In this document: in pieces, positions 1 to 64,000 of the stretch
How positions within the stretch are numbered: the stretch's first letter is position 1
How the letters are laid out: the number at the start of each line of letters is the position of its first letter
NCBI RefSeq assembly: GCF_016903815.1
Contig: NZ_CP069973.1
Source of the DNA: Escherichia coli
Lineage (GTDB): Bacteria; Pseudomonadota; Gammaproteobacteria; Enterobacterales; Enterobacteriaceae
Reading direction: 5' to 3' (one strand)
Length of the DNA: 64,000 bases
Position numbers and translations under genes: made by a program
Notes under the pieces: generated by a model
Told to the model about the DNA's origin: nothing
Seen by the model: only the letters and a program-made list of their open reading frames with translations
Database searches by the model: none

Positions 1-1202
1 CCGGGGAGCGAGAAACGACCCAGTACCAGTCAATCCCGATGGCACCACAACTTAACCCGTCGCATGCGGGCGGCGTGATTACTCTGCAACGCCATTATCA
101 GGGGATAGACAGCCGCTGGACACACCGTGGCGAGCTGGGCGTTCCGCTCACGTTCACTACCGGCCTGAACTACGAAAACATGAGTGAAAATCGCAAAGGC
201 TACAATAACTTCCGCCTGAATAGCGGCGTGCCGGAATACGGGCAAAAAGGTGAGTTGCGCCGCGACGAACGCAATCTGATGTGGAACGTCGATCCCTATT
301 TACAGACGCAGTGGCAGCTGAGCGAAAAACTGTCGCTGGATGCTGGCGTGCGCTACAGCTCCGTGTGGTTTGATTCCAACGACCATTACGTTACTCCGGG
401 TAACGGCGATGACAGCGGTGATGCCAGTTATCACAAATGGCTACCTGCCGGATCGTTAAAATATGCAATGACCGACGCCTGGAATATCTATCTGGCAGCC
501 GGGCGTGGTTTTGAAACGCCGACGATTAATGAGCTCTCTTATCGCGCTGATGGGCAAAGCGGTATGAACTTTGGTTTAAAACCATCCACCAACGATACAA
601 TTGAAATCGGCAGTAAAACGCGTATTGGTGATGGGCTGCTTAGTCTCGCATTGTTTCAGACCGACACTGATGATGAAATTGTTGTCGATAGCAGTAGCGG
701 TGGGCGTACGACCTACAAAAATGCCGGAAAGACCCGTCGTCAAGGAGCTGAAATGGCATGGGATCAACGTTTCGCGGGAGATTTTCGCGTAAAAGCGTCC
801 TGGACCTGGCTTGATGCGACCTATCGCAGCAATGTGTGCAATGAACAGGATTGTAACGGTAACCGGATGCCAGGGATCGCCCGTAATATGGGCTTTGCGT
901 CGATAGGTTATGTACCGGAAGATGGCTGGTATGCAGGCACGGAAGCGCGTTATATGGGTGATATTATGGCAGATGATGAAAATACGGCCAAAGCGCCGTC
1001 TTATACTCTCGTCGGCTTATTCACCGGGTATAAATACAATTACCACAATTTAACTGTGGATTTATTTGGTCGTGTCGATAATTTATTCGATAAAGAATAC
1101 GTTGGTTCTGTCATTGTCAATGAGTCAAACGGGCGATATTACGAACCTGCACCCGGGCGAAATTATGGTGTCGGCATGAATATTGCGTGGCGATTTGAGT
1201 AA
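1..1202 (+). CDS. yncD: TonB-dependent outer-membrane receptor, C-terminal ~400 aa (gene begins upstream of window)
   Basis: Open frame runs from window start with no upstream stop; beta-barrel-like C-terminus; sits next to mcbR as in K-12 order. Confidence 0.8.
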   Translation, partial: GERETTQYQSIPMAPQLNPSHAGGVITLQRHYQGIDSRWTHRGELGVPLTFTTGLNYENMSENRKGYNNFRLNSGVPEYGQKGELRRDERNLMWNVDPYLQTQWQLSEKLSLDAGVRYSSVWFDSNDHYVTPGNGDDSGDASYHKWLPAGSLKYAMTDAWNIYLAAGRGFETPTINELSYRADGQSGMNFGLKPSTNDTIEIGSKTRIGDGLLSLALFQTDTDDEIVVDSSSGGRTTYKNAGKTRRQGAEMAWDQRFAGDFRVKASWTWLDATYRSNVCNEQDCNGNRMPGIARNMGFASIGYVPEDGWYAGTEARYMGDIMADDENTAKAPSYTLVGLFTGYKYNYHNLTVDLFGRVDNLFDKEYVGSVIVNESNGRYYEPAPGRNYGVGMNIAWRFE

Positions 1203-1210
1203 TTACCTTG

Positions 1211-1232
1211 ATGCCCGGTATTTGCCGGGCAT
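1211..1232. terminator. Hairpin between convergent yncD and mcbR (atgcccgg...ccgggcat)
   Basis: Perfect 8-bp inverted repeat followed by AT-rich tract; no clean T-run. Confidence 0.45.
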
Positions 1233-1237
1233 TTAAT

Positions 1238-1903
1238 TTAACGATTGTATTGCTGGTATAAAATAGCAATATTTTGTTGCATAATTTCAGCAAGACAATG
1301 CCTGCATCCCTCTTTGTCTTTTGCTTTTAACGCGGCGAGTAATAGACGATAGTTTTCTATACGCTCCCGTAATTCCGCTGGATTAATCGCTTCATAGAGA
1401 TAATGTAAACCAGGTCCCATCCTGACCCACAGTTGCTCAATCATCTCACACAGGATGGGCATATTTGAACGATGATAAATCGCTAAGCGAAATAGCCTGT
1501 TCGCATTAACGATTTGTTCCATGTCGCCCTTTTCTTGCGCCTGCTGTAATTTCTCGAGCAATTCCTCGAGTTCCGCCAGGTCTTGCGGGGTGAGGTTTTC
1601 AACAGCCAGAGTAACTGCCATTAATTCCAGCTCGTAGCGGATCCGATTGATTTCGTCTAATTGACGTTTCCCCACTTCCGGAACTGTAAATGCTTGCGCT
1701 GGTGCGACAGAAAGCGCATTCACCGAAACCAGACGTAATAATGCTTCACGCACGGGTGTAATACTCATACCTAATTGCTCCGCCAGATTTTTAGTAATCA
1801 GGCGTACGCCAGGTTTTAGTGCGCCAATACTAAGCTGATGTTTCAGGTCGTTCTCAACCTTCATAGTTAAACTGATATGCGGTATTTTTTCCGTTCCAGG
1901 CAT
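1238..1903 (-). CDS. mcbR: GntR/FadR-family transcriptional regulator McbR (YncC)
   Basis: 221 aa ORF with N-terminal HTH-like region, FadR-like C-domain; synteny. Confidence 0.9.
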   Translation of the reverse strand: MPGTEKIPHISLTMKVENDLKHQLSIGALKPGVRLITKNLAEQLGMSITPVREALLRLVSVNALSVAPAQAFTVPEVGKRQLDEINRIRYELELMAVTLAVENLTPQDLAELEELLEKLQQAQEKGDMEQIVNANRLFRLAIYHRSNMPILCEMIEQLWVRMGPGLHYLYEAINPAELRERIENYRLLLAALKAKDKEGCRHCLAEIMQQNIAILYQQYNR

Positions 1904-2101
1904 GTTATTTCCTTTAGGCGTTTTCGTTCCAACTCTGCCAGCATAGCAGAAGTCGTTTACCTGGCGTATGAAGCTGAATAATCATTATCCACTCACCTTT
2001 ATTGTTATTAGCTACAGAACAGAGAAGTGATAAGTTAATTAAAGCTGGAAATAAGATTTTTGCCTGGATTTTTATGGCGGCTTTACGCCGCCGTCGTATC
2101 T

Positions 2102-3139
2102 TTAATCATCACCCGCCACGCGGATCACCACTTTGCCGAAGTTTTTACCCTTCAGCAGGCCGATAAATGTCTGTGGCGCATTCTCTAAACCGTCAGTAAT
2201 TTCTTCGCGGTAGTGGATTTTATCCTCTTTCACCCATTGCCCCATCTCCTTCTGAAACTCATGGATGCGGTGACCATAATCCTGAGCGATAATAAATCCT
2301 TGCAAGCGAATACGTTTTTTCAGCACCGTAGCCATCAGCAGAGGTAAACGATCCGGACCGGGTGGTAGCTCTGTAGCGTTATAGCTGCTCACTAAGCCGA
2401 AGACGGGAATGCGCGCAGATGTATTAAGTAACGGTAGCACCGCATCAAATACCTTACCGCCCACGTTTTCATAATAGATATCAATACCTTTTGGGCACGC
2501 TTTCGTCAGTTGTTCGGCAAAATCATCCGCATGGTGATCAAGGCAAACATCAAAACCTAACACCTCGGTAGCATGGCGGCATTTTTCCGCGCCACCGGCC
2601 ACCCCCACCACCCTGCAACCTTTAAGTTTGCCGATTTGACCCACCGTCGCCCCCACAGGACCTGTCGCCGCAGCAACAACCAATGTTTCGCCCTCTTTGG
2701 GCTGACCGATATCCAGCAGCCCCATATAAGCGGTAAAGCCTGGCATCCCCAGCACACCCAGCGACCACGATGGATTTTGCGGATGATCGCCAAGTTTCAC
2801 CAGTTCATCACCACTGGATATGTCATAGTCCTGCCATCCACTGTAGCCCAGCACCCAGTCGCCAGGCTGATAATCAGGATGATTCGACTCCACGACACGG
2901 CTCACCGTACCGCCGACCATCACGCCGCCAATATCAACAGGCGGTGAATAAGATGGCTCATCGCTCATACGTCCACGCATATACGGGTCCAGGGACAAAT
3001 AAACTGTGCGCAGTAACACCTGTCCTTCACTCGGTGTGGCGACATCATCTTCTTCAAGACGAAAGTTCTCCGGAACCGGCGCGCCATGCGGACGCGAGGC
3101 CAGAACCCAACGTCGATTACGCTGCTTTTGTTGCCCCAT
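2102..3139 (-). CDS. curA: NADPH-dependent curcumin/dihydrocurcumin reductase (MDR-family oxidoreductase)
   Basis: ORF track gives 376 aa; start trimmed to internal ATG (MGQQKQRNRRW...) giving 345 aa; Rossmann GxGxxG motif (AAATGPVGATVGQ). Confidence 0.9.
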   Translation of the reverse strand: MGQQKQRNRRWVLASRPHGAPVPENFRLEEDDVATPSEGQVLLRTVYLSLDPYMRGRMSDEPSYSPPVDIGGVMVGGTVSRVVESNHPDYQPGDWVLGYSGWQDYDISSGDELVKLGDHPQNPSWSLGVLGMPGFTAYMGLLDIGQPKEGETLVVAAATGPVGATVGQIGKLKGCRVVGVAGGAEKCRHATEVLGFDVCLDHHADDFAEQLTKACPKGIDIYYENVGGKVFDAVLPLLNTSARIPVFGLVSSYNATELPPGPDRLPLLMATVLKKRIRLQGFIIAQDYGHRIHEFQKEMGQWVKEDKIHYREEITDGLENAPQTFIGLLKGKNFGKVVIRVAGDD

Positions 3140-3319
3140 AATGCTCTCCTGTGCTTTTGGCATGAATCCATCAATAGTAGCAGGCTCGCAGGAATGGTTT
3201 TGTTTGCAGCCGTCACATCCCCTCTGCAACACGCAATAATTTCATCGAGGAATCCGTTGCTTCGGGCTGTTTTCGATAGTATTGATAACGTCATCATCAT
3301 TATTTAATCGAGGCCAAAC

Positions 3320-3838
3320 ATGTCCATCCGTTTTGCCCGCAAAGCCGACTGTGCTGCCATTGCGGAAATTTATAACCACGCCGTGTTGTATACGGCGGCT
3401 ATCTGGAATGACCAAACGGTGGATGCAGATAACCGCATTGCCTGGTTCGAAGCGCGGACTTTAGCAGGTTATCCAGTGCTGGTGAGCGAGGAAAACGGCG
3501 TAGTGACGGGATATGCCTCGTTTGGCGACTGGCGTAGTTTTGATGGTTTTCGCCATACCGTGGAACATTCGGTTTATGTCCATCCCGATCATCAGGGGAA
3601 AGGTCTGGGGCGTAAATTGTTAAGCCGATTGATTGATGAAGCGCGGGATTGCGGGAAGCATGTCATGGTCGCCGGGATCGAATCGCAAAATCAGGCCTCG
3701 CTGCATCTGCACCAGTCGCTGGGATTTGTCGTCACCGCACAAATGCCGCAGGTAGGCACTAAATTTGGTCGTTGGCTGGATCTGACATTTATGCAGTTGC
3801 AACTCGACGAGCGCACTGAACCGGACGCGATTGGATGA
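3320..3838 (+). CDS. mnaT: GNAT L-amino acid N-acyltransferase (methionine sulfoximine/sulfone acetyltransferase)
   Basis: 172 aa GNAT-fold ORF; synteny (yncA). Confidence 0.9.
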   Translation: MSIRFARKADCAAIAEIYNHAVLYTAAIWNDQTVDADNRIAWFEARTLAGYPVLVSEENGVVTGYASFGDWRSFDGFRHTVEHSVYVHPDHQGKGLGRKLLSRLIDEARDCGKHVMVAGIESQNQASLHLHQSLGFVVTAQMPQVGTKFGRWLDLTFMQLQLDERTEPDAIG

Positions 3839-4284
3839 ATCAGTCGCTTACCCTTGCTTTTTTGATTGCCGCCGGAATTGGTCTGGTGGTGCAAAACACG
3901 CTGATGGTGCGCATCACCCAGAGCTCCTCTACCATTCTCATCGCCATGTTGCTGAACTCTTTGGTAGGAATTGTGCTGTTCGTTTCTATTTTGTGGTTTA
4001 AACAAGGTATGGAGGGGTTTGGTGAACTGGTGTCCAGCGTGCGCTGGTGGACACTTATACCTGGCTTGCTGGGATCGTTTTTTGTCTTCGCCAGTATCAG
4101 CGGATATCAGAATGTGGGAGCGGCGACAACTATTGCGGTACTGGTCGCCAGCCAGCTGATTGGCGGTCTGGTGCTGGATATCTTCCGCAGCCATGGCGTA
4201 CCACTACGAGCGTTGATCGGCCCAATTTGTGGCGCAATTTTACTTGTGGTTGGCGCCTGGCTGGTGGCCAGACGCTCATTTTAA
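3835..4284 (+). CDS. ydcZ: DMT-superfamily inner membrane protein YdcZ
   Basis: 149 aa, 4-5 hydrophobic helices; overlaps mnaT stop by 4 nt. Confidence 0.85.
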   Translation: MNQSLTLAFLIAAGIGLVVQNTLMVRITQSSSTILIAMLLNSLVGIVLFVSILWFKQGMEGFGELVSSVRWWTLIPGLLGSFFVFASISGYQNVGAATTIAVLVASQLIGGLVLDIFRSHGVPLRALIGPICGAILLVVGAWLVARRSF

Positions 4285-4518
4285 TCAGAGGATGGTGCCG
4301 CCTTTGGTTAACTGTTCATGGCGCGCTTCCATATCTTCTTTATGTTTGCGACCGTGATGGGCGATCGCTGTGCGCAGACGCTGCTGCTGGGTATAGCGTT
4401 CTTCCCGACTTAACTCCGCATCATCGCTCAGGGCGATTAATAATTCGTTCATATGGGCAATGACGCTCTCTTCAATCGCGGCATCCACGCGCGCGATGAC
4501 TTCATCCAGATGCGACAT
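4285..4518 (-). CDS. ydcY: Small uncharacterized protein YdcY
   Basis: 77 aa charged ORF; synteny. Confidence 0.8.
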   Translation of the reverse strand: MSHLDEVIARVDAAIEESVIAHMNELLIALSDDAELSREERYTQQQRLRTAIAHHGRKHKEDMEARHEQLTKGGTIL

Positions 4519-4603
4519 ACTTTCTCCTTAGCCACTTGTGAAATTTATCGATTCATCCAAATGATATAAGTCTGCGTGGTGCCGTCAAGCCAGTGAGTAA
4601 GAT

Positions 4604-4777
4604 TTAAAACAGTGAAAACAACAGCGCCACCGGGAAACTCATCGGCCATGTTGCCCCCACCAGAAAGGCGCTTAAGAAACGGATGCGTTTCTTATCGTGA
4701 GAAAGAAACCAGGTGATAAGAAATGAGATTGCTGCCATAACCGCATAAAAAACAAGCATATGTTGATAGAGAGACAT
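4604..4777 (-). CDS. ortT: Orphan small membrane toxin OrtT (YdcX)
   Basis: ORF trimmed to internal Met (MSLYQHMLVFYAVMAAISFLITWF...), 57 aa, two predicted TM helices. Confidence 0.75.
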   Translation of the reverse strand: MSLYQHMLVFYAVMAAISFLITWFLSHDKKRIRFLSAFLVGATWPMSFPVALLFSLF

Positions 4778-4974
4778 GTACGGGCGTCCAGCCAGATGAA
4801 TAAAACGCGCGCAAATATGCGTCATTTTTTGACGTACATCAAGTTTTTTAACCGGTTTGAGAAAAAAACATCAAACAGCAACTTGCCCTTATCCATCTTC
4901 AGAATGAGTATTATTGCGGATTTTCTTAACCCGTACTATACACATAGGGGCAATGATAAAAGGTGGCAAAAATG

Positions 4975-5067
4975 AATGTTTCCAGTAGAACTGTAGTACT
5001 GATAAATGTCTTTGCTGCTGTTAGTTTGTTTACTCTTATCTCTATGAGATTTGGCTGGTTTATTTGA
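4975..5067 (+). CDS. yncL: Small hydrophobic protein YncL-like (30 aa, MFSSRTVVLINVFAAVSLFTLISMRFGWFI)
   Basis: Short ORF in ortT-patD intergenic region; upstream ATG at 4971 is out of frame because of a T4 run. Confidence 0.5.
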   Translation, partial: NVSSRTVVLINVFAAVSLFTLISMRFGWFI

Positions 5068-5163
5068 TGTAGTGATTTTGCACGCAGCACGTACTGTCAG
5101 AGAAATCAGTGCTCTGACAGTACGCAAGATCTTCTCATACTCTTACGATCTGCAATATTATCC

Positions 5164-6588
5164 TTAATGTTTAACCATGACGTGGCGGACGACGGTGTAA
5201 TCCTCCAGCCCATAAAGTGACATATCCTTGCCGTAACCAGAAAGTTTCTGCCCACCGTGCGGCATTTCACTTACCAGCATGAAATGGGTATTGACCCAGG
5301 TACAACCATATTGCAGCCGCGCGCTGACGCGATGCGCCCTGCCCACATCTTTCGTCCATACCGAGGATGCAAGTCCATACTGGCTGTCATTTGCCCAGTT
5401 TACCACCTGTTCTTCATTGTCGAAGAGCGTAACACTCACTACTGGACCAAATACCTCTTTTTGCACGATGGCATCGTCCTGTAATGCGCCAGCCAGTAGC
5501 GTCGGCGCATAGTAATAGCCATTACCCTTGCGCTTTTCACCGCCAGTGATCACTTTGATGTGCCCTGTCGCTTTCGCCTCTTCTACCGCCTTGCTGACGC
5601 GTTCGAGATGCGCCAGCGAACTTAAAGGTCCAAGCTCCGTAGAGTCGTCATCCGGCGCACCCGATTTTAACGTTGCCACTGCAGCACCAAGTTTTTCCAC
5701 CAGCGTATCGTAAATGCCTTTTTGCGCATAGATCCGACAAGCCGCTGTACAATCCTGTCCGGCATTGTAATAGCCAAAAGTACGTACACCTTCGACCACC
5801 GCTTCAATATCCGCATCATCAAAAACTATCACTGGCGCTTTGCCACCAAGTTCCATATGAGTACGCTTTATGGACGGCGCGGTATGGCTGATGATGTGCT
5901 CGCCGGTGGCGATAGAGCCCGTCAGCGACACCATCCGCACTTTGGGATGACCGGTCAGCGGATCGCCCACCGTTTTGCCTCTGCCAAACAGTACGTTAAT
6001 CACGCCTGCCGGGAAGATATCTTTCGCCAGCTCTGCCAACTTCAACGCGGTCAGCGGGGTAATTTCTGATGGTTTAAGCACTACACAGTTCCCTGCCGCC
6101 AGCGCCGGAGCCAGTTTCCACGCGGCCATCATCAGCGGATAATTCCACGGTGCGATCGAAGCCACGACCCCCAACGGATCGCGACGGATCATCGAAGTAT
6201 GACCTTCAAGATATTCACCTGCCGCCAGACCATTCAGACAGCGCGCCGCACCAGCGAAAAAGCGAAAAACATCGACAATCGCCGGGATTTCATCATTGAA
6301 CGCACTATGCAGCGGTTTGCCACAATTACGGGACTCCAGTTCGGCAAAAACCTGACCATTTTCTTCGATAACATCAGCCAGTTTCAGCAGACATTCCGCA
6401 CGCACTTTCGGCGTGGTTTGCCCCCATTCGGCAAATGCTGCATCTGCCGCGCGCACAGCAGCATCGACCTGCTCTGCGGATGCCTCGGCAATCTCCAGTA
6501 AAACGTCCCCCGTTGCCGGATTATAGACAGGCTGTTTTTCCCCTTCGCCGCTAACCAGTTCTCCGTTAATCAGTAACTTATGTTGCAT
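5164..6588 (-). CDS. patD: Gamma-aminobutyraldehyde dehydrogenase (aldehyde dehydrogenase family)
   Basis: 474 aa; ALDH catalytic motifs (ELGGK, GQDCTAA); first gene downstream of ydcSTUV. Confidence 0.92.
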
Positions 6589-6609
6589 AGCATATTCCTG
6601 TATCAGTGG

Positions 6610-7404
6610 TTATTGACCATTGTCGCCTTCGCGGGTTAGCCACCAGGCCCCCAGGATCGGCAAGGTTGTTACCAACATAACCAGCAGTGCCACCACGTTG
6701 GTTACCGGTACATCACGCGGTCGCCCAAGCTGATTGAGCAACCACAACGGTAACGTTCGTTCATGACCTGCCGTAAAGGTCGTCACGATGATTTCATCGA
6801 ACGACAAGGCAAACGCCAGCATTCCTCCTGCCAGTAACGCCGAACTGAGATTCGGCAACACTACGTAGCGGAAGGTTTGCCAGCCATTGGCCCCAAGATC
6901 CATTGACGCCTCAACCAGACTCCACGAGGTGCGGCGAAAACGGGCGATGACATTGTTAAACACCACAACTACACAAAAAGTCGCATGACCGACCACGATG
7001 GTGAAAAATCCCGGCTCCAGATTGATGGTTTTAAAGGCGGTTAACAACGCCAGACCAGTGACAATGCCCGGCAGCGCAATGGGCAGCAGCAGTAACAGCG
7101 AAATGGCGTTTTTGCCGAAAAAGTCTCGTCGCCACAGCGCGGCAGCGGCCAGCGTCCCTAACACCAGCGCCATTAATGTCGCCAGCGCCGCCACTTTAAG
7201 TGACAGTGTCACGGCATCAAGAATATCACTACGCTGTGCTGCCACGCTAAACCAGCGCAGCGTCAGGCCCTGCGGTGGAAAACTAAACGCCGCATCTTCA
7301 GTGTTAAACGCATAGGCGGCGATAATCAGGATGGGAAAATGTAGGAAAACCACGCCGCCCCAGGCCGCCAGTTTGAGGAAAAACGGTGCGCGTTCAGAGT
7401 GCAT
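6610..7404 (-). CDS. ydcV: ABC transporter permease YdcV
   Basis: 264 aa, multiple TM segments, PotC-like; synteny. Confidence 0.9.
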
Positions 7405-8335
7405 CGAACGCTCCCAGACGTTTCACGAACGCCAGGTACAGTGCGATGAGAACAATCGGCACCAGGGTGAATGCCGCCGCCATCGGCATATTGCCAATCG
7501 CTCCCTGCTGGGAATAAACCATATTGCCGATAAAATATCCTGGAGGGCCAACCAGCTGCGGAACAATAAAATCGCCCAGTGTGAGTGAAAAGGTAAAGAT
7601 AGAGCCAGCGGCAATACCAGGGATTGCCAGCGGCAGCACCACATAGCGAAAGGTTTGCCGTGGACGCGCGCCAAGATCAGCCGACGCCTGCAACAATGAC
7701 GGCGGCAAACGCTCAAGCGCCGCCTGCACGGGCAGGATCATGAACGGCAGCCAGATATAGAGAAACACCAGAAAGCGCCCCAGCCCGGAAGTTGACAGCG
7801 TATTGCCGCCCACCGCAGGTAATGTAAGGAACGCAGTCAGCAGTGGTTCCAGCCCAAGATGTTGTAAAAACCACTGAGCCACGCCATCTTTTGCCAGCAA
7901 TAACGTCCAGGCATAGGCTTTAACAATGTAGCTCGCCCACATCGGCAACATTACCGCAATATAAAAAAACGCTTTCATTTTCCCGCTGGTATAGCGCGCC
8001 ATATACCACGCCATTGGAAAAGCCAGAATGGCGCTGGCGATAGTGACTGCCACAGCCATAGTCAGCGTGCGGAGAATGATGTCGTAATTCGCCGGATTAA
8101 ACAGCGCACGGATATTCGCCAGCGTCAGTTCCGGCGTTACCGACATGGTGAAATCGTCAAAGGTATAAAATCCCTGCCATAACAGTGTCAGCAGCGAGCC
8201 GAAATAGACAATGCCAAACCACATTAGCGGGCCAAGCAGCAGTAAAAACAGCCCCAGCCCCGGATTACGCCAGAAGAAACCGGACACCTTACCCAGACCT
8301 GGACGTGAAGGTGATTGCAATACATTCATCGCCAT
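7394..8335 (-). CDS. ydcU: ABC transporter permease YdcU
   Basis: 313 aa, PotB-like permease; overlaps ydcV start. Confidence 0.9.
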
Positions 8336-9349
8336 TCACCTCTCCTCAACCAGCGGCACCATCACATCACGCGACCAGGAAACCATCACCTGTTGTCCGG
8401 GCGTGAGCGTGGCAGGCAGTTCTTCGCCTGTCATATTGGCCTGACTCACAAGCAGTTTTTCACCGCCGTTCAATTTCAGTTCAAAACGAGTTGCCGCGCC
8501 CTGATATTGCACCGCCTGGATCGTGCCATTGGCCTGCAGTTCACCAGGGGTGTTGAGGCGGATATGTTCCGGTCGCAGGGCGAAGCTTCCCGTCATGCCA
8601 CAAAGTTTCTCTGCCATCAGTCCATCAAAAACATTCGATGTACCAACGAACCCGGCAACAAACGGCGTGCGCGGGCGCATATAGAGATCGCGCGGGGAAT
8701 CGACCTGCTCAATGCGTCCATTATTGAAAACCGCAACACGATCGGACATCGATAACGCTTCGCCCTGATCGTGGGTAACGAAGATAAAAGTGATACCGAG
8801 AGACTGTTGCAGCTTTTTCAGTTCCAGTTGCATCTGCTCACGCAATTTGAGATCCAGTGCGCCGAGCGGTTCATCCAACAGCAATACGCGCGGTTCATTC
8901 ACCAATGCTCTGGCGATAGCAACCCGCTGGCGCTGACCACCAGAAAGTTGTGACGGTTTACGTTGCTGTACAAACCCCAACGCCACTTTCTCCAGCGCCT
9001 CTTGCGCCATTGCGTGCCGCTGCTTTTTATTCACGCCTTTGACCATCAGCCCATAGGCGACATTGTCAAGAATCGACATATGCGGAAATAGCGCGTAGTC
9101 CTGGAAGACAGTATTCACGTCCCGCTCCCACGGTGGCAGATTGCTGGCGGGTTTACCAAAGATAGAGATAGCCCCGCCGGAAAGCTTTTCGAAGCCAGCA
9201 ATCAGGCGCAGGCAGGTGGTTTTGCCGGAGCCGGACGGCCCCAGCATAGAGAAGAACTCACCATCTTTTATCGCAATACTGACGCCATCTACTGCGCGCA
9301 CGTCACCGTACAACCGCGAGACGTTGTCAAACTCCACTGCGTACGTCAT
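8336..9349 (-). CDS. ydcT: ABC transporter ATP-binding protein YdcT
   Basis: 337 aa; Walker A GPSGSGKTT, ABC signature LSGGQRQR, Walker B LLLDEP. Confidence 0.9.
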   Translation of the reverse strand: MTYAVEFDNVSRLYGDVRAVDGVSIAIKDGEFFSMLGPSGSGKTTCLRLIAGFEKLSGGAISIFGKPASNLPPWERDVNTVFQDYALFPHMSILDNVAYGLMVKGVNKKQRHAMAQEALEKVALGFVQQRKPSQLSGGQRQRVAIARALVNEPRVLLLDEPLGALDLKLREQMQLELKKLQQSLGITFIFVTHDQGEALSMSDRVAVFNNGRIEQVDSPRDLYMRPRTPFVAGFVGTSNVFDGLMAEKLCGMTGSFALRPEHIRLNTPGELQANGTIQAVQYQGAATRFELKLNGGEKLLVSQANMTGEELPATLTPGQQVMVSWSRDVMVPLVEER

Positions 9350-9366
9350 AAAACACCCCAGCGAAG

Positions 9367-10512
9367 TTAGCGACCGCCCATAATGGCAATGTAATCCTGC
9401 GTCCAGCGACTGTAGGGAACAAACTTGCCCCCTTCTGCTATAGGTGTTTTCCAGAAGGCGATTTTATCGAAATAGTTAAAACCGTTGGTTTCACAACCTT
9501 TTTTGCCTAATAACGGACTGGCTTTACACCCTTCCGGCACTACCGGTAACGAGCCAAACCAGGCCGCCACATCGCCCTGCACTTTTGGCGTTAATGACCA
9601 GTTCATCCATTTGTAGGCGCAAACCGGATGTTTCGCTTCACTATGTAGCATGGTGGTGTCAGCCCAACCGGTAACGCCCTCTTTCGGGAATACGGTCGCG
9701 ACAGGCTGGCCTTCGGCTTTCAGGGCGTTGGCCTGATAGGGCCATGCACTGGAAGCAACCACACCCTCGTTTTTGAAATCGCTCATTTGTACGGTAGTGT
9801 CATGCCAGTAGCGATGGATCAAACTATGTTGATCGCGCAGCACTTTCAGCACCGCCTGGTACTGTTCTTCGGTGAGTTGATACGGATCGCTGATGCCCAA
9901 CTGAGGCTGAGTGGCTTTAACGAACAACGCAGCGTCCGCAATGTAGATAGGGCCATCATAAGCCTGAACGCGGCCTTTATTGCTCTTGCCGTCCGGCAGA
10001 TTCTGCTCAACAAAAACCACTTGCCAGCTATCCGGCGGCGTCGGGAAGGTTTTAGTGTTGTACATCAACAGGTTCGGACCCCATTGGTAAGGTGTGCCAT
10101 AAACTTTGCCACTAACGTTAAACCAGTCGCCTTTAACCACGCGCGGATCGAGCGTTTTCCAGTTGGGAATCAATGAGGTATTAATCGGCTGCACGCGTTT
10201 GCCCATAATCAGGCGCAGCGAGGCATCGCCGGATGCCGTAACCAGATCGTAACCCCCTTTGGTCATCAGACTGACCATTTCATCGGAAGTCGCGGCGGTT
10301 TTCACATTCACCGCGCAGCCAGTCTCTTTTTCGAATTGCGTTACCCAGTCGTATTGTTTATCAGTTTGTCCGCGTTCGATGTATCCCGGCCAGGCGATAA
10401 TATCCAGTCGCCCTTCCGGTTTATCTAAATTGGTAGGTGGTTCGGCGGCGTGAGCGGTCATTATTGTCATGGTGAGCGCACACAGGCTGCTGCGGGCAAA
10501 TGTCTTGCTCAT
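9367..10512 (-). CDS. ydcS: Periplasmic polyamine-type substrate-binding protein YdcS
   Basis: 381 aa with N-terminal signal peptide; PotD/PotF-like. Confidence 0.9.
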   Translation of the reverse strand: MSKTFARSSLCALTMTIMTAHAAEPPTNLDKPEGRLDIIAWPGYIERGQTDKQYDWVTQFEKETGCAVNVKTAATSDEMVSLMTKGGYDLVTASGDASLRLIMGKRVQPINTSLIPNWKTLDPRVVKGDWFNVSGKVYGTPYQWGPNLLMYNTKTFPTPPDSWQVVFVEQNLPDGKSNKGRVQAYDGPIYIADAALFVKATQPQLGISDPYQLTEEQYQAVLKVLRDQHSLIHRYWHDTTVQMSDFKNEGVVASSAWPYQANALKAEGQPVATVFPKEGVTGWADTTMLHSEAKHPVCAYKWMNWSLTPKVQGDVAAWFGSLPVVPEGCKASPLLGKKGCETNGFNYFDKIAFWKTPIAEGGKFVPYSRWTQDYIAIMGGR

Positions 10513-10756
10513 AAAGTCTTACTCCTGTCGTAATTAATTGTTCAGCCGCCGTGCCGTAAAAATATCTCCTTGTTTAACCATAGACGGCGGCTTGCAGGCA
10601 CACCTTCGCCCCTGAGAAAATTTAATCAGGTTGTGAGCTACCGCGCATTATGCCGTCTGTAAGGTTATCTTCTGGAGTATAGACAAGGAGTTAGGAAATA
10701 TGACTGCTATTCGAAATTCATATTACCCAACCTGAGAGGAATTTAATTAAACGCTA

Positions 10757-12163
10757 TTACAGCCGTTCTTGAATAAGTTTGCCTAATTGTTTAACCGCCT
10801 GTTCTTCACGTTCTCCCCACTGCCACGCGGTATTAAAACGGAAAAAACGTGACCAGTTTTCACCGGTAGAAAACATTTTACCCGGCGCAATACTGATATG
10901 ATGCGCCAGTGCCGCCAGGCTTAATTCGCCCGCATCTAACGGTTCGGGAAGCTCCAGCCAGAGAAAATAACCGCTGTCATTATGATGAATTTTCACTTCC
11001 GCAGGCAGATAACGCAGCAGTGCTTGCCAGGCACGTTGTTTACGTTCCGCAAGCTGGCGACGCAGGCGACGAAGATGGGCGTCGTATCGGCGCGTGGAAA
11101 GGTAATCCACCAGAGCAAGTTGCATCGGTGAGCTGGTGGAAAGCGTACTCATCAACTGCAAGCGTTGAATTTTACGTGCATGTTTTCCGGCGGCGACCCA
11201 ACCAATACGAAAACCAGGCACCAGACATTTCGAAAACGAAGAGCAATGCAAAACACCATCGTGGTGATCCCACGCTTTCGCAGGCAGCGGTTTTTCCCGT
11301 CCAAAATAAAGTTCGCTGTAAACGTCATCTTCAATCAGCGTTACGTTGTACTGACTGAGCAACGCTACCAGCCGCGCTTTTTTCTGCGGCGTTAAGGTAA
11401 ATCCGAGTGGATTCTGGCTATTAGTCATCAGCCAGCACGCTTTCACCGGATACTCCTGCAACGCCAGTTCCATCGCCTTGAGATCAATCCCTTCTTTAAC
11501 GTCCGTCGCCACCGATAACGCCTTCAGCCGTAACCGCTCCAGCGCCTGCAACGCGCCGTAGAAACAAGGATTCTCTACTATCACCCAATCGCCCGGTTCA
11601 GTGACCGCTTGTAAACTGAGGTTTAATGCCTCTAACGCCCCGGCGGTAATGACAATTTCATCAGGAGAAATAGTGATGCCCTGTAAGGCATAGCGACGAG
11701 CAATAGCCTGACGCAGTTCTGCGTTTCCTGGCGGTAAGTTTTCAATCACGCTCATCGCCGTGGCGGTTTTGCTTACCTGCGCCAGCGAGCGGTTGAGTTG
11801 TTGGAGGGGGAAAAGTCGCGGGTCGGGAAAGGCCGAGGCAAACGGAACTACCGACGGATCGCGACTGGCCTGCAACATATCAAAAATATAGGTGTTGATA
11901 TCGACTGCTTCATCTCGAGTGACTGGAATGACTGGCGCTTTCGGCATTTTTATTGCCTGTGTCGCAACGTAATAACCCGACTGCGGTCGCGCGATAATAT
12001 GTCCCTGACTTTCGAGCAACTGATAGGCATGGCTCACGGTCATAAAGCTCATGCCAGAAAGCGCCACCTGGTCACGCAACGAAGGCAAACGATCTCCGGG
12101 TTGCCAGATACCCGACGCAATCTGCTCGCGTAATTGTTCTGCAAGCTGCTGGTATTTTTTCAT
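10757..12163 (-). CDS. ydcR: MocR-type regulator (GntR HTH fused to aminotransferase-like domain) YdcR
   Basis: 468 aa; N-terminal wHTH plus PLP-fold domain with SFSKCL lysine motif. Confidence 0.9.
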   Translation of the reverse strand: MKKYQQLAEQLREQIASGIWQPGDRLPSLRDQVALSGMSFMTVSHAYQLLESQGHIIARPQSGYYVATQAIKMPKAPVIPVTRDEAVDINTYIFDMLQASRDPSVVPFASAFPDPRLFPLQQLNRSLAQVSKTATAMSVIENLPPGNAELRQAIARRYALQGITISPDEIVITAGALEALNLSLQAVTEPGDWVIVENPCFYGALQALERLRLKALSVATDVKEGIDLKAMELALQEYPVKACWLMTNSQNPLGFTLTPQKKARLVALLSQYNVTLIEDDVYSELYFGREKPLPAKAWDHHDGVLHCSSFSKCLVPGFRIGWVAAGKHARKIQRLQLMSTLSTSSPMQLALVDYLSTRRYDAHLRRLRRQLAERKQRAWQALLRYLPAEVKIHHNDSGYFLWLELPEPLDAGELSLAALAHHISIAPGKMFSTGENWSRFFRFNTAWQWGEREEQAVKQLGKLIQERL

Positions 12164-12241
12164 TATCGAATCGTAATTATGTGCAGATGATTCGGCAGTC
12201 TATATCAGTTGTTAAAAATGACAACTTTTCGTTAACTGTAA

Positions 12242-12658
<417 letters not shown>

Positions 12659-12703
12659 AATTTCGACTGTCTCTCGCATGTCATTAACCTTTTTAATTGG
12701 CGA

Positions 12704-12880
12704 TTAACTCAAACCGAGTTGTTTCAGGATTGCTTTACGCAATGGTTCTTTAATCTCATCGCAGGGGTGACGCGGCATGACACTGCGCCTCCCACGAAAC
12801 CTGAGTTTCAAATGGTTGCTGCCATTCGCTACATCGACGCCCTGAGATTCGAGCCAACGTCTGAACTCGCTTTGTTTCAC
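12704..12880 (-). CDS. hicA: HicA mRNA interferase toxin (58 aa, GTG start)
   Basis: Hand-translated: VKQSEFRRWLESQGVDVANGSNHLKLRFRGRRSVMPRHPCDEIKEPLRKAILKQLGLS; one codon short of the ORF track's 60-aa floor. Confidence 0.85.
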   Translation of the reverse strand: MKQSEFRRWLESQGVDVANGSNHLKLRFRGRRSVMPRHPCDEIKEPLRKAILKQLGLS

Positions 12881-13101
12881 ATCGCCTCCCTGCCGCTGAG
12901 TATATCAACAAAGTAAACATTAGTGTTTACCTCCGTGTGTAATTTGCTCGAAAATAGCACTAAATCGCCGCAACGGCAGAATGCAATGCAAAATCAGGAA
13001 GGAAGATTCCAGAATTTCTTTGCGCTAATTTGCAAAACTGAATAATAACCTCAAGAAACTATCGGCATCATAGCGGCAAAAGGTGAGAAAAAGGTGGCGG
13101 G

Positions 13102-13332
13102 ATGTTTACGAAGGCGTTATCGGTTGTCTTATTAACGTGTGCGCTGTTCTCAGGACAACTCATGGCAGGGCACAAAGGACATGAATTTATGTGGGTAAAG
13201 AATGTGGATCATCAGCTACGTCATGAAGCGGACAGCGATGAATTGCGTGCCGTGGCGGAAGAGTCGGCGGAAGGTTTGCGCGAGCATTTTTACTGGCAAA
13301 AATCGCGCAAACCAGAAGCGGGACAACGTTGA
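13102..13332 (+). CDS. yncJ: Small secreted protein YncJ
   Basis: 76 aa with signal peptide; synteny. Confidence 0.8.
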   Translation: MFTKALSVVLLTCALFSGQLMAGHKGHEFMWVKNVDHQLRHEADSDELRAVAEESAEGLREHFYWQKSRKPEAGQR

Positions 13333-13341
13333 GTCATTTAT

Positions 13342-13373
13342 TGCCGGATGCGGCGTGACGCCTTACCCGGCCA
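13342..13373. repeat. REP-like palindromic element (tgccggatgcggcgtgacgccttacccggcc)
   Basis: Resembles E. coli REP consensus GCCGGATGCGGCG...; intergenic between convergent yncJ and rlhA. Confidence 0.4.
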
Positions 13374-13423
13374 ACAATATCATGCAGATTCAATAAGTTG
13401 TGAGTAACCAGAAAACTGGCGTT

Positions 13424-15385
13424 TTACCCTTTTCGCTTCGGCAATGTTTTCAGCAGCTCATCCGGACTTACGGAGGCGACAACACTTCCCGGTAACGGCA
13501 TTTTCAGAATGTGATTTTTAATTTTGCCGATGACGTGCATCTCGCATGGGCGGCAATCAAACTTTAGCGTTAATACTTCATCGCCGTTAACCAGTTGCAT
13601 TGGCGTCGCCTTCCAGCTTTTGATATTGCCTTTCGCCTGTTTCGGGCACAGATTGAAGGCAAAGCGCAAACAATGCTTAGTGATCATCACCGGGACTTCG
13701 CCCTTCTCTTCATGTGCCTCATACGCCGCGTCAATCAGCTGCACACCGTAGCGATGATAAAATTCACGCGCTTTCTGGTTGTATACGTTCGCGAGGAAAC
13801 TCAGATGCGTTTGCGGATAAACCGGCGCAGGATCAGCAACCGGTTTACGGCTGCCCCGCTGGTAACCGGCAAGACGTGCAGCATCCAGCATGTCGGCGGC
13901 TTCACGGCGGAACTGGTTTAACAGACTGTTTGGTACAAACAGCGCACCCGGCAAATTAATTTGCACATCGCGGGCGTAATAGATGGTTTGCCCCAGTTTT
14001 GCCAGACCATCCTTTAGATTGTTCATTGCTTTTTCGGCGTTATTGGCTTCGTCGAACTGCCCATCCAGCGTATGCGTGATGCTGACACCCTCTTCACTGG
14101 TGAGGGTCAGAATCAGTTGTTCCTGCCAGCCGCCCAGTTCAATGTCTACCGCCACCCGACGTTCGCTGGAGGTTTTTGTCAGTGCCTGCTGCCAGTTATG
14201 ATCAAGATTACGGTTTAGTGGGTGATGCGGGCGAATTTTGTGCAACTCTGCTGGCATTTCATTGGGCCAGACGCGGTACTGATTTTCTCCGGTTTTCTCG
14301 ACCGTATTGGCACGAAAGCCGACGACTTCACGTTTAATCATCACGTTCAGGCCATCGCCATTTGCCAGTGGTTCGGAAACGGCAACATCGAGATGATCTT
14401 TCGCCACTTTCAATACTTCACCCACCGGCAGGCCGATAAATTTCGGCGAATCGAACGCGCCAATATCGCCTTTACGGGCATTCACAAAATAATCTGTGCT
14501 ACCACGGTGGAAAGTCTTTTCCGTCGATGGAACAAAGAAATGTTCAGTACGACCTGATGAAGCACGCGTCAGATCGACACGTTCTTCAATAATGGCATCC
14601 AGCATCTGGCGATAATGGGCGGTGATATTCTTCACGTAGCTCATATCTTTGTAACGCCCTTCAATCTTGAAGGAGCGTACGCCAGCATCAATCAGCGCGC
14701 CGAGGTTGGCAGTCTGATCGTTATCTTTCATCGACAGCAGATGTTTTTCATAGGAAACCACCCGCCCCTGATCGTCTTTCAATGTGTATGGCAAACGGCA
14801 CGCCTGCGAGCAATCGCCACGGTTGGCGCTACGCCCTGTTTGCGCATGAGAAATGTAGCACTGACCCGAATAGGCCACGCACAGTGCGCCATGAATAAAG
14901 AATTCAATGGTCGCGTCCGTGGCCTGGTGAATCGCGCGGATCTGCTCAAGATTCAGTTCTCGCGCCAGCACAATCTGCGTGAAGCCAACATCAGAGAGGA
15001 ACTTCGCTTTTTCTACTGTACGAATGTCGCACTGCGTACTGGCGTGCAGTTCAATCGGCGGAATATCAAGTTCCAGAATCCCCATATCCTGAACAATCAG
15101 CGCATCGACGCCGGTCTGGTAGAGGTCAGTAATCAGCCGTTGCGCAGGTTCCAGCTCATCATCATGCAAAATGGTGTTAAGCGTGACGAAAATTTTTGCA
15201 CCATAACGATGGGCAAACGGCACCAGCTCGGCAATATCTTTCAGGCTATTACTGGCATTATGACGGGCACCAAAACCAGGGCCGCCGATATAAACAGCAT
15301 CGGCACCGTGCAAAATAGCTTCGCGGGCAATGGCGGCATCGCGTGCCGGACTTAACAGTTCAAGACGATGAGAAGATACGGTCAC
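13424..15385 (-). CDS. rlhA: Peptidase U32-family protein; 23S rRNA 5-hydroxycytidine C2501 synthase RlhA (YdcP)
   Basis: ORF track gives 667 aa; trimmed to GTG start (MTVSSHRLELLSPARD...) giving 653 aa. Confidence 0.88.
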   Translation of the reverse strand: MTVSSHRLELLSPARDAAIAREAILHGADAVYIGGPGFGARHNASNSLKDIAELVPFAHRYGAKIFVTLNTILHDDELEPAQRLITDLYQTGVDALIVQDMGILELDIPPIELHASTQCDIRTVEKAKFLSDVGFTQIVLARELNLEQIRAIHQATDATIEFFIHGALCVAYSGQCYISHAQTGRSANRGDCSQACRLPYTLKDDQGRVVSYEKHLLSMKDNDQTANLGALIDAGVRSFKIEGRYKDMSYVKNITAHYRQMLDAIIEERVDLTRASSGRTEHFFVPSTEKTFHRGSTDYFVNARKGDIGAFDSPKFIGLPVGEVLKVAKDHLDVAVSEPLANGDGLNVMIKREVVGFRANTVEKTGENQYRVWPNEMPAELHKIRPHHPLNRNLDHNWQQALTKTSSERRVAVDIELGGWQEQLILTLTSEEGVSITHTLDGQFDEANNAEKAMNNLKDGLAKLGQTIYYARDVQINLPGALFVPNSLLNQFRREAADMLDAARLAGYQRGSRKPVADPAPVYPQTHLSFLANVYNQKAREFYHRYGVQLIDAAYEAHEEKGEVPVMITKHCLRFAFNLCPKQAKGNIKSWKATPMQLVNGDEVLTLKFDCRPCEMHVIGKIKNHILKMPLPGSVVASVSPDELLKTLPKRKG

Positions 15386-15457
15386 TTTCTTATCCAGTAG
15401 CTGAAAAATGGCGGCTATTTTAGCCACAAGCGCGACGTTGCGAAATAGTTTTCCCGC

Positions 15458-15994
15458 TTAACTGCGCGGGTAATGGATGAGGGAATGAAAATGTACGGTT
15501 TGCTCCCCTCCATTACGATAGACATGCGTGACGTCTGCAGCAAATCGAGCGCCTTCCCCACAATTAAGGCTCTGCCATTCACCATCAACGCACAGATCAA
15601 GTTGTCCATCAATGACGACAACATGTTCGATTCCCCCCTTCTCATGGGGCGTCGATTCGCTTATTGCACCAGGTGCCATCTGAATCGAGAAGTGTTCAAA
15701 GCAGAGTTGTGGATCATAAGGAAACAGTGAAGTGATCACCATCGCCTGCTGTTGTGGATCATAAACTGAAGGCGTAGCGGACTGCGGCGGAGAAATAAAT
15801 GTTGAAAATGGCACGTTCAACCCGGTGGCAATTTTCCATAATGTCGCGACCGTCGGGCTGGATTCATTACGCTCAATCTGCCCTAACATCGCTTTAGAAA
15901 CGCCCGTCGCTTCTGCCAGTCGCGAAAGACTCCAGCCGCGATGCTGACGTAGTTGTTTAAGTGTGGTGGATAAAAAGCGAGCGAGATTCTCCAT
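15458..15994 (-). CDS. ydcN: XRE-family HTH regulator with C-terminal cupin domain YdcN
   Basis: 178 aa; HTH (LSRLAEATGVSKAMLGQIERNES) plus cupin. Confidence 0.85.
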   Translation of the reverse strand: MENLARFLSTTLKQLRQHRGWSLSRLAEATGVSKAMLGQIERNESSPTVATLWKIATGLNVPFSTFISPPQSATPSVYDPQQQAMVITSLFPYDPQLCFEHFSIQMAPGAISESTPHEKGGIEHVVVIDGQLDLCVDGEWQSLNCGEGARFAADVTHVYRNGGEQTVHFHSLIHYPRS

Positions 15995-16085
15995 GCGACT
16001 CCTCCGGCAAAACGGAAGTTTATCACTTGTGCGTTATAACGGACAAATGCTACGGTACCTGTACGTTATAACGCACGAGGTGACT

Positions 16086-17258
16086 ATGCGTCTGTTTTCT
16101 ATTCCTCCACCCACGCTACTGGCGGGGTTTCTGGCGGTATTAATTGGCTACGCCAGTTCAGCGGCAATAATCTGGCAAGCAGCGATTGTCGCCGGAGCCA
16201 CCACTGCACAAATCTCTGGCTGGATGACGGCGCTGGGGCTGGCAATGGGCGTCAGTACGCTGACTCTGACATTATGGTATCGCGTACCTGTTCTCACCGC
16301 ATGGTCAACGCCTGGCGCGGCTTTGTTGGTCACCGGATTACAGGGACTAACACTTAACGAAGCCATCGGCGTTTTTATTGTCACCAACGCGTTAATAGTC
16401 CTCTGCGGCATAACGGGACTCTTTGCTCGTCTGATGCGCATTATTCCGCACTCGCTTGCGGCGGCAATGCTTGCCGGGATTTTATTACGCTTTGGTTTAC
16501 AGGCGTTTGCCAGTCTGGATGATCAATTTACGTTGTGTGGCAGTATGTTGCTGGTATGGCTGGCAACCAAGGCCGTTGCGCCGCGCTATGCGGTAATTGC
16601 CGCGATGATTATTGGGATCGTCATCGTTATCGCGCAAGGTGACGTTGTCACAAATGATGTTGTCTTTAAACCCGTTCTCCCCACTTATATTACCCCTGAT
16701 TTTGCGTTTGCTCACAGCCTGAGCGTTGCACTCCCCCTTTTTCTGGTGACGATGGCATCGCAAAACGCACCGGGTATCGCAGCAATGAAAGCCGCCGGAT
16801 ATTCAGCTCCTGTTTCGCCATTAATTGTATTTACTGGATTGCTGGCACTGGTTTTTTCCCCTTTCGGCGTTTATTCCGTCGGTATTGCGGCAATCACCGC
16901 GGCTATTTGTCAAAGCCCGGAAGCGCATCCGGATAAAGATCAACGTTGGCTGGCAGCTGCCGTTGCAGGCATTTTTTATTTGCTCGCAGGTCTTTTTGGT
17001 AGTGCTATTACCGGGATGATGGCTGCCCTGCCCGTAAGTTGGATCCAGATGCTGGCAGGTCTGGCGCTGTTGAGTACCATTGGCGGCAGTTTGTATCAGG
17101 CGCTGCATAATGAGCGTGAGCGCGACGCGGCGGTGGTGGCATTTCTGGTAACGGCAAGTGGATTGACGCTGGTCGGGATTGGTTCTGCGTTTTGGGGATT
17201 AATTGCCGGAGGCGTTTGTTACGTGGTGTTGAATTTAATCGCTGACAGAAACCGATAA
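16086..17258 (+). CDS. ydcO: BenE-family benzoate-type membrane transporter YdcO
   Basis: Polytopic membrane protein; start set at MRLFSIPPPTLLAG (ORF-track upstream extension rejected). Confidence 0.85.
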   Translation: MRLFSIPPPTLLAGFLAVLIGYASSAAIIWQAAIVAGATTAQISGWMTALGLAMGVSTLTLTLWYRVPVLTAWSTPGAALLVTGLQGLTLNEAIGVFIVTNALIVLCGITGLFARLMRIIPHSLAAAMLAGILLRFGLQAFASLDDQFTLCGSMLLVWLATKAVAPRYAVIAAMIIGIVIVIAQGDVVTNDVVFKPVLPTYITPDFAFAHSLSVALPLFLVTMASQNAPGIAAMKAAGYSAPVSPLIVFTGLLALVFSPFGVYSVGIAAITAAICQSPEAHPDKDQRWLAAAVAGIFYLLAGLFGSAITGMMAALPVSWIQMLAGLALLSTIGGSLYQALHNERERDAAVVAFLVTASGLTLVGIGSAFWGLIAGGVCYVVLNLIADRNR

Positions 17259-17265
17259 TAAATAT

Positions 17266-17290
17266 CCTCCGGCATAGCCGGAGGTTTTTC
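17266..17290 (+). terminator. Rho-independent terminator of ydcO (cctccggcatagccggagg + TTTTT)
   Basis: Perfect 8-bp stem, 4-nt loop, T-run, 8 nt after ydcO stop. Confidence 0.6.
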
Positions 17291-17962
17291 AAATGCGCCT
17301 ATAAGGCTCTCTTACCAGCCGCGCCCTAACAGGCGCACACGATCTGACATTTGCATCCAACTTCGTTACTTACGGCCCGTAAACGGGCTGCCCGGATAGG
17401 GAATCGATAACTGCTCTCCCATTTTATCCTCTTCAAGCTGGTGCTTTATGTAATCCTGTATCTTCGCCGTGTTCTTACCCACCGTATCGACGTAGTACCC
17501 TCTGCACCAGAACTCCCTGTTCCTGTATTTGAATTTCAAATCACCAAACTGCTCGTAAAGCATCAGACTGCTTTTCCCTTTCAGATATCCCATAAAGCCG
17601 GATACGCTCATTTTGGGCGGGATCTCCACAAGCATATGGATATGATCTGCACAGCATTCAGCTTCCAGAATCCGTACACTTTTCCACTCACACAGCTTTC
17701 TCAAAATACTGCCTATTGCTCTACGCTTCTCTCTGTAGAACACCTGTCTTCGGTATTTTGGCGCAAAAACTATGTGATATTTACAGTTCCATCGGGTGTG
17801 CGCTAAGCTCTTTTCGTTCCCCATTGGGACCCCCTTTTGATTTCTTGTTTGACACTTGCAGTTGCCAGACCGCAAGGTGTTTTAACAAATCAAAAGGGGT
17901 TTTAATAACTGGCTTAAAGCTGAAAGCTTTCCGGAACCCCCAGCCTAGCTGGGGGTTTTCTG
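17291..17962 (-). mobile_element. IS200-type insertion sequence (IS200/IS605 family, tnpA only); boundaries approximate
   Basis: Y1/HUH TnpA ORF flanked by about 75 and 135 bp non-coding arms; perfect 10-bp stem hairpin aacccccagc/gctgggggtt at 17935-17957, like the IS200 left-end structure. Confidence 0.7.
17366..17824 (-). CDS. tnpA: IS200 transposase TnpA (Y1 HUH single-strand transposase)
   Basis: 152 aa MGNEKSLAHTRWNCKYHIVFAPKYRR...; HUH motif (HIHML) and catalytic Tyr region; ORF-track 169 aa form has upstream extension. Confidence 0.88.
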   Translation of the reverse strand: MGNEKSLAHTRWNCKYHIVFAPKYRRQVFYREKRRAIGSILRKLCEWKSVRILEAECCADHIHMLVEIPPKMSVSGFMGYLKGKSSLMLYEQFGDLKFKYRNREFWCRGYYVDTVGKNTAKIQDYIKHQLEEDKMGEQLSIPYPGSPFTGRK

Positions 17963-17966
17963 TGCA

Positions 17967-17994
17967 CAAAAAAGCGCCATCTAACGATGGCGCG
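17967..17994 (-). terminator. Rho-independent terminator of ydcL (gcgccatcgttagatggcgc + TTTTTT on minus strand)
   Basis: Perfect 8-bp stem with T6 run immediately downstream of ydcL stop. Confidence 0.65.
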
Positions 17995-18001
17995 TCTGGA
18001 A

Positions 18002-18670
18002 CTACTTTTTGTTAACGTCAAACATGGTGGCATCGGTCGCCATGTCATCAATAACTTGTTTAATATTTTCGAAAGCCATTGGCGTACTTTCGTTATTCAG
18101 GTCTTTACCTTCGCCCTGACGAACGACTTTGATAACCGGTTTATTAGTCGCTGCATCAATCAGCTCACCTTCAAAATAGAGGCGAGTATCCATGGTACGG
18201 TGGCCTGTAGCCATTTGCGTCCCCGCAACCACTAATGCAACAGGAACCACTTCATAGAATTGCAGCCCTTCTTTGCTGGTATCTACACCGGTAATGGCCC
18301 CACGGAAAATCAGACTATGCGGCCCAGCGGTGGTAACCAGTGGTTTACGCTGCGCTATCGCTTCTTTCATTTCGGTGTTGGTATAGTTCAAAATTTTATC
18401 CAGAACTTTCTGCCCTACCTGGGTAGAAGGTTTCGGTACCGGATAATAAGTGATTGGGTTCCAGACGATGCTGTCATATTTGCTTTGATCAAAACTTGGG
18501 TCTACCCAACGTAAAACAGGTTTACCTGTTGCCGAGGTTGTTTCTTTTAAATCAGAGTAATTGTTTAAAAAACCAGAATATTTATCTGGCTGGGTGATTT
18601 TAGAGGCACAACCAGACAGAGCCAACAAGCCGCATAAAGCTGCAACTTTCGCAAATGATGTGGTACGCAT
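18002..18670 (-). CDS. ydcL: Lipoprotein YdcL (DUF3313)
   Basis: 222 aa with lipobox LALSGC; synteny. Confidence 0.9.
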   Translation of the reverse strand: MRTTSFAKVAALCGLLALSGCASKITQPDKYSGFLNNYSDLKETTSATGKPVLRWVDPSFDQSKYDSIVWNPITYYPVPKPSTQVGQKVLDKILNYTNTEMKEAIAQRKPLVTTAGPHSLIFRGAITGVDTSKEGLQFYEVVPVALVVAGTQMATGHRTMDTRLYFEGELIDAATNKPVIKVVRQGEGKDLNNESTPMAFENIKQVIDDMATDATMFDVNKK

Positions 18671-18972
18671 GAATAGTTTCCTGAGATGATTATATTACTT
18701 TCTAAGTTATAGCAAAAAGCGCCGCTTCGTGTTGTGGCAAAAAAAGTGTTGGTGAAAATAAATTTTTTAGCCCCTTTTCAGACGACATAGTCAATGCCGA
18801 AAAAGGGGCTAAGTCAATCATCAGTAGTTAAATTTCAGTAAGTTAAGCGGCTAAAAAACTTCGACTACTGTGATTAATTTCACATCCCTTCGATAAAAAA
18901 TATGCTTACCGAAAAGAAGAACAGTAAACCATCTCAGCGTGGGGAATTTTCACGCGCTTTGTTCTTACCGGA

Positions 18973-19566
18973 TCATTTTTTACGTGCCAGCATCGTGGCG
19001 AAACGCAGTTTAATACGATTACCGTTGGCGTCGGTGCGGTGCAGCTCGCCGACGTCTTCATTGTATTTCACCATCTCCCAGCCTTCGTAATATCGACGTA
19101 ATTCCCCCTCTTTGAAGGCAAACGGGAAGCCGACGGTACATGGATAATCAGCGGTATCCATCGCCGCCACAATCAGGTTGTAACCGCCAGGTTTAGTGCA
19201 ACGTTGCATATTGGCAATCAGCCCTGGGATGGTTTTAGCCTCAAGGAACATCAGCACCACAGTCGAAAGAATAAAATCGTACTGTCCATCAAATGTGAGG
19301 TTATTCAGATCAACGACCCGGGTGTGTAAATTATCCAGATTTTCAATGGACTTAATGCGCTCGACGTTGGCGATACTCATGGCATTTTTATCCCATGCGT
19401 CAACATCATAACCATTGGCTGCCAGGTAAAGACTGTTACGACCATTGCCACAGCCCAGATCCAGCGTTTTACCCGGTTTAACCACTTTCACCGCTTCCAG
19501 TACTTCAGAGTGTGTGCGGGTTAATTCATATTTATCAGTAAAATAGTTTTCGTCACGAATGATCAT
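18973..19566 (-). CDS. tehB: Tellurite resistance SAM-dependent methyltransferase TehB
   Basis: 197 aa; SAM-binding motif [11 protein letters not shown]. Confidence 0.92.
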
Positions 19567-20555
19567 TCTTTGTCCTCTGCTTTCATTAAAACGGCGCGCT
19601 CGGTTCTGACTAACAATTTTCCCTGCATCAGAAGCGCAAAAGTACGGATGAGCAGTATTGCAATAATAAAATTGGTAAAGATAAACAGCGGCACCGCCAG
19701 CGTATGGAAAAATCCATTATCGCTGCCACTCCCCAGATGCAAACCGGTGGTTGCCAGTGCAGATACGCCGAACGAGAAACTCCAGAATGAAGCATTAAAT
19801 GGCTGGGAGAGATACCATGGCATCAGACGTAGCATAAACAGCAGTTGCAGCAGTCCATAACCGAAAAGCATTTTCGCCAGCGTGTCACCCTCGCCGCCGT
19901 TGACGCTCAGCCAGGCACTACAGGCCACCAGCGCAGGAGCGAGCTGAATGCCGAGTGATGTCCGCAGCGCCGTGGGTAATTCTCCCGAACTGCGCAGACG
20001 CTGCAAGATCACCGGTTCAAGGCTTAGCCATGAGAAAACGCCTGCGCCTAAAAACACCAGACCGGCGTCGGTGTAGCCCAACGCACCACAGGCCATTGCG
20101 CTGATAAAGTTGTTGGCAACTGTCGGCAGATACAGTCCAGGCGTGGTAGCTTCTTCAGGGTGAGATCCGCGCCATAATCCCGCAGTTTGCCATGCGGCAT
20201 AAGCCAGTTGCACCACGACACCAAAACTGAACAGGCACACCGCCAGTGGGCGAAACCACGGAACAAAACCAATCGCCACCAGCATCGTCGTTGCCGGAAA
20301 CAAACTCACAAAACTGCTCAGCACTGGATGGCGCACTTCCGCCAGCACGCTATGCGGAAAGCGGATGAGTCGGGTAATAAATGCGCTAGTTAATAATCCC
20401 CAGATGATCATCGCCAGAATCACCAGCCCATCCCCTAACCAGTGGCTGACCTGCCAAACCTGGCTGGCATAGCGCCAGGCAAATCCCATCCCTATCGTCC
20501 CCAACACAATACCAAAGTAGCCTGCCGGCAAATTGAGCACTTTATCGCTCTGCAT
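19563..20555 (-). CDS. tehA: Tellurite resistance membrane protein TehA (TDT/SLAC1-like channel)
   Basis: Polytopic; start trimmed to [19 protein letters not shown] (330 aa); overlaps tehB start by 4 nt. Confidence 0.9.
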
Positions 20556-20678
20556 CTTCTTACTCATTTTGTTTAATTTATAAAGTATATTTGAAATGCA
20601 TTTTATGGAATTTTCTCGAGCATAGCCAGAGCCGCAGAATTTGCTACGGTTATAGTAAGTCACCTGTGGGAAAACGCT

Positions 20679-21659
20679 ATGCGCAAATATCGTCTAAGTG
20701 AAGAACAGCGAGCCTTTAGTTATCAGGAAGATGGCACTAAAAAAAGTGTGTTATTACGGCAGATTATCGCCATTAGCGATTTTAACGATGTGATAGCAGG
20801 AACCGCTGGCGGCTGGATCGATCGCGAAACGGTGTTAGCACAGGAAGGAAATTGCTGGATTTACGATCAGAATGCTATTGCGTTCGGCGGAACGGTGATT
20901 TCCGGTAATACGCGTATCACCGGCACCAGCGTTCTTTGGGGAGAGGTTTACGCAACGGATAACGTCTGGATCGATAATAGTGAAATCAGCCAGGATGCAT
21001 ATATAAGTGACAGCGTCACCATTCGTGACTCATTAGTTTGTGGTCAATGTAGAATATTTGGTCACGCCTTAATTGATCAACATTCTATGATCGTCGCCGC
21101 ACAAGGCTTAACGCCCGACCATCAACTCCTGCTACAAATTTATGATCGCGCAAGGGTTAGCGCCTCGCGTATTGTTCACCAGGCACAAATTTATGGCGAT
21201 GCCGTCGTCCGGTATGCTTTTATTGAACATCGCGCCGAAGTTTTTGATTTTGCCAGCGTTGAAGGTAATGAAGAGAACAACGTCTGGCTATGCGATTGCG
21301 CTAAAGTCTACGGTCACGCGCAGGTGAAAGCTGGCATAGAAGAAGATGCCATTCCGACGATTCATTACAGTTCGCAGGTGGCGGAATATGCCATTGTGGA
21401 AGGTAATTGTGTGTTAAAACATCATGTCTTGATTGGCGGAAATGCCGTGGTACGTGGCGGACCGATTCTGCTCGACGAGCACGTTGTAATACAAGGTGAG
21501 AGCCGTATTACAGGTGCGGTGATAATTGAAAAACATGTGGAGTTAACCGACCACGCCGTCGTTGAAGCCTTTGATGGCGACACGGTTCATGTCCGTGGTC
21601 CAAAAGTCATTAACGGCGAGGAGCGCATTACGCGAACGCCGCTGGCAGGGTTATTGTGA
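20679..21659 (+). CDS. ydcK: Uncharacterized protein YdcK (hexapeptide-repeat / bactofilin-like)
   Basis: 326 aa; repetitive beta-helix-like pattern; synteny. Confidence 0.85.
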
Positions 21660-22190
21660 ATCGATAATACGCGCGTATAAGTTCACATCATCATAGGCAT
21701 CATTCAGGAACTCAGCCTGTTTCAGACAACCTTCAAGGATAAAACCATTGCGCAAGGCGACCTGGTTGCTTTGCACATTGTCCACCCGACATTTGATCAC
21801 GAAGCGTCTAAGTTCACCAGACTGGGCGTAATGATGAATCAATGCCTGCAGCGCCTGAGAAATGATCCCCTGCCCCTGATGAGATTCGTCCAGCCAGTAG
21901 CCGATTTCAGCGGTTTTATTCAGTGGTTCAATACGATTAAACGAGATAACGCCGATAAGTTCATCTTCTTTGAAAATCATGAACATTTTGGCATATCCGC
22001 GTTGATGCAACATTACATTGCCCTGCACCGTTTTTCGCGTGTCCTCTTCACTTTGAACAAACTGCGGCCAGTTTAGCGACTGCTGTAACCAGGTTTTATT
22101 TTTACAGATTAACTGATAAAGAGGTGTGACGTGATTTTCTGCAACAGCATGTAATTCAAGTGATTCGCTTACTTTTATCGTTTCGGTCAT
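21651..22190 (-). CDS. rimL: Ribosomal protein L7/L12 serine acetyltransferase RimL (GNAT)
   Basis: Start trimmed to [16 protein letters not shown] (179 aa); GNAT fold. Confidence 0.9.
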
Positions 22191-22220
22191 CTTATCTCCA
22201 GTCAATCCATGCAGTTGTTA

Positions 22221-22244
22221 AAAAAGCCGCCTGGCTGGCGGCTT
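22221..22244 (-). terminator. Rho-independent terminator downstream of ydcH (agccgccagccaggcggct + T-run on minus strand)
   Basis: Perfect 7-bp stem, 5-nt loop, T5 run. Confidence 0.6.
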
Positions 22245-22252
22245 AGGAAAGT

Positions 22253-22477
22253 TTACACCTCTTTGACGCTCTCCTGCTGCAGGATTTTGAGCATCTCATC
22301 TTTTAACTGTAACTTTTGTTTTTTCATGCGGACCACTTCCGCATTATACCCTCGACCGTCGGAACCTTCCTTTCTGGCAATTTCATGATCAAGTTTATTG
22401 TGTTTATCGAACAAGGACATAAAGCGAGGATTTTCGTTTTTCAGACGGGATATTAAATCTCGATATTCTGGAAACAT
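22253..22477 (-). CDS. ydcH: Small protein YdcH (DUF465)
   Basis: 74 aa MFPEYRDLISRLKNENPRF...; synteny. Confidence 0.8.
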   Translation of the reverse strand: MFPEYRDLISRLKNENPRFMSLFDKHNKLDHEIARKEGSDGRGYNAEVVRMKKQKLQLKDEMLKILQQESVKEV

Positions 22478-22616
22478 ACGCACTCCCTGTTAGTGGCTGA
22501 CAAGGTGTATCTGAAATACACACCATCAGATTACTCATTTAACTTAGGGAAAAATGCGAGCGGGATCGTGTTTAACCAGACGGCACCTCCCGAAGAAGGT
22601 GCCGAAGAAAAAACAA

Positions 22617-24272
22617 TTAACTCATCACGCGGTCGTCAACATACTGACGTTTATCCGGCGCTGGCGGGAAATACTGATAGAGCCATGTTTCACTGATAGC
22701 GTCGCCCTGACAACGCAGATACATCCGCATATCGACCGGATCAGTGGAGTCCGAAGTCGGATACCAGTCAAACTGAATACGATAACCATCAATGGGTTCA
22801 ATATAGAGAATTTCGATTTGCTTCGCTTCCCCACTGGAAAGCGTAATCACCGGCTCAATGCCTTTTGGTGCGGCAGCTTTCAGATCACCATCAACGAAAT
22901 CGACGGCAAAACGACGCGCCCATTTTTCGGGATAGTGTTCACCTGGCGCCCAACCTTCCGGGAAACCACCCATGCCGGTACGCGTCGCCATAACGCGCGC
23001 TAATGGGCAATGAACAGGCGGTTGCGCACTCCAGTACAGACGATACTGGAATGCAAACTCATCACCCGCTTTTACAGCTTTTTCTGGCTGCCAGAAGCAG
23101 ACAATGTTATCCAGCGTTTCGCCCGTTGTTGGGATTTCCATCAGGCCGATGGTGCCCTTACCCCACTTGTTACGCGGTTCCACCCACAGACTTGGGCGTT
23201 TGTTATACCAGCCCATAATGTCCTGATAATGAGAGAAATCACGATCCAGTTGCAATAGACCAAACCCTTTCGGGTTGTTGTCGGTGTAAGCATTGAACTG
23301 CAATTTTTGCGGATTATTCAGCGGACGGCAAATCCACTCGCCATTGCCCCGCCACATGGACAGACGATCTGAGTCATGGATTTGCGGATGAATGGTGTCG
23401 CACATCCGACGTTCATTAGTACCGCAGCTGAACATGCTGGTCATCGGCGCAATGCCCAGCTGTTTAATGTCTTTGCGCGCATACAGGTGATTTTCCACAT
23501 CCATAATCACCTGACTTTTCTCACAATGGATAGTGAACTTATAGGCACCAGTAATGCTGGCGCTATCGAGCAACGCATAAACGGTAAAGGTGGTTGCCCC
23601 CGGTTTTACCGTATCAAACCAGAAGGCAGTAAAGTCGGGGAACTCTTCTTTACTGTCGGTGTAAGTGTCGATCGCCAGGCCGCGAGCCGATAGACCGTAT
23701 TGATATGTATCATCAACCGCGCGGAAATAACTCGCGCCGAGGAATGATACGACATCACGGCGCGCCAGTTCGGGGGCTTTAAACACGCGAAAACCGGCAA
23801 AACCGAGATCGCTTTGCCCTTCTAATTGTTTGGTATCAACACCCGCATCGTTGTATTTGAACAACTCCGGGCGAAAGTGAATTTCACGCGCCAGATGTGT
23901 TGCGGGATCAACAGAAAACATACGAACGCGGCGACGGAATCCCATTCCCATATGGAAGAACTGAGCGTCCAGTTGACGGTTCTCAACGTTATGCCAGAGC
24001 GATTTTTCGGCGTCGTATTGAATACTGTTATAAGCCTGCGGCGTCATTGTCGCCAGCGTGTCAGGTAACGGACGAGGCGCACCACGCCACGCTGTTTGCG
24101 CTAAGTCGTGCGCCATTGACTGTAGAATGGAGAAGTCAAAACGTTGGGTTTGCCCGTCGGCAATATCAGAATCTGCCGCGAATGCCGCCTGAGAAAAAAG
24201 AGAAGCAATGCCGCTGGTACCGCACACGGCGGCCATAGCCATTGAACCTTTAATAAATCGTCTACGATCCAT
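22617..24272 (-). CDS. opgD: Glucans biosynthesis protein D (periplasmic, Tat-exported)
   Basis: 551 aa; twin-arginine signal [10 protein letters not shown]...AFA; MdoG/MdoD family. Confidence 0.92.
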
Positions 24273-24496
24273 ACCTGAAAGTGAGTCCTTCTGGTGTTGT
24301 GAATGGTCCCGCGCTGGTCGTTTTCAGCGGCAAGAAAGTGCTTATTTATGACCGCTCACTCTAGACAATATTTATTAATAATCCAATTGTTGAACTGAGA
24401 GAATATGCATAAATCGGCAATTTTTTTATGTCGATGGGATGAGCCTGATTCGTTTGTAAAATCAGGCAAATTTTTGCAAAGGCGGATGGTCAGAAT

Positions 24497-25840
24497 TTAA
24501 AGCAAACCACAGCGACGTTTACTGCGTTCTTCCGCTTCCTGATAAAGCTGGAACTCATCCAAAACCGGGCAGCCCAACGCCTGCTCAAATGCTTCGCGAC
24601 TGGCATTACCGTGACTGCGTGCCTGCGTTTCATTACCCAGATTTGACTGGAAGATCCCCGCCGCGCTAACAGGCAAGAAATCTTCATAGGTAATGGGTTG
24701 CGCCACTACCCAACCACGTTCAATTAAGGGCTGTGGATCGTCTCCGGAATGAATCGCCTGACGATGCGCCTCACCTGAAGGCGTCAGACGGTACCGGAAC
24801 CATGCCAACCCTTGCTGACGCATTAAAAACTCACTGTCAGGAAAAGTGCGGAAGGTTTCCTGTAAATGCATTTGGTGAGTGAGATTATCCTGCCCGGTTC
24901 CAGCGTTACGCAGAAGATCATCATACAGTTGTCGCCCTTTCGGCGTTAATGCCACACCACGCTGCTCTATTTCACCAAAGCGCGCGGTATGCGTACCCTG
25001 TTTCTGCCCTGCAAACAACACCGTCTCTTCCAGTGCTTTAAAGCTGGTCTGGCGTAGTAAAATCGGTACCTCGCGGCGCGGCGGCCCTTCGATCAGAATT
25101 TTGGGTTCAATCCCGCATTCAGGCATCATCGACTGCACCCGGTCAATATCCAGCGTACGTGGCGTCAGGTGGTTGATATGGCATCCAGGAAAACAGACCA
25201 CATCAGCAATCAACCGATGTTCGTTGTGCAAGGCGCGATAGGTTTCTTCATCTACCGTTGCTGACTGGTGCCAACGAAACGTTTCCAGGGCTTCCTGCAC
25301 AAACTCCTGTGCCTGTGTTTCGTTAAAACCGCCCCGCTGCTCATATTCCTCTAACAGTTGTCGACAACGTGGGGTGAAGATATCGCGCTGACGCAGAATC
25401 TCCTCCGCTTTCTGGCGCAAAATTTCGTTCTCGATAAGCTCAAGGCGGAGTAATGAAGTAAAAACGCGGAAGGGATTACGCGCCAGAGAAGCATCATCAA
25501 TGGGCCGAAATGCTGTGGAATGTACCGGCACTCCCGCCTGCGAGAGATCGTAATAGCTCACCGGGTACATCCCCATAATGGCAAACATCCGCCGAAGAGT
25601 AGCAAGCTCTTGTGCAGTCCCAACGCGAATTGCCCCATGACGTTCAACATTCAGTCGCGCCAGCTCGTCTGCATTTACCATTTTTTCGTGCAGTTGAGGA
25701 TTGTTTTCCAGCACAGCCAGATTCACATCAGCTACCAGTTCCAGCAGCGTGCCGTACTGCGGAACTTCTTGCTGGTACATGGCTGACATTGCCTGCGAAA
25801 ACTGTTCCCGAATCTCATCCGCCGTGATGCTGTTCGCCAT
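24497..25840 (-). CDS. ydcJ: Uncharacterized DUF1338 metalloenzyme-like protein YdcJ
   Basis: 447 aa; synteny. Confidence 0.85.
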   Translation of the reverse strand: MANSITADEIREQFSQAMSAMYQQEVPQYGTLLELVADVNLAVLENNPQLHEKMVNADELARLNVERHGAIRVGTAQELATLRRMFAIMGMYPVSYYDLSQAGVPVHSTAFRPIDDASLARNPFRVFTSLLRLELIENEILRQKAEEILRQRDIFTPRCRQLLEEYEQRGGFNETQAQEFVQEALETFRWHQSATVDEETYRALHNEHRLIADVVCFPGCHINHLTPRTLDIDRVQSMMPECGIEPKILIEGPPRREVPILLRQTSFKALEETVLFAGQKQGTHTARFGEIEQRGVALTPKGRQLYDDLLRNAGTGQDNLTHQMHLQETFRTFPDSEFLMRQQGLAWFRYRLTPSGEAHRQAIHSGDDPQPLIERGWVVAQPITYEDFLPVSAAGIFQSNLGNETQARSHGNASREAFEQALGCPVLDEFQLYQEAEERSKRRCGLL

Positions 25841-26056
25841 AGTGTCTGCCTCCAGTGGTCAGTAATCTGGAGTGTAGGTAACCGCATTCACTCCGGCGGG
25901 AAGAATTTACAAACTGTGATCTCGCCGCGAAAACATCAATATTATCCATTTTGCTGTAACATAATTGCTTTAATTGTTAATAATATTTTGCAATCAAGTT
26001 ATCATAATCAAACAACTTCACTTGTCAGCGACACCGCTTCGTTTTTAACATCGCTT

Positions 26057-26980
26057 ATGGAAAAAAATAGTCTGTTTAGTCAGCGCATCCGTTTGCGCCA
26101 CCTTCATACATTCGTAGCTGTCGCACAACAAGGAACTTTGGGGCGCGCGGCTGAAACCCTTAATTTGAGTCAACCTGCGCTCTCTAAAACACTGAATGAA
26201 CTGGAGCAACTGACGGGCGCTCGCTTGTTTGAGCGTGGTCGTCAGGGGGCGCAACTTACCTTACCCGGCGAACAATTTTTAACGCATGCAGTCAGAGTTC
26301 TTGACGCCATCAACACTGCCGGACAGTCGCTTCATCGTAAAGAAGGTCTTAATAATGATGTCGTCAGGGTTGGTGCACTACCTACTGCGGCACTGGGGAT
26401 ATTACCTTCGGTTATAGGTCAGTTTCATCAGCAACAAAAAGAGACGACCTTGCAAGTTGCGACAATGAGTAACCCTATGATTCTTGCGGGTTTAAAAACC
26501 GGGGAAATCGATATCGGCATTGGTCGGATGTCAGATCCTGAACTGATGACCGGACTTAATTACGAACTGCTGTTTCTTGAATCGCTGAAGCTGGTCGTCC
26601 GCCCTAATCACCCGCTACTTCAGGAGAACGTAACGCTAAGCCGGGTGCTGGAATGGCCGGTCGTTGTATCACCAGAAGGCACTGCGCCACGCCAGCATTC
26701 AGATGCATTAGTGCAGAGCCAGGGCTGTAAAATTCCTTCGGGTTGTATCGAAACGCTGTCTGCTTCGCTATCTCGTCAACTTACGGTTGAATACGACTAC
26801 GTGTGGTTTGTCCCTTCTGGCGCTGTAAAAGACGACCTGCGTCATGCCACGCTGGTGGCCCTGCCTGTTCCAGGGCATGGTGCAGGCGAACCGATTGGAA
26901 TACTGACCCGCGTAGATGCGACGTTCTCTTCTGGTTGCCAGTTGATGATTAACGCTATTCGAAAATCAATGCCGTTCTGA
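26057..26980 (+). CDS. ydcI: LysR-family transcriptional regulator YdcI
   Basis: Start set at MEKNSLFSQRIRLRHLHTFVAV (307 aa); LysR HTH; ORF-track upstream extension rejected. Confidence 0.88.
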   Translation: MEKNSLFSQRIRLRHLHTFVAVAQQGTLGRAAETLNLSQPALSKTLNELEQLTGARLFERGRQGAQLTLPGEQFLTHAVRVLDAINTAGQSLHRKEGLNNDVVRVGALPTAALGILPSVIGQFHQQQKETTLQVATMSNPMILAGLKTGEIDIGIGRMSDPELMTGLNYELLFLESLKLVVRPNHPLLQENVTLSRVLEWPVVVSPEGTAPRQHSDALVQSQGCKIPSGCIETLSASLSRQLTVEYDYVWFVPSGAVKDDLRHATLVALPVPGHGAGEPIGILTRVDATFSSGCQLMINAIRKSMPF

Positions 26981-27017
26981 AAGGTGAAGGGATCTGTCGA
27001 TCCCTCCTTGAACATTT

Positions 27018-28658
27018 TCACACTGTAGCGAAACTAACTGGTTCACCCGCTCCGCGAGGTTCTGCCGACACAGAATGTTTGTTCAGACGGAATACGTCCA
27101 CCGCCTCAGTTAATCGTGCAGCCTGTTCTTCAAGGGACACCGCCGCCGCTGAGGCCTCTTCTACCAGAGAAGCATTCTGTTGCGTCACCTTATCCATTTC
27201 AGAAATCGCCTGGCTAACCTGAGTTATGCCTCTACTTTGTTCATCCGAGGCGGCGGCGATTTCCTGCATGATATGTGTGACACTCGCGACGGCATCAACA
27301 ATAGTGCTCATGGTTTTCCCTGCCATTGCCACCTCATCCGACCCCAGGTCAATTAACCTGACAGATTCACTGATCAAGCCTTCAATCTCTTTCGCCGCCT
27401 GGGCGCTGCGGCTTGCGAGTGTCCGTACTTCGCTGGCGACAACGGCAAATCCACGTCCTTGCTCACCCGCTCGCGCGGCTTCAACGGCAGCATTCAGTGC
27501 CAGAATATTCGTCTGGAAAGCAATACTGTTGATGACGGAAGTGATCTCGGAAATTTTCTTCGAACTCGTGGAGATAGCGCCCATCGTTTTTACTACACCG
27601 GAAACCGTCTGCCCGCCATCGCTGGCTTTAATAGAAGCCTCCTGCGCCAGTTTGCTGGCATGATGCGCGTTATCCGCATTCTGTTTCACCGTCGCAGTGA
27701 GTTGCTCCATGCTGGCGGCAGTTTGTTCAATTGCCGCCGCTTGTTCTTCAGTGCGAGATGAAAGGTCCGCATTGCCAGCGGAAATTTCGCTGGTGCCACG
27801 ATAAATCTCTTCCGCGCCCTGTCGAACGGTCCCTACTGTCATCCCCAGTGAATGCTGCATTTGCTGTAAATGACGACTTAAGCGACCGATTTCATTACGA
27901 CCCGCCGGTTCATCATTCATCGTCAGATCGCCACTGGCGATTTTTTCAATTCGTTGTGCGGCATGTTGCAGTGGACGAATGACGATCCGACGTAGCACTA
28001 TAAATGTTATCAGCGTCATGACCAGGGCAAGCACAAACGCGCCAATCATGAACATCCCACCCAGGCGGGTGCGCTGATGGGCCAGTTCCGCCAGTTGGTT
28101 GGCTCTGGTGCTACGTATCTTAATGGCTTTGCTCAAAATATCGGTATAAGCATTATCCAGCGGTCGGATCTGCTCACTTTCATGATTGATAATCGCTTCA
28201 AACATGCCATTTTTGGCATATTTCAACATCGGTTGCATACCCGTGATATAAGCCTGGAAGCGTTGATTTAATTCAGTGTCAAGGGCTTCATCAGCAGGTG
28301 TTTTCACCGACCGATTCTGATAAGCACGATAACCTTGCTGCGACTGTTTAATCTCCGATTCGGCTTGCGCAATATTTCGCTTCATTGCTTCCATTTCAGC
28401 AATACGACTCGCAGCACCAGCCTGAATCATATTGATCCGGGCTGAACGCAAAAAATCTGAACTGTTCGCTAACCCGGTCCGAATCTCAATCTCCGCAGTA
28501 ACATCACGCTGATCGCGATCGGCCTGCCAGAGGAAATAGCCAGCCAGAGCTGAACTTAATGCGAATAGAACTAAGATACCGCCAAGAATGCAGGCAAATA
28601 ACGGAACCAGCCTGATGTGATGCAAAAAACCTAATCGCTGTGAGGGAGTTGTATTCAT
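27018..28658 (-). CDS. trg: Methyl-accepting chemotaxis protein III (ribose/galactose transducer)
   Basis: 546 aa; two TM segments, HAMP, conserved MCP signalling domain with methylation sites. Confidence 0.92.
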
Positions 28659-28959
28659 TACCGTTGTCTCTCGTCCAGGTTTACTCCTGATAGAAAGTCA
28701 TCGGCACTTGACGATAATTACTTATGACCAAAAACCTCTTTGCGTCACATTTTTACAACAATTATTGCAGAGAAAATTAATGCTATTGGAATGAAGAGAG
28801 TAACGAATGGCTAAACTGGCTAACCCGAATGACGAAAAATTCTGGAAAACAGCACGCAATTTCGTCAGGTGATTATTTTCGTCCCTAAGGAAACCACATA
28901 GGATGCTCACGGGTGCCTGAGACTTTCTGTTTTCAGGCTAACCGGGAATCAGAAAGACG

Positions 28960-29016
28960 AAGGCCCCGACCGATATTTCTATCAACCGAGGCCAACGAAT
29001 GAACCAAGCAATTCAG

Positions 29017-29030
<14 letters not shown>
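28960..29030 (-). ncRNA. sokB: Probable SokB antisense RNA (type I antitoxin); position approximate
   Basis: Inferred from hok/sok architecture: antisense to mokB start region; not delimited from sequence. Confidence 0.3.
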
Positions 29031-29206
<176 letters not shown>

Positions 29207-29277
29207 GGGCAAGCGCGGGGATTTTCCCCGCGCATCTGACTAGCAGATTCATTTTCTCATGGCACCCCTTTTACACT

Positions 29278-29451
29278 TCAGTTAGTGCATGTTTTTTTCG
29301 ATGCACTAATAGAACCATCATTACAGACAAATTTGCCGCCTGCCGTACAGTGTGAGATCCCCCCTTTCGAACCAGAACAGGGTTTGCGCCCGGCATCGGC
29401 ATAAAAGGAAACAAGCGCTCCTATAACCAAGATGAGTGCCAATTTTTTCAT
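29278..29451 (-). CDS. ydcA: Small secreted cysteine-rich protein YdcA (57 aa)
   Basis: Hand-translated MKKLALILVIGALVSFYADAGRKPCSGSKGGISHCTAGGKFVCNDGSISASKKTCTN; below ORF-track size cutoff. Confidence 0.8.
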   Translation of the reverse strand: MKKLALILVIGALVSFYADAGRKPCSGSKGGISHCTAGGKFVCNDGSISASKKTCTN

Positions 29452-29584
29452 ATAACCTCCATGGTTTATCGAATCTTATGTTCGATTTGAACGTTATACG
29501 CTGGTTTATTTTGATACCGTTGATGAGATCAAAGATCGGGTGAATTGATTAAAGATAAGCCAGATGGACGTATGGATAAGGATT

Positions 29585-29621
29585 ATGGTTTTATTTGTCA
29601 TACAAATAAATATAATAGGCG
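29585..29621 (+). promoter_or_regulatory. Putative sigma70 promoter of rydC (-10 TATAAT at 29611-29616)
   Basis: Consensus TATAAT hexamer about 6 nt upstream of recalled RydC 5' end; -35 not clearly identified. Confidence 0.4.
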
Positions 29622-29685
29622 CTTCCGATGTAGACCCGTATTCTTCGCCTGTACCACGGGTCGGTTTTAGTACAGGCGTTTTCTT
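29622..29685 (+). ncRNA. rydC: Hfq-dependent small RNA RydC
   Basis: Matches recalled RydC sequence CTTCCGATGTAGACCCGTATTCTTCGCCTGTACCACGGGTCGGTTTTAGTACAGGCGTTTTCTT; ydcA-cybB intergenic as in K-12. Confidence 0.8.
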
Positions 29686-29695
29686 TAAATATCCT

Positions 29696-30226
29696 TCAGG
29701 AACGTTTACGCGGCATCATGCGTAGAAGTGTGTTGTCCTTCCAGAAATAGTGGTGTGCCAGTGCAGCCGCAGCGTGCAACCCGATGACAAAATATCCCAG
29801 ATTCGCCAGCATTTCATGCCACGACTTTAAGCTATCAACCCGTTCGAAATTGGCCTCTGATGCATAAGGCATCGTCAAACCAAACGCAAACCACGGGTTG
29901 CCTCGGTTATACATCATCACCAAACCAATCACTGGCAGCGCAATAAACAGGAGATAAATCACCAAATGTCCCAAATGCGCCAGTCCCGTCATCATCGGTT
30001 TTGGCTTAGGTATAATCGGCGGGGTTGGGTATTTCAGCCTTAACAAAAGACGAACGACCATCAGCACGAGAATTGATATGCCACAGGAAACATGAATCAT
30101 GTTGATGAGTGGCCGATCGCTACGTGGGAAGAAACCCCGAAACTCCATTGCGCAATACGCTGCAATAACCAGCAAAAAGACCAGCCAGTGAATGCTGATT
30201 TGTAACCTTGAGTATTTATTTCCCAT
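29696..30226 (-). CDS. cybB: Cytochrome b561
   Basis: Start trimmed to MGNKYSRLQISIHWLVF (176 aa); 4-TM di-haem b561 family. Confidence 0.9.
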   Translation of the reverse strand: MGNKYSRLQISIHWLVFLLVIAAYCAMEFRGFFPRSDRPLINMIHVSCGISILVLMVVRLLLRLKYPTPPIIPKPKPMMTGLAHLGHLVIYLLFIALPVIGLVMMYNRGNPWFAFGLTMPYASEANFERVDSLKSWHEMLANLGYFVIGLHAAAALAHHYFWKDNTLLRMMPRKRS

Positions 30227-30414
30227 AACATTTCCTGCTTTAACATAATTTGCCGTTAACATAACGAGCTTTTCTTAAAATTTCATTAAATATTGTTCAC
30301 CCGTTTTCAGTACGTTACGTTTCACGGCAAGAATGTAGATTGCCCATCCCGCCATCGTGGTCTAAGCCTGGAAAGGATCAATTTTCATCCGAACGTTCCT
30401 GACAGGAGAAGACC

Positions 30415-31416
30415 ATGAGTAAAGTTGGTATTAATGGTTTTGGTCGTATCGGTCGACTGGTGTTGCGTCGATTACTTGAAGTCAAAAGCAACATAGACAT
30501 TGTTGCTATTAATGATCTCACTTCCCCAAAAATTCTCGCCTACCTGTTGAAACATGATTCAAACTACGGACCGTTCCCCTGGAGCGTTGATTTTACGGAA
30601 GATTCACTTATCGTTGATGGAAAAAGTATCGCGGTTTACGCCGAAAAAGAGGCTAAAAATATTCCGTGGAAAGCGAAAGGCGCAGAAATCATTGTCGAAT
30701 GTACTGGCTTTTATACCTCCGCCGAGAAATCGCAGGCGCATCTTGATGCTGGTGCGAAGAAGGTGTTGATTTCCGCCCCTGCCGGTGAAATGAAAACCAT
30801 CGTTTATAACGTCAATGACGACACACTGGATGGCAACGACACCATTGTTTCCGTGGCGTCATGCACCACTAATTGTCTTGCACCGATGGCCAAAGCCTTG
30901 CACGACAGTTTCGGAATAGAAGTCGGCACGATGACGACCATTCATGCCTATACCGGCACTCAGTCACTGGTGGATGGCCCGCGTGGTAAAGATCTACGCG
31001 CTTCACGTGCAGCGGCAGAAAATATCATTCCCCACACTACGGGGGCGGCAAAAGCCATTGGTCTGGTGATCCCAGAACTGAGCGGCAAACTGAAAGGTCA
31101 TGCACAACGCGTACCCGTGAAAACCGGTTCGGTGACTGAACTGGTGTCTATTCTTGGAAAAAAAGTGACTGCCGAAGAGGTGAACAACGCGCTTAAAAAC
31201 GCGACAAACAATAACGAGTCATTTGGTTATACCGATGAAGAAATAGTCTCTTCCGATATCATTGGCAGCCATTTCGGTTCGGTGTTTGATGCCACGCAAA
31301 CCGAAATTACCGCCGTGGGCGATTTACAACTGGTGAAAACGGTCGCCTGGTACGATAACGAATATGGCTTCGTCACGCAGCTTATTCGCACCCTCGAAAA
31401 ATTCGCTAAACTCTGA
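30415..31416 (+). CDS. gapC: Glyceraldehyde-3-phosphate dehydrogenase C, intact 333 aa
   Basis: NAD-binding NGFGRIGR; catalytic [10 protein letters not shown]; uninterrupted ORF. Confidence 0.9.
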
Positions 31417-31423
31417 CGCGCAC

Positions 31424-31447
31424 AGGCGGAGGAAAAAACCTCCGCCT
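31424..31447. terminator. Hairpin between convergent gapC and aldA (aggcggagg-aaaaaa-cctccgcct)
   Basis: Perfect 9-bp stem; flanking T-run weak. Confidence 0.45.
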
Positions 31448-31457
31448 CTTTCACTCA

Positions 31458-32897
31458 TTAAGACTGTAAATAAACCACCTGGGTCTGCAGATATTCATGC
31501 AGGCCATGTTTACCATCTGCGCCGCCAATACCGGATTTACGCCATCCGGCGTGGAAGCCTTGCATAGCTTCGAAGTTTTCACGGTTGATGTAAGTTTCAC
31601 CAAACTTCAGCCCTTTAATGGCTTTCATCGCGACGTTCAGATTTTGGGTATAGATTGATGAGGTCAGGCCGTAATCACTGTCATTCGCCATTGCGATAGC
31701 ATCTTCCAGCGTGTCAAATGCGACCACCGGCAGAACCGGGCCAAAGGTTTCCTCATGCATAATCGACATTTCCTGGCGAACATCCAGCAGCAATGTCGGC
31801 GGATAATAATATCCTTTCCCCTCTACCGCTTTGCCACCCAACGCCACTCTCGCCCCTTCTTCTACTGCGCGCGCCACTTTTTGCTCGACCCTTTCCAGCG
31901 CCGCGGCGTTAATCAACGGCCCCATCGCAATGTCGTTGCGTTCTGCGGGGTTACCAAATTGAACCGCCTGCAACGCTTCACCCAGCCGATTGACGAACTG
32001 ATCATAAATGCCTTTCTGTACATAAACACGTTCTGCACAGTTACACACTTGCCCACTATTAATGACGCGTGAATCAACGATGGCTTTGACTGCCAGTTCA
32101 AGATCGGCATCGTCCATTACGATAGCTGGTGCTTTACCCCCCAATTCCAGGCACACTTTGGTGATGTTTTTCGCCGCAGTCGCCATGATCTTTTCACCTG
32201 CAGAGACGCTGCCTGTCATACTGACCATTGCGACCTTTGGGTTACCCGCCAGTTCTTGCCCAACGGTTTCACCACGCCCCAGAACAAGGTTAAACACGCC
32301 GCGCGGAAGGCCTATTTCATCGACGATTTTGGCGAATGCAATCGCATTGTTTGGCGTAAATTCACTGGGTTTAATGACAATGGTATTACCAGTCAAAAGA
32401 GCGGGAGCCATTTTGCGGGCAATGAGGAAGAACGGGAAGTTCCACGGCAGAATGCCGGTAGTCACACCAAGCGCACGTTTAAACAGAAGAATATTTTCTC
32501 CTGGACGATCGCTTTGAATAATCTCGCCCTCGTAACGCCGTGCCCACTCCGCCATGTAATCGATATAGTCCGCAGTAAAAGCCACTTCGACTTCAGCCAG
32601 CTGCTGGATCTTGCCCCCTTCTTCAACAATCAGCGCACTGATTTCACTGGCGCGTTCGCGGATCCCGACGGAGATTTTGCGCAACCAACTGGCGCGTTCA
32701 ATAGCAGGCAACGCTTCCCATTCTGGTTGTGCACGTTCTGCTGCATCGATTGCCTTACGGGCATCCTCGGCCTGACCATCGGGAATGCGGGAAATGACAG
32801 CCTCTGTAGCAGGGTTTACCACATCAATCCATGCGTCTCCACGCCAGGTAACAAACTGTCCATCAATATACATAGGATGTTGAACGGGTACTGACAT
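31458..32897 (-). CDS. aldA: Lactaldehyde dehydrogenase (aldehyde dehydrogenase A)
   Basis: 479 aa ALDH; catalytic Cys motif GQVCNCAERVYV. Confidence 0.93.
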   Translation of the reverse strand: MSVPVQHPMYIDGQFVTWRGDAWIDVVNPATEAVISRIPDGQAEDARKAIDAAERAQPEWEALPAIERASWLRKISVGIRERASEISALIVEEGGKIQQLAEVEVAFTADYIDYMAEWARRYEGEIIQSDRPGENILLFKRALGVTTGILPWNFPFFLIARKMAPALLTGNTIVIKPSEFTPNNAIAFAKIVDEIGLPRGVFNLVLGRGETVGQELAGNPKVAMVSMTGSVSAGEKIMATAAKNITKVCLELGGKAPAIVMDDADLELAVKAIVDSRVINSGQVCNCAERVYVQKGIYDQFVNRLGEALQAVQFGNPAERNDIAMGPLINAAALERVEQKVARAVEEGARVALGGKAVEGKGYYYPPTLLLDVRQEMSIMHEETFGPVLPVVAFDTLEDAIAMANDSDYGLTSSIYTQNLNVAMKAIKGLKFGETYINRENFEAMQGFHAGWRKSGIGGADGKHGLHEYLQTQVVYLQS

Positions 32898-33093
32898 GAG
32901 CGGCTCCTGTGATTTATATGTTTGTTTTTGGTAAATACATTGTTAATTAACATCAATCATCAGAGAGACGGCATCATGAAAGGACAATTCTGTGAAGGGC
33001 TTCATAAAAACAAGTGTAAAAGGAATAAGAGGCAGAAATAAAAGGCAGGAGTTATGCCCGTTTGCAAACAAGTGGTTCACAAACGGGCAATTT

Positions 33094-33894
33094 TTAACGT
33101 AACGAGCGACTTTCCATCGCCTCGATGAGCACCGCATCGTGTTTCAGCGTTTGCCATGCATGGATGACTTCTGCCGGAAAATCAACGTGAACGATAAAAT
33201 CTCGCCCGCGGGGACCGTAGCCATCGCTATCATCGCGTAAACGCGGCAGCTCGCCAGTGAGTAGTGAGAGATAACGCTCAACCGGCCATAATCCTTGCAA
33301 CGGATTAACAAAGATTACACTGTCTGCGTTGTTTCCTAGCTGAGGAACGAATCCGGGATAACTTAACCAGCGAGGTGCATCTGGATTGTCCCCGGTCATA
33401 CGGCGGAACGTCGCCATCGTGCGCCGCTGCATGGTGGGGTCCTGAACAACGATAGCCGTATGAACTCGTTCTACGGCCTGATTCAATAGCGCGATGCTAA
33501 AGCGTGCGTTTTCACCGCAGTTTGTTGACTGGTCTTCAATCCAGATTTTTTCATGCGGAATATGCCAGAACTGATGAGCGATATCCGCCAGGATGGTCGC
33601 TTCTGCTCTGCCAGTGGTGCGAATAGTGTTGTAGTGCGGATGCTGTGCGATGGCGCTATACAAAAAAGTTGTCGAGTGACCGATACCACCACTGATCAGT
33701 AAAGGAATTTGCTGATCGCGAGCAATCTTACATGCCGCGTCGATAGTCGGCATAACCGCATTGCCTGCAAGGATCACGCAATCGGCCTGATACGGCACCT
33801 CACCGGAGAAATCATCCTGCGCCAGCCACTGTCCGATAACATTTATGGCATCTATGGTTGCCGGCGAAAGCGTCGGAAACGGGGTAATGTTCAT
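33094..33894 (-). CDS. ydcF: DUF218-domain protein YdcF
   Basis: 266 aa; synteny. Confidence 0.85.
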
Positions 33895-47448: not shown

Positions 47449-48309
47449 TTATTCTCGCGATATACCATCCAACGTAGACAACACTTCCTCAGAAAGATGC
47501 AATTTTTCAGCAGCCATATTCTCCCGTAAATGCGCAACAGAAGACGTCCCTGGGATCAGCCAAATATTCGGTGAACGTTGTAACAGCCACGCCAGCGCCA
47601 CCTGCATGGGTGTTGCACCCAGGCTCGCAGCAACATCCGACAGCGTAGAGGATTGCAGCGGTGTAAAGCCCCCGAGCGGGAAGAACGGCACGTAAGCAAT
47701 GCCATCGTGGGCCAAAGCATCAATCATTGCATCATCAGCACGGTGCGCGATGTTGTATTCGTTTTGCACACAGACAATTTCGGCAATCTTGCGCGCCTCT
47801 GCAACCTGCGTCGGTGTGACGTTGCTCAGGCCAATATGTTTTACCAGGCCTTGTTGTTGCATCTCTGCCAGCACGGTCAGGCTGGCCTCAATCGATCCTT
47901 CCGCTGGGCCATGACCATCCCCCATCATAACGCGCAGGTTAACCACATCCAGTACGTCCAGGCCGAGATTACGTAGATTATCGTGCACCGCTTTTTGCAA
48001 CTCTGCCGGAGAAAAGGCGGGCAACCAGGAAGCGTCCTCTCCACGCCGCGCACCAATTTTAGTGACAATTGTCAGGTCGTCAGAGTAAGGATAAAGCGCT
48101 TCGCGGATAATCTGATTGGTGACGTGCGGACCATAAAAGTCGCTGGTATCAATGTGATTGACGCCCAATGCCAGCGCCTCGCGCAGTACAGTTATAGCGA
48201 CGTGGCGATCTCTTGGGGGGCCAAAAACCCCAGGACCTGCCAGTTGCATCGCGCCATAACCAAGACGGTTAACGGATTTTGTACCGAGAGTAAATGTGTT
48301 GCTGCTCAT
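47449..48309 (-). CDS. pdxI: Aldo-keto reductase, pyridoxine 4-dehydrogenase PdxI (YdbC)
   Basis: 286 aa AKR fold; synteny. Confidence 0.88.
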   Translation of the reverse strand: MSSNTFTLGTKSVNRLGYGAMQLAGPGVFGPPRDRHVAITVLREALALGVNHIDTSDFYGPHVTNQIIREALYPYSDDLTIVTKIGARRGEDASWLPAFSPAELQKAVHDNLRNLGLDVLDVVNLRVMMGDGHGPAEGSIEASLTVLAEMQQQGLVKHIGLSNVTPTQVAEARKIAEIVCVQNEYNIAHRADDAMIDALAHDGIAYVPFFPLGGFTPLQSSTLSDVAASLGATPMQVALAWLLQRSPNIWLIPGTSSVAHLRENMAAEKLHLSEEVLSTLDGISRE

Positions 48310-48463
48310 CGCACCCTGCCCTGTAATAAAACGGATTAAGAAAAATCAGTATAGAAACGAAAAGAGATAAATAATGCGAAGGCGTAAACAAGATTACTGG
48401 ATGAGTTGCTCTATTGTCCTTGAAGACACCAAAACAAAACGCCTAAAGCATCGCATCCGGCAA

Positions 48464-48497
48464 TAAAAAACCGCAACCTGTATCAGCATTGCGGTTT
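48464..48497 (-). terminator. Rho-independent terminator of ydbA (aaccgcaa...ttgcggtt + T6 on minus strand)
   Basis: Perfect 8-bp stem, T-run, about 20 nt after ydbA stop. Confidence 0.6.
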
Positions 48498-48516
48498 AGG
48501 TATCACATGCTAAAAA

Positions 48517-51500
48517 TTAGAACGTTTTCTTGAAGTTCAGCATCACGCCTTTATCGCTGATGCCGTCCTCTTTCCAGTGGTAAGCATCCAGATTCAGCGA
48601 ACTTTCTTTGCTGCTGTACTTCACGCCGACGCTTGCCAGGCTGTTGATGCCGCCGCCCTTCTGACCGTCATCGACATTAAAGTGCTGACTGCCTGCGCCT
48701 GCCAGGCTTGCCGTACGCTGGCTCTTCGCGTAGCTCAGGTTCGGCCCGCCTTCCAGCGTAGCGCTAGCGCTCCAGCCGTCTTTACCTGCGTAATCCAGTT
48801 TCAACCCGACGATGCTGTCCACCGCCGTTTCGCTGCCACTGTTCATATTCAGGTTAAAGTCTCCGGCATTGCGCTCTTGATAGCCACCTTCCAGTGTGTG
48901 ACGCAGTTTAACACCCGCATATGGCGTAACCTTCAGTCCTTCGCTCGGTTCGAAAGTCTTCGCCCCTTCGCTGCGGAACTCCAGGTACTGCTGCTTCACG
49001 TCGGTATCAGCCGTTTTGTTTGTGTTGCTAAATGCAATCGAACGGCTGCTGTCAAGGTTGTGAACGTCATAACGCAATGCGTTATTCCAGTTCATGCCGT
49101 TGTCGAAGGACATCTGATGTTTCAGGCCAAAGAACTGGCTATAACCGCCTGTAACGCCATTATCACCCGCTTTCTGCGCACCGTCGCCATCGAGGCGCGC
49201 GATACCGTACTCCAGACTCATCGTCTGGCTTTCGCTCAGGTCGATGGTTTTACGCAATGCCAGCATGTCGTACTCGGTATTGTTCCCCAGCTCCGCGCGC
49301 GGATCGCCTTTCGCAACAACGTTGAACGCCAGACCGTTACCCACTTTCGGTGCGGCATCCGCCAGCATGCTAAAGCGGTTGCTTAGCACGCGCGCTTCGC
49401 GGAATACCGTGGTCGCCTGGCTACCGCTGACCTGTTTCAGGGCACTGTTCAGTTCGGCAGTCGTGCCAACGTTCAGGCTGGTATACAGCTCGTTGTTGGT
49501 GTAACCCGCATCCAGTGCTTTCGCGACGTCATTCACCGAAGCATCGGTCGCCACATCGGTATAAGCATTTTTGCTCATAGTGACGTCAACGTTACCGTTG
49601 GCATCGGTGCTGCCTTTGGCGTTCCATACCACGGTCGTTGAGGTGATAGCATCCGCGTCGGTCAGGTTGCTGCCCTCCACCACGTTATCAAAACTAACGG
49701 TGGTGTCTGCCGTACCGGCGGTAAACCCGGTGTTGATCCCTACGCCGTTCATGCTGGCATTGTTGACCTTGAGCTTACCGGCGCTGCCATCGGCACTCGT
49801 ACCCACCACGTAACCGTTGAGATTGTTCATGCCGCCATCAGTTGCATCACTTCCCGGCGTTACGCTAACCGTATTGGGACTCGGCACATCCGGCAATGTA
49901 TAGTCGCCATAATGCACTTCCGTGTTATTACCGTTGTTACCGTTCACGCCTTCAACATTAATGCTGTCACCCTGCTTGATCAGGCCAGAACCCGTAACCC
50001 CATCGGCGATCACCACCGTGCCGTTGTTAACCACGTGACCTTCTGTACCCAGCACGCTGAATGCAAACGAGTCATTGGCGAAGATATTGATGGTGCCGTT
50101 GTTCTCGATCACCGCATCCGCCGTGGCGTTGGCATCGAGTTGCATACCGATCATGCCCGTATCGGTAGTGCCCTCTGTGCCGAGGTTGATGGTGCCGTTG
50201 TTAACCAGTTGCGCGTTCTTATCACCTTCCATAGCCACAGCACCGGTACCGCTGATATTCATAGTGCCGTCATTCTGCGCGATGAAGTTACTGTGGGTTA
50301 ATTTCACAGCGCTGGCGCTGTCGTGGTCAAAGTTGATGACCCCGTTATCCTGGTTCCAGAAGAAAGCATTCTGATCCCCAGCATTACTGGCGCTAACCAC
50401 CAGCGACTTAGCAGAGACATCAATCGTTCCATCGTTGATAAAGCGACCATTCCCACCCCACATATTGACAGCACCGTTGTGGGAGGAATTACTGATGTCC
50501 ATGTGACCAGTGTTATAAAGCGTACCGGACTGATTAATATGTACAGCATTCTTGTTGTTATCGAGGATAAACTCACCGCTGTTATTGAAGACGGCGTTGT
50601 TATTAACTTCCAGCATACCTGCGTTATTGCCGCCACTGCTACTACCGAGGCGCCAGGTTCCTTCGTTATTGACCCAGGCATCACCGGTTAATGCAGAACC
50701 ATTGTCCACTTTGCCATCTTGTAAGTTATTAAAGATGCCACTGGTCTGAATAATACGTTTACTCACTGTACCACTGTTATTAAAGACGCCGGATTTTTGC
50801 ACAACATTGCTAATAGTACCGGAGTTGTTCACCAGATTAGTGCTAGCCCCAGCATACATTGTCACATTACCGTTGATGGTACCCTCATTATTGAGGGTAC
50901 CTCCCTGAGCATCAATATTGCCCATCGAACCCGCATTATCTATTACAGCATCTGGTGCCAATTTCACCAGGGTGTTAATAATGCCCGTGGAGGTATTTTC
51001 GAGCGTACCGCTTTGAACGTTGATATTGCTACCAGATACCGTTCCTGCATTAATCGTGCTTCCTGGCGTTGCATCAGTTATCAGGACTGGGTTAATGAAG
51101 TTTGTCGACTCTCCTTCAGCCACCAGAATATCACCCCCGGTGTACTGTACTGACACATAACTATCAGTCGGGTTATATTGTTCCGGGCTCTGACAAATGC
51201 CAAAAGAACAGATTGTGCCATAGTTAACGATCGTCCCCGTTCCATCGCCGTAAAATGCCTGGCCGATGTCAGTATCGATATTAATAACGCCCGTTACGTC
51301 ATTAATTGCTGTACCACTACGGATAGCTCCCATCGCGAACAACTGACCTTCATGTTGCTGCGTCAGTCCCTCATCTGAGAGCAGATTTATTTCGCCCTGG
51401 TTGATGACCGTGCCACCCTCCATCGCCAGCATGCCAAAGCCCTGGTTCTTAACATTAATAATCCCAGTATTGACTATATCGGCATCGCCATGACCCGCAT

Positions 51501-54500
51501 CGGTCGAACCCGCTAACGCGCCGCCAGCCATCAGGAAGTAAGCGTTAAAATCCCAATAGGCTTCATCAGTAATATCACCATTTTCATCTACTGAAGGAAT
51601 AAAACCATCAACATTGATCACACCTGCGTTAGTCGCAGTACCACGAGAAGCGGCAACACCATAGACCCCAGGACCATGAATATTAATTGTTGCGCCGGAC
51701 TCATTCGTCACATCACCGTAATTGCTGGCTAACAGCGCAAAGTTGGTGCCGTGATACCATACAACAGGGAACTCATACGAACCGGAGGAACCCGTTGGTA
51801 CTGTTGTTGATACCAGATTAATAATACCACCAGCCCCATTGACTGCACGAGAGCCCTCATCTATAGCGCGCATAACGCCAGCTCTTGCGTACGCTTCAGT
51901 GCCAGGTTTCACGTTAATGGTGCCCGTATTTTTTATCTCTGCACCAGCACGCGCCATCATCAAGTCCTGCGCATCGGTAGTATTGATAATGCCGTGGTTT
52001 TCTATTTCAGAGCCGATACCCGTTGCGGTAATTAGGGCATCATCCAGATACCAATTGGTATCTCTCGCCCTGACGTCAAAATCAGTGACTGAATTTTCAT
52101 CAAAAATGGCATGTCCGCCATCCGCTACGCTCACTAATGTGAAGGCTCCTCTGACTTGCCGCGAGTTCATTTGTGAATGACCACTGATATTCATCACGTT
52201 GTTTCCGGTAACAGAAACTCCCTTGATTGAATGACCACCGCTATCACCAGTGATATTTATACCGCCCTCTAAATTGATTGTGTTATTTTCACCTGTAACA
52301 TCCACTCCAACCAGCACAGCTTGGTCATTCAAATAGCCAGAACCAACATTGATATTAATGTTACCACTCAAATCGACCGTATTGTTATCACCGCCAACGG
52401 ATAACCCAGTTAAACTATCCCCAGATATTGTCGGAGAGTCTCCCATAAGGGATACAAGATTGATATTACCATCCAATGAGATATGACTATCGTCCCCGGA
52501 CATATCAACGCCGGTTCCTCCTACAAAAACCCCATTACTGTCACGTTGCTGAGTTACATTAATATCCCCGCTCAAACTGACGTCTTCACGGTCGCCTGAA
52601 ATCGCTGCTCCCTGGCCATCAAGTGAAACATTGATTTCCCCAGTAGACTTAAATACTGCATCATCACCTTCAATAATAATGCCTACAGAGTTAGCATCTT
52701 CTACCGTGATTTTACCAGTATTACCGAGTGTAACCCGGTCACCACTGATATCAATACCACGTCCGGCATCACTAACAAAAAGGTCACCTTTCTGACTTAC
52801 TTTTCCGCCATTCCCGGTAACAAGTGTCCCAACGGAATCACCATCAACGACCATCGAACCCGTAATTTCGAGATTGTTATTATCGCCAGATACAATAACC
52901 CCCGCTGACTGTTCACCGATAACATTCAGCGCATATGTTGACATCGTCAGGGTATTATTGTCACCGGTGATTTCTAGTCCGGTCGAAAAACCACCGGTTT
53001 CAACAAGCCCGGCAAGGGCGATACTGGAATTATCACCAACAATTTTAATTGCAGTTGCCGCATTTTGCGCACTCACATCGCCCACGTTAATTAACGTTGA
53101 GCCATCACCCTCGATGAGTACGCCGATTGCGTTTTCACTGGCTGAGCCATCACTGACGCTGATGTCCCCCATATTGATGAATGCGCTATCGTTACCGTCC
53201 AACAATATACCAATGGATTTTTCATCAACTACGGTAATATTACCTTTATTGCTGATAATGGTACTATTACCAGTGACATCAATACCCTTCGCACCACCGC
53301 TGACAAAGAGGTCACCCTCTTGTTTCACCAGTGCATCATTACCATTAATTTTCGAGCCAGTCGAATTTTCACCATCAACGTTCATTGTACCTTTATTATC
53401 GACTTTGGCGTCATCGCCATTAATCAGACTACCGGTACCGCCATTGGTGAATGTCGAATCACCTGCGACATTCAATGTCGTACGATCGCCATTGACAATA
53501 ACGGCCGTCCCACCATCAACTTCCGTCTCACCATTATTAGTAATGGTGATATCATCACCGGTAAGAATACCTACCACCGAACCTTCACCAATCGCGGTAG
53601 TTTTGCCGTCGTTGTTCAGGGTGATGTCGTTACCGTCAACGTTTATCACAACGCCGCCATTCAGGGCGATGTTGCCGCCATGGTCGGTAATAGTGGCATC
53701 GTTAATATGGAAATGTTCGCCAGTTGTACCGTCTGCGGTGGTGAGTGACTCTATGATTATTTCGATTTTTCCCGCTTCGTCATAGCGCCAGGTGGAGGTT
53801 CCGCCAGGATTGACGCCATTGAACGAAGCCGTGTTAGCAGCCTCGTCGACTAACCAATCCTTCACGATTGTGGTAGTGCCGCCAGGTCCGGTAAGCGTAT
53901 AGCTGCCATCGTCATTTTTGGCGTAGGTAAAGGTGGTATCACGTAATTTTAGGGTCTTCGCGTCCTGATCCCAGGTGACATCGTTTTTATAGACCACAGG
54001 ATCGTGTTTGACTGGCGTGTCATCGCCACCGTCGTCCGGGGTATCATCGCCGCCATCATCTGGCGTGTCACCGCCGTCGTCTGGCGGGACTGGTGTATCG
54101 CCGCCATCATCCGGCGGGACGGGTGTATCGCCGCCATCATCCGGCGGGACAGGTGTGTCGCCGCCATCATCTGGCGGGACGGGTGTATCACCGCCATCAT
54201 CCGGCGGGACGGGTGTATCGCCGCCATCGTCCGGCGGGACTGGCGTGTCACCGCCATCATCCGGCGGGACGGGTGTATCACCGCCATCATCCGGCACCGG
54301 AGACGGATCGTCATGATGATTATTATTATCGTGGAGTGCATATACTGCGACGCCTGTGACTGCCGCTGCCAACCCCACTGCAGCCCAGGGTAATAACTCA
54401 TTATCTTCAACTGATTTACACTCTGCCGGCAGCTTTTCTAGCTGTTCTTTACTTAGTGATTTAATATTAGCCGGGCAGCTAATCTTGCTGGATTTACGAG

Positions 54501-54597
54501 ATTCATCCGATGTTTCCGCTATCGACGTATCTGCCGCCCATGTCTGACTGCTTAACGCCATTGCAACACAGACACTGAGCAATTTTTTCCTTTGCAT
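48517..54597 (-). CDS. ydbA: Large AIDA-I-type autotransporter YdbA, uninterrupted 2026 aa
   Basis: Signal peptide MQRKKLLSVCVAMALSSQTWA; long Gly/Asn/Thr-rich beta-helix-like passenger; C-terminal barrel ending ...VMLNFKKTF. Confidence 0.85.
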   Translation of the reverse strand: MQRKKLLSVCVAMALSSQTWAADTSIAETSDESRKSSKISCPANIKSLSKEQLEKLPAECKSVEDNELLPWAAVGLAAAVTGVAVYALHDNNNHHDDPSPVPDDGGDTPVPPDDGGDTPVPPDDGGDTPVPPDDGGDTPVPPDDGGDTPVPPDDGGDTPVPPDDGGDTPVPPDDGGDTPDDGGDDTPDDGGDDTPVKHDPVVYKNDVTWDQDAKTLKLRDTTFTYAKNDDGSYTLTGPGGTTTIVKDWLVDEAANTASFNGVNPGGTSTWRYDEAGKIEIIIESLTTADGTTGEHFHINDATITDHGGNIALNGGVVINVDGNDITLNNDGKTTAIGEGSVVGILTGDDITITNNGETEVDGGTAVIVNGDRTTLNVAGDSTFTNGGTGSLINGDDAKVDNKGTMNVDGENSTGSKINGNDALVKQEGDLFVSGGAKGIDVTGNSTIISNKGNITVVDEKSIGILLDGNDSAFINMGDISVSDGSASENAIGVLIEGDGSTLINVGDVSAQNAATAIKIVGDNSSIALAGLVETGGFSTGLEITGDNNTLTMSTYALNVIGEQSAGVIVSGDNNNLEITGSMVVDGDSVGTLVTGNGGKVSQKGDLFVSDAGRGIDISGDRVTLGNTGKITVEDANSVGIIIEGDDAVFKSTGEINVSLDGQGAAISGDREDVSLSGDINVTQQRDSNGVFVGGTGVDMSGDDSHISLDGNINLVSLMGDSPTISGDSLTGLSVGGDNNTVDLSGNININVGSGYLNDQAVLVGVDVTGENNTINLEGGINITGDSGGHSIKGVSVTGNNVMNISGHSQMNSRQVRGAFTLVSVADGGHAIFDENSVTDFDVRARDTNWYLDDALITATGIGSEIENHGIINTTDAQDLMMARAGAEIKNTGTINVKPGTEAYARAGVMRAIDEGSRAVNGAGGIINLVSTTVPTGSSGSYEFPVVWYHGTNFALLASNYGDVTNESGATINIHGPGVYGVAASRGTATNAGVINVDGFIPSVDENGDITDEAYWDFNAYFLMAGGALAGSTDAGHGDADIVNTGIINVKNQGFGMLAMEGGTVINQGEINLLSDEGLTQQHEGQLFAMGAIRSGTAINDVTGVINIDTDIGQAFYGDGTGTIVNYGTICSFGICQSPEQYNPTDSYVSVQYTGGDILVAEGESTNFINPVLITDATPGSTINAGTVSGSNINVQSGTLENTSTGIINTLVKLAPDAVIDNAGSMGNIDAQGGTLNNEGTINGNVTMYAGASTNLVNNSGTISNVVQKSGVFNNSGTVSKRIIQTSGIFNNLQDGKVDNGSALTGDAWVNNEGTWRLGSSSGGNNAGMLEVNNNAVFNNSGEFILDNNKNAVHINQSGTLYNTGHMDISNSSHNGAVNMWGGNGRFINDGTIDVSAKSLVVSASNAGDQNAFFWNQDNGVINFDHDSASAVKLTHSNFIAQNDGTMNISGTGAVAMEGDKNAQLVNNGTINLGTEGTTDTGMIGMQLDANATADAVIENNGTINIFANDSFAFSVLGTEGHVVNNGTVVIADGVTGSGLIKQGDSINVEGVNGNNGNNTEVHYGDYTLPDVPSPNTVSVTPGSDATDGGMNNLNGYVVGTSADGSAGKLKVNNASMNGVGINTGFTAGTADTTVSFDNVVEGSNLTDADAITSTTVVWNAKGSTDANGNVDVTMSKNAYTDVATDASVNDVAKALDAGYTNNELYTSLNVGTTAELNSALKQVSGSQATTVFREARVLSNRFSMLADAAPKVGNGLAFNVVAKGDPRAELGNNTEYDMLALRKTIDLSESQTMSLEYGIARLDGDGAQKAGDNGVTGGYSQFFGLKHQMSFDNGMNWNNALRYDVHNLDSSRSIAFSNTNKTADTDVKQQYLEFRSEGAKTFEPSEGLKVTPYAGVKLRHTLEGGYQERNAGDFNLNMNSGSETAVDSIVGLKLDYAGKDGWSASATLEGGPNLSYAKSQRTASLAGAGSQHFNVDDGQKGGGINSLASVGVKYSSKESSLNLDAYHWKEDGISDKGVMLNFKKTF
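54031..54298 (-). repeat. About eight tandem copies of a 30-bp unit encoding PVPPDDGGDT near the ydbA N-terminus
   Basis: Direct repeats of ggtgtatcgccgccatcatccggcgggacg with minor variants visible in sequence. Confidence 0.75.
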
Positions 54598-54998
54598 ATG
54601 AAATTCCTCATAAATAGATGATTACGCAGCCCAGATAAACTGCACAGGGTTAAATAGTTACAAATATTCGAAATCTGGATATTGTTTTTAACAGAATAAA
54701 TATATTGATTTAGCGAATATATTTATTCATTAAGTCAATGCATCTTTTCTTTAATTTATATTTTTAACGCATTTATTTCAACTTAAAATATGGCGCAATT
54801 GAGATTGAATCCGATAACACCGATGAATTAAATAATGCAATTAATTCATGAAATAAATAAATTATCATGTGAATGAAGCATTCATCATCGGCATCTATAT
54901 GAAATTAAATGAAAAATAATTCTCAATAGCATTGCAGTTAATATTGAATATTTCAGGAGGTACAACCAGGGAGATTTTTTTCGACGAATACCGACTTA

Positions 54999-55325
54999 TT
55001 ATTTTTGCAACCACATCCCGTTTATCCCGCGAATGTATTCTCCAGGCTTAGCTTTTGCTACCAGTTTCTGCCCCGCCAATTTTTCCACTTCCGCAACCGG
55101 CAGATTATTTTTCATGGCGAGTTGTTGATAGCTCTTATTACGCGATTCATTAATCCTTTTGACTAACATCTGTGTTTCGGTATCCGCCTTTAATGCAACC
55201 AGATAACCATTATACGTTTCGCCAACACGCCCCTGAGTTCGAGCGTCATTCAGCGTCAGAGCCATCGCACTGGTGCTAAATAAGGCATTAATGACAAAAC
55301 ACAGCATTAAATTTCTCTTCATCAT
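54999..55325 (-). CDS. ydbL: DUF1318 periplasmic protein YdbL
   Basis: Start trimmed to MMKRNLMLCFVINALFSTSAMA (108 aa, signal peptide). Confidence 0.8.
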   Translation of the reverse strand: MMKRNLMLCFVINALFSTSAMALTLNDARTQGRVGETYNGYLVALKADTETQMLVKRINESRNKSYQQLAMKNNLPVAEVEKLAGQKLVAKAKPGEYIRGINGMWLQK

Positions 55326-55329
55326 CGCC

Positions 55330-55515
55330 TCAGAAAAGATCGCTACGAGTCTCAAGCAGCTCTTCGACATCTTTGTCTGCCTTGATGATGATCTCATGCT
55401 CAATTTTAACGTTCATATTGATAGTGATCGGTTCCTTAGGCGCAGCGACTTCAATGCGAGGCGTACAGCCAACCAGCATAAAAGATGACGTCAACGCAGC
55501 CAGTAAAATTTTCAT
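55330..55515 (-). CDS. ynbE: Lipoprotein YnbE
   Basis: 61 aa with lipobox LVGC; overlaps ydbH stop by 4 nt. Confidence 0.8.
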   Translation of the reverse strand: MKILLAALTSSFMLVGCTPRIEVAAPKEPITINMNVKIEHEIIIKADKDVEELLETRSDLF

Positions 55516-58151
55516 TGTTTTTCCTCACACTCTTTTCCTTGCGGACAGTCATTTCCCGGCAGACGTGCGTTCTGCTCCAACCATGCCTGGAGATTATCGC
55601 CAAAGCGTAAACTGCGCCACAGCGTAAAAATATTCTCTTCATGATGGTAATTAAGGTTTACCGTACCGCTTTTACCATCAACGCGACTGGTACCTGTAAT
55701 GTTGGCCTGCATGGTTAATAAACCGAGATTATCTAAATTAATATTTGTCGATGAACGGCTAATTTCCATATAGCGCAACCAGTTAATTGCTGAACCCGCA
55801 GTCATATTGTCTTTCACCACCGCATCTGCGGTGTCTTTATCCAGCCGCAAGGTCATTGGCCCGCTATTTGCCAGCCAACCATCTTTCACTATCCATTTTT
55901 CGTTGTTTAGCCATAACGGCAATGCACCACTAAATGCCCCGGACATGGCGAATTGTTTCGGATTGACGGCGCTAACCAGTTCGCTGGATGAGAGATTATT
56001 CAGCCGCAACAGCGCCGGGTCATGTTGCGGCATACGTAATTGTTTCATCAGCACGTTACCGCCTAACACATCGACGCTAACATCAGTCAACAGCAATGGT
56101 TCTTCTTCAGTCCACGGATAGCGCCCTTGCAAATCAGCCGTAATATTTTTCGCTGTCACCAGATTAATCACTTCGGCAATTCGCAACGTAACGGGGCCGC
56201 GAGTCCCCAGATGCCAGGCTCCATCGGCAAAACGGAAAGGCAGGACAAAATCGACACCGTTAACCTGATTATCTGGCATCCAGGCACTACCGCCTTTCAA
56301 CACGCCGTGCCCTCCCGCGCGGAATCCTTGTTCAGGCGCAGCAGAAAATGCAACCTGAGCATACAGTTCACCATCGCGTAAGTTCATCTTCCAGTCGGGT
56401 GGCACCAGCGGCTGGAATACAGTCAGTGATTGTTTAGGCCACCAGGCGTTACCGCGCAGACGAATACCGTCCCAGCGACCATTTACCCGAACCGGGCCAA
56501 TCTCACCAGCATGTAAATCGCCTTTAAAGAGGAAATACGTCGGATCGCGCCCATCGACGCTAAATTTTAAGGTTGATGGCGGTAACACACTGCCGCCAGT
56601 GAACAGCGTTTGCCCGGCGTCCAGTGACAGCGCGCCACTGAAGGAGGGATGCTGTGCGTCACGTACCCAGACGACGGGCTTGTCGAGAATTAATCGCGGC
56701 TTTTCTACCGTCATCGTACCGTATTGTAACTGGTCGAAACTGGTGGAGAGATCGGTCAGCGTAATCGTGCTGTCATGCCACTCACCCTTTCCTGCGACAT
56801 CCCAGGTGGCATTCATCGGTGTAAAACTGCCTTTTCCCCAGTAGCGCCACTGCCAGCGGCCAGCGTCAGGGAGAAAATCATTCGCCAGTCCATCCATATG
56901 CAGCACGAAATCGCCCAGTTCATTTTCATGCGCCTGCAAAATGGCCTGCAAACGTCCGTCAATACCACGTTGGGTGACTTTTACACCCGCTAAAGGCCAG
57001 CGGATTTCATCGATGTCCAGCGAATCAATGACTCTTCCCTTTGAACGAAGTAACGCGCCAGGCTCAAAGGCCAGCGTTGGGTCAGTCAGACTTCCGCTTA
57101 GCTGCGCAGGTAAACGGGCATATAAAATGAGGTCCGCCTGTTTCGCTTCACCGGTCAGTTGCATAGGCAGCTGGTTGTTATCCATGCTTAATTTTCCTGG
57201 GCCAAAATTAAGCACCGCGTTGCCTTTACCCGCTTGCCCCTGGGTCAGCACACTCAGTCGTCCGCTGACCAGAGCGTTCTCGAGCCCTGCCTGCCAGTTG
57301 TCGACTTTGACACCCAGTCGGCCACTCAAAGGAAAACCTGCATACGGCCAACTCCAGCGACCATCGCTTACGGTCAATTGTTGACGAGTAATTTGCCACG
57401 GCAAATCGAGCAACGGATCGCCGTTATCCCGTGCCAGCACAATCAATTGCCCGCTATTTTCCAACCAGTCCAGCTCGGCATCCACCAGTGACGGTTCCTG
57501 CGGCAAGTTTAACGTCGCAGTAGCATGACCACTTACAGGAAGTCCATCCGGCACTAGCGGCATAGTAAATTCCCCCACCAGTTTTACCGGCGGCTGATTT
57601 TCAAACGCGACGACATCCAGTTCGCTGACTGTAAGTTGTTGCCCTTTCAGCTGGCCTTGAAATTTAACTTTTTCGCCCTGATAACGCAGTTGCTGGATAT
57701 CGGAGTTTAATGCGAGAGAGAGTTTTCCCTGCCATTCCTGCCAGGGAGAAAAAATTAGTTTATCGATATTGATCCAGGTGTTAGGCAACATGGCCTGCCA
57801 CTGCGCGAGGGTTTTTGGAGCGGCAGGCGATTGCTCCGTCTGCGGCAATTTCGCCAGACAAGCAGAATCAAGTTCTACCGTGCCGACGTTCAATAACCAG
57901 CGGCTCGGATGTGAAAGGCTGGCGTTGGTGATATGCGCAAGCTGACAATCTCCCACCAGATAACGGAGATCGGGAATGATTAAACCTTTACGCGTAATGC
58001 GTGGGCTTTCATCTAATGCAATACGTGTCCCGAGCGGTAGCCAGATGCCCGCCAGTGTGGGAACCCACAAGCCGAGCGTCATCAGCAGCGTCAACGGCAC
58101 AAGAATAATCAGTAATAACAGCGCGAGAACGGCTTTATATTTACCCAGCAT
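55512..58151 (-). CDS. ydbH: AsmA-like envelope protein YdbH
   Basis: 879 aa with N-terminal TM anchor; first gene of ydbH-ynbE-ydbL operon. Confidence 0.9.
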   Translation of the reverse strand: MLGKYKAVLALLLLIILVPLTLLMTLGLWVPTLAGIWLPLGTRIALDESPRITRKGLIIPDLRYLVGDCQLAHITNASLSHPSRWLLNVGTVELDSACLAKLPQTEQSPAAPKTLAQWQAMLPNTWINIDKLIFSPWQEWQGKLSLALNSDIQQLRYQGEKVKFQGQLKGQQLTVSELDVVAFENQPPVKLVGEFTMPLVPDGLPVSGHATATLNLPQEPSLVDAELDWLENSGQLIVLARDNGDPLLDLPWQITRQQLTVSDGRWSWPYAGFPLSGRLGVKVDNWQAGLENALVSGRLSVLTQGQAGKGNAVLNFGPGKLSMDNNQLPMQLTGEAKQADLILYARLPAQLSGSLTDPTLAFEPGALLRSKGRVIDSLDIDEIRWPLAGVKVTQRGIDGRLQAILQAHENELGDFVLHMDGLANDFLPDAGRWQWRYWGKGSFTPMNATWDVAGKGEWHDSTITLTDLSTSFDQLQYGTMTVEKPRLILDKPVVWVRDAQHPSFSGALSLDAGQTLFTGGSVLPPSTLKFSVDGRDPTYFLFKGDLHAGEIGPVRVNGRWDGIRLRGNAWWPKQSLTVFQPLVPPDWKMNLRDGELYAQVAFSAAPEQGFRAGGHGVLKGGSAWMPDNQVNGVDFVLPFRFADGAWHLGTRGPVTLRIAEVINLVTAKNITADLQGRYPWTEEEPLLLTDVSVDVLGGNVLMKQLRMPQHDPALLRLNNLSSSELVSAVNPKQFAMSGAFSGALPLWLNNEKWIVKDGWLANSGPMTLRLDKDTADAVVKDNMTAGSAINWLRYMEISRSSTNINLDNLGLLTMQANITGTSRVDGKSGTVNLNYHHEENIFTLWRSLRFGDNLQAWLEQNARLPGNDCPQGKECEEKQ

Positions 58152-58358
58152 GGGTAGTTAATATCCTGATTTAGCGAAAAATTAAGCATTCAATACGGGT
58201 ATTGTGGCATGTTTAACCGTTCAGTTGAAGGTTGCGCCTACACTAAGCATAGTTGTTGATGAATTTTTCAATATCGCCATAGCTTTCAATTATATTTGAA
58301 ATTTTGTAAAATATTTTTAGTAGCTTAAATGTGATTCAACATCACTGGAGAAAGTCTT

Positions 58359-59348
58359 ATGAAACTCGCCGTTTATAGCACAAAACAGTACGACAAGAAG
58401 TACCTGCAACAGGTGAACGAGTCCTTTGGCTTTGAGCTGGAATTTTTTGACTTTCTGCTGACGGAAAAAACCGCTAAAACCGCCAATGGCTGCGAAGCGG
58501 TATGTATTTTCGTAAACGATGACGGCAGCCGCCCGGTGCTGGAAGAGCTGAAAAAGCACGGCGTTAAATATATCGCCCTGCGCTGTGCCGGTTTCAATAA
58601 CGTCGACCTTGACGCGGCAAAAGAACTGGGGCTGAAAGTAGTCCGTGTTCCAGCCTATGATCCAGAAGCCGTTGCTGAACACGCCATCGGTATGATGATG
58701 ACGCTGAACCGCCGTATTCATCGAGCGTATCAGCGTACTCGTGACGCCAACTTCTCTCTGGAAGGTCTGACCGGCTTTACTATGTATGGCAAAACGGCAG
58801 GCGTTATCGGTACCGGTAAAATCGGTGTGGCGATGCTGCGCATTCTGAAAGGTTTTGGTATGCGTCTGCTGGCGTTCGATCCGTATCCAAGTGCGGCGGC
58901 ACTGGAACTCGGTGTGGAGTATGTCGATCTGCCAACCCTGTTCTCTGAATCAGACGTTATCTCTCTGCACTGCCCGCTGACACCGGAAAACTACCATCTG
59001 TTGAACGAAGCCGCCTTCGATCAGATGAAAAATGGCGTGATGATCGTCAATACCAGTCGCGGTGCATTGATTGATTCTCAGGCGGCAATTGAAGCGCTGA
59101 AAAATCAGAAAATTGGTTCGTTGGGTATGGACGTGTATGAGAACGAACGCGATCTGTTCTTTGAAGACAAATCCAACGACGTGATCCAGGATGACGTGTT
59201 CCGTCGTCTGTCTGCCTGCCACAACGTGCTGTTTACCGGGCACCAGGCATTCCTGACAGCAGAAGCACTGACCAGTATTTCTCAGACTACGCTGCAAAAC
59301 TTAAGCAATCTGGAAAAAGGCGAAACCTGCCCGAACGAACTGGTTTAA
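58359..59348 (+). CDS. ldhA: Fermentative D-lactate dehydrogenase (NAD-dependent)
   Basis: 329 aa D-2-hydroxyacid dehydrogenase; NAD motif GVIGTGKIG. Confidence 0.93.
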   Translation: MKLAVYSTKQYDKKYLQQVNESFGFELEFFDFLLTEKTAKTANGCEAVCIFVNDDGSRPVLEELKKHGVKYIALRCAGFNNVDLDAAKELGLKVVRVPAYDPEAVAEHAIGMMMTLNRRIHRAYQRTRDANFSLEGLTGFTMYGKTAGVIGTGKIGVAMLRILKGFGMRLLAFDPYPSAAALELGVEYVDLPTLFSESDVISLHCPLTPENYHLLNEAAFDQMKNGVMIVNTSRGALIDSQAAIEALKNQKIGSLGMDVYENERDLFFEDKSNDVIQDDVFRRLSACHNVLFTGHQAFLTAEALTSISQTTLQNLSNLEKGETCPNELV

Positions 59349-59458
59349 TCTTGCCGCTCCCCTGCATTCCAGGGGAGCTGATTCAGATAATCCCCAATGA
59401 CCTTTCATCCTCTATTCTTAAAATAGTCCTGAGTCAGAAACTGTAATTGAGAACCACA

Positions 59459-59881
59459 ATGAAGAAAGTAGCCGCGTTTGTTGCGCTAAGCCTGCTGATG
59501 GCGGGATGTGTAAGTAATGACAAAATTGCTGTAACCCCAGAACAGCTACAGCATCATCGCTTTGTGCTGGAAAGCGTAAACGGTAAGCCCGTGACCAGCG
59601 ATAAAAATCCGCCAGAAATCAGCTTTGGTGAAAAAATGATGATTTCCGGCAGCATGTGTAACCGCTTTAGCGGTGAAGGCAAACTGTCTAATGGTAAACT
59701 GACAGCCAAAGGGCTGGCAATGACCCGTATGATGTGCGCTAACCCGCAGCTTAATGAACTCGATAACACCATTAGCGAAATGCTGAAAGAAGGTGCACAA
59801 GTGGATCTGACCGCGAACCAGTTAACGCTGGCGACCGCGAAACAGACATTAACTTATAAGCTAGCGGATTTAATGAATTAA
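59459..59881 (+). CDS. hslJ: Heat-shock lipoprotein HslJ
   Basis: Start trimmed to MKKVAAFVALSLLMAGC (lipobox), 140 aa; META domain. Confidence 0.85.
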   Translation: MKKVAAFVALSLLMAGCVSNDKIAVTPEQLQHHRFVLESVNGKPVTSDKNPPEISFGEKMMISGSMCNRFSGEGKLSNGKLTAKGLAMTRMMCANPQLNELDNTISEMLKEGAQVDLTANQLTLATAKQTLTYKLADLMN

Positions 59882-60144
59882 TAGCTGCCACAGCTCCCGG
59901 CGGCAAGTGACTGTTCGCTACAGCGTTTGCCGTTGGGTAATGCACACATCCCAATCGCCGTACCATCCAGTTGACGGGCAACAGAAAGCGAACCGCCGAT
60001 CATTGCACAATTTGCTTCTCCACTACTGGACATCGACGCTTTTAAACCTGGCGCTACGTGCGCCGCAGTCGCCTGCTGAACAGGTTCACTACTACACGCC
60101 GACAACAATAAAGCGGCACACCCTACCCAAAACGCTGCTCGCAT
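59878..60144 (-). CDS. ydbJ: DUF333 lipoprotein YdbJ
   Basis: 88 aa with lipobox LLSAC; synteny. Confidence 0.8.
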   Translation of the reverse strand: MRAAFWVGCAALLLSACSSEPVQQATAAHVAPGLKASMSSSGEANCAMIGGSLSVARQLDGTAIGMCALPNGKRCSEQSLAAGSCGSY

Positions 60145-60417
60145 CTTTTCTTCCTCTGATCTTCAAGCCAAACGACACCGCCATAAATAATAGGCAGCAC
60201 AGAGGGCGGCGTCGAGAGCTGTCCTGCGCGTTGCCCCGCATTTTTACTTTTTTATGGCTATTTTTTTGCCCTCTGTTTGATCAAAACATTCATTACGCTG
60301 ATGAGGGGGACACAAAAGCGAAAATGCAGAAGAAAGCCATTTGCTAAAATTGAAGGATTACTACTGGGCGCGCAGCAATTTCGTGCGCCCCTCATTTGCG
60401 CAATGTAAGGGTGTCAT

Positions 60418-63400
60418 ATGATTACTATTGACGGTAATGGCGCGGTTGCTTCGGTGGCGTTTCGCACCAGTGAAGTTATCGCCATCTACCCTATTACCCC
60501 CAGTTCCACGATGGCAGAACAGGCTGATGCATGGGCCGGAAACGGCTTGAAGAACGTTTGGGGAGACACACCACGCGTGGTTGAAATGCAGTCGGAAGCG
60601 GGGGCTATCGCTACCGTGCATGGCGCTTTGCAGACGGGTGCCCTTTCAACATCGTTTACGTCATCGCAGGGTTTGCTGCTGATGATCCCGACGCTGTACA
60701 AACTGGCAGGCGAACTGACGCCATTTGTCCTGCATGTAGCGGCACGTACCGTTGCCACACATGCACTCTCTATTTTTGGCGATCATTCCGACGTTATGGC
60801 GGTGCGCCAGACGGGTTGCGCGATGTTGTGTGCGGCAAACGTCCAGGAAGCGCAAGACTTTGCTCTTATTTCGCACATCGCGACGCTGAAGAGTCGCGTG
60901 CCATTTATTCATTTCTTTGATGGTTTCCGCACGTCCCACGAAATCAATAAAATTGTCCCGCTGGCCGATGACACGATTCTTGAACTGATACCGCAGGCCG
61001 AAATTGATGCCCACCGCGCCCGCGCGCTGAATCCGGAGCATCCGGTGATTCGTGGTACCTCGGCTAACCCGGACACCTATTTCCAGTCACGTGAAGCCAC
61101 CAACCCGTGGTACAACGCAGTTTACGACCATGTTGAACAGGCGATGAATGATTTCTCTGCCGCGACAGGTCGTCAGTATCAGCCGTTTGAGTATTACGGG
61201 CATCCGCAAGCGGAACGGGTGATTATCCTGATGGGCTCTGCCATTGGCACCTGTGAAGAAGTGGTTGATGAATTGCTAACCCGTGGCGAAAAAGTCGGCG
61301 TGCTGAAAGTTCGCCTGTACCGTCCCTTCTCCGCCAAACACTTGCTACAAGCTCTGCCGGGATCCGTACGCAGCGTGGCGGTACTGGACAGAACCAAAGA
61401 ACCCGGTGCCCAGGCTGAACCGCTCTATCTGGATGTGATGACCGCACTGGCAGAAGCCTTTAATAATGGCGAGCGCGAAACCCTGCCCCGTGTCATTGGT
61501 GGGCGCTATGGTCTTTCATCCAAAGAATTTGGCCCGGACTGTGTACTGGCGGTATTTGCCGAGCTCAACGCGGCTAAACCGAAAGCGCGCTTTACGGTTG
61601 GTATTTACGATGATGTGACCAATCTGTCACTGCCGTTGCCGGAAAACACCCTGCCAAACTCGGCGAAACTTGAAGCCTTGTTTTATGGCCTTGGTAGCGA
61701 TGGCAGCGTTTCCGCGACCAAAAACAATATCAAGATTATCGGTAATTCCACGCCGTGGTACGCACAGGGCTATTTTGTTTACGACTCCAAAAAGGCGGGC
61801 GGCCTGACGGTTTCTCACCTTCGCGTGAGCGAACAGCCGATTCGTTCCGCTTATCTCATTTCCCAGGCTGATTTTGTTGGCTGCCACCAGTTGCAGTTTA
61901 TCGATAAATATCAGATGGCTGAGCGTTTAAAACCTTGCGGCATTTTCCTGCTCAACACGCCGTACAGCGCAGATGAAGTGTGGTCGCGCTTGCCGCAAGA
62001 AGTTCAGGCCGTGTTAAACCAGAAAAAAGCGCGCTTCTATGTGATTAACGCGGCGAAAATCGCCCGCGAATGTGGCCTGGCGGCCCGTATTAATACCGTC
62101 ATGCAGATGGCTTTTTTCCATCTTACGCAAATTCTGCCTGGCGATAGCGCCCTCGCAGAATTGCAGGGTGCGATTGCCAAAAGTTACAGTAGCAAAGGTC
62201 AGGATCTGGTGGAACGCAACTGGCAGGCTCTGGCGCTGGCACGTGAATCCGTAGAAGAAGTTCCGCTGCAGCCGGTTAATCCGCACAGCGCCAATCGACC
62301 GCCAGTGGTTTCCGATGCCGCCCCTGATTTCGTGAAAACCGTAACCGCGGCGATGCTCGCCGGGCTTGGTGATGCCCTCCCCGTTTCGGCGCTGCCGCCA
62401 GACGGCACCTGGCCGATGGGCACCACGCGCTGGGAAAAACGCAATATCGCCGAAGAGATCCCCATCTGGAAAGAGGAACTCTGTACCCAATGTAACCACT
62501 GCGTCGCCGCTTGCCCACACTCAGCTATTCGCGCAAAAGTGGTGCCGCCTGAAGCGATGGAAAACGCCCCTGCCAGCCTGCATTCGCTGGATGTGAAATC
62601 GCGTGATATGCGCGGGCAGAAATATGTCTTGCAGGTGGCTCCGGAAGATTGCACCGGTTGTAACCTGTGCGTCGAAGTTTGCCCGGCGAAAGACCGTCAG
62701 AATCCAGAGATTAAAGCCATCAATATGATGTCGCGGCTGGAACATGTCGAAGAAGAGAAAATCAATTACGATTTCTTCCTCAACCTGCCAGAAATCGACC
62801 GTAGCAAACTGGAACGTATTGATATTCGTACATCGCAGCTGATTACACCGCTGTTTGAATATTCCGGTGCTTGCTCCGGTTGTGGCGAGACGCCGTATAT
62901 TAAATTGCTGACTCAGCTCTATGGCGACCGGATGTTGATCGCTAACGCCACCGGCTGTTCTTCAATTTATGGCGGTAACCTGCCCTCTACACCGTATACC
63001 ACCGATACCAACGGTCGCGGGCCGGCATGGGCGAACTCTCTATTTGAAGATAATGCCGAATTTGGCCTTGGTTTCCGCCTGACGGTCGATCAACACCGTG
63101 TCCGCGTGCTGCGTCTGCTGGATCAATTTGCCGATAAAATCCCGGCGGAATTACTGACTGCGTTGAAATCAGACGCCACGCCAGAGGTTCGTCGAGAACA
63201 GGTCGCAGCTTTACGCCAGCAACTCAACGATGTTGCCGAAGCACATGAACTGCTACGTGACGCAGATGCACTGGTGGAAAAATCAATCTGGCTGATTGGT
63301 GGCGACGGCTGGGCTTACGATATCGGCTTTGGCGGTCTGGATCATGTATTGAGTTTGACGGAAAACGTCAACATTCTGGTGCTGGATACGCAATGCTATT

Positions 63401-63942
63401 CCAATACCGGTGGTCAGGCGTCAAAAGCCACGCCGCTTGGCGCGGTGACTAAGTTTGGCGAGCACGGCAAACGTAAAGCGCGTAAAGATCTTGGCGTCAG
63501 TATGATGATGTACGGTCATGTTTATGTGGCGCAGATTTCTCTCGGCGCGCAGCTGAACCAGACGGTGAAAGCGATTCAGGAAGCGGAAGCGTATCCGGGG
63601 CCATCGCTGATCATTGCTTATAGCCCGTGTGAAGAGCATGGTTACGATCTGGCACTCAGCCACGACCAGATGCGCCAACTCACTGCCACCGGCTTCTGGC
63701 CGCTATATCGCTTCGATCCACGTCGAGCCGATGAAGGCAAACTGCCGCTGGCACTGGATTCACGCCCGCCGTCAGAAGCACTGGAAGAAACGTTACTTCA
63801 CGAGCAGCGTTTCCGTCGTCTGAATTCGCAGCAGCCAGAAGTGGCAGAACAGTTATGGAAAGATGCTGCAGCTGATTTGCAAAAACGCTATGACTTCCTG
63901 GCACAAATGGCCGGAAAAGCGGAAAAAAGCAACACCGATTAA
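60418..63942 (+). CDS. ydbK: Pyruvate:flavodoxin/ferredoxin oxidoreductase (PFOR, YdbK)
   Basis: 1174 aa; two 4Fe-4S ferredoxin motifs (CTQCNHCVAACP, CTGCNLCVEVCP); TPP-binding GGDGW motif. Confidence 0.93.
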   Translation: MITIDGNGAVASVAFRTSEVIAIYPITPSSTMAEQADAWAGNGLKNVWGDTPRVVEMQSEAGAIATVHGALQTGALSTSFTSSQGLLLMIPTLYKLAGELTPFVLHVAARTVATHALSIFGDHSDVMAVRQTGCAMLCAANVQEAQDFALISHIATLKSRVPFIHFFDGFRTSHEINKIVPLADDTILELIPQAEIDAHRARALNPEHPVIRGTSANPDTYFQSREATNPWYNAVYDHVEQAMNDFSAATGRQYQPFEYYGHPQAERVIILMGSAIGTCEEVVDELLTRGEKVGVLKVRLYRPFSAKHLLQALPGSVRSVAVLDRTKEPGAQAEPLYLDVMTALAEAFNNGERETLPRVIGGRYGLSSKEFGPDCVLAVFAELNAAKPKARFTVGIYDDVTNLSLPLPENTLPNSAKLEALFYGLGSDGSVSATKNNIKIIGNSTPWYAQGYFVYDSKKAGGLTVSHLRVSEQPIRSAYLISQADFVGCHQLQFIDKYQMAERLKPCGIFLLNTPYSADEVWSRLPQEVQAVLNQKKARFYVINAAKIARECGLAARINTVMQMAFFHLTQILPGDSALAELQGAIAKSYSSKGQDLVERNWQALALARESVEEVPLQPVNPHSANRPPVVSDAAPDFVKTVTAAMLAGLGDALPVSALPPDGTWPMGTTRWEKRNIAEEIPIWKEELCTQCNHCVAACPHSAIRAKVVPPEAMENAPASLHSLDVKSRDMRGQKYVLQVAPEDCTGCNLCVEVCPAKDRQNPEIKAINMMSRLEHVEEEKINYDFFLNLPEIDRSKLERIDIRTSQLITPLFEYSGACSGCGETPYIKLLTQLYGDRMLIANATGCSSIYGGNLPSTPYTTDTNGRGPAWANSLFEDNAEFGLGFRLTVDQHRVRVLRLLDQFADKIPAELLTALKSDATPEVRREQVAALRQQLNDVAEAHELLRDADALVEKSIWLIGGDGWAYDIGFGGLDHVLSLTENVNILVLDTQCYSNTGGQASKATPLGAVTKFGEHGKRKARKDLGVSMMMYGHVYVAQISLGAQLNQTVKAIQEAEAYPGPSLIIAYSPCEEHGYDLALSHDQMRQLTATGFWPLYRFDPRRADEGKLPLALDSRPPSEALEETLLHEQRFRRLNSQQPEVAEQLWKDAAADLQKRYDFLAQMAGKAEKSNTD

Positions 63943-63970
63943 ATGCACTGGATAAGGATTATCCAATTCT

Positions 63971-64000
63971 AAAAAAAAGCCCGGACGACTGTTCGGGCTT
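63971..64000 (-). ncRNA. micC: 3' terminal hairpin of MicC sRNA (partial; rest lies beyond window end)
   Basis: Reverse complement aagcccgaacagtcgtccgggcttttttttt matches recalled MicC terminator; located just past the ydbK stop, consistent with micC lying between ydbK and ompN. Confidence 0.55.

Follow-up and report, generated by a model that had tools for sequence, protein, structure and literature searches.

The 64,000-nt stretch of Escherichia coli DNA analysed here (the window) carries between ydcO and ydcL a complete copy of the insertion sequence IS200C (17257–17967, minus strand, 711 bp, 5'-GTGCACAGAA...GGAGGATATTTATT-3'), which sits at the T-rich tail of the ydcL terminator and within the stop codon of ydcO, one nucleotide away from the point at which K-12 carries the related element IS609. 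We consider it highly probable that IS200C entered the tail of the ydcL terminator by peel-and-paste transposition, that the terminator was read as a mimic of the element's own right end, and that the target of IS609 overlaps the same tract. The gene order of the region is rlhA (ydcP), sutR (ydcN), ydcO, the IS, ydcL, tehB, tehA and ydcK. E. coli strain 7/2 (NZ_CP023820.1) matches the window at 100% identity and the IS is annotated in RefSeq, and the window element is an ordinary, already annotated copy of IS200C.

The only open reading frame with a family match in the 711 bp is tnpA (17366–17824, minus strand; RefSeq WP_000526135.1), tnpB and iscB being absent, and the size of the element fits the IS200 group of about 0.7 kb. 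The product is a 152-aa Y1/HUH transposase with the HUH motif at H61-I62-H63, Tyr125 and Gln129, and it matched both Pfam Y1_Tnp (E = 3.8e-38, 130.7 bits against a cut-off of 23) and the NCBIfam equivalog transpos_IS200 (E = 1.9e-43, 147.7 bits against a cut-off of 55). The catalytic core aligned over its full length to solved IS200-family transposases, with the HUH residues 61–63 and Tyr125 (in YIKHQ) conserved relative to 2ec2 and 2f4f, and the IS608 TnpA structure 2a6m was matched as well (E = 3.9e-19). RefSeq names WP_000526135.1 'IS200/IS605-like element IS200C family transposase', and it is on this RefSeq/PGAP product name that the designation IS200C rests. These lines of evidence all agree with an earlier sequence-only reading of the window, in which a 152-aa Y1/HUH TnpA of the IS200 type had been recognized. 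The copy is complete and apparently functional and would be active; the 17–35 places per genome counted in clonal carriers suggest past activity of IS200C.

The limits of the element, 17257 and 17967, follow from the empty-site alleles taken together with 44 right-end and 117 left-end flanks among the matches listed. The plus-strand sequence ACCGATAATAAAAAGCGCC, or GGCGCTTTTTATTATCGG in the ydcL sense, is shared by five empty-site alleles of diverse lineages. At the right end, all 44 complete copies among the matches listed were invariant through the hairpin CCTCCGGCTATGCCGGAGG and the following ATATTTATT and variable beyond, while at the left tip the conserved element starts with G(T/G) and is preceded by variable sequence in the 117 distinct left flanks among the matches listed. 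The derived ends on the minus strand are accordingly 5'-GTGCACAG...ATATTTATT-3', and a length of 711 bp fits the empty sites exactly, without duplication, at the MgrR terminator, the pgm terminator and the ydcO/ydcL junction of strain VCSW5. Two other models of the ends were tried. A 709-bp element (17260–17263 to 17968–17971, ambiguous within an A-run), derived from the empty-site comparison alone, was ruled out by the conservation of all 44 right ends among the matches listed through ATATTTATT and by the fit of the MgrR, pgm and VCSW5 sites to 711 bp; a model with TT in the left end and TATT in the target fits ydcO/ydcL and fails at the MgrR site. The sequence-only reading had placed the element at 17291–17962 and thereby lost 34 bp at the right end including the hairpin and T5, and its arms of about 135 and 75 bp become, by the empty sites and the conserved ends, non-coding arms of 143 bp on the left and 109 bp on the right.

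Terminal inverted repeats are absent, the two end sequences being unrelated, and one hairpin lies near each end. The left-end hairpin, perfect with a 10-bp stem and a 3-nt loop (AACCCCCAGC-TAG-GCTGGGGGTT; 17935–17957, minus strand; DNA fold −11.7 kcal/mol, z −3.6), is the one already noticed in the left arm from the sequence alone, and its counterpart in IS200 is reported to terminate transcription in both directions and to protect tnpA from transcription that enters from outside (Ellis 2015, PMC4513863). The right end consists of an 8-bp hairpin (CCTCCGGCTATGCCGGAGG; 17266–17284; terminator scan, DNA fold −10 kcal/mol), which is not found in empty sites, and a 9-nt tail that ends in TTATT (17257–17261, minus strand), the putative right cleavage site, invariant in 44/44 copies among the matches listed. 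With ATATTTATT following the hairpin on the minus strand and TTTTT on the plus strand, this structure scores as a terminator in both directions. The hairpin and T5 at 17266–17290 are missing from every empty site and invariant in the 44 other copies among the matches listed, and they are the right end of the IS, not host sequence. A-rich stretches, AGAA and GAAAAA, lie 5' of the two IS hairpins and could, by analogy with IS608 (PMC6006769), serve as guides by base-pairing to the T-rich sites of cleavage.

Between the left-end hairpin and the gene lies a second structured region. A 5'UTR stem-loop (IS nt 69–137; 17831–17899, minus strand) is predicted with an RNA folding energy of −40 kcal/mol (z −4.1), and its 3' arm, which stops 6 nt short of the start codon of tnpA, includes AAAAGGGGG, probably the Shine-Dalgarno sequence of tnpA. 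It corresponds to the stem-loop at nt 69–138 of IS200 that is reported to mask the ribosome-binding site (Ellis et al. 2015, PMC4513863). The Rfam family STnc490 (RF01405), an RNA of the IS200 5'UTR region, was matched over its full length at 17834–17957 on the minus strand (146 bits against a gathering score of 56, E = 2.9e-31). A further Rfam match, to TtnuCD11 at 18775–18832, is a chance hit (E = 0.6, 17.8 bits against a gathering score of 70).

Both neighbouring genes remain intact according to their open reading frames and the RefSeq coordinates transferred to the window: ydcO (16047–17258, plus strand), encoding a BenE-family transporter, and ydcL (18002–18670, minus strand), encoding a DUF3313 lipoprotein and oriented as the IS. 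The ydcO stop codon TAA (17256–17258) straddles the IS boundary, with the insertion point at T|AA on the plus strand, and the terminal AATAA of the IS remakes TAA so that YdcO is unchanged. On the other side, ydcL retains its own intrinsic-terminator hairpin (GCGCCATCGTTAGATGGCGC; 17974–17993, minus strand; terminator scan and fold), which is present in all empty and IS609-bearing alleles. The sequence-only reading was thus right that neither gene is disrupted, and wrong in placing the element between two native terminators, since the supposed ydcO terminator is the right-end hairpin of the IS itself and the insertion lies inside the ydcO stop codon. This hairpin with TTTTT begins 8 nt past ydcO, scores as a terminator in the ydcO direction and may have taken on that function. 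Transcription of ydcO would now run into the right-end hairpin and T5 of the IS, and that of ydcL would end at its own terminator. Elsewhere in the species, annotations record a frameshift for ydcO in O157 strain 2009C-4687 and for ydcL in O18ac:H14 strain 873.10.

The insertion would have taken place by single-strand 'peel and paste' transposition without target duplication, on the 3' side of TTATT within the T-rich stretch that ends the ydcL terminator (ancestral GGCGCTTTTTATT^ATCGG). The canonical product is seen in VCSW5 as GGCGCTTTTTATT|IS200C|ATCGG. In the window the left-end flank is T6 (17968–17973, minus strand), a remnant of the ancestral TTTTTATT tail that formed the target tract and 2 nt short of the canonical product. 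Among the carriers TTTTTATT is found in VCSW5 only and T7 in Nord122, which belongs to the window clone; the window and about 90 other genomes have T6. The T6 flank counts against this account of the insertion, in that either a loss of 2 nt or a shifted cleavage must be assumed; later loss of AT or slippage is the likeliest origin, with shifted cleavage as the alternative. In the IS200/IS605 family the active strand lies on the lagging-strand template (PMC5027513). The GC skew of the plus strand was negative in all eight 8-kb bins of the window, so that the minus strand, which holds the IS top strand and the target, is G-rich. The target would thereby have been on the lagging-strand template, and the IS top strand and its target are placed there as the family rule expects.

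Comparison of the ydcO/ydcL junction across E. coli strains, as the sequence-only reading had proposed, identified the empty site. The 5,426 complete E. coli genomes comprised 2,044 with an empty junction, 3,265 with IS609 and 91–92 with IS200C. About 16 of 5,416 genomes matching the locus were neither empty nor occupied by IS609 or IS200C and may hold further insertions or deletions. The IS200C carriers, one O102:H6 strain among them, had 17–35 IS200C places per genome and the E. coli median was 2, a figure that also counts the ydcO/ydcL flanks of the query; about 2.9 copies have been reported (Ellis 2015). These counts suggest that the carriers represent one expanded IS200C clone. The exception is VCSW5 with only 8 IS200C places. 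Its 711-bp IS is identical to that of the window, and identities to other E. coli IS200C copies range from 98.5 to 100%. The flanks of VCSW5 differ from those of the window at 6 of 376 positions on the ydcO side and about 10 of 1115 on the ydcL side, the nearest differences being 29–40 nt from the IS, and its ydcL protein allele is that of K-12 and O157. As the IS copies are identical but their flanks differ, the simplest reading of these alleles is that IS200C was probably inserted twice, independently, at one and the same nucleotide.

The sequence-only reading placed an IS609-type tnpB remnant of K-12 at this junction, and its argument depended on K-12 having an IS-related gene here. K-12 does carry IS609 at the site; it is a full-length element of 1,748 bp with an intact insQ/tnpB and a tnpA pseudogene containing an internal stop, rather than a tnpB remnant only, and it is known as the single, inactive IS609 copy of that strain (PMC5009759, PMC2891674). 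In the ydcL sense its junctions read GGCGCTTTTTAT|IS609|TATCGG and IS200C is found after GGCGCTTTTTATT^, which puts the IS609 point 1 nt upstream of the IS200C point, on the same strand and in the same orientation with the left end towards ydcL. With IS609 inserted at TA|A of the ydcO stop codon, the reading frame continues as ...CGA TAT TGA, and K-12 YdcO therefore has one additional C-terminal Tyr and ends at a TGA inside the IS. The left-end flank of IS609 was TTTAT| at 6/6 sites, of which three interrupt annotated genes and two (ydcL and gltX) lie behind a terminator hairpin, the sixth site, a diverged plasmid copy, being outside the hairpin test. The tail of the ydcL terminator, TTTTTAT^T^, presents both targets in overlapping register, and two members of one family are found at this site because the IS609 target TTTAT^ overlaps the same tract one base upstream. 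The suggestion made from the sequence alone, that the site is a preferred target, is borne out in so far as the two points are 1 nt apart and IS200C is found here in two lineages with differing flanks, and falls short in that IS200C and IS609 arrive there through different target preferences.

A genome scan with the 24-nt left-end hairpin gave at least 120 loci (Yersinia, Vibrio, Brenneria, Edwardsiella, Pluralibacter, Mailhella, Oxalobacter and metagenome-assembled genomes). The flanks were taken from copies with the exact 24-nt left-end pattern, and Y. pestis accounts for 53 of the 117 distinct sites among the matches listed, some of which may share descent. At each of these 117 insertion sites, listed from at least 15 taxa, a GC-rich hairpin and a T-tract come immediately before the insertion. 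In the target logo of the 117 listed sites T occupies flank positions −5 to −1 in 112, 100, 72, 115 and 116 cases, respectively, and TTNTT occurs in 95 (TTTTT 61, TTATT 17, TTGTT 12, TTCTT 5). A simple stem finder was too permissive, scoring 35–47% of control positions as positive, and folding energies and stem-to-site distances were used instead. The last 35 nt before these 117 listed insertions folded with a mean of −17.2 kcal/mol, as against −5.5 at random positions and −4.3 at T-rich-ended controls, and the distance from the last paired G/C to the insertion point was 6–9 nt in 88 of the 117. The 24-nt hairpin, AACCCCCAGCTAGGCTGGGGGTTC, is itself exactly conserved in Enterobacterales, Vibrio, Desulfovibrionaceae, Oxalobacter and metagenome-assembled genomes of Bacillota, Saccharibacteria and Elusimicrobia, which suggests either very extensive horizontal transfer or contaminated assemblies.

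The E. coli copies of IS200C were collected one at a time, apart from the listed scan loci, and four more of them lie behind the plaP, MgrR, pgm and ail/lom terminators. No target-site duplication is seen when occupied alleles are compared with empty ones at MgrR, at pgm and, for VCSW5, at ydcO/ydcL; the plaP/sbcB site is not comparable with K-12, which has tsuA and tsuB there. In strain EC18 (L130), compared with K-12 (L135, 8818–8915), IS200C directly follows the terminator of the small RNA MgrR and truncates mgtT, an annotated gene for a small protein that overlaps this terminator.

The left-end target TTNTT, found in 95/117 flanks, resembles the TTATT of the right end, found in 44/44, both among the matches listed, and in Y. 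pestis tandem copies of IS1541 have the left end of one copy abutting the right end of another. Four Y. pestis loci in NCTC5923 (L069, L070, L072 and L116) read GGAGGATATTTATT|GTGCCC, with one additional T at the joint in L116. From the shared layout we infer that TnpA may accept a terminator hairpin with its T-tract as a mimic of its own right end. Elements of the IS200 group insert almost only a few bases past a GC-rich hairpin and T-tract, a layout that copies that of their own right end. The hairpin is not absolutely required, since gene-internal IS200 insertions such as hisD984 are on record (PMC4513863). More broadly, IS200-group transposases may choose their targets by structure, using terminators that are single-stranded on the lagging-strand template as right-end mimics and inserting 6–9 nt after the stem, a 'terminator-homing' that would extend across many phyla; in this general form we offer the idea tentatively and regard it as rather doubtful. 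If true, it would explain why these elements are nearly neutral, are biased in orientation, occur in tandem and repeatedly hit sites such as ydcO/ydcL.

Part of the observed distribution must come from purifying selection against insertions that disrupt genes, and one could propose that selection is the whole explanation, with insertions into T-rich sequence anywhere and survivors only in harmless places, terminators being safe havens. The ydcO/ydcL junction would suit such a view, as it is a tiny convergent intergenic gap of 34 bp in which neither gene is harmed; terminator-like sequences upstream of ISs have been read as favouring persistence (preprint 10.1101/2025.07.22.666184), and IS609 has no hairpin requirement. 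Selection alone does not predict, however, that the hairpin and T-tract should always be 5' of the left end (117/117 among the matches listed), that the distance to the stem should be fixed (6–9 nt in 88/117 of the same listed sites) or that insertions should fall directly behind the right ends of other copies. IS609 serves as an internal control here, with three of six copies interrupting genes. Many insertions of other ISs disrupt genes in Y. pestis and are tolerated, yet all 53 of its IS1541 sites among the matches listed are terminator-like. Selection as the sole cause is for these reasons improbable.

The proximity of the two elements could also reflect a shared history at the site, with IS200C taking the place of a previous IS609 or being drawn in by it. 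Recombination between related ends would be one possible route, and their common family, common orientation and insertion points 1 nt apart might suggest such a history. We judge this very unlikely, because IS609 sequence is found neither in nor beside the window copy and joining the VCSW5 flanks restores the ancestral empty sequence without any change, and a precise excision of IS609 followed by a separate insertion of IS200C would add steps and explain nothing further. That unrelated insertions hit neighbouring bases by pure chance has in its favour that the observation was made post hoc, over thousands of genomes and many IS sites; against it, three insertions, one of IS609 and probably two of IS200C, lie within 1 nt, and the site fits the independently derived target rules of both elements, which makes coincidence very unlikely. 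Transposition of IS200C into the terminator tail, at a tract that also holds the IS609 target, is hence the reading that we retain.

As a known IS in a known genome, with identical copies in many genomes, the element adds nothing new, and the shared hotspot is a modest curiosity. What has been clarified is the true extent of 711 bp, the right-end hairpin that mimics a host terminator and the stop codon of ydcO, which the insertion interrupts and the IS end remakes, and the locus constitutes a natural three-allele system (empty, IS609 and IS200C) with two relatives 1 nt apart. If the rule of terminator mimicry were general, it would account for the survival of the smallest autonomous IS at little cost to its host and would make insertion sites predictable. 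An explicit target rule linking IS200 or IS1541 to terminators or hairpins was not found in our literature search, and the older IS1541 and ISfinder literature may state it. Terminator-like sequences have been reported as enriched upstream of ISs, most strongly for IS200/IS605, and were interpreted as limiting transposase expression (10.1101/2025.07.22.666184).

Compared with Salmonella IS200 and Yersinia IS1541, the window copy has the same organization in all respects, with tnpA for a 152-aa Y1/HUH transposase as the only gene, a left hairpin at nt 11–33, the 5'UTR stem-loop, STnc490, a right hairpin and neither inverted repeats nor target duplication. No structural difference sets it apart; its derived length is 711 bp, as against the 707 bp quoted for Salmonella IS200 (PMC4513863), and it departs from a canonical insertion product solely in a left-end flank that is 2 nt short. 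IS609 of K-12 (ynck/tnpA pseudogene and insQ/ydcM tnpB) occupies the same junction on the same strand and in the same orientation and likewise inserts 3' of a T-rich motif without duplication, but differs in its divergent tnpA and tnpB genes, its length of 1,748 bp, its target TTTAT^ without a hairpin requirement and its right end TCAA. IS608 and ISDra2 resemble the window IS200C in their HUH and Tyr residues, their subterminal hairpins, a target similar to the right-end terminus and their lagging-strand orientation; they recognize a bare tetra- or pentanucleotide (TTAC and TTGAT, respectively), whereas the target of the IS200 group is a degenerate TTNTT with a hairpin 6–9 nt upstream.

Follow-up and report, generated by a model that had tools for sequence, protein, structure and literature searches.

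The intergenic region between tehB and ydcL in Escherichia coli contains a long inverted repeat that is unannotated, is present in a single copy and is found in about 99.6% of complete E. coli genomes. What is this element, and why does it stand where it does? We addressed these questions in a stretch of E. coli DNA of 64,000 nucleotides, which we refer to as the window, and in the corresponding loci of related bacteria. The answer that we favor, with moderate confidence, is that the repeat specifies a real stem-loop and that this stem-loop is the 3' stem-loop of the tehAB transcript, derived from a terminator, lacking a U-tract and overlapped by the distal promoter of ydcL. The genes and the spacer concerned are as follows.

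19563–20663, minus strand: tehA
18973–19566, minus strand: tehB, the upstream gene, whose transcript would enter the hairpin
18671–18972: the tehB–ydcL spacer, 302 nt
18002–18670, minus strand: ydcL, the downstream gene, encoding a DUF3313 lipoprotein

The names tehB and ydcL had been assigned in a preliminary description of this DNA, and both assignments proved correct: TehB is an NCBIfam match (403 bits), and in RefSeq the homologous spacer is flanked by genes annotated as ydcL and tehB.

The inverted repeat and its fold

The repeat consists of two perfect arms of 12 nt, TTAGCCCCTTTT at 18767–18778 and its exact reverse complement AAAAGGGGCTAA at 18801–18812, which are separated by 22 nt. 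The preliminary description had recognized the repeat and positioned its first arm correctly, but it had placed the second arm one nucleotide off, at 18800–18811, and had counted one nucleotide too few both for the arms (11 bp) and for the spacer between them (21 nt). In Markov-simulated 64-kb windows, whose dinucleotide make-up was matched to that of the window, 0.21 perfect inverted repeats of at least 12 nt with a spacer of 3–40 nt are expected per window by chance, and the probability of finding one inverted repeat of at least 12 nt within the 302-nt tehB–ydcL spacer is approximately 0.002. Read on the strand of the genes, the repeat and its surroundings are composed of the following elements.

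18822–18870, minus strand: a second, weaker stem-loop (CAGTAGT...ACTACTG), located between the gene fossil described below and the inverted repeat
18821 (ATG), minus strand: start of a 39-codon open reading frame (ORF) that runs through the hairpin
18801–18812, minus strand: 5' arm of the stem, sense 5'-TTAGCCCCTTTT-3', whose core, GCCCC, is invariant in 11 Escherichia sequences
18779–18800, minus strand: loop or spacer of 22 nt, TCGGCATTGACTATGTCGTCTG, which includes an inner 6-bp stem and the genus-invariant CATTGACTAT
18767–18778, minus strand: 3' arm of the stem, sense 5'-AAAAGGGGCTAA-3', corresponding to +3 to +14 of the distal ydcL transcript (transcription start = +1)

RNA of the minus strand, which is the sense strand for both tehB and ydcL, is predicted to fold with an energy of −26.2 kcal/mol (z = −6.4), and RNA of the plus strand with −19.3 kcal/mol (z = −4.6); each strand was compared with 200 shuffles, and both beat all 200. 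The inner 6-bp stem, CGGCAU/AUGUCG, needs one G·U pair and hence can form on the minus strand only. The composite stem of the hairpin is 19 bp. The result is a stable, GC-containing stem-loop located 161 nt past the tehB stop codon. That the minus strand is the relevant one had been overlooked in the preliminary description, as had the correspondence of the hairpin's position to that of terminators elsewhere and the presence of a gene fossil just upstream. The flanking blocks that it had called partially complementary do pair, 18760–18776 being complementary to 18845–18861 over 17 nt (88%). Within the weaker stem-loop lies AAGTTTTTTAGCCGCTT, which repeats the 3' arm together with its tail in inverted and imperfect form; this complementarity is not kept in other Escherichia species.

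As had been stated, no T-run adjoins the 3' side of the repeat on either strand: the gene-sense strand continues with AAAAAATTTATTTT and the plus strand with GTCAATCATC, and the tails considered in the test for a U-tract, AAAAAAUUUAUUUU on the sense strand and GUCAAUCAUC on the plus strand, do not contain one. The earlier view that the repeat is no classical terminator is thus borne out on both strands, and efficient intrinsic termination is unlikely because the U-tract is missing. A scan for consensus promoters and terminators detected nothing on the sense strand at the hairpin and no terminator at the repeat; the scan allows promoter spacers of 16–18 nt only and is therefore blind to the distal ydcL promoter, whose spacer is 19 nt. 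A search of Rfam 15 at a permissive E-value identified no family at the hairpin, the lone overlap being a chance-level match to a eukaryotic snoRNA (17.8 bits against a gathering threshold of 70).

The spacer as a whole occurs in 5412 of 5426 complete E. coli genomes, at a median of one place per genome (n = 5412), and the 50-nt core is likewise found at a median of one place. The exact 50-nt version with the perfect 12/12 repeat is a minority allele, being present in at most 31% of 5403 E. coli genomes. K-12 and three of five other sampled strains, including O127:H6, have a G at the equivalent of 18768, which creates a U·G wobble on the sense strand, and the 3' arm of K-12, O127:H6 and two further sampled strains contains CTGA, not CTAA. 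Membership in a repeat family of the REP, BIME or ERIC type was rejected, as the element is single-copy rather than dispersed in many copies. It resembles REP and BIME hairpins in being an intergenic stem-loop between co-oriented genes for which a function as an exonuclease barrier is proposed, and it differs from them in being single-copy and in belonging to no repeat family. An origin from a mobile element is also unsupported: distant BLAST searches returned nothing similar to the spacer from a phage collection, and from a plasmid collection they returned five Escherichia records only, three of the five chromosome-sized and all of them non-mobilizable, which are evidently copies of the E. 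coli chromosome.

Hairpins in other genera and a gene fossil

We inspected the region preceding the start codon in 80 enterobacterial YdcL-encoding loci, with one genome per species, or 81 when the window is included. In 64 of these 81 loci (the window among them) the interval from −160 to −90, counted from the ydcL ATG, has a best hairpin that is strong, with a ΔG of −11 or lower. The usual position of the hairpin is −140 to −95 from the ydcL start, and its sequences are unrelated between genera. In the comparison across the Enterobacteriaceae that had been called for, the hairpins thus have their position in common and not their sequence. They can be said to occupy an equivalent place across genera because a conserved block at about −75 anchors their position.

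18731–18745, minus strand: conserved block TTTTTTTGCCACAAC, invariant in Escherichia and also recognizable, some 75 nt upstream of the ydcL ATG, in other genera

This downstream anchor is also given as TTTTTTGYCACAAC, and its Enterobacter counterpart is TTTTTTGTCACAAC. The block is too distant from the −10 sequence of the proximal ydcL promoter (see below) to be its −35 sequence, and for that reason it may be a regulator site.

The gene upstream of ydcL is not the same in all of these bacteria. In 32 loci it encodes a paralogue of DppA (920 bits against the NCBIfam DppA model, which is under the equivalog cut-off of 1005 bits), and the hairpin begins 10–25 nt past its stop codon. A U-rich tail follows 24 of the 27 strong hairpins located downstream of the DppA-like gene, as in ACUGCCCGG...CCGGGCAGU CUUUUU, and these U-tailed hairpins are canonical intrinsic terminators. 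In Escherichia, Citrobacter, Salmonella, and Kluyvera the upstream gene is tehB, and the tail of the hairpin is purine-rich, for example AAAAAAUUUAUUUU or AGAAAAAAUUGUGC, and in Escherichia A-rich; the first six bases past the stem include 0–3 U residues in six Escherichia loci versus 4–5 in relatives. The Escherichia hairpin therefore has two features in common with the canonical intrinsic terminators of Enterobacter, Leclercia, Raoultella, the Klebsiella oxytoca group, Yokenella, and Trabulsiella, namely an equal position with respect to the ydcL ATG and the conserved block, and a GC-containing stem-loop downstream of a stop codon, which in Escherichia is that of the fossil. It differs from those terminators in having AAAAAAUUUAUUUU where the U-tract stood, and the hairpins of Citrobacter, Salmonella, and Kluyvera are likewise devoid of U-tracts. 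We also note a Klebsiella pneumoniae locus (L058) in which the 266-nt tehB–ydcL spacer, unlike that of most relatives, has no strong hairpin, its best fold being −4 kcal/mol.

A trace of the DppA-like gene is present in the window itself.

18913–18878, minus strand: fossil of the last 12 codons of a gene for a substrate-binding protein of the DppA-paralogue type, FGKHIFYRRDVK, detected by tblastn and codon comparison

Compared with the spacers of Citrobacter and Salmonella, that of Escherichia has about 140 nt more, and the extra part holds TTCGGTAAGCATATTTTTTATCGAAGGGATGTGAAA, which reads FGKHIFYRRDVK and corresponds to the very C-terminal end of the DppA paralogue (FGKHIFYQVDIK followed by the stop). 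Among all tblastn matches of the DppA-like protein within the 64 kb of the window, the fossil is the best; it is located on the strand of the hairpin and just upstream of it. Codon-level comparison revealed that its stop codon is still present in two other Escherichia species (L003 and L004). Meanwhile, an intact gene for the DppA paralogue is found directly upstream of ydcL in Enterobacter, Raoultella, the K. oxytoca group, Leclercia, and others. Given the fossil and the retention of its stop codon in two species, we conclude that a DppA-like gene once ended here and that the hairpin stands at the place of its terminator. A tblastx comparison of the flanks of loci having the DppA-like gene with the window revealed no similarity. 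The hairpin of Escherichia begins about 62 nt past the fossil stop codon, versus 10–25 nt where other genera have the gene intact; on that account the hairpin may have replaced the terminator of the DppA-like gene at the equivalent site rather than descended strictly from it.

These observations suggest the following history. By position, the hairpin would descend from the intrinsic terminator found at the end of whichever gene precedes ydcL in the Enterobacteriaceae. In the lineage leading to Escherichia, the DppA-like gene upstream of ydcL would have been deleted down to its last 12 codons, tehAB would then have become the upstream neighbor of ydcL, and the hairpin would have lost its U-tract, so as no longer to be a canonical terminator.

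The ydcL promoters within the spacer

Published transcript maps of K-12 locate the starts of ydcL transcription relative to the hairpin. In the operon table of a SMRT-Cappable-seq study (PMC6131387, Supplementary Data 2), tehA–tehB is transcribed from a start at 1500535, as it is in RegulonDB, ydcL alone is transcribed from 1502347 and 1502428, and ydcL–insQ is transcribed from 1502347. The table contains no tehAB–ydcL unit, tehA–tehB ending before ydcL. Transferred to the window, the two ydcL starts define a distal and a proximal promoter.

18812–18817, minus strand: −35-like hexamer TTGACT of the presumptive distal promoter, invariant in 11 Escherichia sequences
18787–18792, minus strand: putative −10-like hexamer GACTAT of the distal ydcL promoter, invariant in Escherichia
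18780, minus strand: distal ydcL transcription start (K-12 NC_000913.3 1502347, ±1 nt, SMRT-Cappable-seq)
18706–18714, minus strand: extended −10 sequence TGCTATAAC of the proximal ydcL promoter, with a start at 18699 (K-12 1502428)

Position 1502428 of K-12 is an A located 7 nt after TGCTATAAC, and this agreement validates the coordinate frame. The proximal −10 region resembles those of the σS/σ70 type, and a peak obtained by SELEX with RpoS holoenzyme falls within the tehB/ydcL spacer (PMC5493296). The start-site tables of Cappable-seq 2016 contained no matching ydcL entry among the entries listed.

The distal start at 18780 is the last-but-one base of the repeat's spacer and lies 2 nt before the 3' arm. 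The preliminary description had considered that the repeat might belong to the ydcL promoter region, and a published ydcL start is indeed found inside it, between the loop and the 3' arm. The GACTAT hexamer ends 7 nt before the mapped start and matches at three of six positions, with both A2 and T6 kept. The TTGACT hexamer lies 19 nt upstream of GACTAT, a non-optimal spacing, and overlaps the first base of the 5' arm. In this arrangement, the 5' arm fills most of the 19-nt promoter spacer, the −10-like hexamer is within the loop, and the sequence transcribed first is that of the 3' arm. That the distal ydcL promoter overlaps the repeat is supported by one experimental dataset and by the invariance of the two hexamers. 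We envision that the promoter would have taken over the DNA of the hairpin, with its −35 sequence at the foot of the 5' arm, its −10 sequence in the loop and its start just before the 3' arm.

Possible selection on the stem, a proposed role at the tehAB 3' end, and rival explanations

How is the repeat maintained within the genus? We aligned 11 sequences, representing six E. coli strains, E. albertii, and four other Escherichia lineages. The spacer has diverged between the tehB stop codon and about position 136 and is near-invariant over the remaining stretch up to the ydcL ATG; both copies of ATTGACT, CATTGACTAT, and GCCCC/GGGG are among the columns without variation. In one lineage (L001) everything upstream of about position 136 has been deleted and the remainder has been kept. 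This pattern fits a promoter region that starts about 56 nt before the distal ydcL start. The stem is less conserved than the downstream promoter block, 10 of its 26 positions being variable within the genus. Standard pairs account for 91% of the pair cells in the 11-sequence alignment; two-sided covariation was not found within Escherichia, and column shuffles pair as well as the real alignment. Most of the one-sided changes seen in the outer stem are compatible with wobble pairing on the sense strand (U-A, U·G, or C-G at one pair and C-G to U·G at another). In addition, every other Escherichia lineage folds better than the mean of copies bearing an equal number of random substitutions, with individual P values of 0.025–0.35, and the folds of the five non-coli lineages range from −18 to −26 kcal/mol. 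A naive Fisher combination of fold retention, calculated by hand over lineages that are not independent, yields a P value of approximately 0.03. Selection on pairing within the genus is thereby suggested. Because there is no two-sided covariation and the stem is more variable than the promoter block, the stem core could also have been conserved incidentally, through constraint on the promoter or for want of time to diverge.

An RNA structural element, one of the two possibilities raised in the preliminary description, is plausible for tehAB read-through RNA only and not for the ydcL leader, since neither ydcL start is upstream of the hairpin, one being inside it and the other beyond it. In E. 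coli today, the hairpin would accordingly form only in RNA that reads through from tehAB, where it would most likely serve as a 3' stem-loop, that is, as a barrier to 3'-to-5' exonucleases that marks or assists the 3' end of tehAB RNA. Termination itself would have a low efficiency or would depend on Rho, and it would occur in the G-poor, unstructured stretch past the hairpin. The 96 nt after the hairpin have a C/G ratio of 1.8 and fold worse than shuffles (z = +2.2). A test of 18760–18683 for rut character gave a C/G ratio of 1.8–2.0 and a fold weaker than that of shuffles, yet the region is AT-rich and has only about 21% C, and no more than 96 nt remain before the ydcL start. There is precedent for such an arrangement: stable, U-less stem-loops that block PNPase and RNase II, with rut sequences just downstream, have been documented as steady-state 3' ends of E. 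coli transcripts whose termination depends on Rho (PMC6061677). Like those protective 3' stem-loops (Dar and Sorek 2018, PMC6061677), the tehAB hairpin is stable, is located past a stop codon, lacks a U-tract and is followed by a G-poor, unstructured region, and it lies at the end of the tehA–tehB unit. Unlike them, it is unusually long, with its 19-bp composite stem, and it overlaps the promoter of the next gene; its present-day role in tehAB 3'-end formation and stability is one that we infer. No RNA 3' end at the hairpin was found among the entries listed for tehB, ydcL, and K-12 1502100–1502499 in Adams 2021, TERMITe, and SMRT-Cappable-seq Supplementary Data 1, and expression of tehAB may be too weak for 3'-end detection under the conditions of those datasets.

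On this account, the hairpin is an ordinary intergenic stem-loop that had gone unannotated until now, and it neither represents a new kind of element nor opens a long-standing question. Its value is modest: an unannotated spacer gains an anatomy, in which two ydcL promoters accompany the fossil of a gene and the relic of a terminator that lacks its U-tract, and the case illustrates how intrinsic terminators can decay to U-less stem-loops after gene deletion and have their DNA reused as a promoter.

A serious rival, which we judge to be unlikely, is that the hairpin is a functionless relic, a decaying terminator kept by the youth of the genus and by purifying selection on the promoter block. 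The absence of significant covariation and the variability of the stem, which exceeds that of the downstream block, are what this explanation would lead one to expect, and it is also consistent with the minority status of the perfect repeat, with the loss of the U-tract, and with the lack of a 3' end among the entries listed in the tables searched (Adams 2021 and TERMITe). It is at odds with the retention of folding energy in each of the five non-coli lineages above the mean of equally mutated random copies, with the bias of substitutions toward sense-strand wobble pairs, and with the persistence of hairpins at this position across many genera despite complete turnover of their sequence.

A DNA-level explanation is that the arms form a putative operator, at which a dimeric or tetrameric regulator would bracket the −10 sequence and start of the distal ydcL promoter and repress or remodel it. 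The repeat is centered on the −10-like hexamer and overlaps the mapped start, as is the case for palindromic repressor operators placed over −10 sequences and starts; neither arm varies in its core within the genus; the non-optimal 19-nt promoter spacer could require a factor; and ydcL expression falls in a rob mutant (PMC7537768) and responds to iron-related conditions (PMC10665441). However, arms of 12 nt that are 34 bp apart, center to center, are atypical for a single operator, and the outer three base pairs of the arms vary in accordance with the wobble rules of RNA rather than as identical half-sites. An operator would also leave unexplained both the inner stem with its G·U pair and the positional match to the terminators of other genera. 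The comparison with known regulator sites that had been recommended covered the marbox of MarA, SoxS, and Rob, AYNGCACNNWNNRYYAAAY, which had no match with up to two mismatches in 18671–18972; matches in the whole window were at chance level. No cognate regulator or motif match is known for the arms, and a literature search returned no binding data for a ydcL-specific regulator and, for the spacer, the RpoS-holoenzyme SELEX peak only. We consider the operator explanation doubtful. We give less credence still to a composite of the two ideas, in which the former terminator hairpin would have been exapted both as the operator of a putative regulator and as a transcript-level insulator that couples ydcL to tehAB or uncouples it from them; were this so, the read-through hairpin would end tehAB transcripts exactly where ydcL transcripts begin.

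Two further proposals are very improbable. The first is that the spacer encodes an independent sRNA, for which the predicted plus-strand Ssr15 of Shigella flexneri is a candidate, or a small protein. Ssr15 stems from a promoter-plus-terminator prediction that spans the homologous SF1779/tehB spacer (PMC4782007), but the table in that paper gives no confirmation by RT-PCR, folding is weaker on the plus strand, and there is no Rfam match. As for a small protein, the ATG-initiated ORF of 39 codons that traverses the hairpin has no Shine–Dalgarno sequence and begins upstream of the mapped start, and a conserved small ORF was rejected, as indels of 1 nt interrupt the frame in both O157:H7 and E. 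albertii. The second is that the hairpin, lying as it does upstream of ydcL, is a cis-regulatory RNA of the ydcL 5' leader (an attenuator, riboswitch, or thermometer), for which an alternative pairing of 18845–18861 with the 3' arm might be invoked, but the starts at 18780 and 18699 both exclude the 5' arm (18801–18812) from ydcL mRNA, the leader of transcripts begun at the distal start has less structure than shuffled sequences do (z = +2.2), Rfam offers no match, and the alternative pairing is not conserved in other Escherichia, on which ground the attenuator idea was rejected.

Finally, we note several features elsewhere in the window. Perfect inverted repeats of at least 12 nt number five in the window, versus about 0.2 expected. 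Besides those of the tehB–ydcL and sutR/ydcO spacers, they are located, with short spacers, at 5090–5124, 47412–47441, and 54694–54728. The repeat in the divergent sutR/ydcO spacer is bounded by the following genes.

15458–15994, minus strand: sutR
16087 (ATG), plus strand: start of ydcO

Its arms are perfect over 13 nt (16029–16041 and 16064–16076, GTGCGTTATAACG-N22-CGTTATAACGCAC), and each includes the 10-bp palindrome CGTTATAACG, so that two palindromic sites are found 32 bp apart. These paired palindromes are plausibly candidate operators for SutR. Downstream of ydcO, a partial match to the Rfam family Ysr202 (17218–17289, plus strand) scored 28.6 bits against a gathering threshold of 315; a Ysr202 sRNA was rejected, the match covering only the canonical, U-tailed terminator hairpin after ydcO. 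Immediately past the ydcL stop codon, an IS200-type tnpA is present at 17366–17875 (minus strand), with a full-length match to Rfam STnc490 at 17834–17957 (146 bits), and in K-12 the equivalent spot after ydcL is occupied by IS609, a member of the IS200/IS605 family. The presence of these two elements, both directly after ydcL, suggests that the end of this gene is an insertion hot spot.

Follow-up and report, generated by a model that had tools for sequence, protein, structure and literature searches.

The gapC locus and its flanking signals

Within the window, by which we mean the whole 64,000-nucleotide stretch of Escherichia coli DNA analysed here, gapC lies between cybB, which is transcribed divergently upstream, and aldA, which converges on it from downstream. 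The order trg-hokB-cybB-gapC-aldA-ydcF is identical in the window, in K-12 and in strain 7/2, which was isolated in Sweden from human faeces and whose chromosome differs from the whole window at only 2 of 64,000 positions. The features of the locus are as follows.

29696..30226, - strand: cybB (cytochrome b561), divergent upstream neighbour; Pfam Ni_hydr_CYTB match and annotation
30227..30414, strand not assigned: cybB-gapC spacer, 188 bp between the divergent genes; presumed promoter region
30404..30408, + strand: Shine-Dalgarno sequence AGGAG, 6 nt 5' of the ATG; read from the sequence
30415..31416, + strand: gapC coding sequence, 333 codons plus TGA; type I NAD-dependent glyceraldehyde-3-phosphate dehydrogenase (GAPDH); from the open reading frame list, Pfam and NCBIfam matches, and annotation in strain 7/2
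30862..30864, + strand: codon TGC of catalytic Cys150, in the SCTTNC motif
30943..30945, + strand: codon CAT of catalytic His177, in the HAYT motif
31424..31447, strand not assigned: hairpin with a 9-bp G+C-rich stem and a GGCGGAGG-A6-CCTCCGCC core; likely terminator within the 41 bp that separate the convergent genes gapC and aldA
31458..32897, - strand: aldA (aldehyde dehydrogenase), convergent downstream neighbour; Pfam Aldedh match and annotation

The gapC frame opens with the ATG at 30415 and runs on the + strand to a TGA at 31414-31416 without a single internal stop, encoding a protein of 333 amino acids that is annotated as 'gap' (WP_000048645.1) in the near-identical strain 7/2. In several metagenome-derived gene calls, near-identical GapC proteins are given as 383 rather than 333 amino acids; such an N-terminal extension is impossible in the window, where the frame is already terminated upstream of the ATG by an in-frame TGA (30400-30402).

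Scanning 30150-31600 for consensus promoters returned a sole sigma-70-like match, at 30220-30249, which is no more than is expected by chance. The same scan did not flag the terminator hairpin, after which the + strand reads UCUUUCACUCAUU, a weak U tract. Folded as RNA, the hairpin between gapC and aldA has a predicted energy of -18.5 kcal/mol (z = -4.3), and none of 200 shuffled sequences was equally stable. The length of its loop (31433-31438) varies between genomes, being A6 in the window and A5 in CREC-544, and this leaves the coding sequence unaffected. On the other side of the gene, a mechanically called cybB frame starting from an upstream ATG (29696-30262, - strand) would encode 188 amino acids instead of the 176 given by the annotated start (29696-30226), and this longer version would reach 36 bp further into the spacer that cybB has in common with gapC.

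Two further features lie at some distance from gapC. An accessory islet of roughly 1.5 kb (34010-35420, - strand) separates ydcF from hrpA; its contents are a gene fragment and three small hypothetical genes (125, 149 and 112 amino acids), for which we found no Pfam matches. A query spanning the islet (33900-35565) was covered to at least 80% in only 586 of the 5426 complete E. coli genomes; O157:H7 is among these, at 92% identity. Most other genomes, K-12-derived strains among them, matched only about 8% of it, at its ends. An IS200C-family transposase gene lies at 17366-17824 (- strand), between ydcO and ydcL.

Family membership and predicted activity of GapC

The original prediction held that gapC is an uninterrupted frame of 333 codons retaining the NAD-binding and catalytic cysteine motifs, and both parts of this description proved correct. 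The protein matches Pfam Gp_dh_N (PF00044, E 9e-36) and Gp_dh_C (PF02800, E 4e-58), each over approximately its full length, and scores 446.2 bits against the NCBIfam equivalog model for type I GAPDH (TIGR01534; curated cut-off 367.2), with residues 3-325 of 333 covered. The NAD-binding motif is found at residues 5-14, Asp34 is also in place, the 208-215 loop is retained, and Cys150 and His177 occupy their expected motifs. Judged by sequence, these family matches are far stronger than chance would give for a frame of such length, and the gene belongs both to the type I GAPDH family and to the group of E. coli GapC orthologues.

Related members of the family were separated by the same models. 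GapA, the housekeeping GAPDH, shares its fold, Pfam domains and chemistry with GapC and yet is a distinct paralogue; against the GapA-type equivalog (NF011954), GapC reaches 302.4 bits, well below the cut-off of 662. GapA is the 'eukaryote-like' form of the enzyme and GapC the typical bacterial form. Among solved structures, the best matches apart from the E. coli entries have scores of 407-482 bits, and several of these presumably come from Gram-positive cocci (Staphylococcus aureus 3K73, Streptococcus agalactiae 4QX6).

A known protein that bears on activity is EcGAPDH1 (PDB 7C5F-7C5R), which is identical to the window GapC at 330 of 333 residues and has all catalytic residues in common with it. 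The window protein carries Ile29, Asn262 and Asn265 where EcGAPDH1 has Val, Gln and Thr (I29V, N262Q, N265T); these are three conservative substitutions and correspond exactly to the BL21 allele. EcGAPDH1, 99% identical overall, has been purified, crystallised and found active on glyceraldehyde-3-phosphate (G3P), with a KM of 0.73 mM G3P (PMC8615399). Both Cys150 and His177 are essential in that enzyme, the C150S and H177A mutants being inactive (PMC8615399). By analogy, in the window GapC Cys150 would form the thioacyl intermediate, His177 would act as the base, and the product would be 1,3-bisphosphoglycerate. UniProt P58072, the intact GapC of O157:H7, is the product of the same gene, likewise located between cybB and aldA, and equals the window copy in length.

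The presence of a housekeeping GapA in E. coli makes a specialised role for a second family member conceivable, and we therefore considered whether the protein has the GAPDH fold with another substrate or role, either as an erythrose-4-phosphate dehydrogenase like Epd (GapB), itself a GAPDH-family paralogue in E. coli, or as an ArsJ-associated, arsenate-linked GAPDH. The NCBIfam scores for these alternatives are substantial, at 279.9 (NF010058) and 277.4 bits (TIGR01532) for Epd and 307.3 bits for the ArsJ-associated family (NF033735), but all fall well short of the respective cut-offs of 539, 530.55 and 450, whereas the cut-off of the general type I model is passed. In addition, the gene is flanked by cybB and aldA and not by arsJ, and the 99% identical enzyme uses glyceraldehyde-3-phosphate. 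On the basis of model cut-offs, gene context and published kinetics we rejected both functions, and consider it very improbable that GapC acts on a substrate of this other kind.

The gene has a history of study and use. Hidalgo et al. (1996) presented gapC as a second gapA-like gene. A clinical qPCR assay relies on it as a marker for E. coli (PMC10614358), and a review recounts that gapA was swapped for gapC in an engineered E. coli that was later evolved to grow on methanol as a synthetic methylotroph (PMC11611044).

Disruption of gapC in K-12 and across E. coli

In K-12 MG1655, gapC is annotated as a pseudogene ('frameshifted; internal stop'). The K-12 copy (gapC_1/gapC_2, b1417/b1416) is the orthologous locus with the same neighbours, and its DNA is 96.1% identical to that of the window. 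Alignment of the two located two lesions, neither of which is present in the window gene.

30529..30531, + strand: codon 39; AAA (Lys) in the window, TAA in K-12
31152..31158, + strand: A7 homopolymer; A7 in the window, A6 in K-12 (around codons 246-248), the loss of 1 bp shifting the frame

The original prediction gave the K-12 gene as a frameshifted pseudogene; the alignment confirms the frameshift and adds a nonsense codon upstream of it that the prediction had left out. The dead K-12 gene has been used as a neutral integration site (PMC11340173).

Other genes in the window also seem to differ in integrity from their K-12 counterparts. The ynbB gene (phosphatidate cytidylyltransferase family; 43407-44303, - strand) has in-frame stops at codons 74 and 141, and the annotation of strain 7/2 lists it as a pseudogene ('internal stop'). 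As ynbB is presumably intact in K-12, it looks like the reverse of the gapC case, broken in the window and whole in K-12. Between pdxI and ydbL lies an unbroken autotransporter gene of 6081 bp (48517-54597, - strand; 2026 amino acids), the K-12 counterpart of which (ydbA) is split by insertion sequences. Both positions at which the window and strain 7/2 differ (49468 and 52975) fall inside this autotransporter gene.

To determine how the K-12 lesions are distributed, we counted exact short-sequence matches over 5426 complete E. coli genomes, 5417 of which have the gapC locus. Lesions were found at the following frequencies.

K-12 nonsense codon, exact 61-mer with TAA: 1152 of 5426 genomes (21%)
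K-12 frameshift, exact 65-mer with A6: 1046 of 5426 genomes (19%)
-G frameshift at CDS 417/418, EC476 type: 83 of 5426 genomes
-A frameshift at CDS about 205-208, 19SZHZ713Rt type: 5 of 5426 genomes
+C at CDS 20/21, TW10690: 1 of 5426 genomes, possibly a sequencing error
IS1-associated deletion of the 3' part of gapC and the 3' end of aldA, strain SCPM-O-B-7615: 1 genome, seen among the sampled genomes

Taken together, the K-12 nonsense codon, the -G and -A frameshifts and the IS1-associated deletion mean that gapC is disrupted in at least about 23% of complete genomes. An even sample of 60 rows gave a similar picture, with 15 or 16 (about a quarter) reading as a length-changing lesion or deletion, some of which were checked individually. 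The length of the matching span is an unreliable proxy for a frameshift, as shown by CREC-544, whose match is 1 bp shorter owing to the A5 terminator loop while its coding sequence is intact. Because disrupted copies make up only about a quarter of the sampled genomes, intact gapC is the majority state in E. coli, and K-12 belongs to a broken minority. The contrast implied at the outset, between an intact gene here and a pseudogene in K-12, is thus correct as to the two copies and reversed in direction, since the intact gene is the common form.

The lesions found in K-12 also occur in many isolates from the wild, the sources of which are dog, duck, chicken, pig, cattle and human. Six of the ten exact matches to the K-12 nonsense allele that were listed, an evenly spaced sample, are natural isolates from human, cattle, pig, chicken and duck. 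K-12 therefore inherited its lesions from a natural clade, and they did not arise in the laboratory. The lesions predate domestication, which contradicts an older account of them as mutations built up in laboratory strains.

Isolates carrying the EC476-type frameshift came from wild birds, dogs and humans. Besides those of K-12, there are at least three further independent inactivations of gapC, amid strong purifying selection. The +C of TW10690 is a singleton and perhaps a sequencing error, and was therefore left out of the secure independent losses. We also asked whether frameshifts recur at the A7 run as a hotspot, and rejected this idea because the four other length-changing lesions sit at other sites. 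As independent lesions have cost at least 23% of complete genomes their gapC, the gene is dispensable in many lineages.

Intact copies of 1002 bp are annotated in O157, BL21, CREC-544 and strain 7/2. Over a queried segment covering the gene (30265-31457), only 106 of 5417 genomes reach 99% identity to the window or more, among them strain 7/2 (100%), an independent complete genome, and KY 1497 (99.9%). We found nothing in favour of the idea that the intact frame is an assembly or sequencing artefact of a single record, and in view of these independent copies its probability is negligible. In BL21, an IS1A element is inserted in the cybB-gapC spacer (BL21 segment 1558-2255, matching window 30227-30414) and the coding sequence is intact; given this insertion, the BL21 gene may be severed from its native promoter or driven by the insertion sequence.

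Selection, expression and biological role

To assess constraint on gapC, we compared the window, BL21, O157 and frame-repaired K-12 alleles. Pairwise dN/dS is 0.02-0.05, with dS of up to 0.20, and the alleles differ mainly at synonymous sites; selection therefore maintains gapC where it is intact. GapC orthologues with 87-96% identity are present in E. albertii, Citrobacter, Klebsiella, Enterobacter, Trabulsiella and others. The window gene has diverged in DNA sequence by 3.7-4.6% from the BL21, K-12 and O157 alleles. Compared with K-12, divergence is 3.9% in gapC and 5.3% in the upstream spacer, as against 1.4-2.1% in cybB, aldA, trg and ydcF, an approximately twofold difference. This excess is not a sign of pseudogene decay because it is also seen in comparison with the intact BL21 allele; it could be explained by recombination in the past, or by weak codon bias if expression of the gene is low. 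As far as sequence data reach, the intact motifs, the near identity to an active enzyme and these dN/dS values support the suggestion that the strain may possess a second GAPDH that is functional.

Evidence on expression and regulation comes from other strains. In K-12, a ChIP-seq peak of sigma-S RNA polymerase is listed between gapC_1 and cybB (PMC4447067), and in glucose-limited chemostats an rpoS mutant shows a 5.6-fold reduction in the gapC_1 transcript (PMC4512719). In enteropathogenic E. coli (EPEC), a gapC transcript has been detected and drops in a csrA mutant (PMC6333774). According to papers that cite it, the work of Espinosa-Urgel and Kolter (1998) found gapC intact in environmental isolates and induced by fresh water, and one such paper (PMC1796617) refers to this work for an adaptive role of gapC in aquatic survival. 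The K-12 data point to a sigma-S-dependent gapC promoter. The spacer differs from that of K-12 at 10 of 188 positions, and the K-12 regulation may therefore not carry over exactly to the window strain.

An intact gene could still be effectively silent in this strain, a cryptic copy that contributes no GAPDH and is en route to decay as in K-12 and other lineages. Several observations are consistent with this: the recurrent independent losses across the species (the K-12-type lesions in about 21% of genomes, the two rarer frameshifts and the IS1-associated deletion); the absence of a strong sigma-70 promoter from the consensus scan; a GC3 of 0.48, among the lowest of six window genes compared; and the excess of allele divergence over the flanking genes, these last two fitting low expression. 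However, the low dN/dS over a dS of 0.15-0.20 indicates long-term purifying selection, which needs expression, the gene is conserved across the Enterobacteriaceae, and transcripts have been found both in EPEC and, despite its lesions, for the K-12 pseudogene. We therefore think it unlikely that gapC is silent here. We consider it highly probable that the frame is an intact chromosomal gapC, a paralogue of gapA, encoding a catalytically competent, phosphorylating NAD-dependent type I GAPDH, and that it is most likely transcribed by sigma-S RNA polymerase from the cybB-gapC spacer, as suggested by the K-12 data. With transcription of this kind, gapC would be on mainly in starved or stationary-phase cells or away from the host, rather than in fast-growing cells.

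That E. coli can carry an intact gapC is already known and ordinary, having been in the literature since the 1990s. What our analysis adds is the exact map of the lesions, their frequencies in the population, the finding that the K-12 lesions predate domestication, and the occurrence of several independent losses under strong constraint. The relevance of these results beyond correct annotation is small. Nevertheless, because the strain has two GAPDH genes, metabolic models and gapA knock-out designs based on K-12 would not be directly transferable to it. One tentative reading, to which we give well below even weight, is that gapC is conditionally useful: selection would retain it in the majority of E. 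coli, plausibly because it helps them live away from the host, and certain natural clades would have dropped it repeatedly. If loss of gapC tracks ecology, for instance in strictly host-bound lineages, then the state of the gene could serve to mark niche, and losing it could be adaptive and not merely neutral.

Follow-up and report, generated by a model that had tools for sequence, protein, structure and literature searches.

An intact ydbA allele in E. coli

We analyzed a window of 64,000 nucleotides from Escherichia coli (RefSeq assembly GCF_016903815.1, contig NZ_CP069973.1). At 48517-54597 on the - strand lies one uninterrupted ORF of 2026 codons plus a stop codon, which begins with ATG and has no internal stop (Table 1). 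Synteny identifies the gene as ydbA. The window gene has ydbH-ynbE-ydbL upstream and pdxI (ydbC)-ydbD-ynbABCD downstream, and the annotated context of strain 222 and K-12 places ydbA at this chromosomal position upstream of pdxI/ydbC-ydbD-ynbABCD. The RefSeq protein WP_021517098.1 is 100% identical and shares the synteny, and genes with 100% identity are present in about 90 complete E. coli genomes. An assembly artefact is ruled out, since strain 222 has a full-length ydbA 100% identical to the window gene and about 89 independent complete genomes match it exactly, in length as in sequence, over the 5' 751 bp. A previous sequence-only reading had named the gene ydbA and described it as intact with 2026 codons; the name is upheld by synteny, and the ORF has no stop or frameshift and is identical in independent genomes.

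The window gene represents a minority allele, as at least 80% of its sequence is present in only 94 of 5426 E. coli genomes. K-12 has the same locus and downstream genes, and in nucleotide comparison it matches over the last third only, with about 92% identity, whereas the fea/tynA/paa cluster located upstream of ydbA in K-12 is absent in the window. Unlike the window gene, ydbA of K-12 is a pseudogene (ydbA_1/ydbA_2) split by IS2 and IS30, as the sequence-only reading had stated.

Table 1. Features of the ydbA locus (positions in the window)
Feature	Residues	Position	Strand	Basis or remark
ydbA ORF		48517..54597	-	intact BigA/YdbA-family type Va autotransporter allele
Signal peptide (predicted)	1-21	54535..54597	-	MQRKK n-region, LLSVCVAMAL h-region, SSQTWA c-region; T at -3, A at -1
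Loop between two conserved cysteines, CPANIKSLSKEQLEKLPAEC	41-60	54418..54477	-	family alignment; AF2 pLDDT about 70, two short helices
Gly/Ala-rich hydrophobic segment, LLPWAAVGLAAAVTGVAVYAL	68-88	54334..54396	-	AF2 pLDDT 31-42, not modelled as helix
His/Asn/Asp-rich junction HDNNNHHDD	89-97	54307..54333	-	similar N/D/H/G-rich junction in homologues
Tandem array, one 27-bp unit (PVPDDGGDT) and seven 30-bp units (PVPPDDGGDT)	100-178	54064..54300	-	
Two 24-bp units (PDDGGDDT x2)	179-194	54016..54063	-	degenerate array end
BigA_N, small beta-barrel domain	201-280	53758..53997	-	PF25784, E 1.6e-25; AF2 pLDDT >90
Repetitive passenger, putative beta-helix type	281-1594	49816..53757	-	only residues 281-347 modelled
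BigA_beta, sandwich domain at passenger base	1595-1678	49564..49815	-	PF25783, E 2.2e-25
Predicted linker alpha-helix, directly before barrel	1726-1748	49354..49422	-	AF2, helix 150-172 of C-terminal model
Autotransporter beta-barrel, roughly 12 strands	about 1757-2026	48520..49329	-	PF03797, E 1.2e-19; AF2; Foldseek
Intergenic region ydbL–ydbA, AT-rich (27.5% GC)		54598..54998	-	presumed promoter region; one weak sigma-70-like match at 54781-54753

Domain organization and relation to Salmonella BigA

The overall architecture comprises a signal peptide, BigA_N, BigA_beta, a linker helix and a barrel of approximately 12 strands. The predicted Sec signal peptide, MQRKKLLSVCVAMALSSQTWA (followed by AD), has the usual parts. 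Read by rule, its n-h-c layout and the -3/-1 positions fit, with cleavage probably after A21, and the layout is likewise kept across the family alignment. BigA_N and BigA_beta, the two domains that mark the family, both scored far over their Pfam cut-offs. In the modelled part of the passenger (residues 281-347), AF2 predicted regular short strands with pLDDT of about 90, and some orthologues have the PGAP product name 'pectate lyase-fold domain-containing protein'. Both observations are compatible with the beta-helix-type passenger proposed earlier. For homologues, Pfam hits to BigA_3rd and BigA_4th have been recorded.

The barrel was missed in a Pfam scan of the whole protein and was clearly recovered when the last 327 residues were scanned alone (71.6 bits against a cut-off of 26). 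The AF2 model of the C-terminus (mean pLDDT 82) has a helix followed by about 12 long strands, and its best Foldseek matches are the translocators of AaaA, EstA, EspP, NalP, BrkA and Hbp (E 4e-10 to 3e-5), with a TM-score of 0.72 to NalP (1uyn, normalised to NalP's length). The protein ends in ...GVMLNFKKTF, whose terminal aromatic residue corresponds to a beta-signal; homologues finish in F or FR. Conservation of the barrel, linker helix and terminal Phe is strong, with alignment columns averaging 75% identity between genera. Thus, the signal peptide and C-terminal barrel described by the sequence-only reading were both recovered.

Salmonella enterica BigA also possesses BigA_N, BigA_beta and an autotransporter barrel. 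In S. diarizonae (L032) and in a cysG-linked gene (L014), the N-terminus is ordered as in the window protein: the signal peptide is followed by a cysteine-bounded loop, a hydrophobic segment and then acidic tandem repeats rich in Pro. However, the Salmonella passenger has diverged from that of the window protein, and bigA is found at another locus (cysG-yhfL in L014, versus ydbL-pdxI). Against the NCBIfam model for BigA proper (NF033178, auto_BigA), the window protein scored 1385.9 bits, under the curated cut-off of 3400; it is therefore a YdbA-type relative and should not be named BigA.

A variable tandem repeat near the N-terminus

Tandem Repeats Finder detected a 30-bp unit in 7.6 copies at 54068-54295 (88% matches, score 351), a 90-bp super-period in 2.6 copies, and a 24-bp unit in 2.7 copies at 54012-54076. 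In the protein, residues 100-194 consist of PVPDDGGDT, seven copies of PVPPDDGGDT and two of PDDGGDDT, which confirms the roughly eight full 30-bp units counted previously. Among the seven 30-bp units, all pairwise nucleotide differences (74/74) fall at third codon positions and are synonymous, and the repeat peptide is therefore under selection.

Copy number, which the sequence-only reading had proposed to compare across strains, proved to be variable. E. coli genomes with the same N-terminal allele have about 3, 8, 9, 9, 10, 12 and 19 units, and their ORFs are open. In E. albertii, the full-length members listed for one 90%-identity cluster are exactly 1769+9n residues long, with n = 3-16. 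The array is a VNTR in both species, differing between strains and always in frame. The copy-number change expected by the sequence-only reading agrees with this variation. In the window's own clone, the array is nearly invariant (identical length in 47 of the 50 full-coverage matches listed). Because the units are multiples of 3 bp, slippage or unequal recombination alters the length of the spacer and never the frame; by our estimate, one more unit would lengthen an extended chain by about 3 nm. Variable between lineages and stable in a clone, the E. coli array might be used as a typing marker that changes slowly. It is also a source of error in automatic annotation, where intact genes get split at the array.

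Being a tandem repeat close to the 5' end of a gene for a surface protein, the array might also represent an on/off phase-variation (contingency) switch, and one database product (P0014) is frameshifted inside the array. However, the units of 27, 30 and 24 bp found here and of 27 and 33 bp in Salmonella are all multiples of three, all length variants examined stay in frame, and perfect repeats are broken up by synonymous interruptions. Such a switch is extremely improbable.

In Salmonella, the bigA VNTR STTR3 is a standard MLVA typing locus with strain-variable copy number (PMC5183578, PMC3391293). Its published 27-bp unit translates to DGGNVTPPD, a theme shared with the window protein (DGG(N/D)xTPPD), and, as is typical of STTR3, the window array is situated between the N-terminal hydrophobic region and BigA_N and has the PPDDGG(D/N)xT theme (PMC5183578, PMC3391293). 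The units differ in length (27/33 bp in Salmonella bigA versus 30/24 bp in the window). The window array is the E. coli counterpart of STTR3, and the variability of the bigA/ydbA-type repeat is already known in the form of this MLVA locus. Pertactin likewise has short Pro-rich tandem repeats in an autotransporter passenger, whose number varies between strains; unlike those of the window protein, they are located inside the beta-helix region and not beside a hydrophobic segment.

A conserved N-terminal module

Between the signal peptide and BigA_N, members of the family across Enterobacterales have a 20-residue cysteine-bounded loop, then a hydrophobic segment rich in Gly and Ala, and then an acidic spacer nearly devoid of Lys and Arg; in the window protein, the spacer is Pro-rich and K/R-free. 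This order is common to 21 aligned diverse homologues. C41, P42, C60 and G75 are invariant and A78 nearly so, and the loop has 20 residues in nearly all members. In a scan of species-representative genomes, the module was present in most full-length genes recovered (Escherichia, Salmonella, Citrobacter, Enterobacter, Rahnella, Pantoea, Cedecea and others). Although the spacers of homologues are built of differing repeat units, they are always acidic, Pro- or Gly-rich and nearly K/R-free, and none is shorter than about 15 residues. Within 40 residues downstream of the hydrophobic segment there are 0-1 K/R and, in most members, 7-14 D/E. Passengers across the family range from about 1000 to 2100 residues.

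K-12 YdbA has the parts of the module in the same order. Among representative alleles, P0022 is nearest to K-12 in the N-terminus and shares about 41% identity with the window protein over residues 1-340. The K-12 spacer is Pro/Asp-rich but non-repetitive and has no PPDDGGD units, whereas that of the window protein is repetitive, and the K-12 passenger contains different internal repeats of about 95 residues. The hydrophobic stretch had been considered unusual for a classical autotransporter. This holds for autotransporters generally but not within the BigA/YdbA family, in which it is conserved, including in K-12 YdbA. The gene and its VNTR are already known; the module, for which we found no description in the literature, is a modest puzzle. 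It poses the topological question of how export proceeds when a transmembrane-like helix follows a signal peptide that is cleaved off. In TonB, a hydrophobic helix is also followed by a Pro-rich spacer, but this helix serves as an N-in signal anchor and is not preceded by a cleavable signal peptide.

Topology of the hydrophobic segment

Kyte-Doolittle means over 19 residues of the hydrophobic segment were 1.4-2.1, around or above the classical transmembrane threshold of 1.6, and 1.77 for the window protein. A crude sum on the Hessa scale (+0.4 to +3.7 kcal/mol) was non-discriminating, because the genuine TonB anchor gave +2.5 when summed likewise. By default, a 21-residue segment of such hydrophobicity behind a signal peptide would be read as a true stop-transfer helix, which would make YdbA an inner-membrane protein of type I, mostly cytoplasmic, and no working autotransporter. 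However, conservation of the barrel, linker helix and terminal Phe across genera would be senseless for a cytoplasmic domain. In addition, nearly all members have an acidic and almost K/R-free downstream flank, whereas the positive-inside rule would predict the contrary for a cytoplasmic flank, and the ORF stays open in many lineages. We consider a stop-transfer helix highly improbable; export of the segment is the only topology compatible with the C-terminal outer-membrane barrel.

By comparison with the family, the signal peptide would route the protein through Sec, the barrel would enter the outer membrane and take up the linker helix in its pore, and the passenger of roughly 1700 residues would thread out C-terminus first and fold into a long beta-helix. 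With this order of exit, the N-terminal module would therefore leave last and sit at the tip farthest from the cell. The 30-bp array encodes the spacer, whose length alters with copy number while selection keeps its peptide composition.

Helicobacter pylori VacA also has an uncharged, Gly/Ala-rich hydrophobic segment near the passenger N-terminus, which passes Sec and the outer membrane before acting; this hydrophobic N-terminus of 32 uncharged residues can thus pass both Sec and type V secretion (PMC4926140). No sequence similarity between the VacA and window segments was seen by eye. The VacA segment is at the very mature N-terminus, whereas that of the window protein lies 46 residues past the predicted cleavage site, behind the cysteine-bounded loop. 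Most BigA/YdbA homologues have repeated small-xxx-small motifs in the segment, many with 3-5 zipper triples; the window segment has three small-xxx-small pairs only, with no triple zipper and no GXXXG proper, and so lacks the tandem GXXXG at the mature N-terminus that characterizes VacA. We regard the likeness to VacA as an analogy of mechanism, not as membership.

In the Pet autotransporter, secretion is reportedly blocked by disulfide loops of more than 20 residues (Leyton 2011, as cited in PMC10269718). The cysteine-bounded loop is at this limit and not above it, and we count it in favor of export. A loop exactly at the limit could also, together with the hydrophobic segment, form a stopper that stays periplasmic, with the acidic spacer threaded through the outer membrane and the passenger displayed as a loop held at both ends. 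A non-folding spacer that has no positive charge and is never shorter than a certain minimum would suit such an arrangement. However, the linker helix already occupies the 12-stranded barrel, autotransporters that are stalled artificially remain bound to BAM, and the loop does not exceed the limit. We view a periplasmic stopper as very unlikely.

The segment might also serve as a transient inner-membrane tether, which would linger at the periplasmic face or the SecY lateral gate after the signal peptide is cut and hold the passenger N-terminus until the barrel is assembled. Extracellular folding of the passenger would then pull the segment out, and its role would be secretion pacing, as proposed for extended signal peptides, rather than surface activity. 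In every family member the segment is located directly after the signal-peptide region and before the non-folding acidic spacer, the passengers are very large, and marginal hydrophobicity with an Ala/Gly-rich composition is expected of something extractable. NalP of Neisseria carries a lipid anchor at the N-terminus of its passenger, and a hydrophobic anchor at this place is common to NalP and the window protein. The window protein differs from NalP and other lipoprotein autotransporters in having no lipobox: LSVC has Val at -1, and its Cys is inside the h-region. The BigA barrel has been grouped with NalP-type barrels, but the NalP passenger is a protease and that of BigA an AIDA-like beta-helix (PMC3419190). 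However, a simple tether does not explain the conserved cysteine-bounded loop and the invariant Gly, the protein has no extended signal-peptide region of known type, and a helix with both flanks periplasmic would be in an unusual state. We consider a transient tether unlikely.

Gene identity, intactness, domains, copy-number variation and family-wide conservation of the module are directly supported: the window gene is an intact minority ydbA allele and encodes a large autotransporter of the classical type (Va) within the BigA/YdbA family. We think it probable, as the overall explanation, that its N-terminal module is exported to the distal tip of the passenger. The hydrophobic segment would be exported and not stopped in the inner membrane, and outside the cell, on a tether whose length varies, it may form a tip that associates with itself or inserts into membranes. 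Several observations weigh against this explanation. The hydrophobicity of the segment is in the transmembrane range, and AF2 gave it very low confidence and no docking partner. The long K/R-free run is no more than mildly unusual (P about 1e-3 if the stretch is chosen beforehand) in a protein with only 5% K+R overall and other K/R-free runs of 106-118 residues. The low GC content upstream of ydbA might be a mark of H-NS silencing, and under laboratory conditions related autotransporter genes of E. coli are often silent. Moreover, the searchable literature yielded neither a ligand nor an adhesion function for YdbA or BigA.

Implications for the BigA/YdbA family

By itself, the window gene changes little: ydbA, a pseudogene in K-12, encodes a full-length autotransporter in wild E. 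coli, which is already on record in RefSeq. A more far-reaching and quite doubtful idea is that BigA/YdbA proteins of Enterobacterales share an undescribed tip device, in which a presumed-disulfide loop and a Gly/Ala-zipper helix on a variable acidic tether would be carried atop a beta-helical stalk of about 30 nm (a rough estimate), the helix inserting into a target membrane or bundling with the helices of neighbors. If true, BigA and YdbA would be membrane-harpooning or self-clustering adhesins instead of plain adhesins, and the VNTR would tune their reach. The N-terminal module is a clear and cheap experimental target, which may reveal what this large adhesin family does at its tip.

The ydbA gene and its locus

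An uninterrupted frame of 2026 codons was read across ydbA, which confirmed the intact single ORF proposed in the sequence-only reading, and the signal peptide, hydrophobic stretch and repeats were all found where that reading had placed them. Its statement that the K-12 gene is split by IS2 and IS30 was also correct: the annotated K-12 locus has, at the same position, two pseudogene halves with both elements between them. Its interpretation of ydbA was supported. The gene for WP_021517098.1 in E. coli strain 222 is identical to the window gene (100% over all 6081 bp) and is flanked there by ydbH-ynbE-ydbL on one side and by pdxI(ydbC)-ydbD-ynbABCD on the other.

In the strain studied here, ydbL is followed by a 400-bp intergenic region and then by ydbA, with nothing between (window 54598-55403 and upstream), whereas in the K-12 locus (L002) ydbA is immediately preceded by the paa cluster, represented there by paaK, paaX and paaY. 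Because ydbL directly precedes ydbA, unlike the K-12 layout, the fea/tynA/paa block is missing in this strain. A functional link of ydbA to its neighbors ydbH-ynbE-ydbL (YdbH is TamB/AsmA-like) was rejected, since K-12 has other genes upstream, including the paa cluster; unrelated neighbors of homologs in Enterobacter, [Enterobacter] lignolyticus and the cysG-linked bigA locus also spoke against it.

The region upstream of ydbA (window 54600-54999) has a GC content of 27.5%, versus 44-58% for flanking genes, and may, judging by its sequence, be a silenced promoter region of the H-NS type. The neighboring ynbB contains two in-frame stop codons, in agreement with its annotation in strain 222 as a pseudogene ('internal stop'); this neighbor is broken and ydbA is intact.

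Features of ydbA and its surroundings (nucleotide positions in the window, residues in the YdbA protein)
Feature	Position	Strand	Description
ydbA ORF	48517-54597	-	single ORF, 2026 codons, ATG start
ynbB	43407-44303	-	phosphatidate cytidylyltransferase
12-bp tandem repeat	54823-54860		AT-rich; inside ydbA upstream intergenic region
30-bp unit	54068-54295		7.6 copies; Tandem Repeats Finder, 88% matches, score 351
90-bp super-period	same array as 30-bp unit		Tandem Repeats Finder
24-bp unit	54012-54076		2.7 copies; Tandem Repeats Finder
Signal peptide			MQRKK-LLSVCVAMAL-SSQTWA, predicted cleavage before A; textbook layout, read from sequence
Hydrophobic segment	residues 68-88		LLPWAAVGLAAAVTGVAVYAL; 46 residues past signal peptide
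Peptide array	residues 100-194		repeat peptides
BigA_N	residues 201-280		Pfam
BigA_beta	residues 1595-1678		Pfam

Domain organization and autotransporter class

The autotransporter beta-domain (PF03797) was detected when the last 327 aa were scanned alone (E 1.2e-19); the whole-protein Pfam scan did not pick it up. Modeled with AF2, the C-terminal 450 aa (mean pLDDT 82) show a long helix at 1726-1748 followed by ~12 long strands, and the best PDB matches of this model by structural comparison were the solved translocators of AaaA, EstA, EspP, NalP, BrkA and Hbp (TM-score 0.72 for NalP, normalized to NalP's length). A sequence search of PDB chains with the C-terminal 527 aa gave no meaningful match. 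When residues 1-347 were modeled, BigA_N and the first rungs of a putative beta-helix reached pLDDT ~90, and the hydrophobic segment (31-42) and the repeats (~50-57) were of low confidence; Foldseek found no match to this model in the PDB (best E 0.29). The protein ends in ...KKTF. Based on the Pfam domains, AF2 models, PDB matches and this terminus, the window protein is a classical type Va autotransporter of the BigA/YdbA family. Its identification as BigA proper was rejected, as it scored 1386 bits with the NCBI BigA model, below the 3400-bit cut-off.

Cysteines in the 2026 residues are limited to C10 in the signal peptide, C41/C60 and a C-x4-C pair at 1130/1135, a pattern consistent with autotransporter passengers, where cysteines are known to be scarce and closely spaced.

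A repeat array of variable length

Tandem Repeats Finder gave three overlapping descriptions of the array (see table). The proposed array of about eight PVPPDDGGDT copies held up at the peptide level: one PVPDDGGDT and seven PVPPDDGGDT are followed by two PDDGGDDT. Variation in copy number among strains, also anticipated, was found in database fragments and fetched loci sharing the N-terminal allele of the window; a word-indexed homolog search with the N-terminal 315 aa, which returned only 14 short fragments, supplied copy-number examples but little on family breadth. In E. coli the array ranges from ~3 to 19 units: ~3 in UTME-7, ~8 in one '405' assembly, ~9 in Nord122 and LHM10-1, ~10 in the window (degenerate units counted), ~12 in VE-T9, wlxctx60 and ET201, and ~19 in G8. 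The frame across the array is kept in every listed strain, and all but wlxctx60, which has an internal stop unrelated to the array, have a full-length ORF. In E. albertii, full-length members listed in a 90%-identity cluster measure exactly 1769+9n aa, where n is 3, 6, 7, 12, 14, 15 or 16 copies of VTPPDDGGN. Every unit length is a multiple of three, so the array alters protein length and is no on/off switch; phase variation through it was rejected on these grounds. Among the seven 30-bp units of the window, all 74 pairwise nucleotide differences are third-position changes that leave the amino acid unaltered, and the repeat peptide is therefore under purifying selection. These synonymous interruptions also make perfect repeats in the window array shorter.

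PGAP splits ydbA at the array into two partial pseudogene pieces in ET201 (L009, 6554-12409) and G8 (L010, 6554-12499), whereas translation from the start codon gives unbroken ORFs of 1951 and 1981 aa, respectively; homology-based annotation of this gene seems to fail where the array is long. A metagenome-derived product (P0014) has a frameshift inside the array, which is either a sequencing error or rare out-of-frame slippage. Another product, from E. coli (P0007), begins with the first ~200 aa of YdbA, from the signal peptide through the cysteine loop, the hydrophobic segment and five repeats into the start of BigA_N, and continues as a methyltransferase domain; ydbA was apparently fused by a deletion with a ynbC-like gene downstream.

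Distribution of the allele and relation to Salmonella STTR3

Some part of ydbA was matched in 2531 of 5426 complete E. coli genomes, and at least 80% of the gene in only 94; the window allele is a minority allele. K-12 and most other genomes match the last third only, at ~92% or less, and the passenger is therefore a mosaic that has diverged, a usual finding in surface proteins. The 751-bp 5' region occurs with the same sequence and length in ~89 genomes, whose names (several '405', one O102:H6) point to a single clonal group. In BLAST tables, the window-type allele shows six 'places' per genome record, most likely off-register alignments inside the array and not additional gene copies. A few matches to chromosomal ydbA (6-7 'places') are on records classed as plasmids.

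The array is a known VNTR, already present in the Salmonella literature as STTR3 of bigA, one of the five loci in the standard S. Typhimurium MLVA scheme. STTR3 units are 27 and 33 bp (PMC5183578), with 10-12 copies across five reference strains (PMC3391293); the 27-bp unit printed in the latter study translates to DGGNVTPPD, and the cysG-linked bigA locus (L014) has 4.3 copies of a 33-bp unit at the equivalent position in the gene. STTR3 was reported to be relatively stable (PMC5183578), which agrees with the near-invariant array inside the clone of the window. Salmonella mutants from biocide selection were reported to have 293-408-bp bigA deletions and high fitness costs (PMC4943003); these deletions may lie in STTR3 or be artifacts of read mapping at the repeats.

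The closest relatives are Salmonella BigA, which is alike in architecture but sits at another locus and has units of another length, and K-12 YdbA, which shares the locus but is disrupted and has a non-repetitive spacer.

A conserved N-terminal module

A hydrophobic stretch between signal peptide and repeats, regarded in the sequence-only reading as unusual for a classical autotransporter, is indeed present, but it is a feature of the whole family, including K-12 YdbA, whose N-terminal parts are in the identical order. Family breadth was assessed by searching 1.84 billion representative proteins exhaustively and by a species-representative genome scan (55 loci). Both showed a common N-terminal layout, present in most full-length genes recovered by the genome scan; genera with it include Escherichia, Salmonella, Citrobacter, Pseudocitrobacter, Enterobacter, Lelliottia, Superficieibacter, Mangrovibacter, Cedecea, Rahnella, Chimaeribacter and Pantoea. 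The signal peptide is followed by a two-cysteine loop (consensus CPxNIxxLSxEQxxKLPxxC), nearly always of 20 residues, then by a small number of acidic residues, a Gly/Ala-rich hydrophobic segment of ~19-21 residues that often starts with WxW, an Asn/Asp/His/Gly-rich junction, a low-complexity acidic spacer and BigA_N. C41, P42, C60 and G75 are invariant in an alignment of 21 sequences. No Pfam model covering residues 22-200 was found, nor any description of the module in the searchable literature.

Spacer repeat units differ by lineage (PPDDGGD, PDPT, PPxPP, DNGG, GGENP, TPD, GGGGDT and even poly-Asp), and the spacers are always acidic or Gly/Pro-rich with Lys/Arg nearly absent; their physical character is conserved and their sequence is not. 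Lys/Arg depletion in the window protein by itself (P ~1e-3; other long K/R-free runs exist) is weak evidence, and its family-wide recurrence carries the argument.

Some species have three to five paralogs per genome, several at contig ends: Trabulsiella odontotermitis (L023-L026, L058), Mangrovibacter yixingensis (L050-L053) and Citrobacter amalonaticus (L038, L045, L049). Spacer repeat types differ between paralogs, e.g., GGENP versus TPD in C. amalonaticus. Three short contigs (L015, L016 and L028), whose C-terminal autotransporter regions match the window protein at 96%, 96% and 77% identity, are filed under metagenome-assembled genomes of Collinsella, Bacillota and Oscillospiraceae; they are almost certainly enterobacterial DNA contaminating those bins.

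Probable export of the hydrophobic segment

A true stop-transfer helix after a cleavable signal peptide would leave 1900 residues, including the outer-membrane barrel, in the cytoplasm. The barrel, however, is strongly conserved (75% mean column identity across genera), which argues against stop-transfer and makes passage of the segment across the inner membrane the most likely outcome. Its Ala/Gly-rich composition is consistent with export. The 40 residues downstream of it contain 0-1 K/R, together with 7-14 D/E in most members, the opposite of a cytoplasmic flank by the positive-inside rule and likewise consistent with export. The 20-residue cysteine-bounded loop is within the limit reported for the Pet autotransporter, in which disulfide loops of >20 residues were blocked from secretion (Leyton 2011, as cited in PMC10269718). 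In VacA, an N-terminal stretch of 32 uncharged residues, in which there are three GXXXG motifs, goes through Sec and type V secretion before inserting into membranes (PMC4926140), a precedent for export of a hydrophobic passenger N-terminus; the window protein itself lacks a VacA-type motif. VacA, NalP and TonB are functional analogies only.

Since the C-terminus of a passenger emerges first, the module would come to lie at the distal tip, and the VNTR would set the length of its tether. There it might mediate self-association or insert into a target membrane, or the segment might merely be a transient inner-membrane tether during secretion. All three are live options, and crude Hessa-scale sums of +0.4 to +3.7 kcal/mol for family segments, against +2.5 for the genuine TonB anchor, do not separate them.

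Databases and the literature already contain the gene, the family domains and the VNTR, which do not form a new kind of system. As a gene ydbA is ordinary, and so is its array as a VNTR; it presents a modest puzzle, a conserved and so far undescribed N-terminal module whose hydrophobic segment raises a question of topology.

Follow-up and report, generated by a model that had tools for sequence, protein, structure and literature searches.

Assignment of a terminator hairpin at the edge of an Escherichia coli genomic window to the small RNA gene micC

The small RNA (sRNA) MicC was reportedly described in 2004 by Chen, Zhang, Blyn and Storz. PMC5745476, with reference to Chen et al. 2004 and Zhang et al. 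2003, gives MicC a length of 109 nt, an association with Hfq and a gene opposite ompN; by pairing over 22 bp with the 5' leader of ompC, close to the start codon, it prevents 30S binding and so represses OmpC. An analogous architecture is given in the same source for ompC–micF, in which the sRNA, likewise dependent on Hfq, is divergent from one porin gene and represses another porin by pairing near the ribosome-binding site; MicF differs from MicC in its sequence, its locus and its target (ompF). In MG1655, micC (b4427, 111 nt) is a curated ncRNA located between ompN and ydbK, and it scores 125 bits against the Rfam MicC model (RF00121), for which the gathering score is 90 bits.

Here, a stretch of 64,000 nt of E. 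coli DNA, hereafter the window, was analysed at its far end. We assign positions 63971–64000 with great confidence to the terminator of micC, a trans-acting Hfq-associated sRNA gene on the minus strand, with the source genome presumably continuing likewise past the edge. The properties that identify MicC were observed, namely an extension scoring above the gathering threshold, the terminator, synteny, and complementarity between the seed and the K-12 ompC leader. The locus shares with b4427 its place after the nifJ/ydbK stop, its divergence from ompN and the same strand logic, as well as the terminator sequence and, in genomes identical to the window end, the off-window 5' seed of K-12; it differs from b4427 in that only the last 30 nt lie inside the window. 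The gene is already known and ordinary. An annotation of the window should list a truncated micC on the minus strand, with the terminator treated as neither an orphan nor a part of nifJ. The coordinates of the features are collected in Table 1.

Table 1. Features at the end of the window, with their positions, strand and supporting evidence.
Feature	Position	Strand	Evidence
nifJ/ydbK, pyruvate:ferredoxin(flavodoxin) oxidoreductase, 1174 aa	60418..63942	+	ORF, TIGR02176, RefSeq annotation
Spacer, 28 nt, from the nifJ stop to the MicC 3' end	63943..63970	.	Sequence, Rfam, MG1655 comparison
micC 3' end: terminator hairpin and U8 tail, 30 of ~110 nt	63971..64000	-	Sequence, Rfam, MG1655 identity, identical genomes
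Terminator stem-loop	63977..64000	-	RNA fold, Rfam consensus structure line
Run of eight U	63971..63978	-	Sequence

Structure of the hairpin and its surroundings

The gene preceding the hairpin was identified by a match of 1631.6 bits to TIGR02176 (cutoff 911), and is named nifJ in the RefSeq annotation of identical genomes and ydbK in MG1655. It is convergent with micC and was used as a flanking landmark that lies outside the sRNA. The spacer that follows it differs from that of MG1655 at one base, and the Rfam MicC model reaches 8 nt into it (to 63963). The spacer also contains a small AT-rich palindrome, GGATAA-GGA-TTATCC, at 63951–63965, which is conserved in MG1655 and of which the 3' flank of the MicC model shares only the last three bases (63963–63965).

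On the plus strand, the last 30 nt of the window read AAAAAAAAGCCCGGACGACTGTTCGGGCTT, the reverse complement of which, AAGCCCGAACAGTCGTCCGGGCTTTTTTTT, consists of a hairpin followed by a U-run. As minus-strand RNA, the element is AAGCCCGAACAGUCGUCCGGGCUUUUUUUU, that is, a stem, a loop and eight U. The 5' arm of the stem spans 64000–63991 (AAGCCCGAAC), the 4-nt loop (AGUC) spans 63990–63987, and the 3' arm spans 63986–63977 (GUCCGGGCUU), all on the minus strand; the stem comprises 10 positions with one internal A.C mismatch, and at its base AA is paired with the first two of the eight U. When folded alone, the minus-strand 30-mer yielded −11.9 kcal/mol (z −3.63), compared with −4.7 ± 2.0 kcal/mol for dinucleotide shuffles, none of which folded as well (0/200). 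This minus-strand hairpin with its U8 run is an intrinsic (Rho-independent) terminator. A simple terminator pattern scan over positions 4300–4900 of the corresponding locus of strain 7/2 (L001, see below) returned no match, because that scan requires a perfect stem (with a loop of at most 8 nt) and the present stem carries the A.C mismatch.

The original prediction had taken these 30 nt for the reverse complement of the MicC 3' stem-loop and U-tract, situated just downstream of the ydbK stop. Both points were borne out: the annotated 3' end of MG1655 micC aligns exactly with window position 63971, every base of the 30-mer is identical to it except for the tail, which has eight U here and nine in K-12, and the element starts 28 nt after the TAA stop at 63940–63942. 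Judged from the sequence, the U8 run is the predicted termination signal of micC. In Hfq-dependent sRNAs, the proximal face of Hfq binds a module formed by the terminator hairpin and the 3' oligo-U, and by analogy the U8 run would also be the 3' poly-U bound by this protein.

The plus strand and the nifJ direction

The position of the hairpin also admits a reading from the other strand, in which it mainly terminates or stabilises the 3' end of the nifJ/ydbK mRNA and its likeness to the MicC terminator is secondary; in a weaker version, it is bidirectional and serves both genes. This reading, which we consider rather unlikely, draws on the short distance from the nifJ stop, on the plus-strand stem, which is a perfect 10 bp since the A.C mismatch becomes G.U, and on a plus-strand local fold of −25.4 kcal/mol (z −3.9). 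Downstream of the plus-strand stem comes GUCUCAUUAUUUG instead of a U-tract, and the element is therefore not a canonical terminator in the nifJ direction, whereas on the minus strand the eight U follow directly. Moreover, the element falls within micC according to both the match to the full MicC model and the curated annotation of the gene. A dual role of the hairpin is compatible with its assignment to MicC. The plus-strand stem, at window 63977–64000, continues in L001 (strain 7/2) at 4477–4515.

Fabrega et al., cited in PMC5745476, reportedly described, in 2012, a SoxS-dependent co-regulation of ompN and ydbK, which could fit read-through of the hairpin rather than efficient termination and would in that case likewise count against a nifJ terminator. 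The plus-strand hairpin might then be a leaky nifJ terminator or a 3' stabiliser, such that induced transcription of nifJ/ydbK (for example by SoxS) would read antisense to micC into ompN; we regard this scenario, which draws on the plus-strand fold and on the reported co-regulation, as distinctly unlikely. If it were true, the induction of ydbK under oxidative stress would be coupled to a lower output of MicC and to expression of OmpN.

Rfam matches and extension into identical genomes

A permissive Rfam scan of window positions 58000–64000 returned MicC (RF00121) as the top match, at 63963–64000 on the minus strand and covering model positions 86–123 of 123, with 33.5 bits and an E-value of 0.041 for this 6-kb search; the match was flagged as cut at the RNA 5' end. 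The score is below the gathering score because 85 of the 123 model positions fall past the window edge. The terminators of three unrelated families, Betaproteobacteria_toxic_sRNA, Thr_leader and anti-hemB, match the same bases at E-values of 2–7, and were rejected as generic terminator resemblance. Further matches elsewhere in the scanned region, to MIR530, a snoRNA and a Brucella sRNA (E > 4), were dismissed as chance matches. By themselves, the 30 nt are suggestive of MicC and not diagnostic. The sub-threshold score and the three competing families would fit a generic terminator that resembles that of MicC by chance, or a remnant left after an IS insertion or deletion of the MicC body beyond the edge. 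Against this stand the identity of the bases to the micC 3' end, their conserved position after nifJ and their single-copy occurrence (see below), and we hold such an origin to be extremely improbable.

A comparison of the final 1500 bases of the window with all complete E. coli genomes (n = 5426) located them once per genome in 5412, many with 100% identity. Three genomes were selected for reading past the edge: strain 7/2 (L001), which is 100% identical over these 1500 bases, and AR_0015 (L003) and strain 2779 (L004), in both of which the 100% identity extends over the final 25 kb of the window. Past the equivalent of window position 64000, strain 7/2 continues as GTCTCATTATTTGTTGGAAAATCAG...GGCATATAACC. 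A full-length MicC, spanning model positions 1–123, was detected at 4463–4583 of this locus on the minus strand (122.1 bits, E 9e-21), and the same full-length MicC, with 122.1 bits against the gathering score of 90, was found in AR_0015 and strain 2779. In all three, MicC lies on the strand opposite to nifJ. That micC is cut by the boundary of the window and not biologically, as had been proposed along with extension and a run of the MicC model as the check, is upheld by these three genomes, which are identical to the window end and run straight into the complete sRNA; their intact MicC also argues against a remnant. MicC was the only Rfam family to reach its gathering score at this locus, and MicF was not among the matches. 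In strain 7/2, 226 nt separate the 5' end of micC from the ompN start codon, with the two genes divergent; the ompN side of the locus is present in the three genomes and in MG1655, and the nifJ side is in the window.

None of the RefSeq/PGAP records of the three genomes carries a micC feature (L001 at 4471–4581, L003 and L004 at 163–283) despite the 122 bits, and among the genomes sampled micC is annotated only in the curated MG1655 record. Automated annotation would accordingly miss micC even when the gene is complete.

The off-window MicC of this lineage differs from that of K-12 at five positions (GCAUUGCC → GCGUUGCU and CAUAUAAAAAG → CAAAUAAUGAG; L001 4471–4581 compared with L002 2122–2232), which correspond to the central loop and linker; the seed and the terminator stem are unaffected. 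Strain 7/2 and K-12 have identical sequences over the first 22 nt of MicC. The seed lies wholly outside the window, the in-window part being devoid of it. Its pairing was computed with RNAduplex using the first 30 nt of MicC (of which nt 1–22 form the duplex) as query and the K-12 ompC leader as target, which resulted in an interrupted duplex of −26.2 kcal/mol that covers −46 to −15 of the leader, counted from the AUG. With mononucleotide shuffling of the 30 nt, the mean was −14.3 kcal/mol (sd 2.7), and one of 500 shuffles reached −27.9 kcal/mol, so the energy of the duplex does not decide the matter by itself.

In the proposed mechanism, transcription of micC would start ~80 nt past the window edge, enter the window and stop at ~63971. 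The 5' 22 nt would anneal to the leader of ompC immediately before the ribosome-binding site, whereby 30S binding would be blocked and less OmpC porin produced. The in-window part would end the transcript, and its hairpin and poly-U would be the Hfq-bound module that shields the sRNA from 3' exonucleases.

Conservation and disruption of the locus

Of the 5426 complete E. coli genomes, 5412 contain one copy each of the 38-mer at the window edge (63963–64000); it is single-copy and therefore locus-specific, as opposed to a generic repeated terminator. A 500-mer comprising the end of nifJ, micC and the start of ompN was covered to at least 80% in 5359 genomes, and was not intact (<80%) in 53 of 5412, about 1%. 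One of the disrupted cases is EM18-18-42 (L005, NZ_CP063473.1), in which an IS1B at 3177–3930 has taken the place of the micC 5' part together with the ompN 5' end; the MicC 3' remnant is kept alone beside nifJ, and Rfam gave no MicC match at the gathering score at this locus. This is exactly the kind of remnant considered above for the window, against which the intact junction in 5359 of the 5412 genomes has to be set. Going by the population frequency, the source genome would almost certainly carry an intact MicC past position 64000, and the more so given the identical lineage.

Over a longer range, positions 39001–64000 of the window were covered to at least 80% in one place in 485 of the 5426 complete E. 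coli genomes. This segment holds genes for autotransporters and pectate-lyase-fold proteins as well as ydbH, ydbD and ynbC, and from this coverage and gene content, it is variable in part. Within the window, three other small RNAs attain their Rfam gathering scores: STnc490 at 17834–17957 on the minus strand (146 bits), the sok antitoxin RNA of a hok/sok-type module at 28911–29062 on the plus strand (111.5 bits), and RydC at 29622–29685 on the plus strand (92.5 bits).
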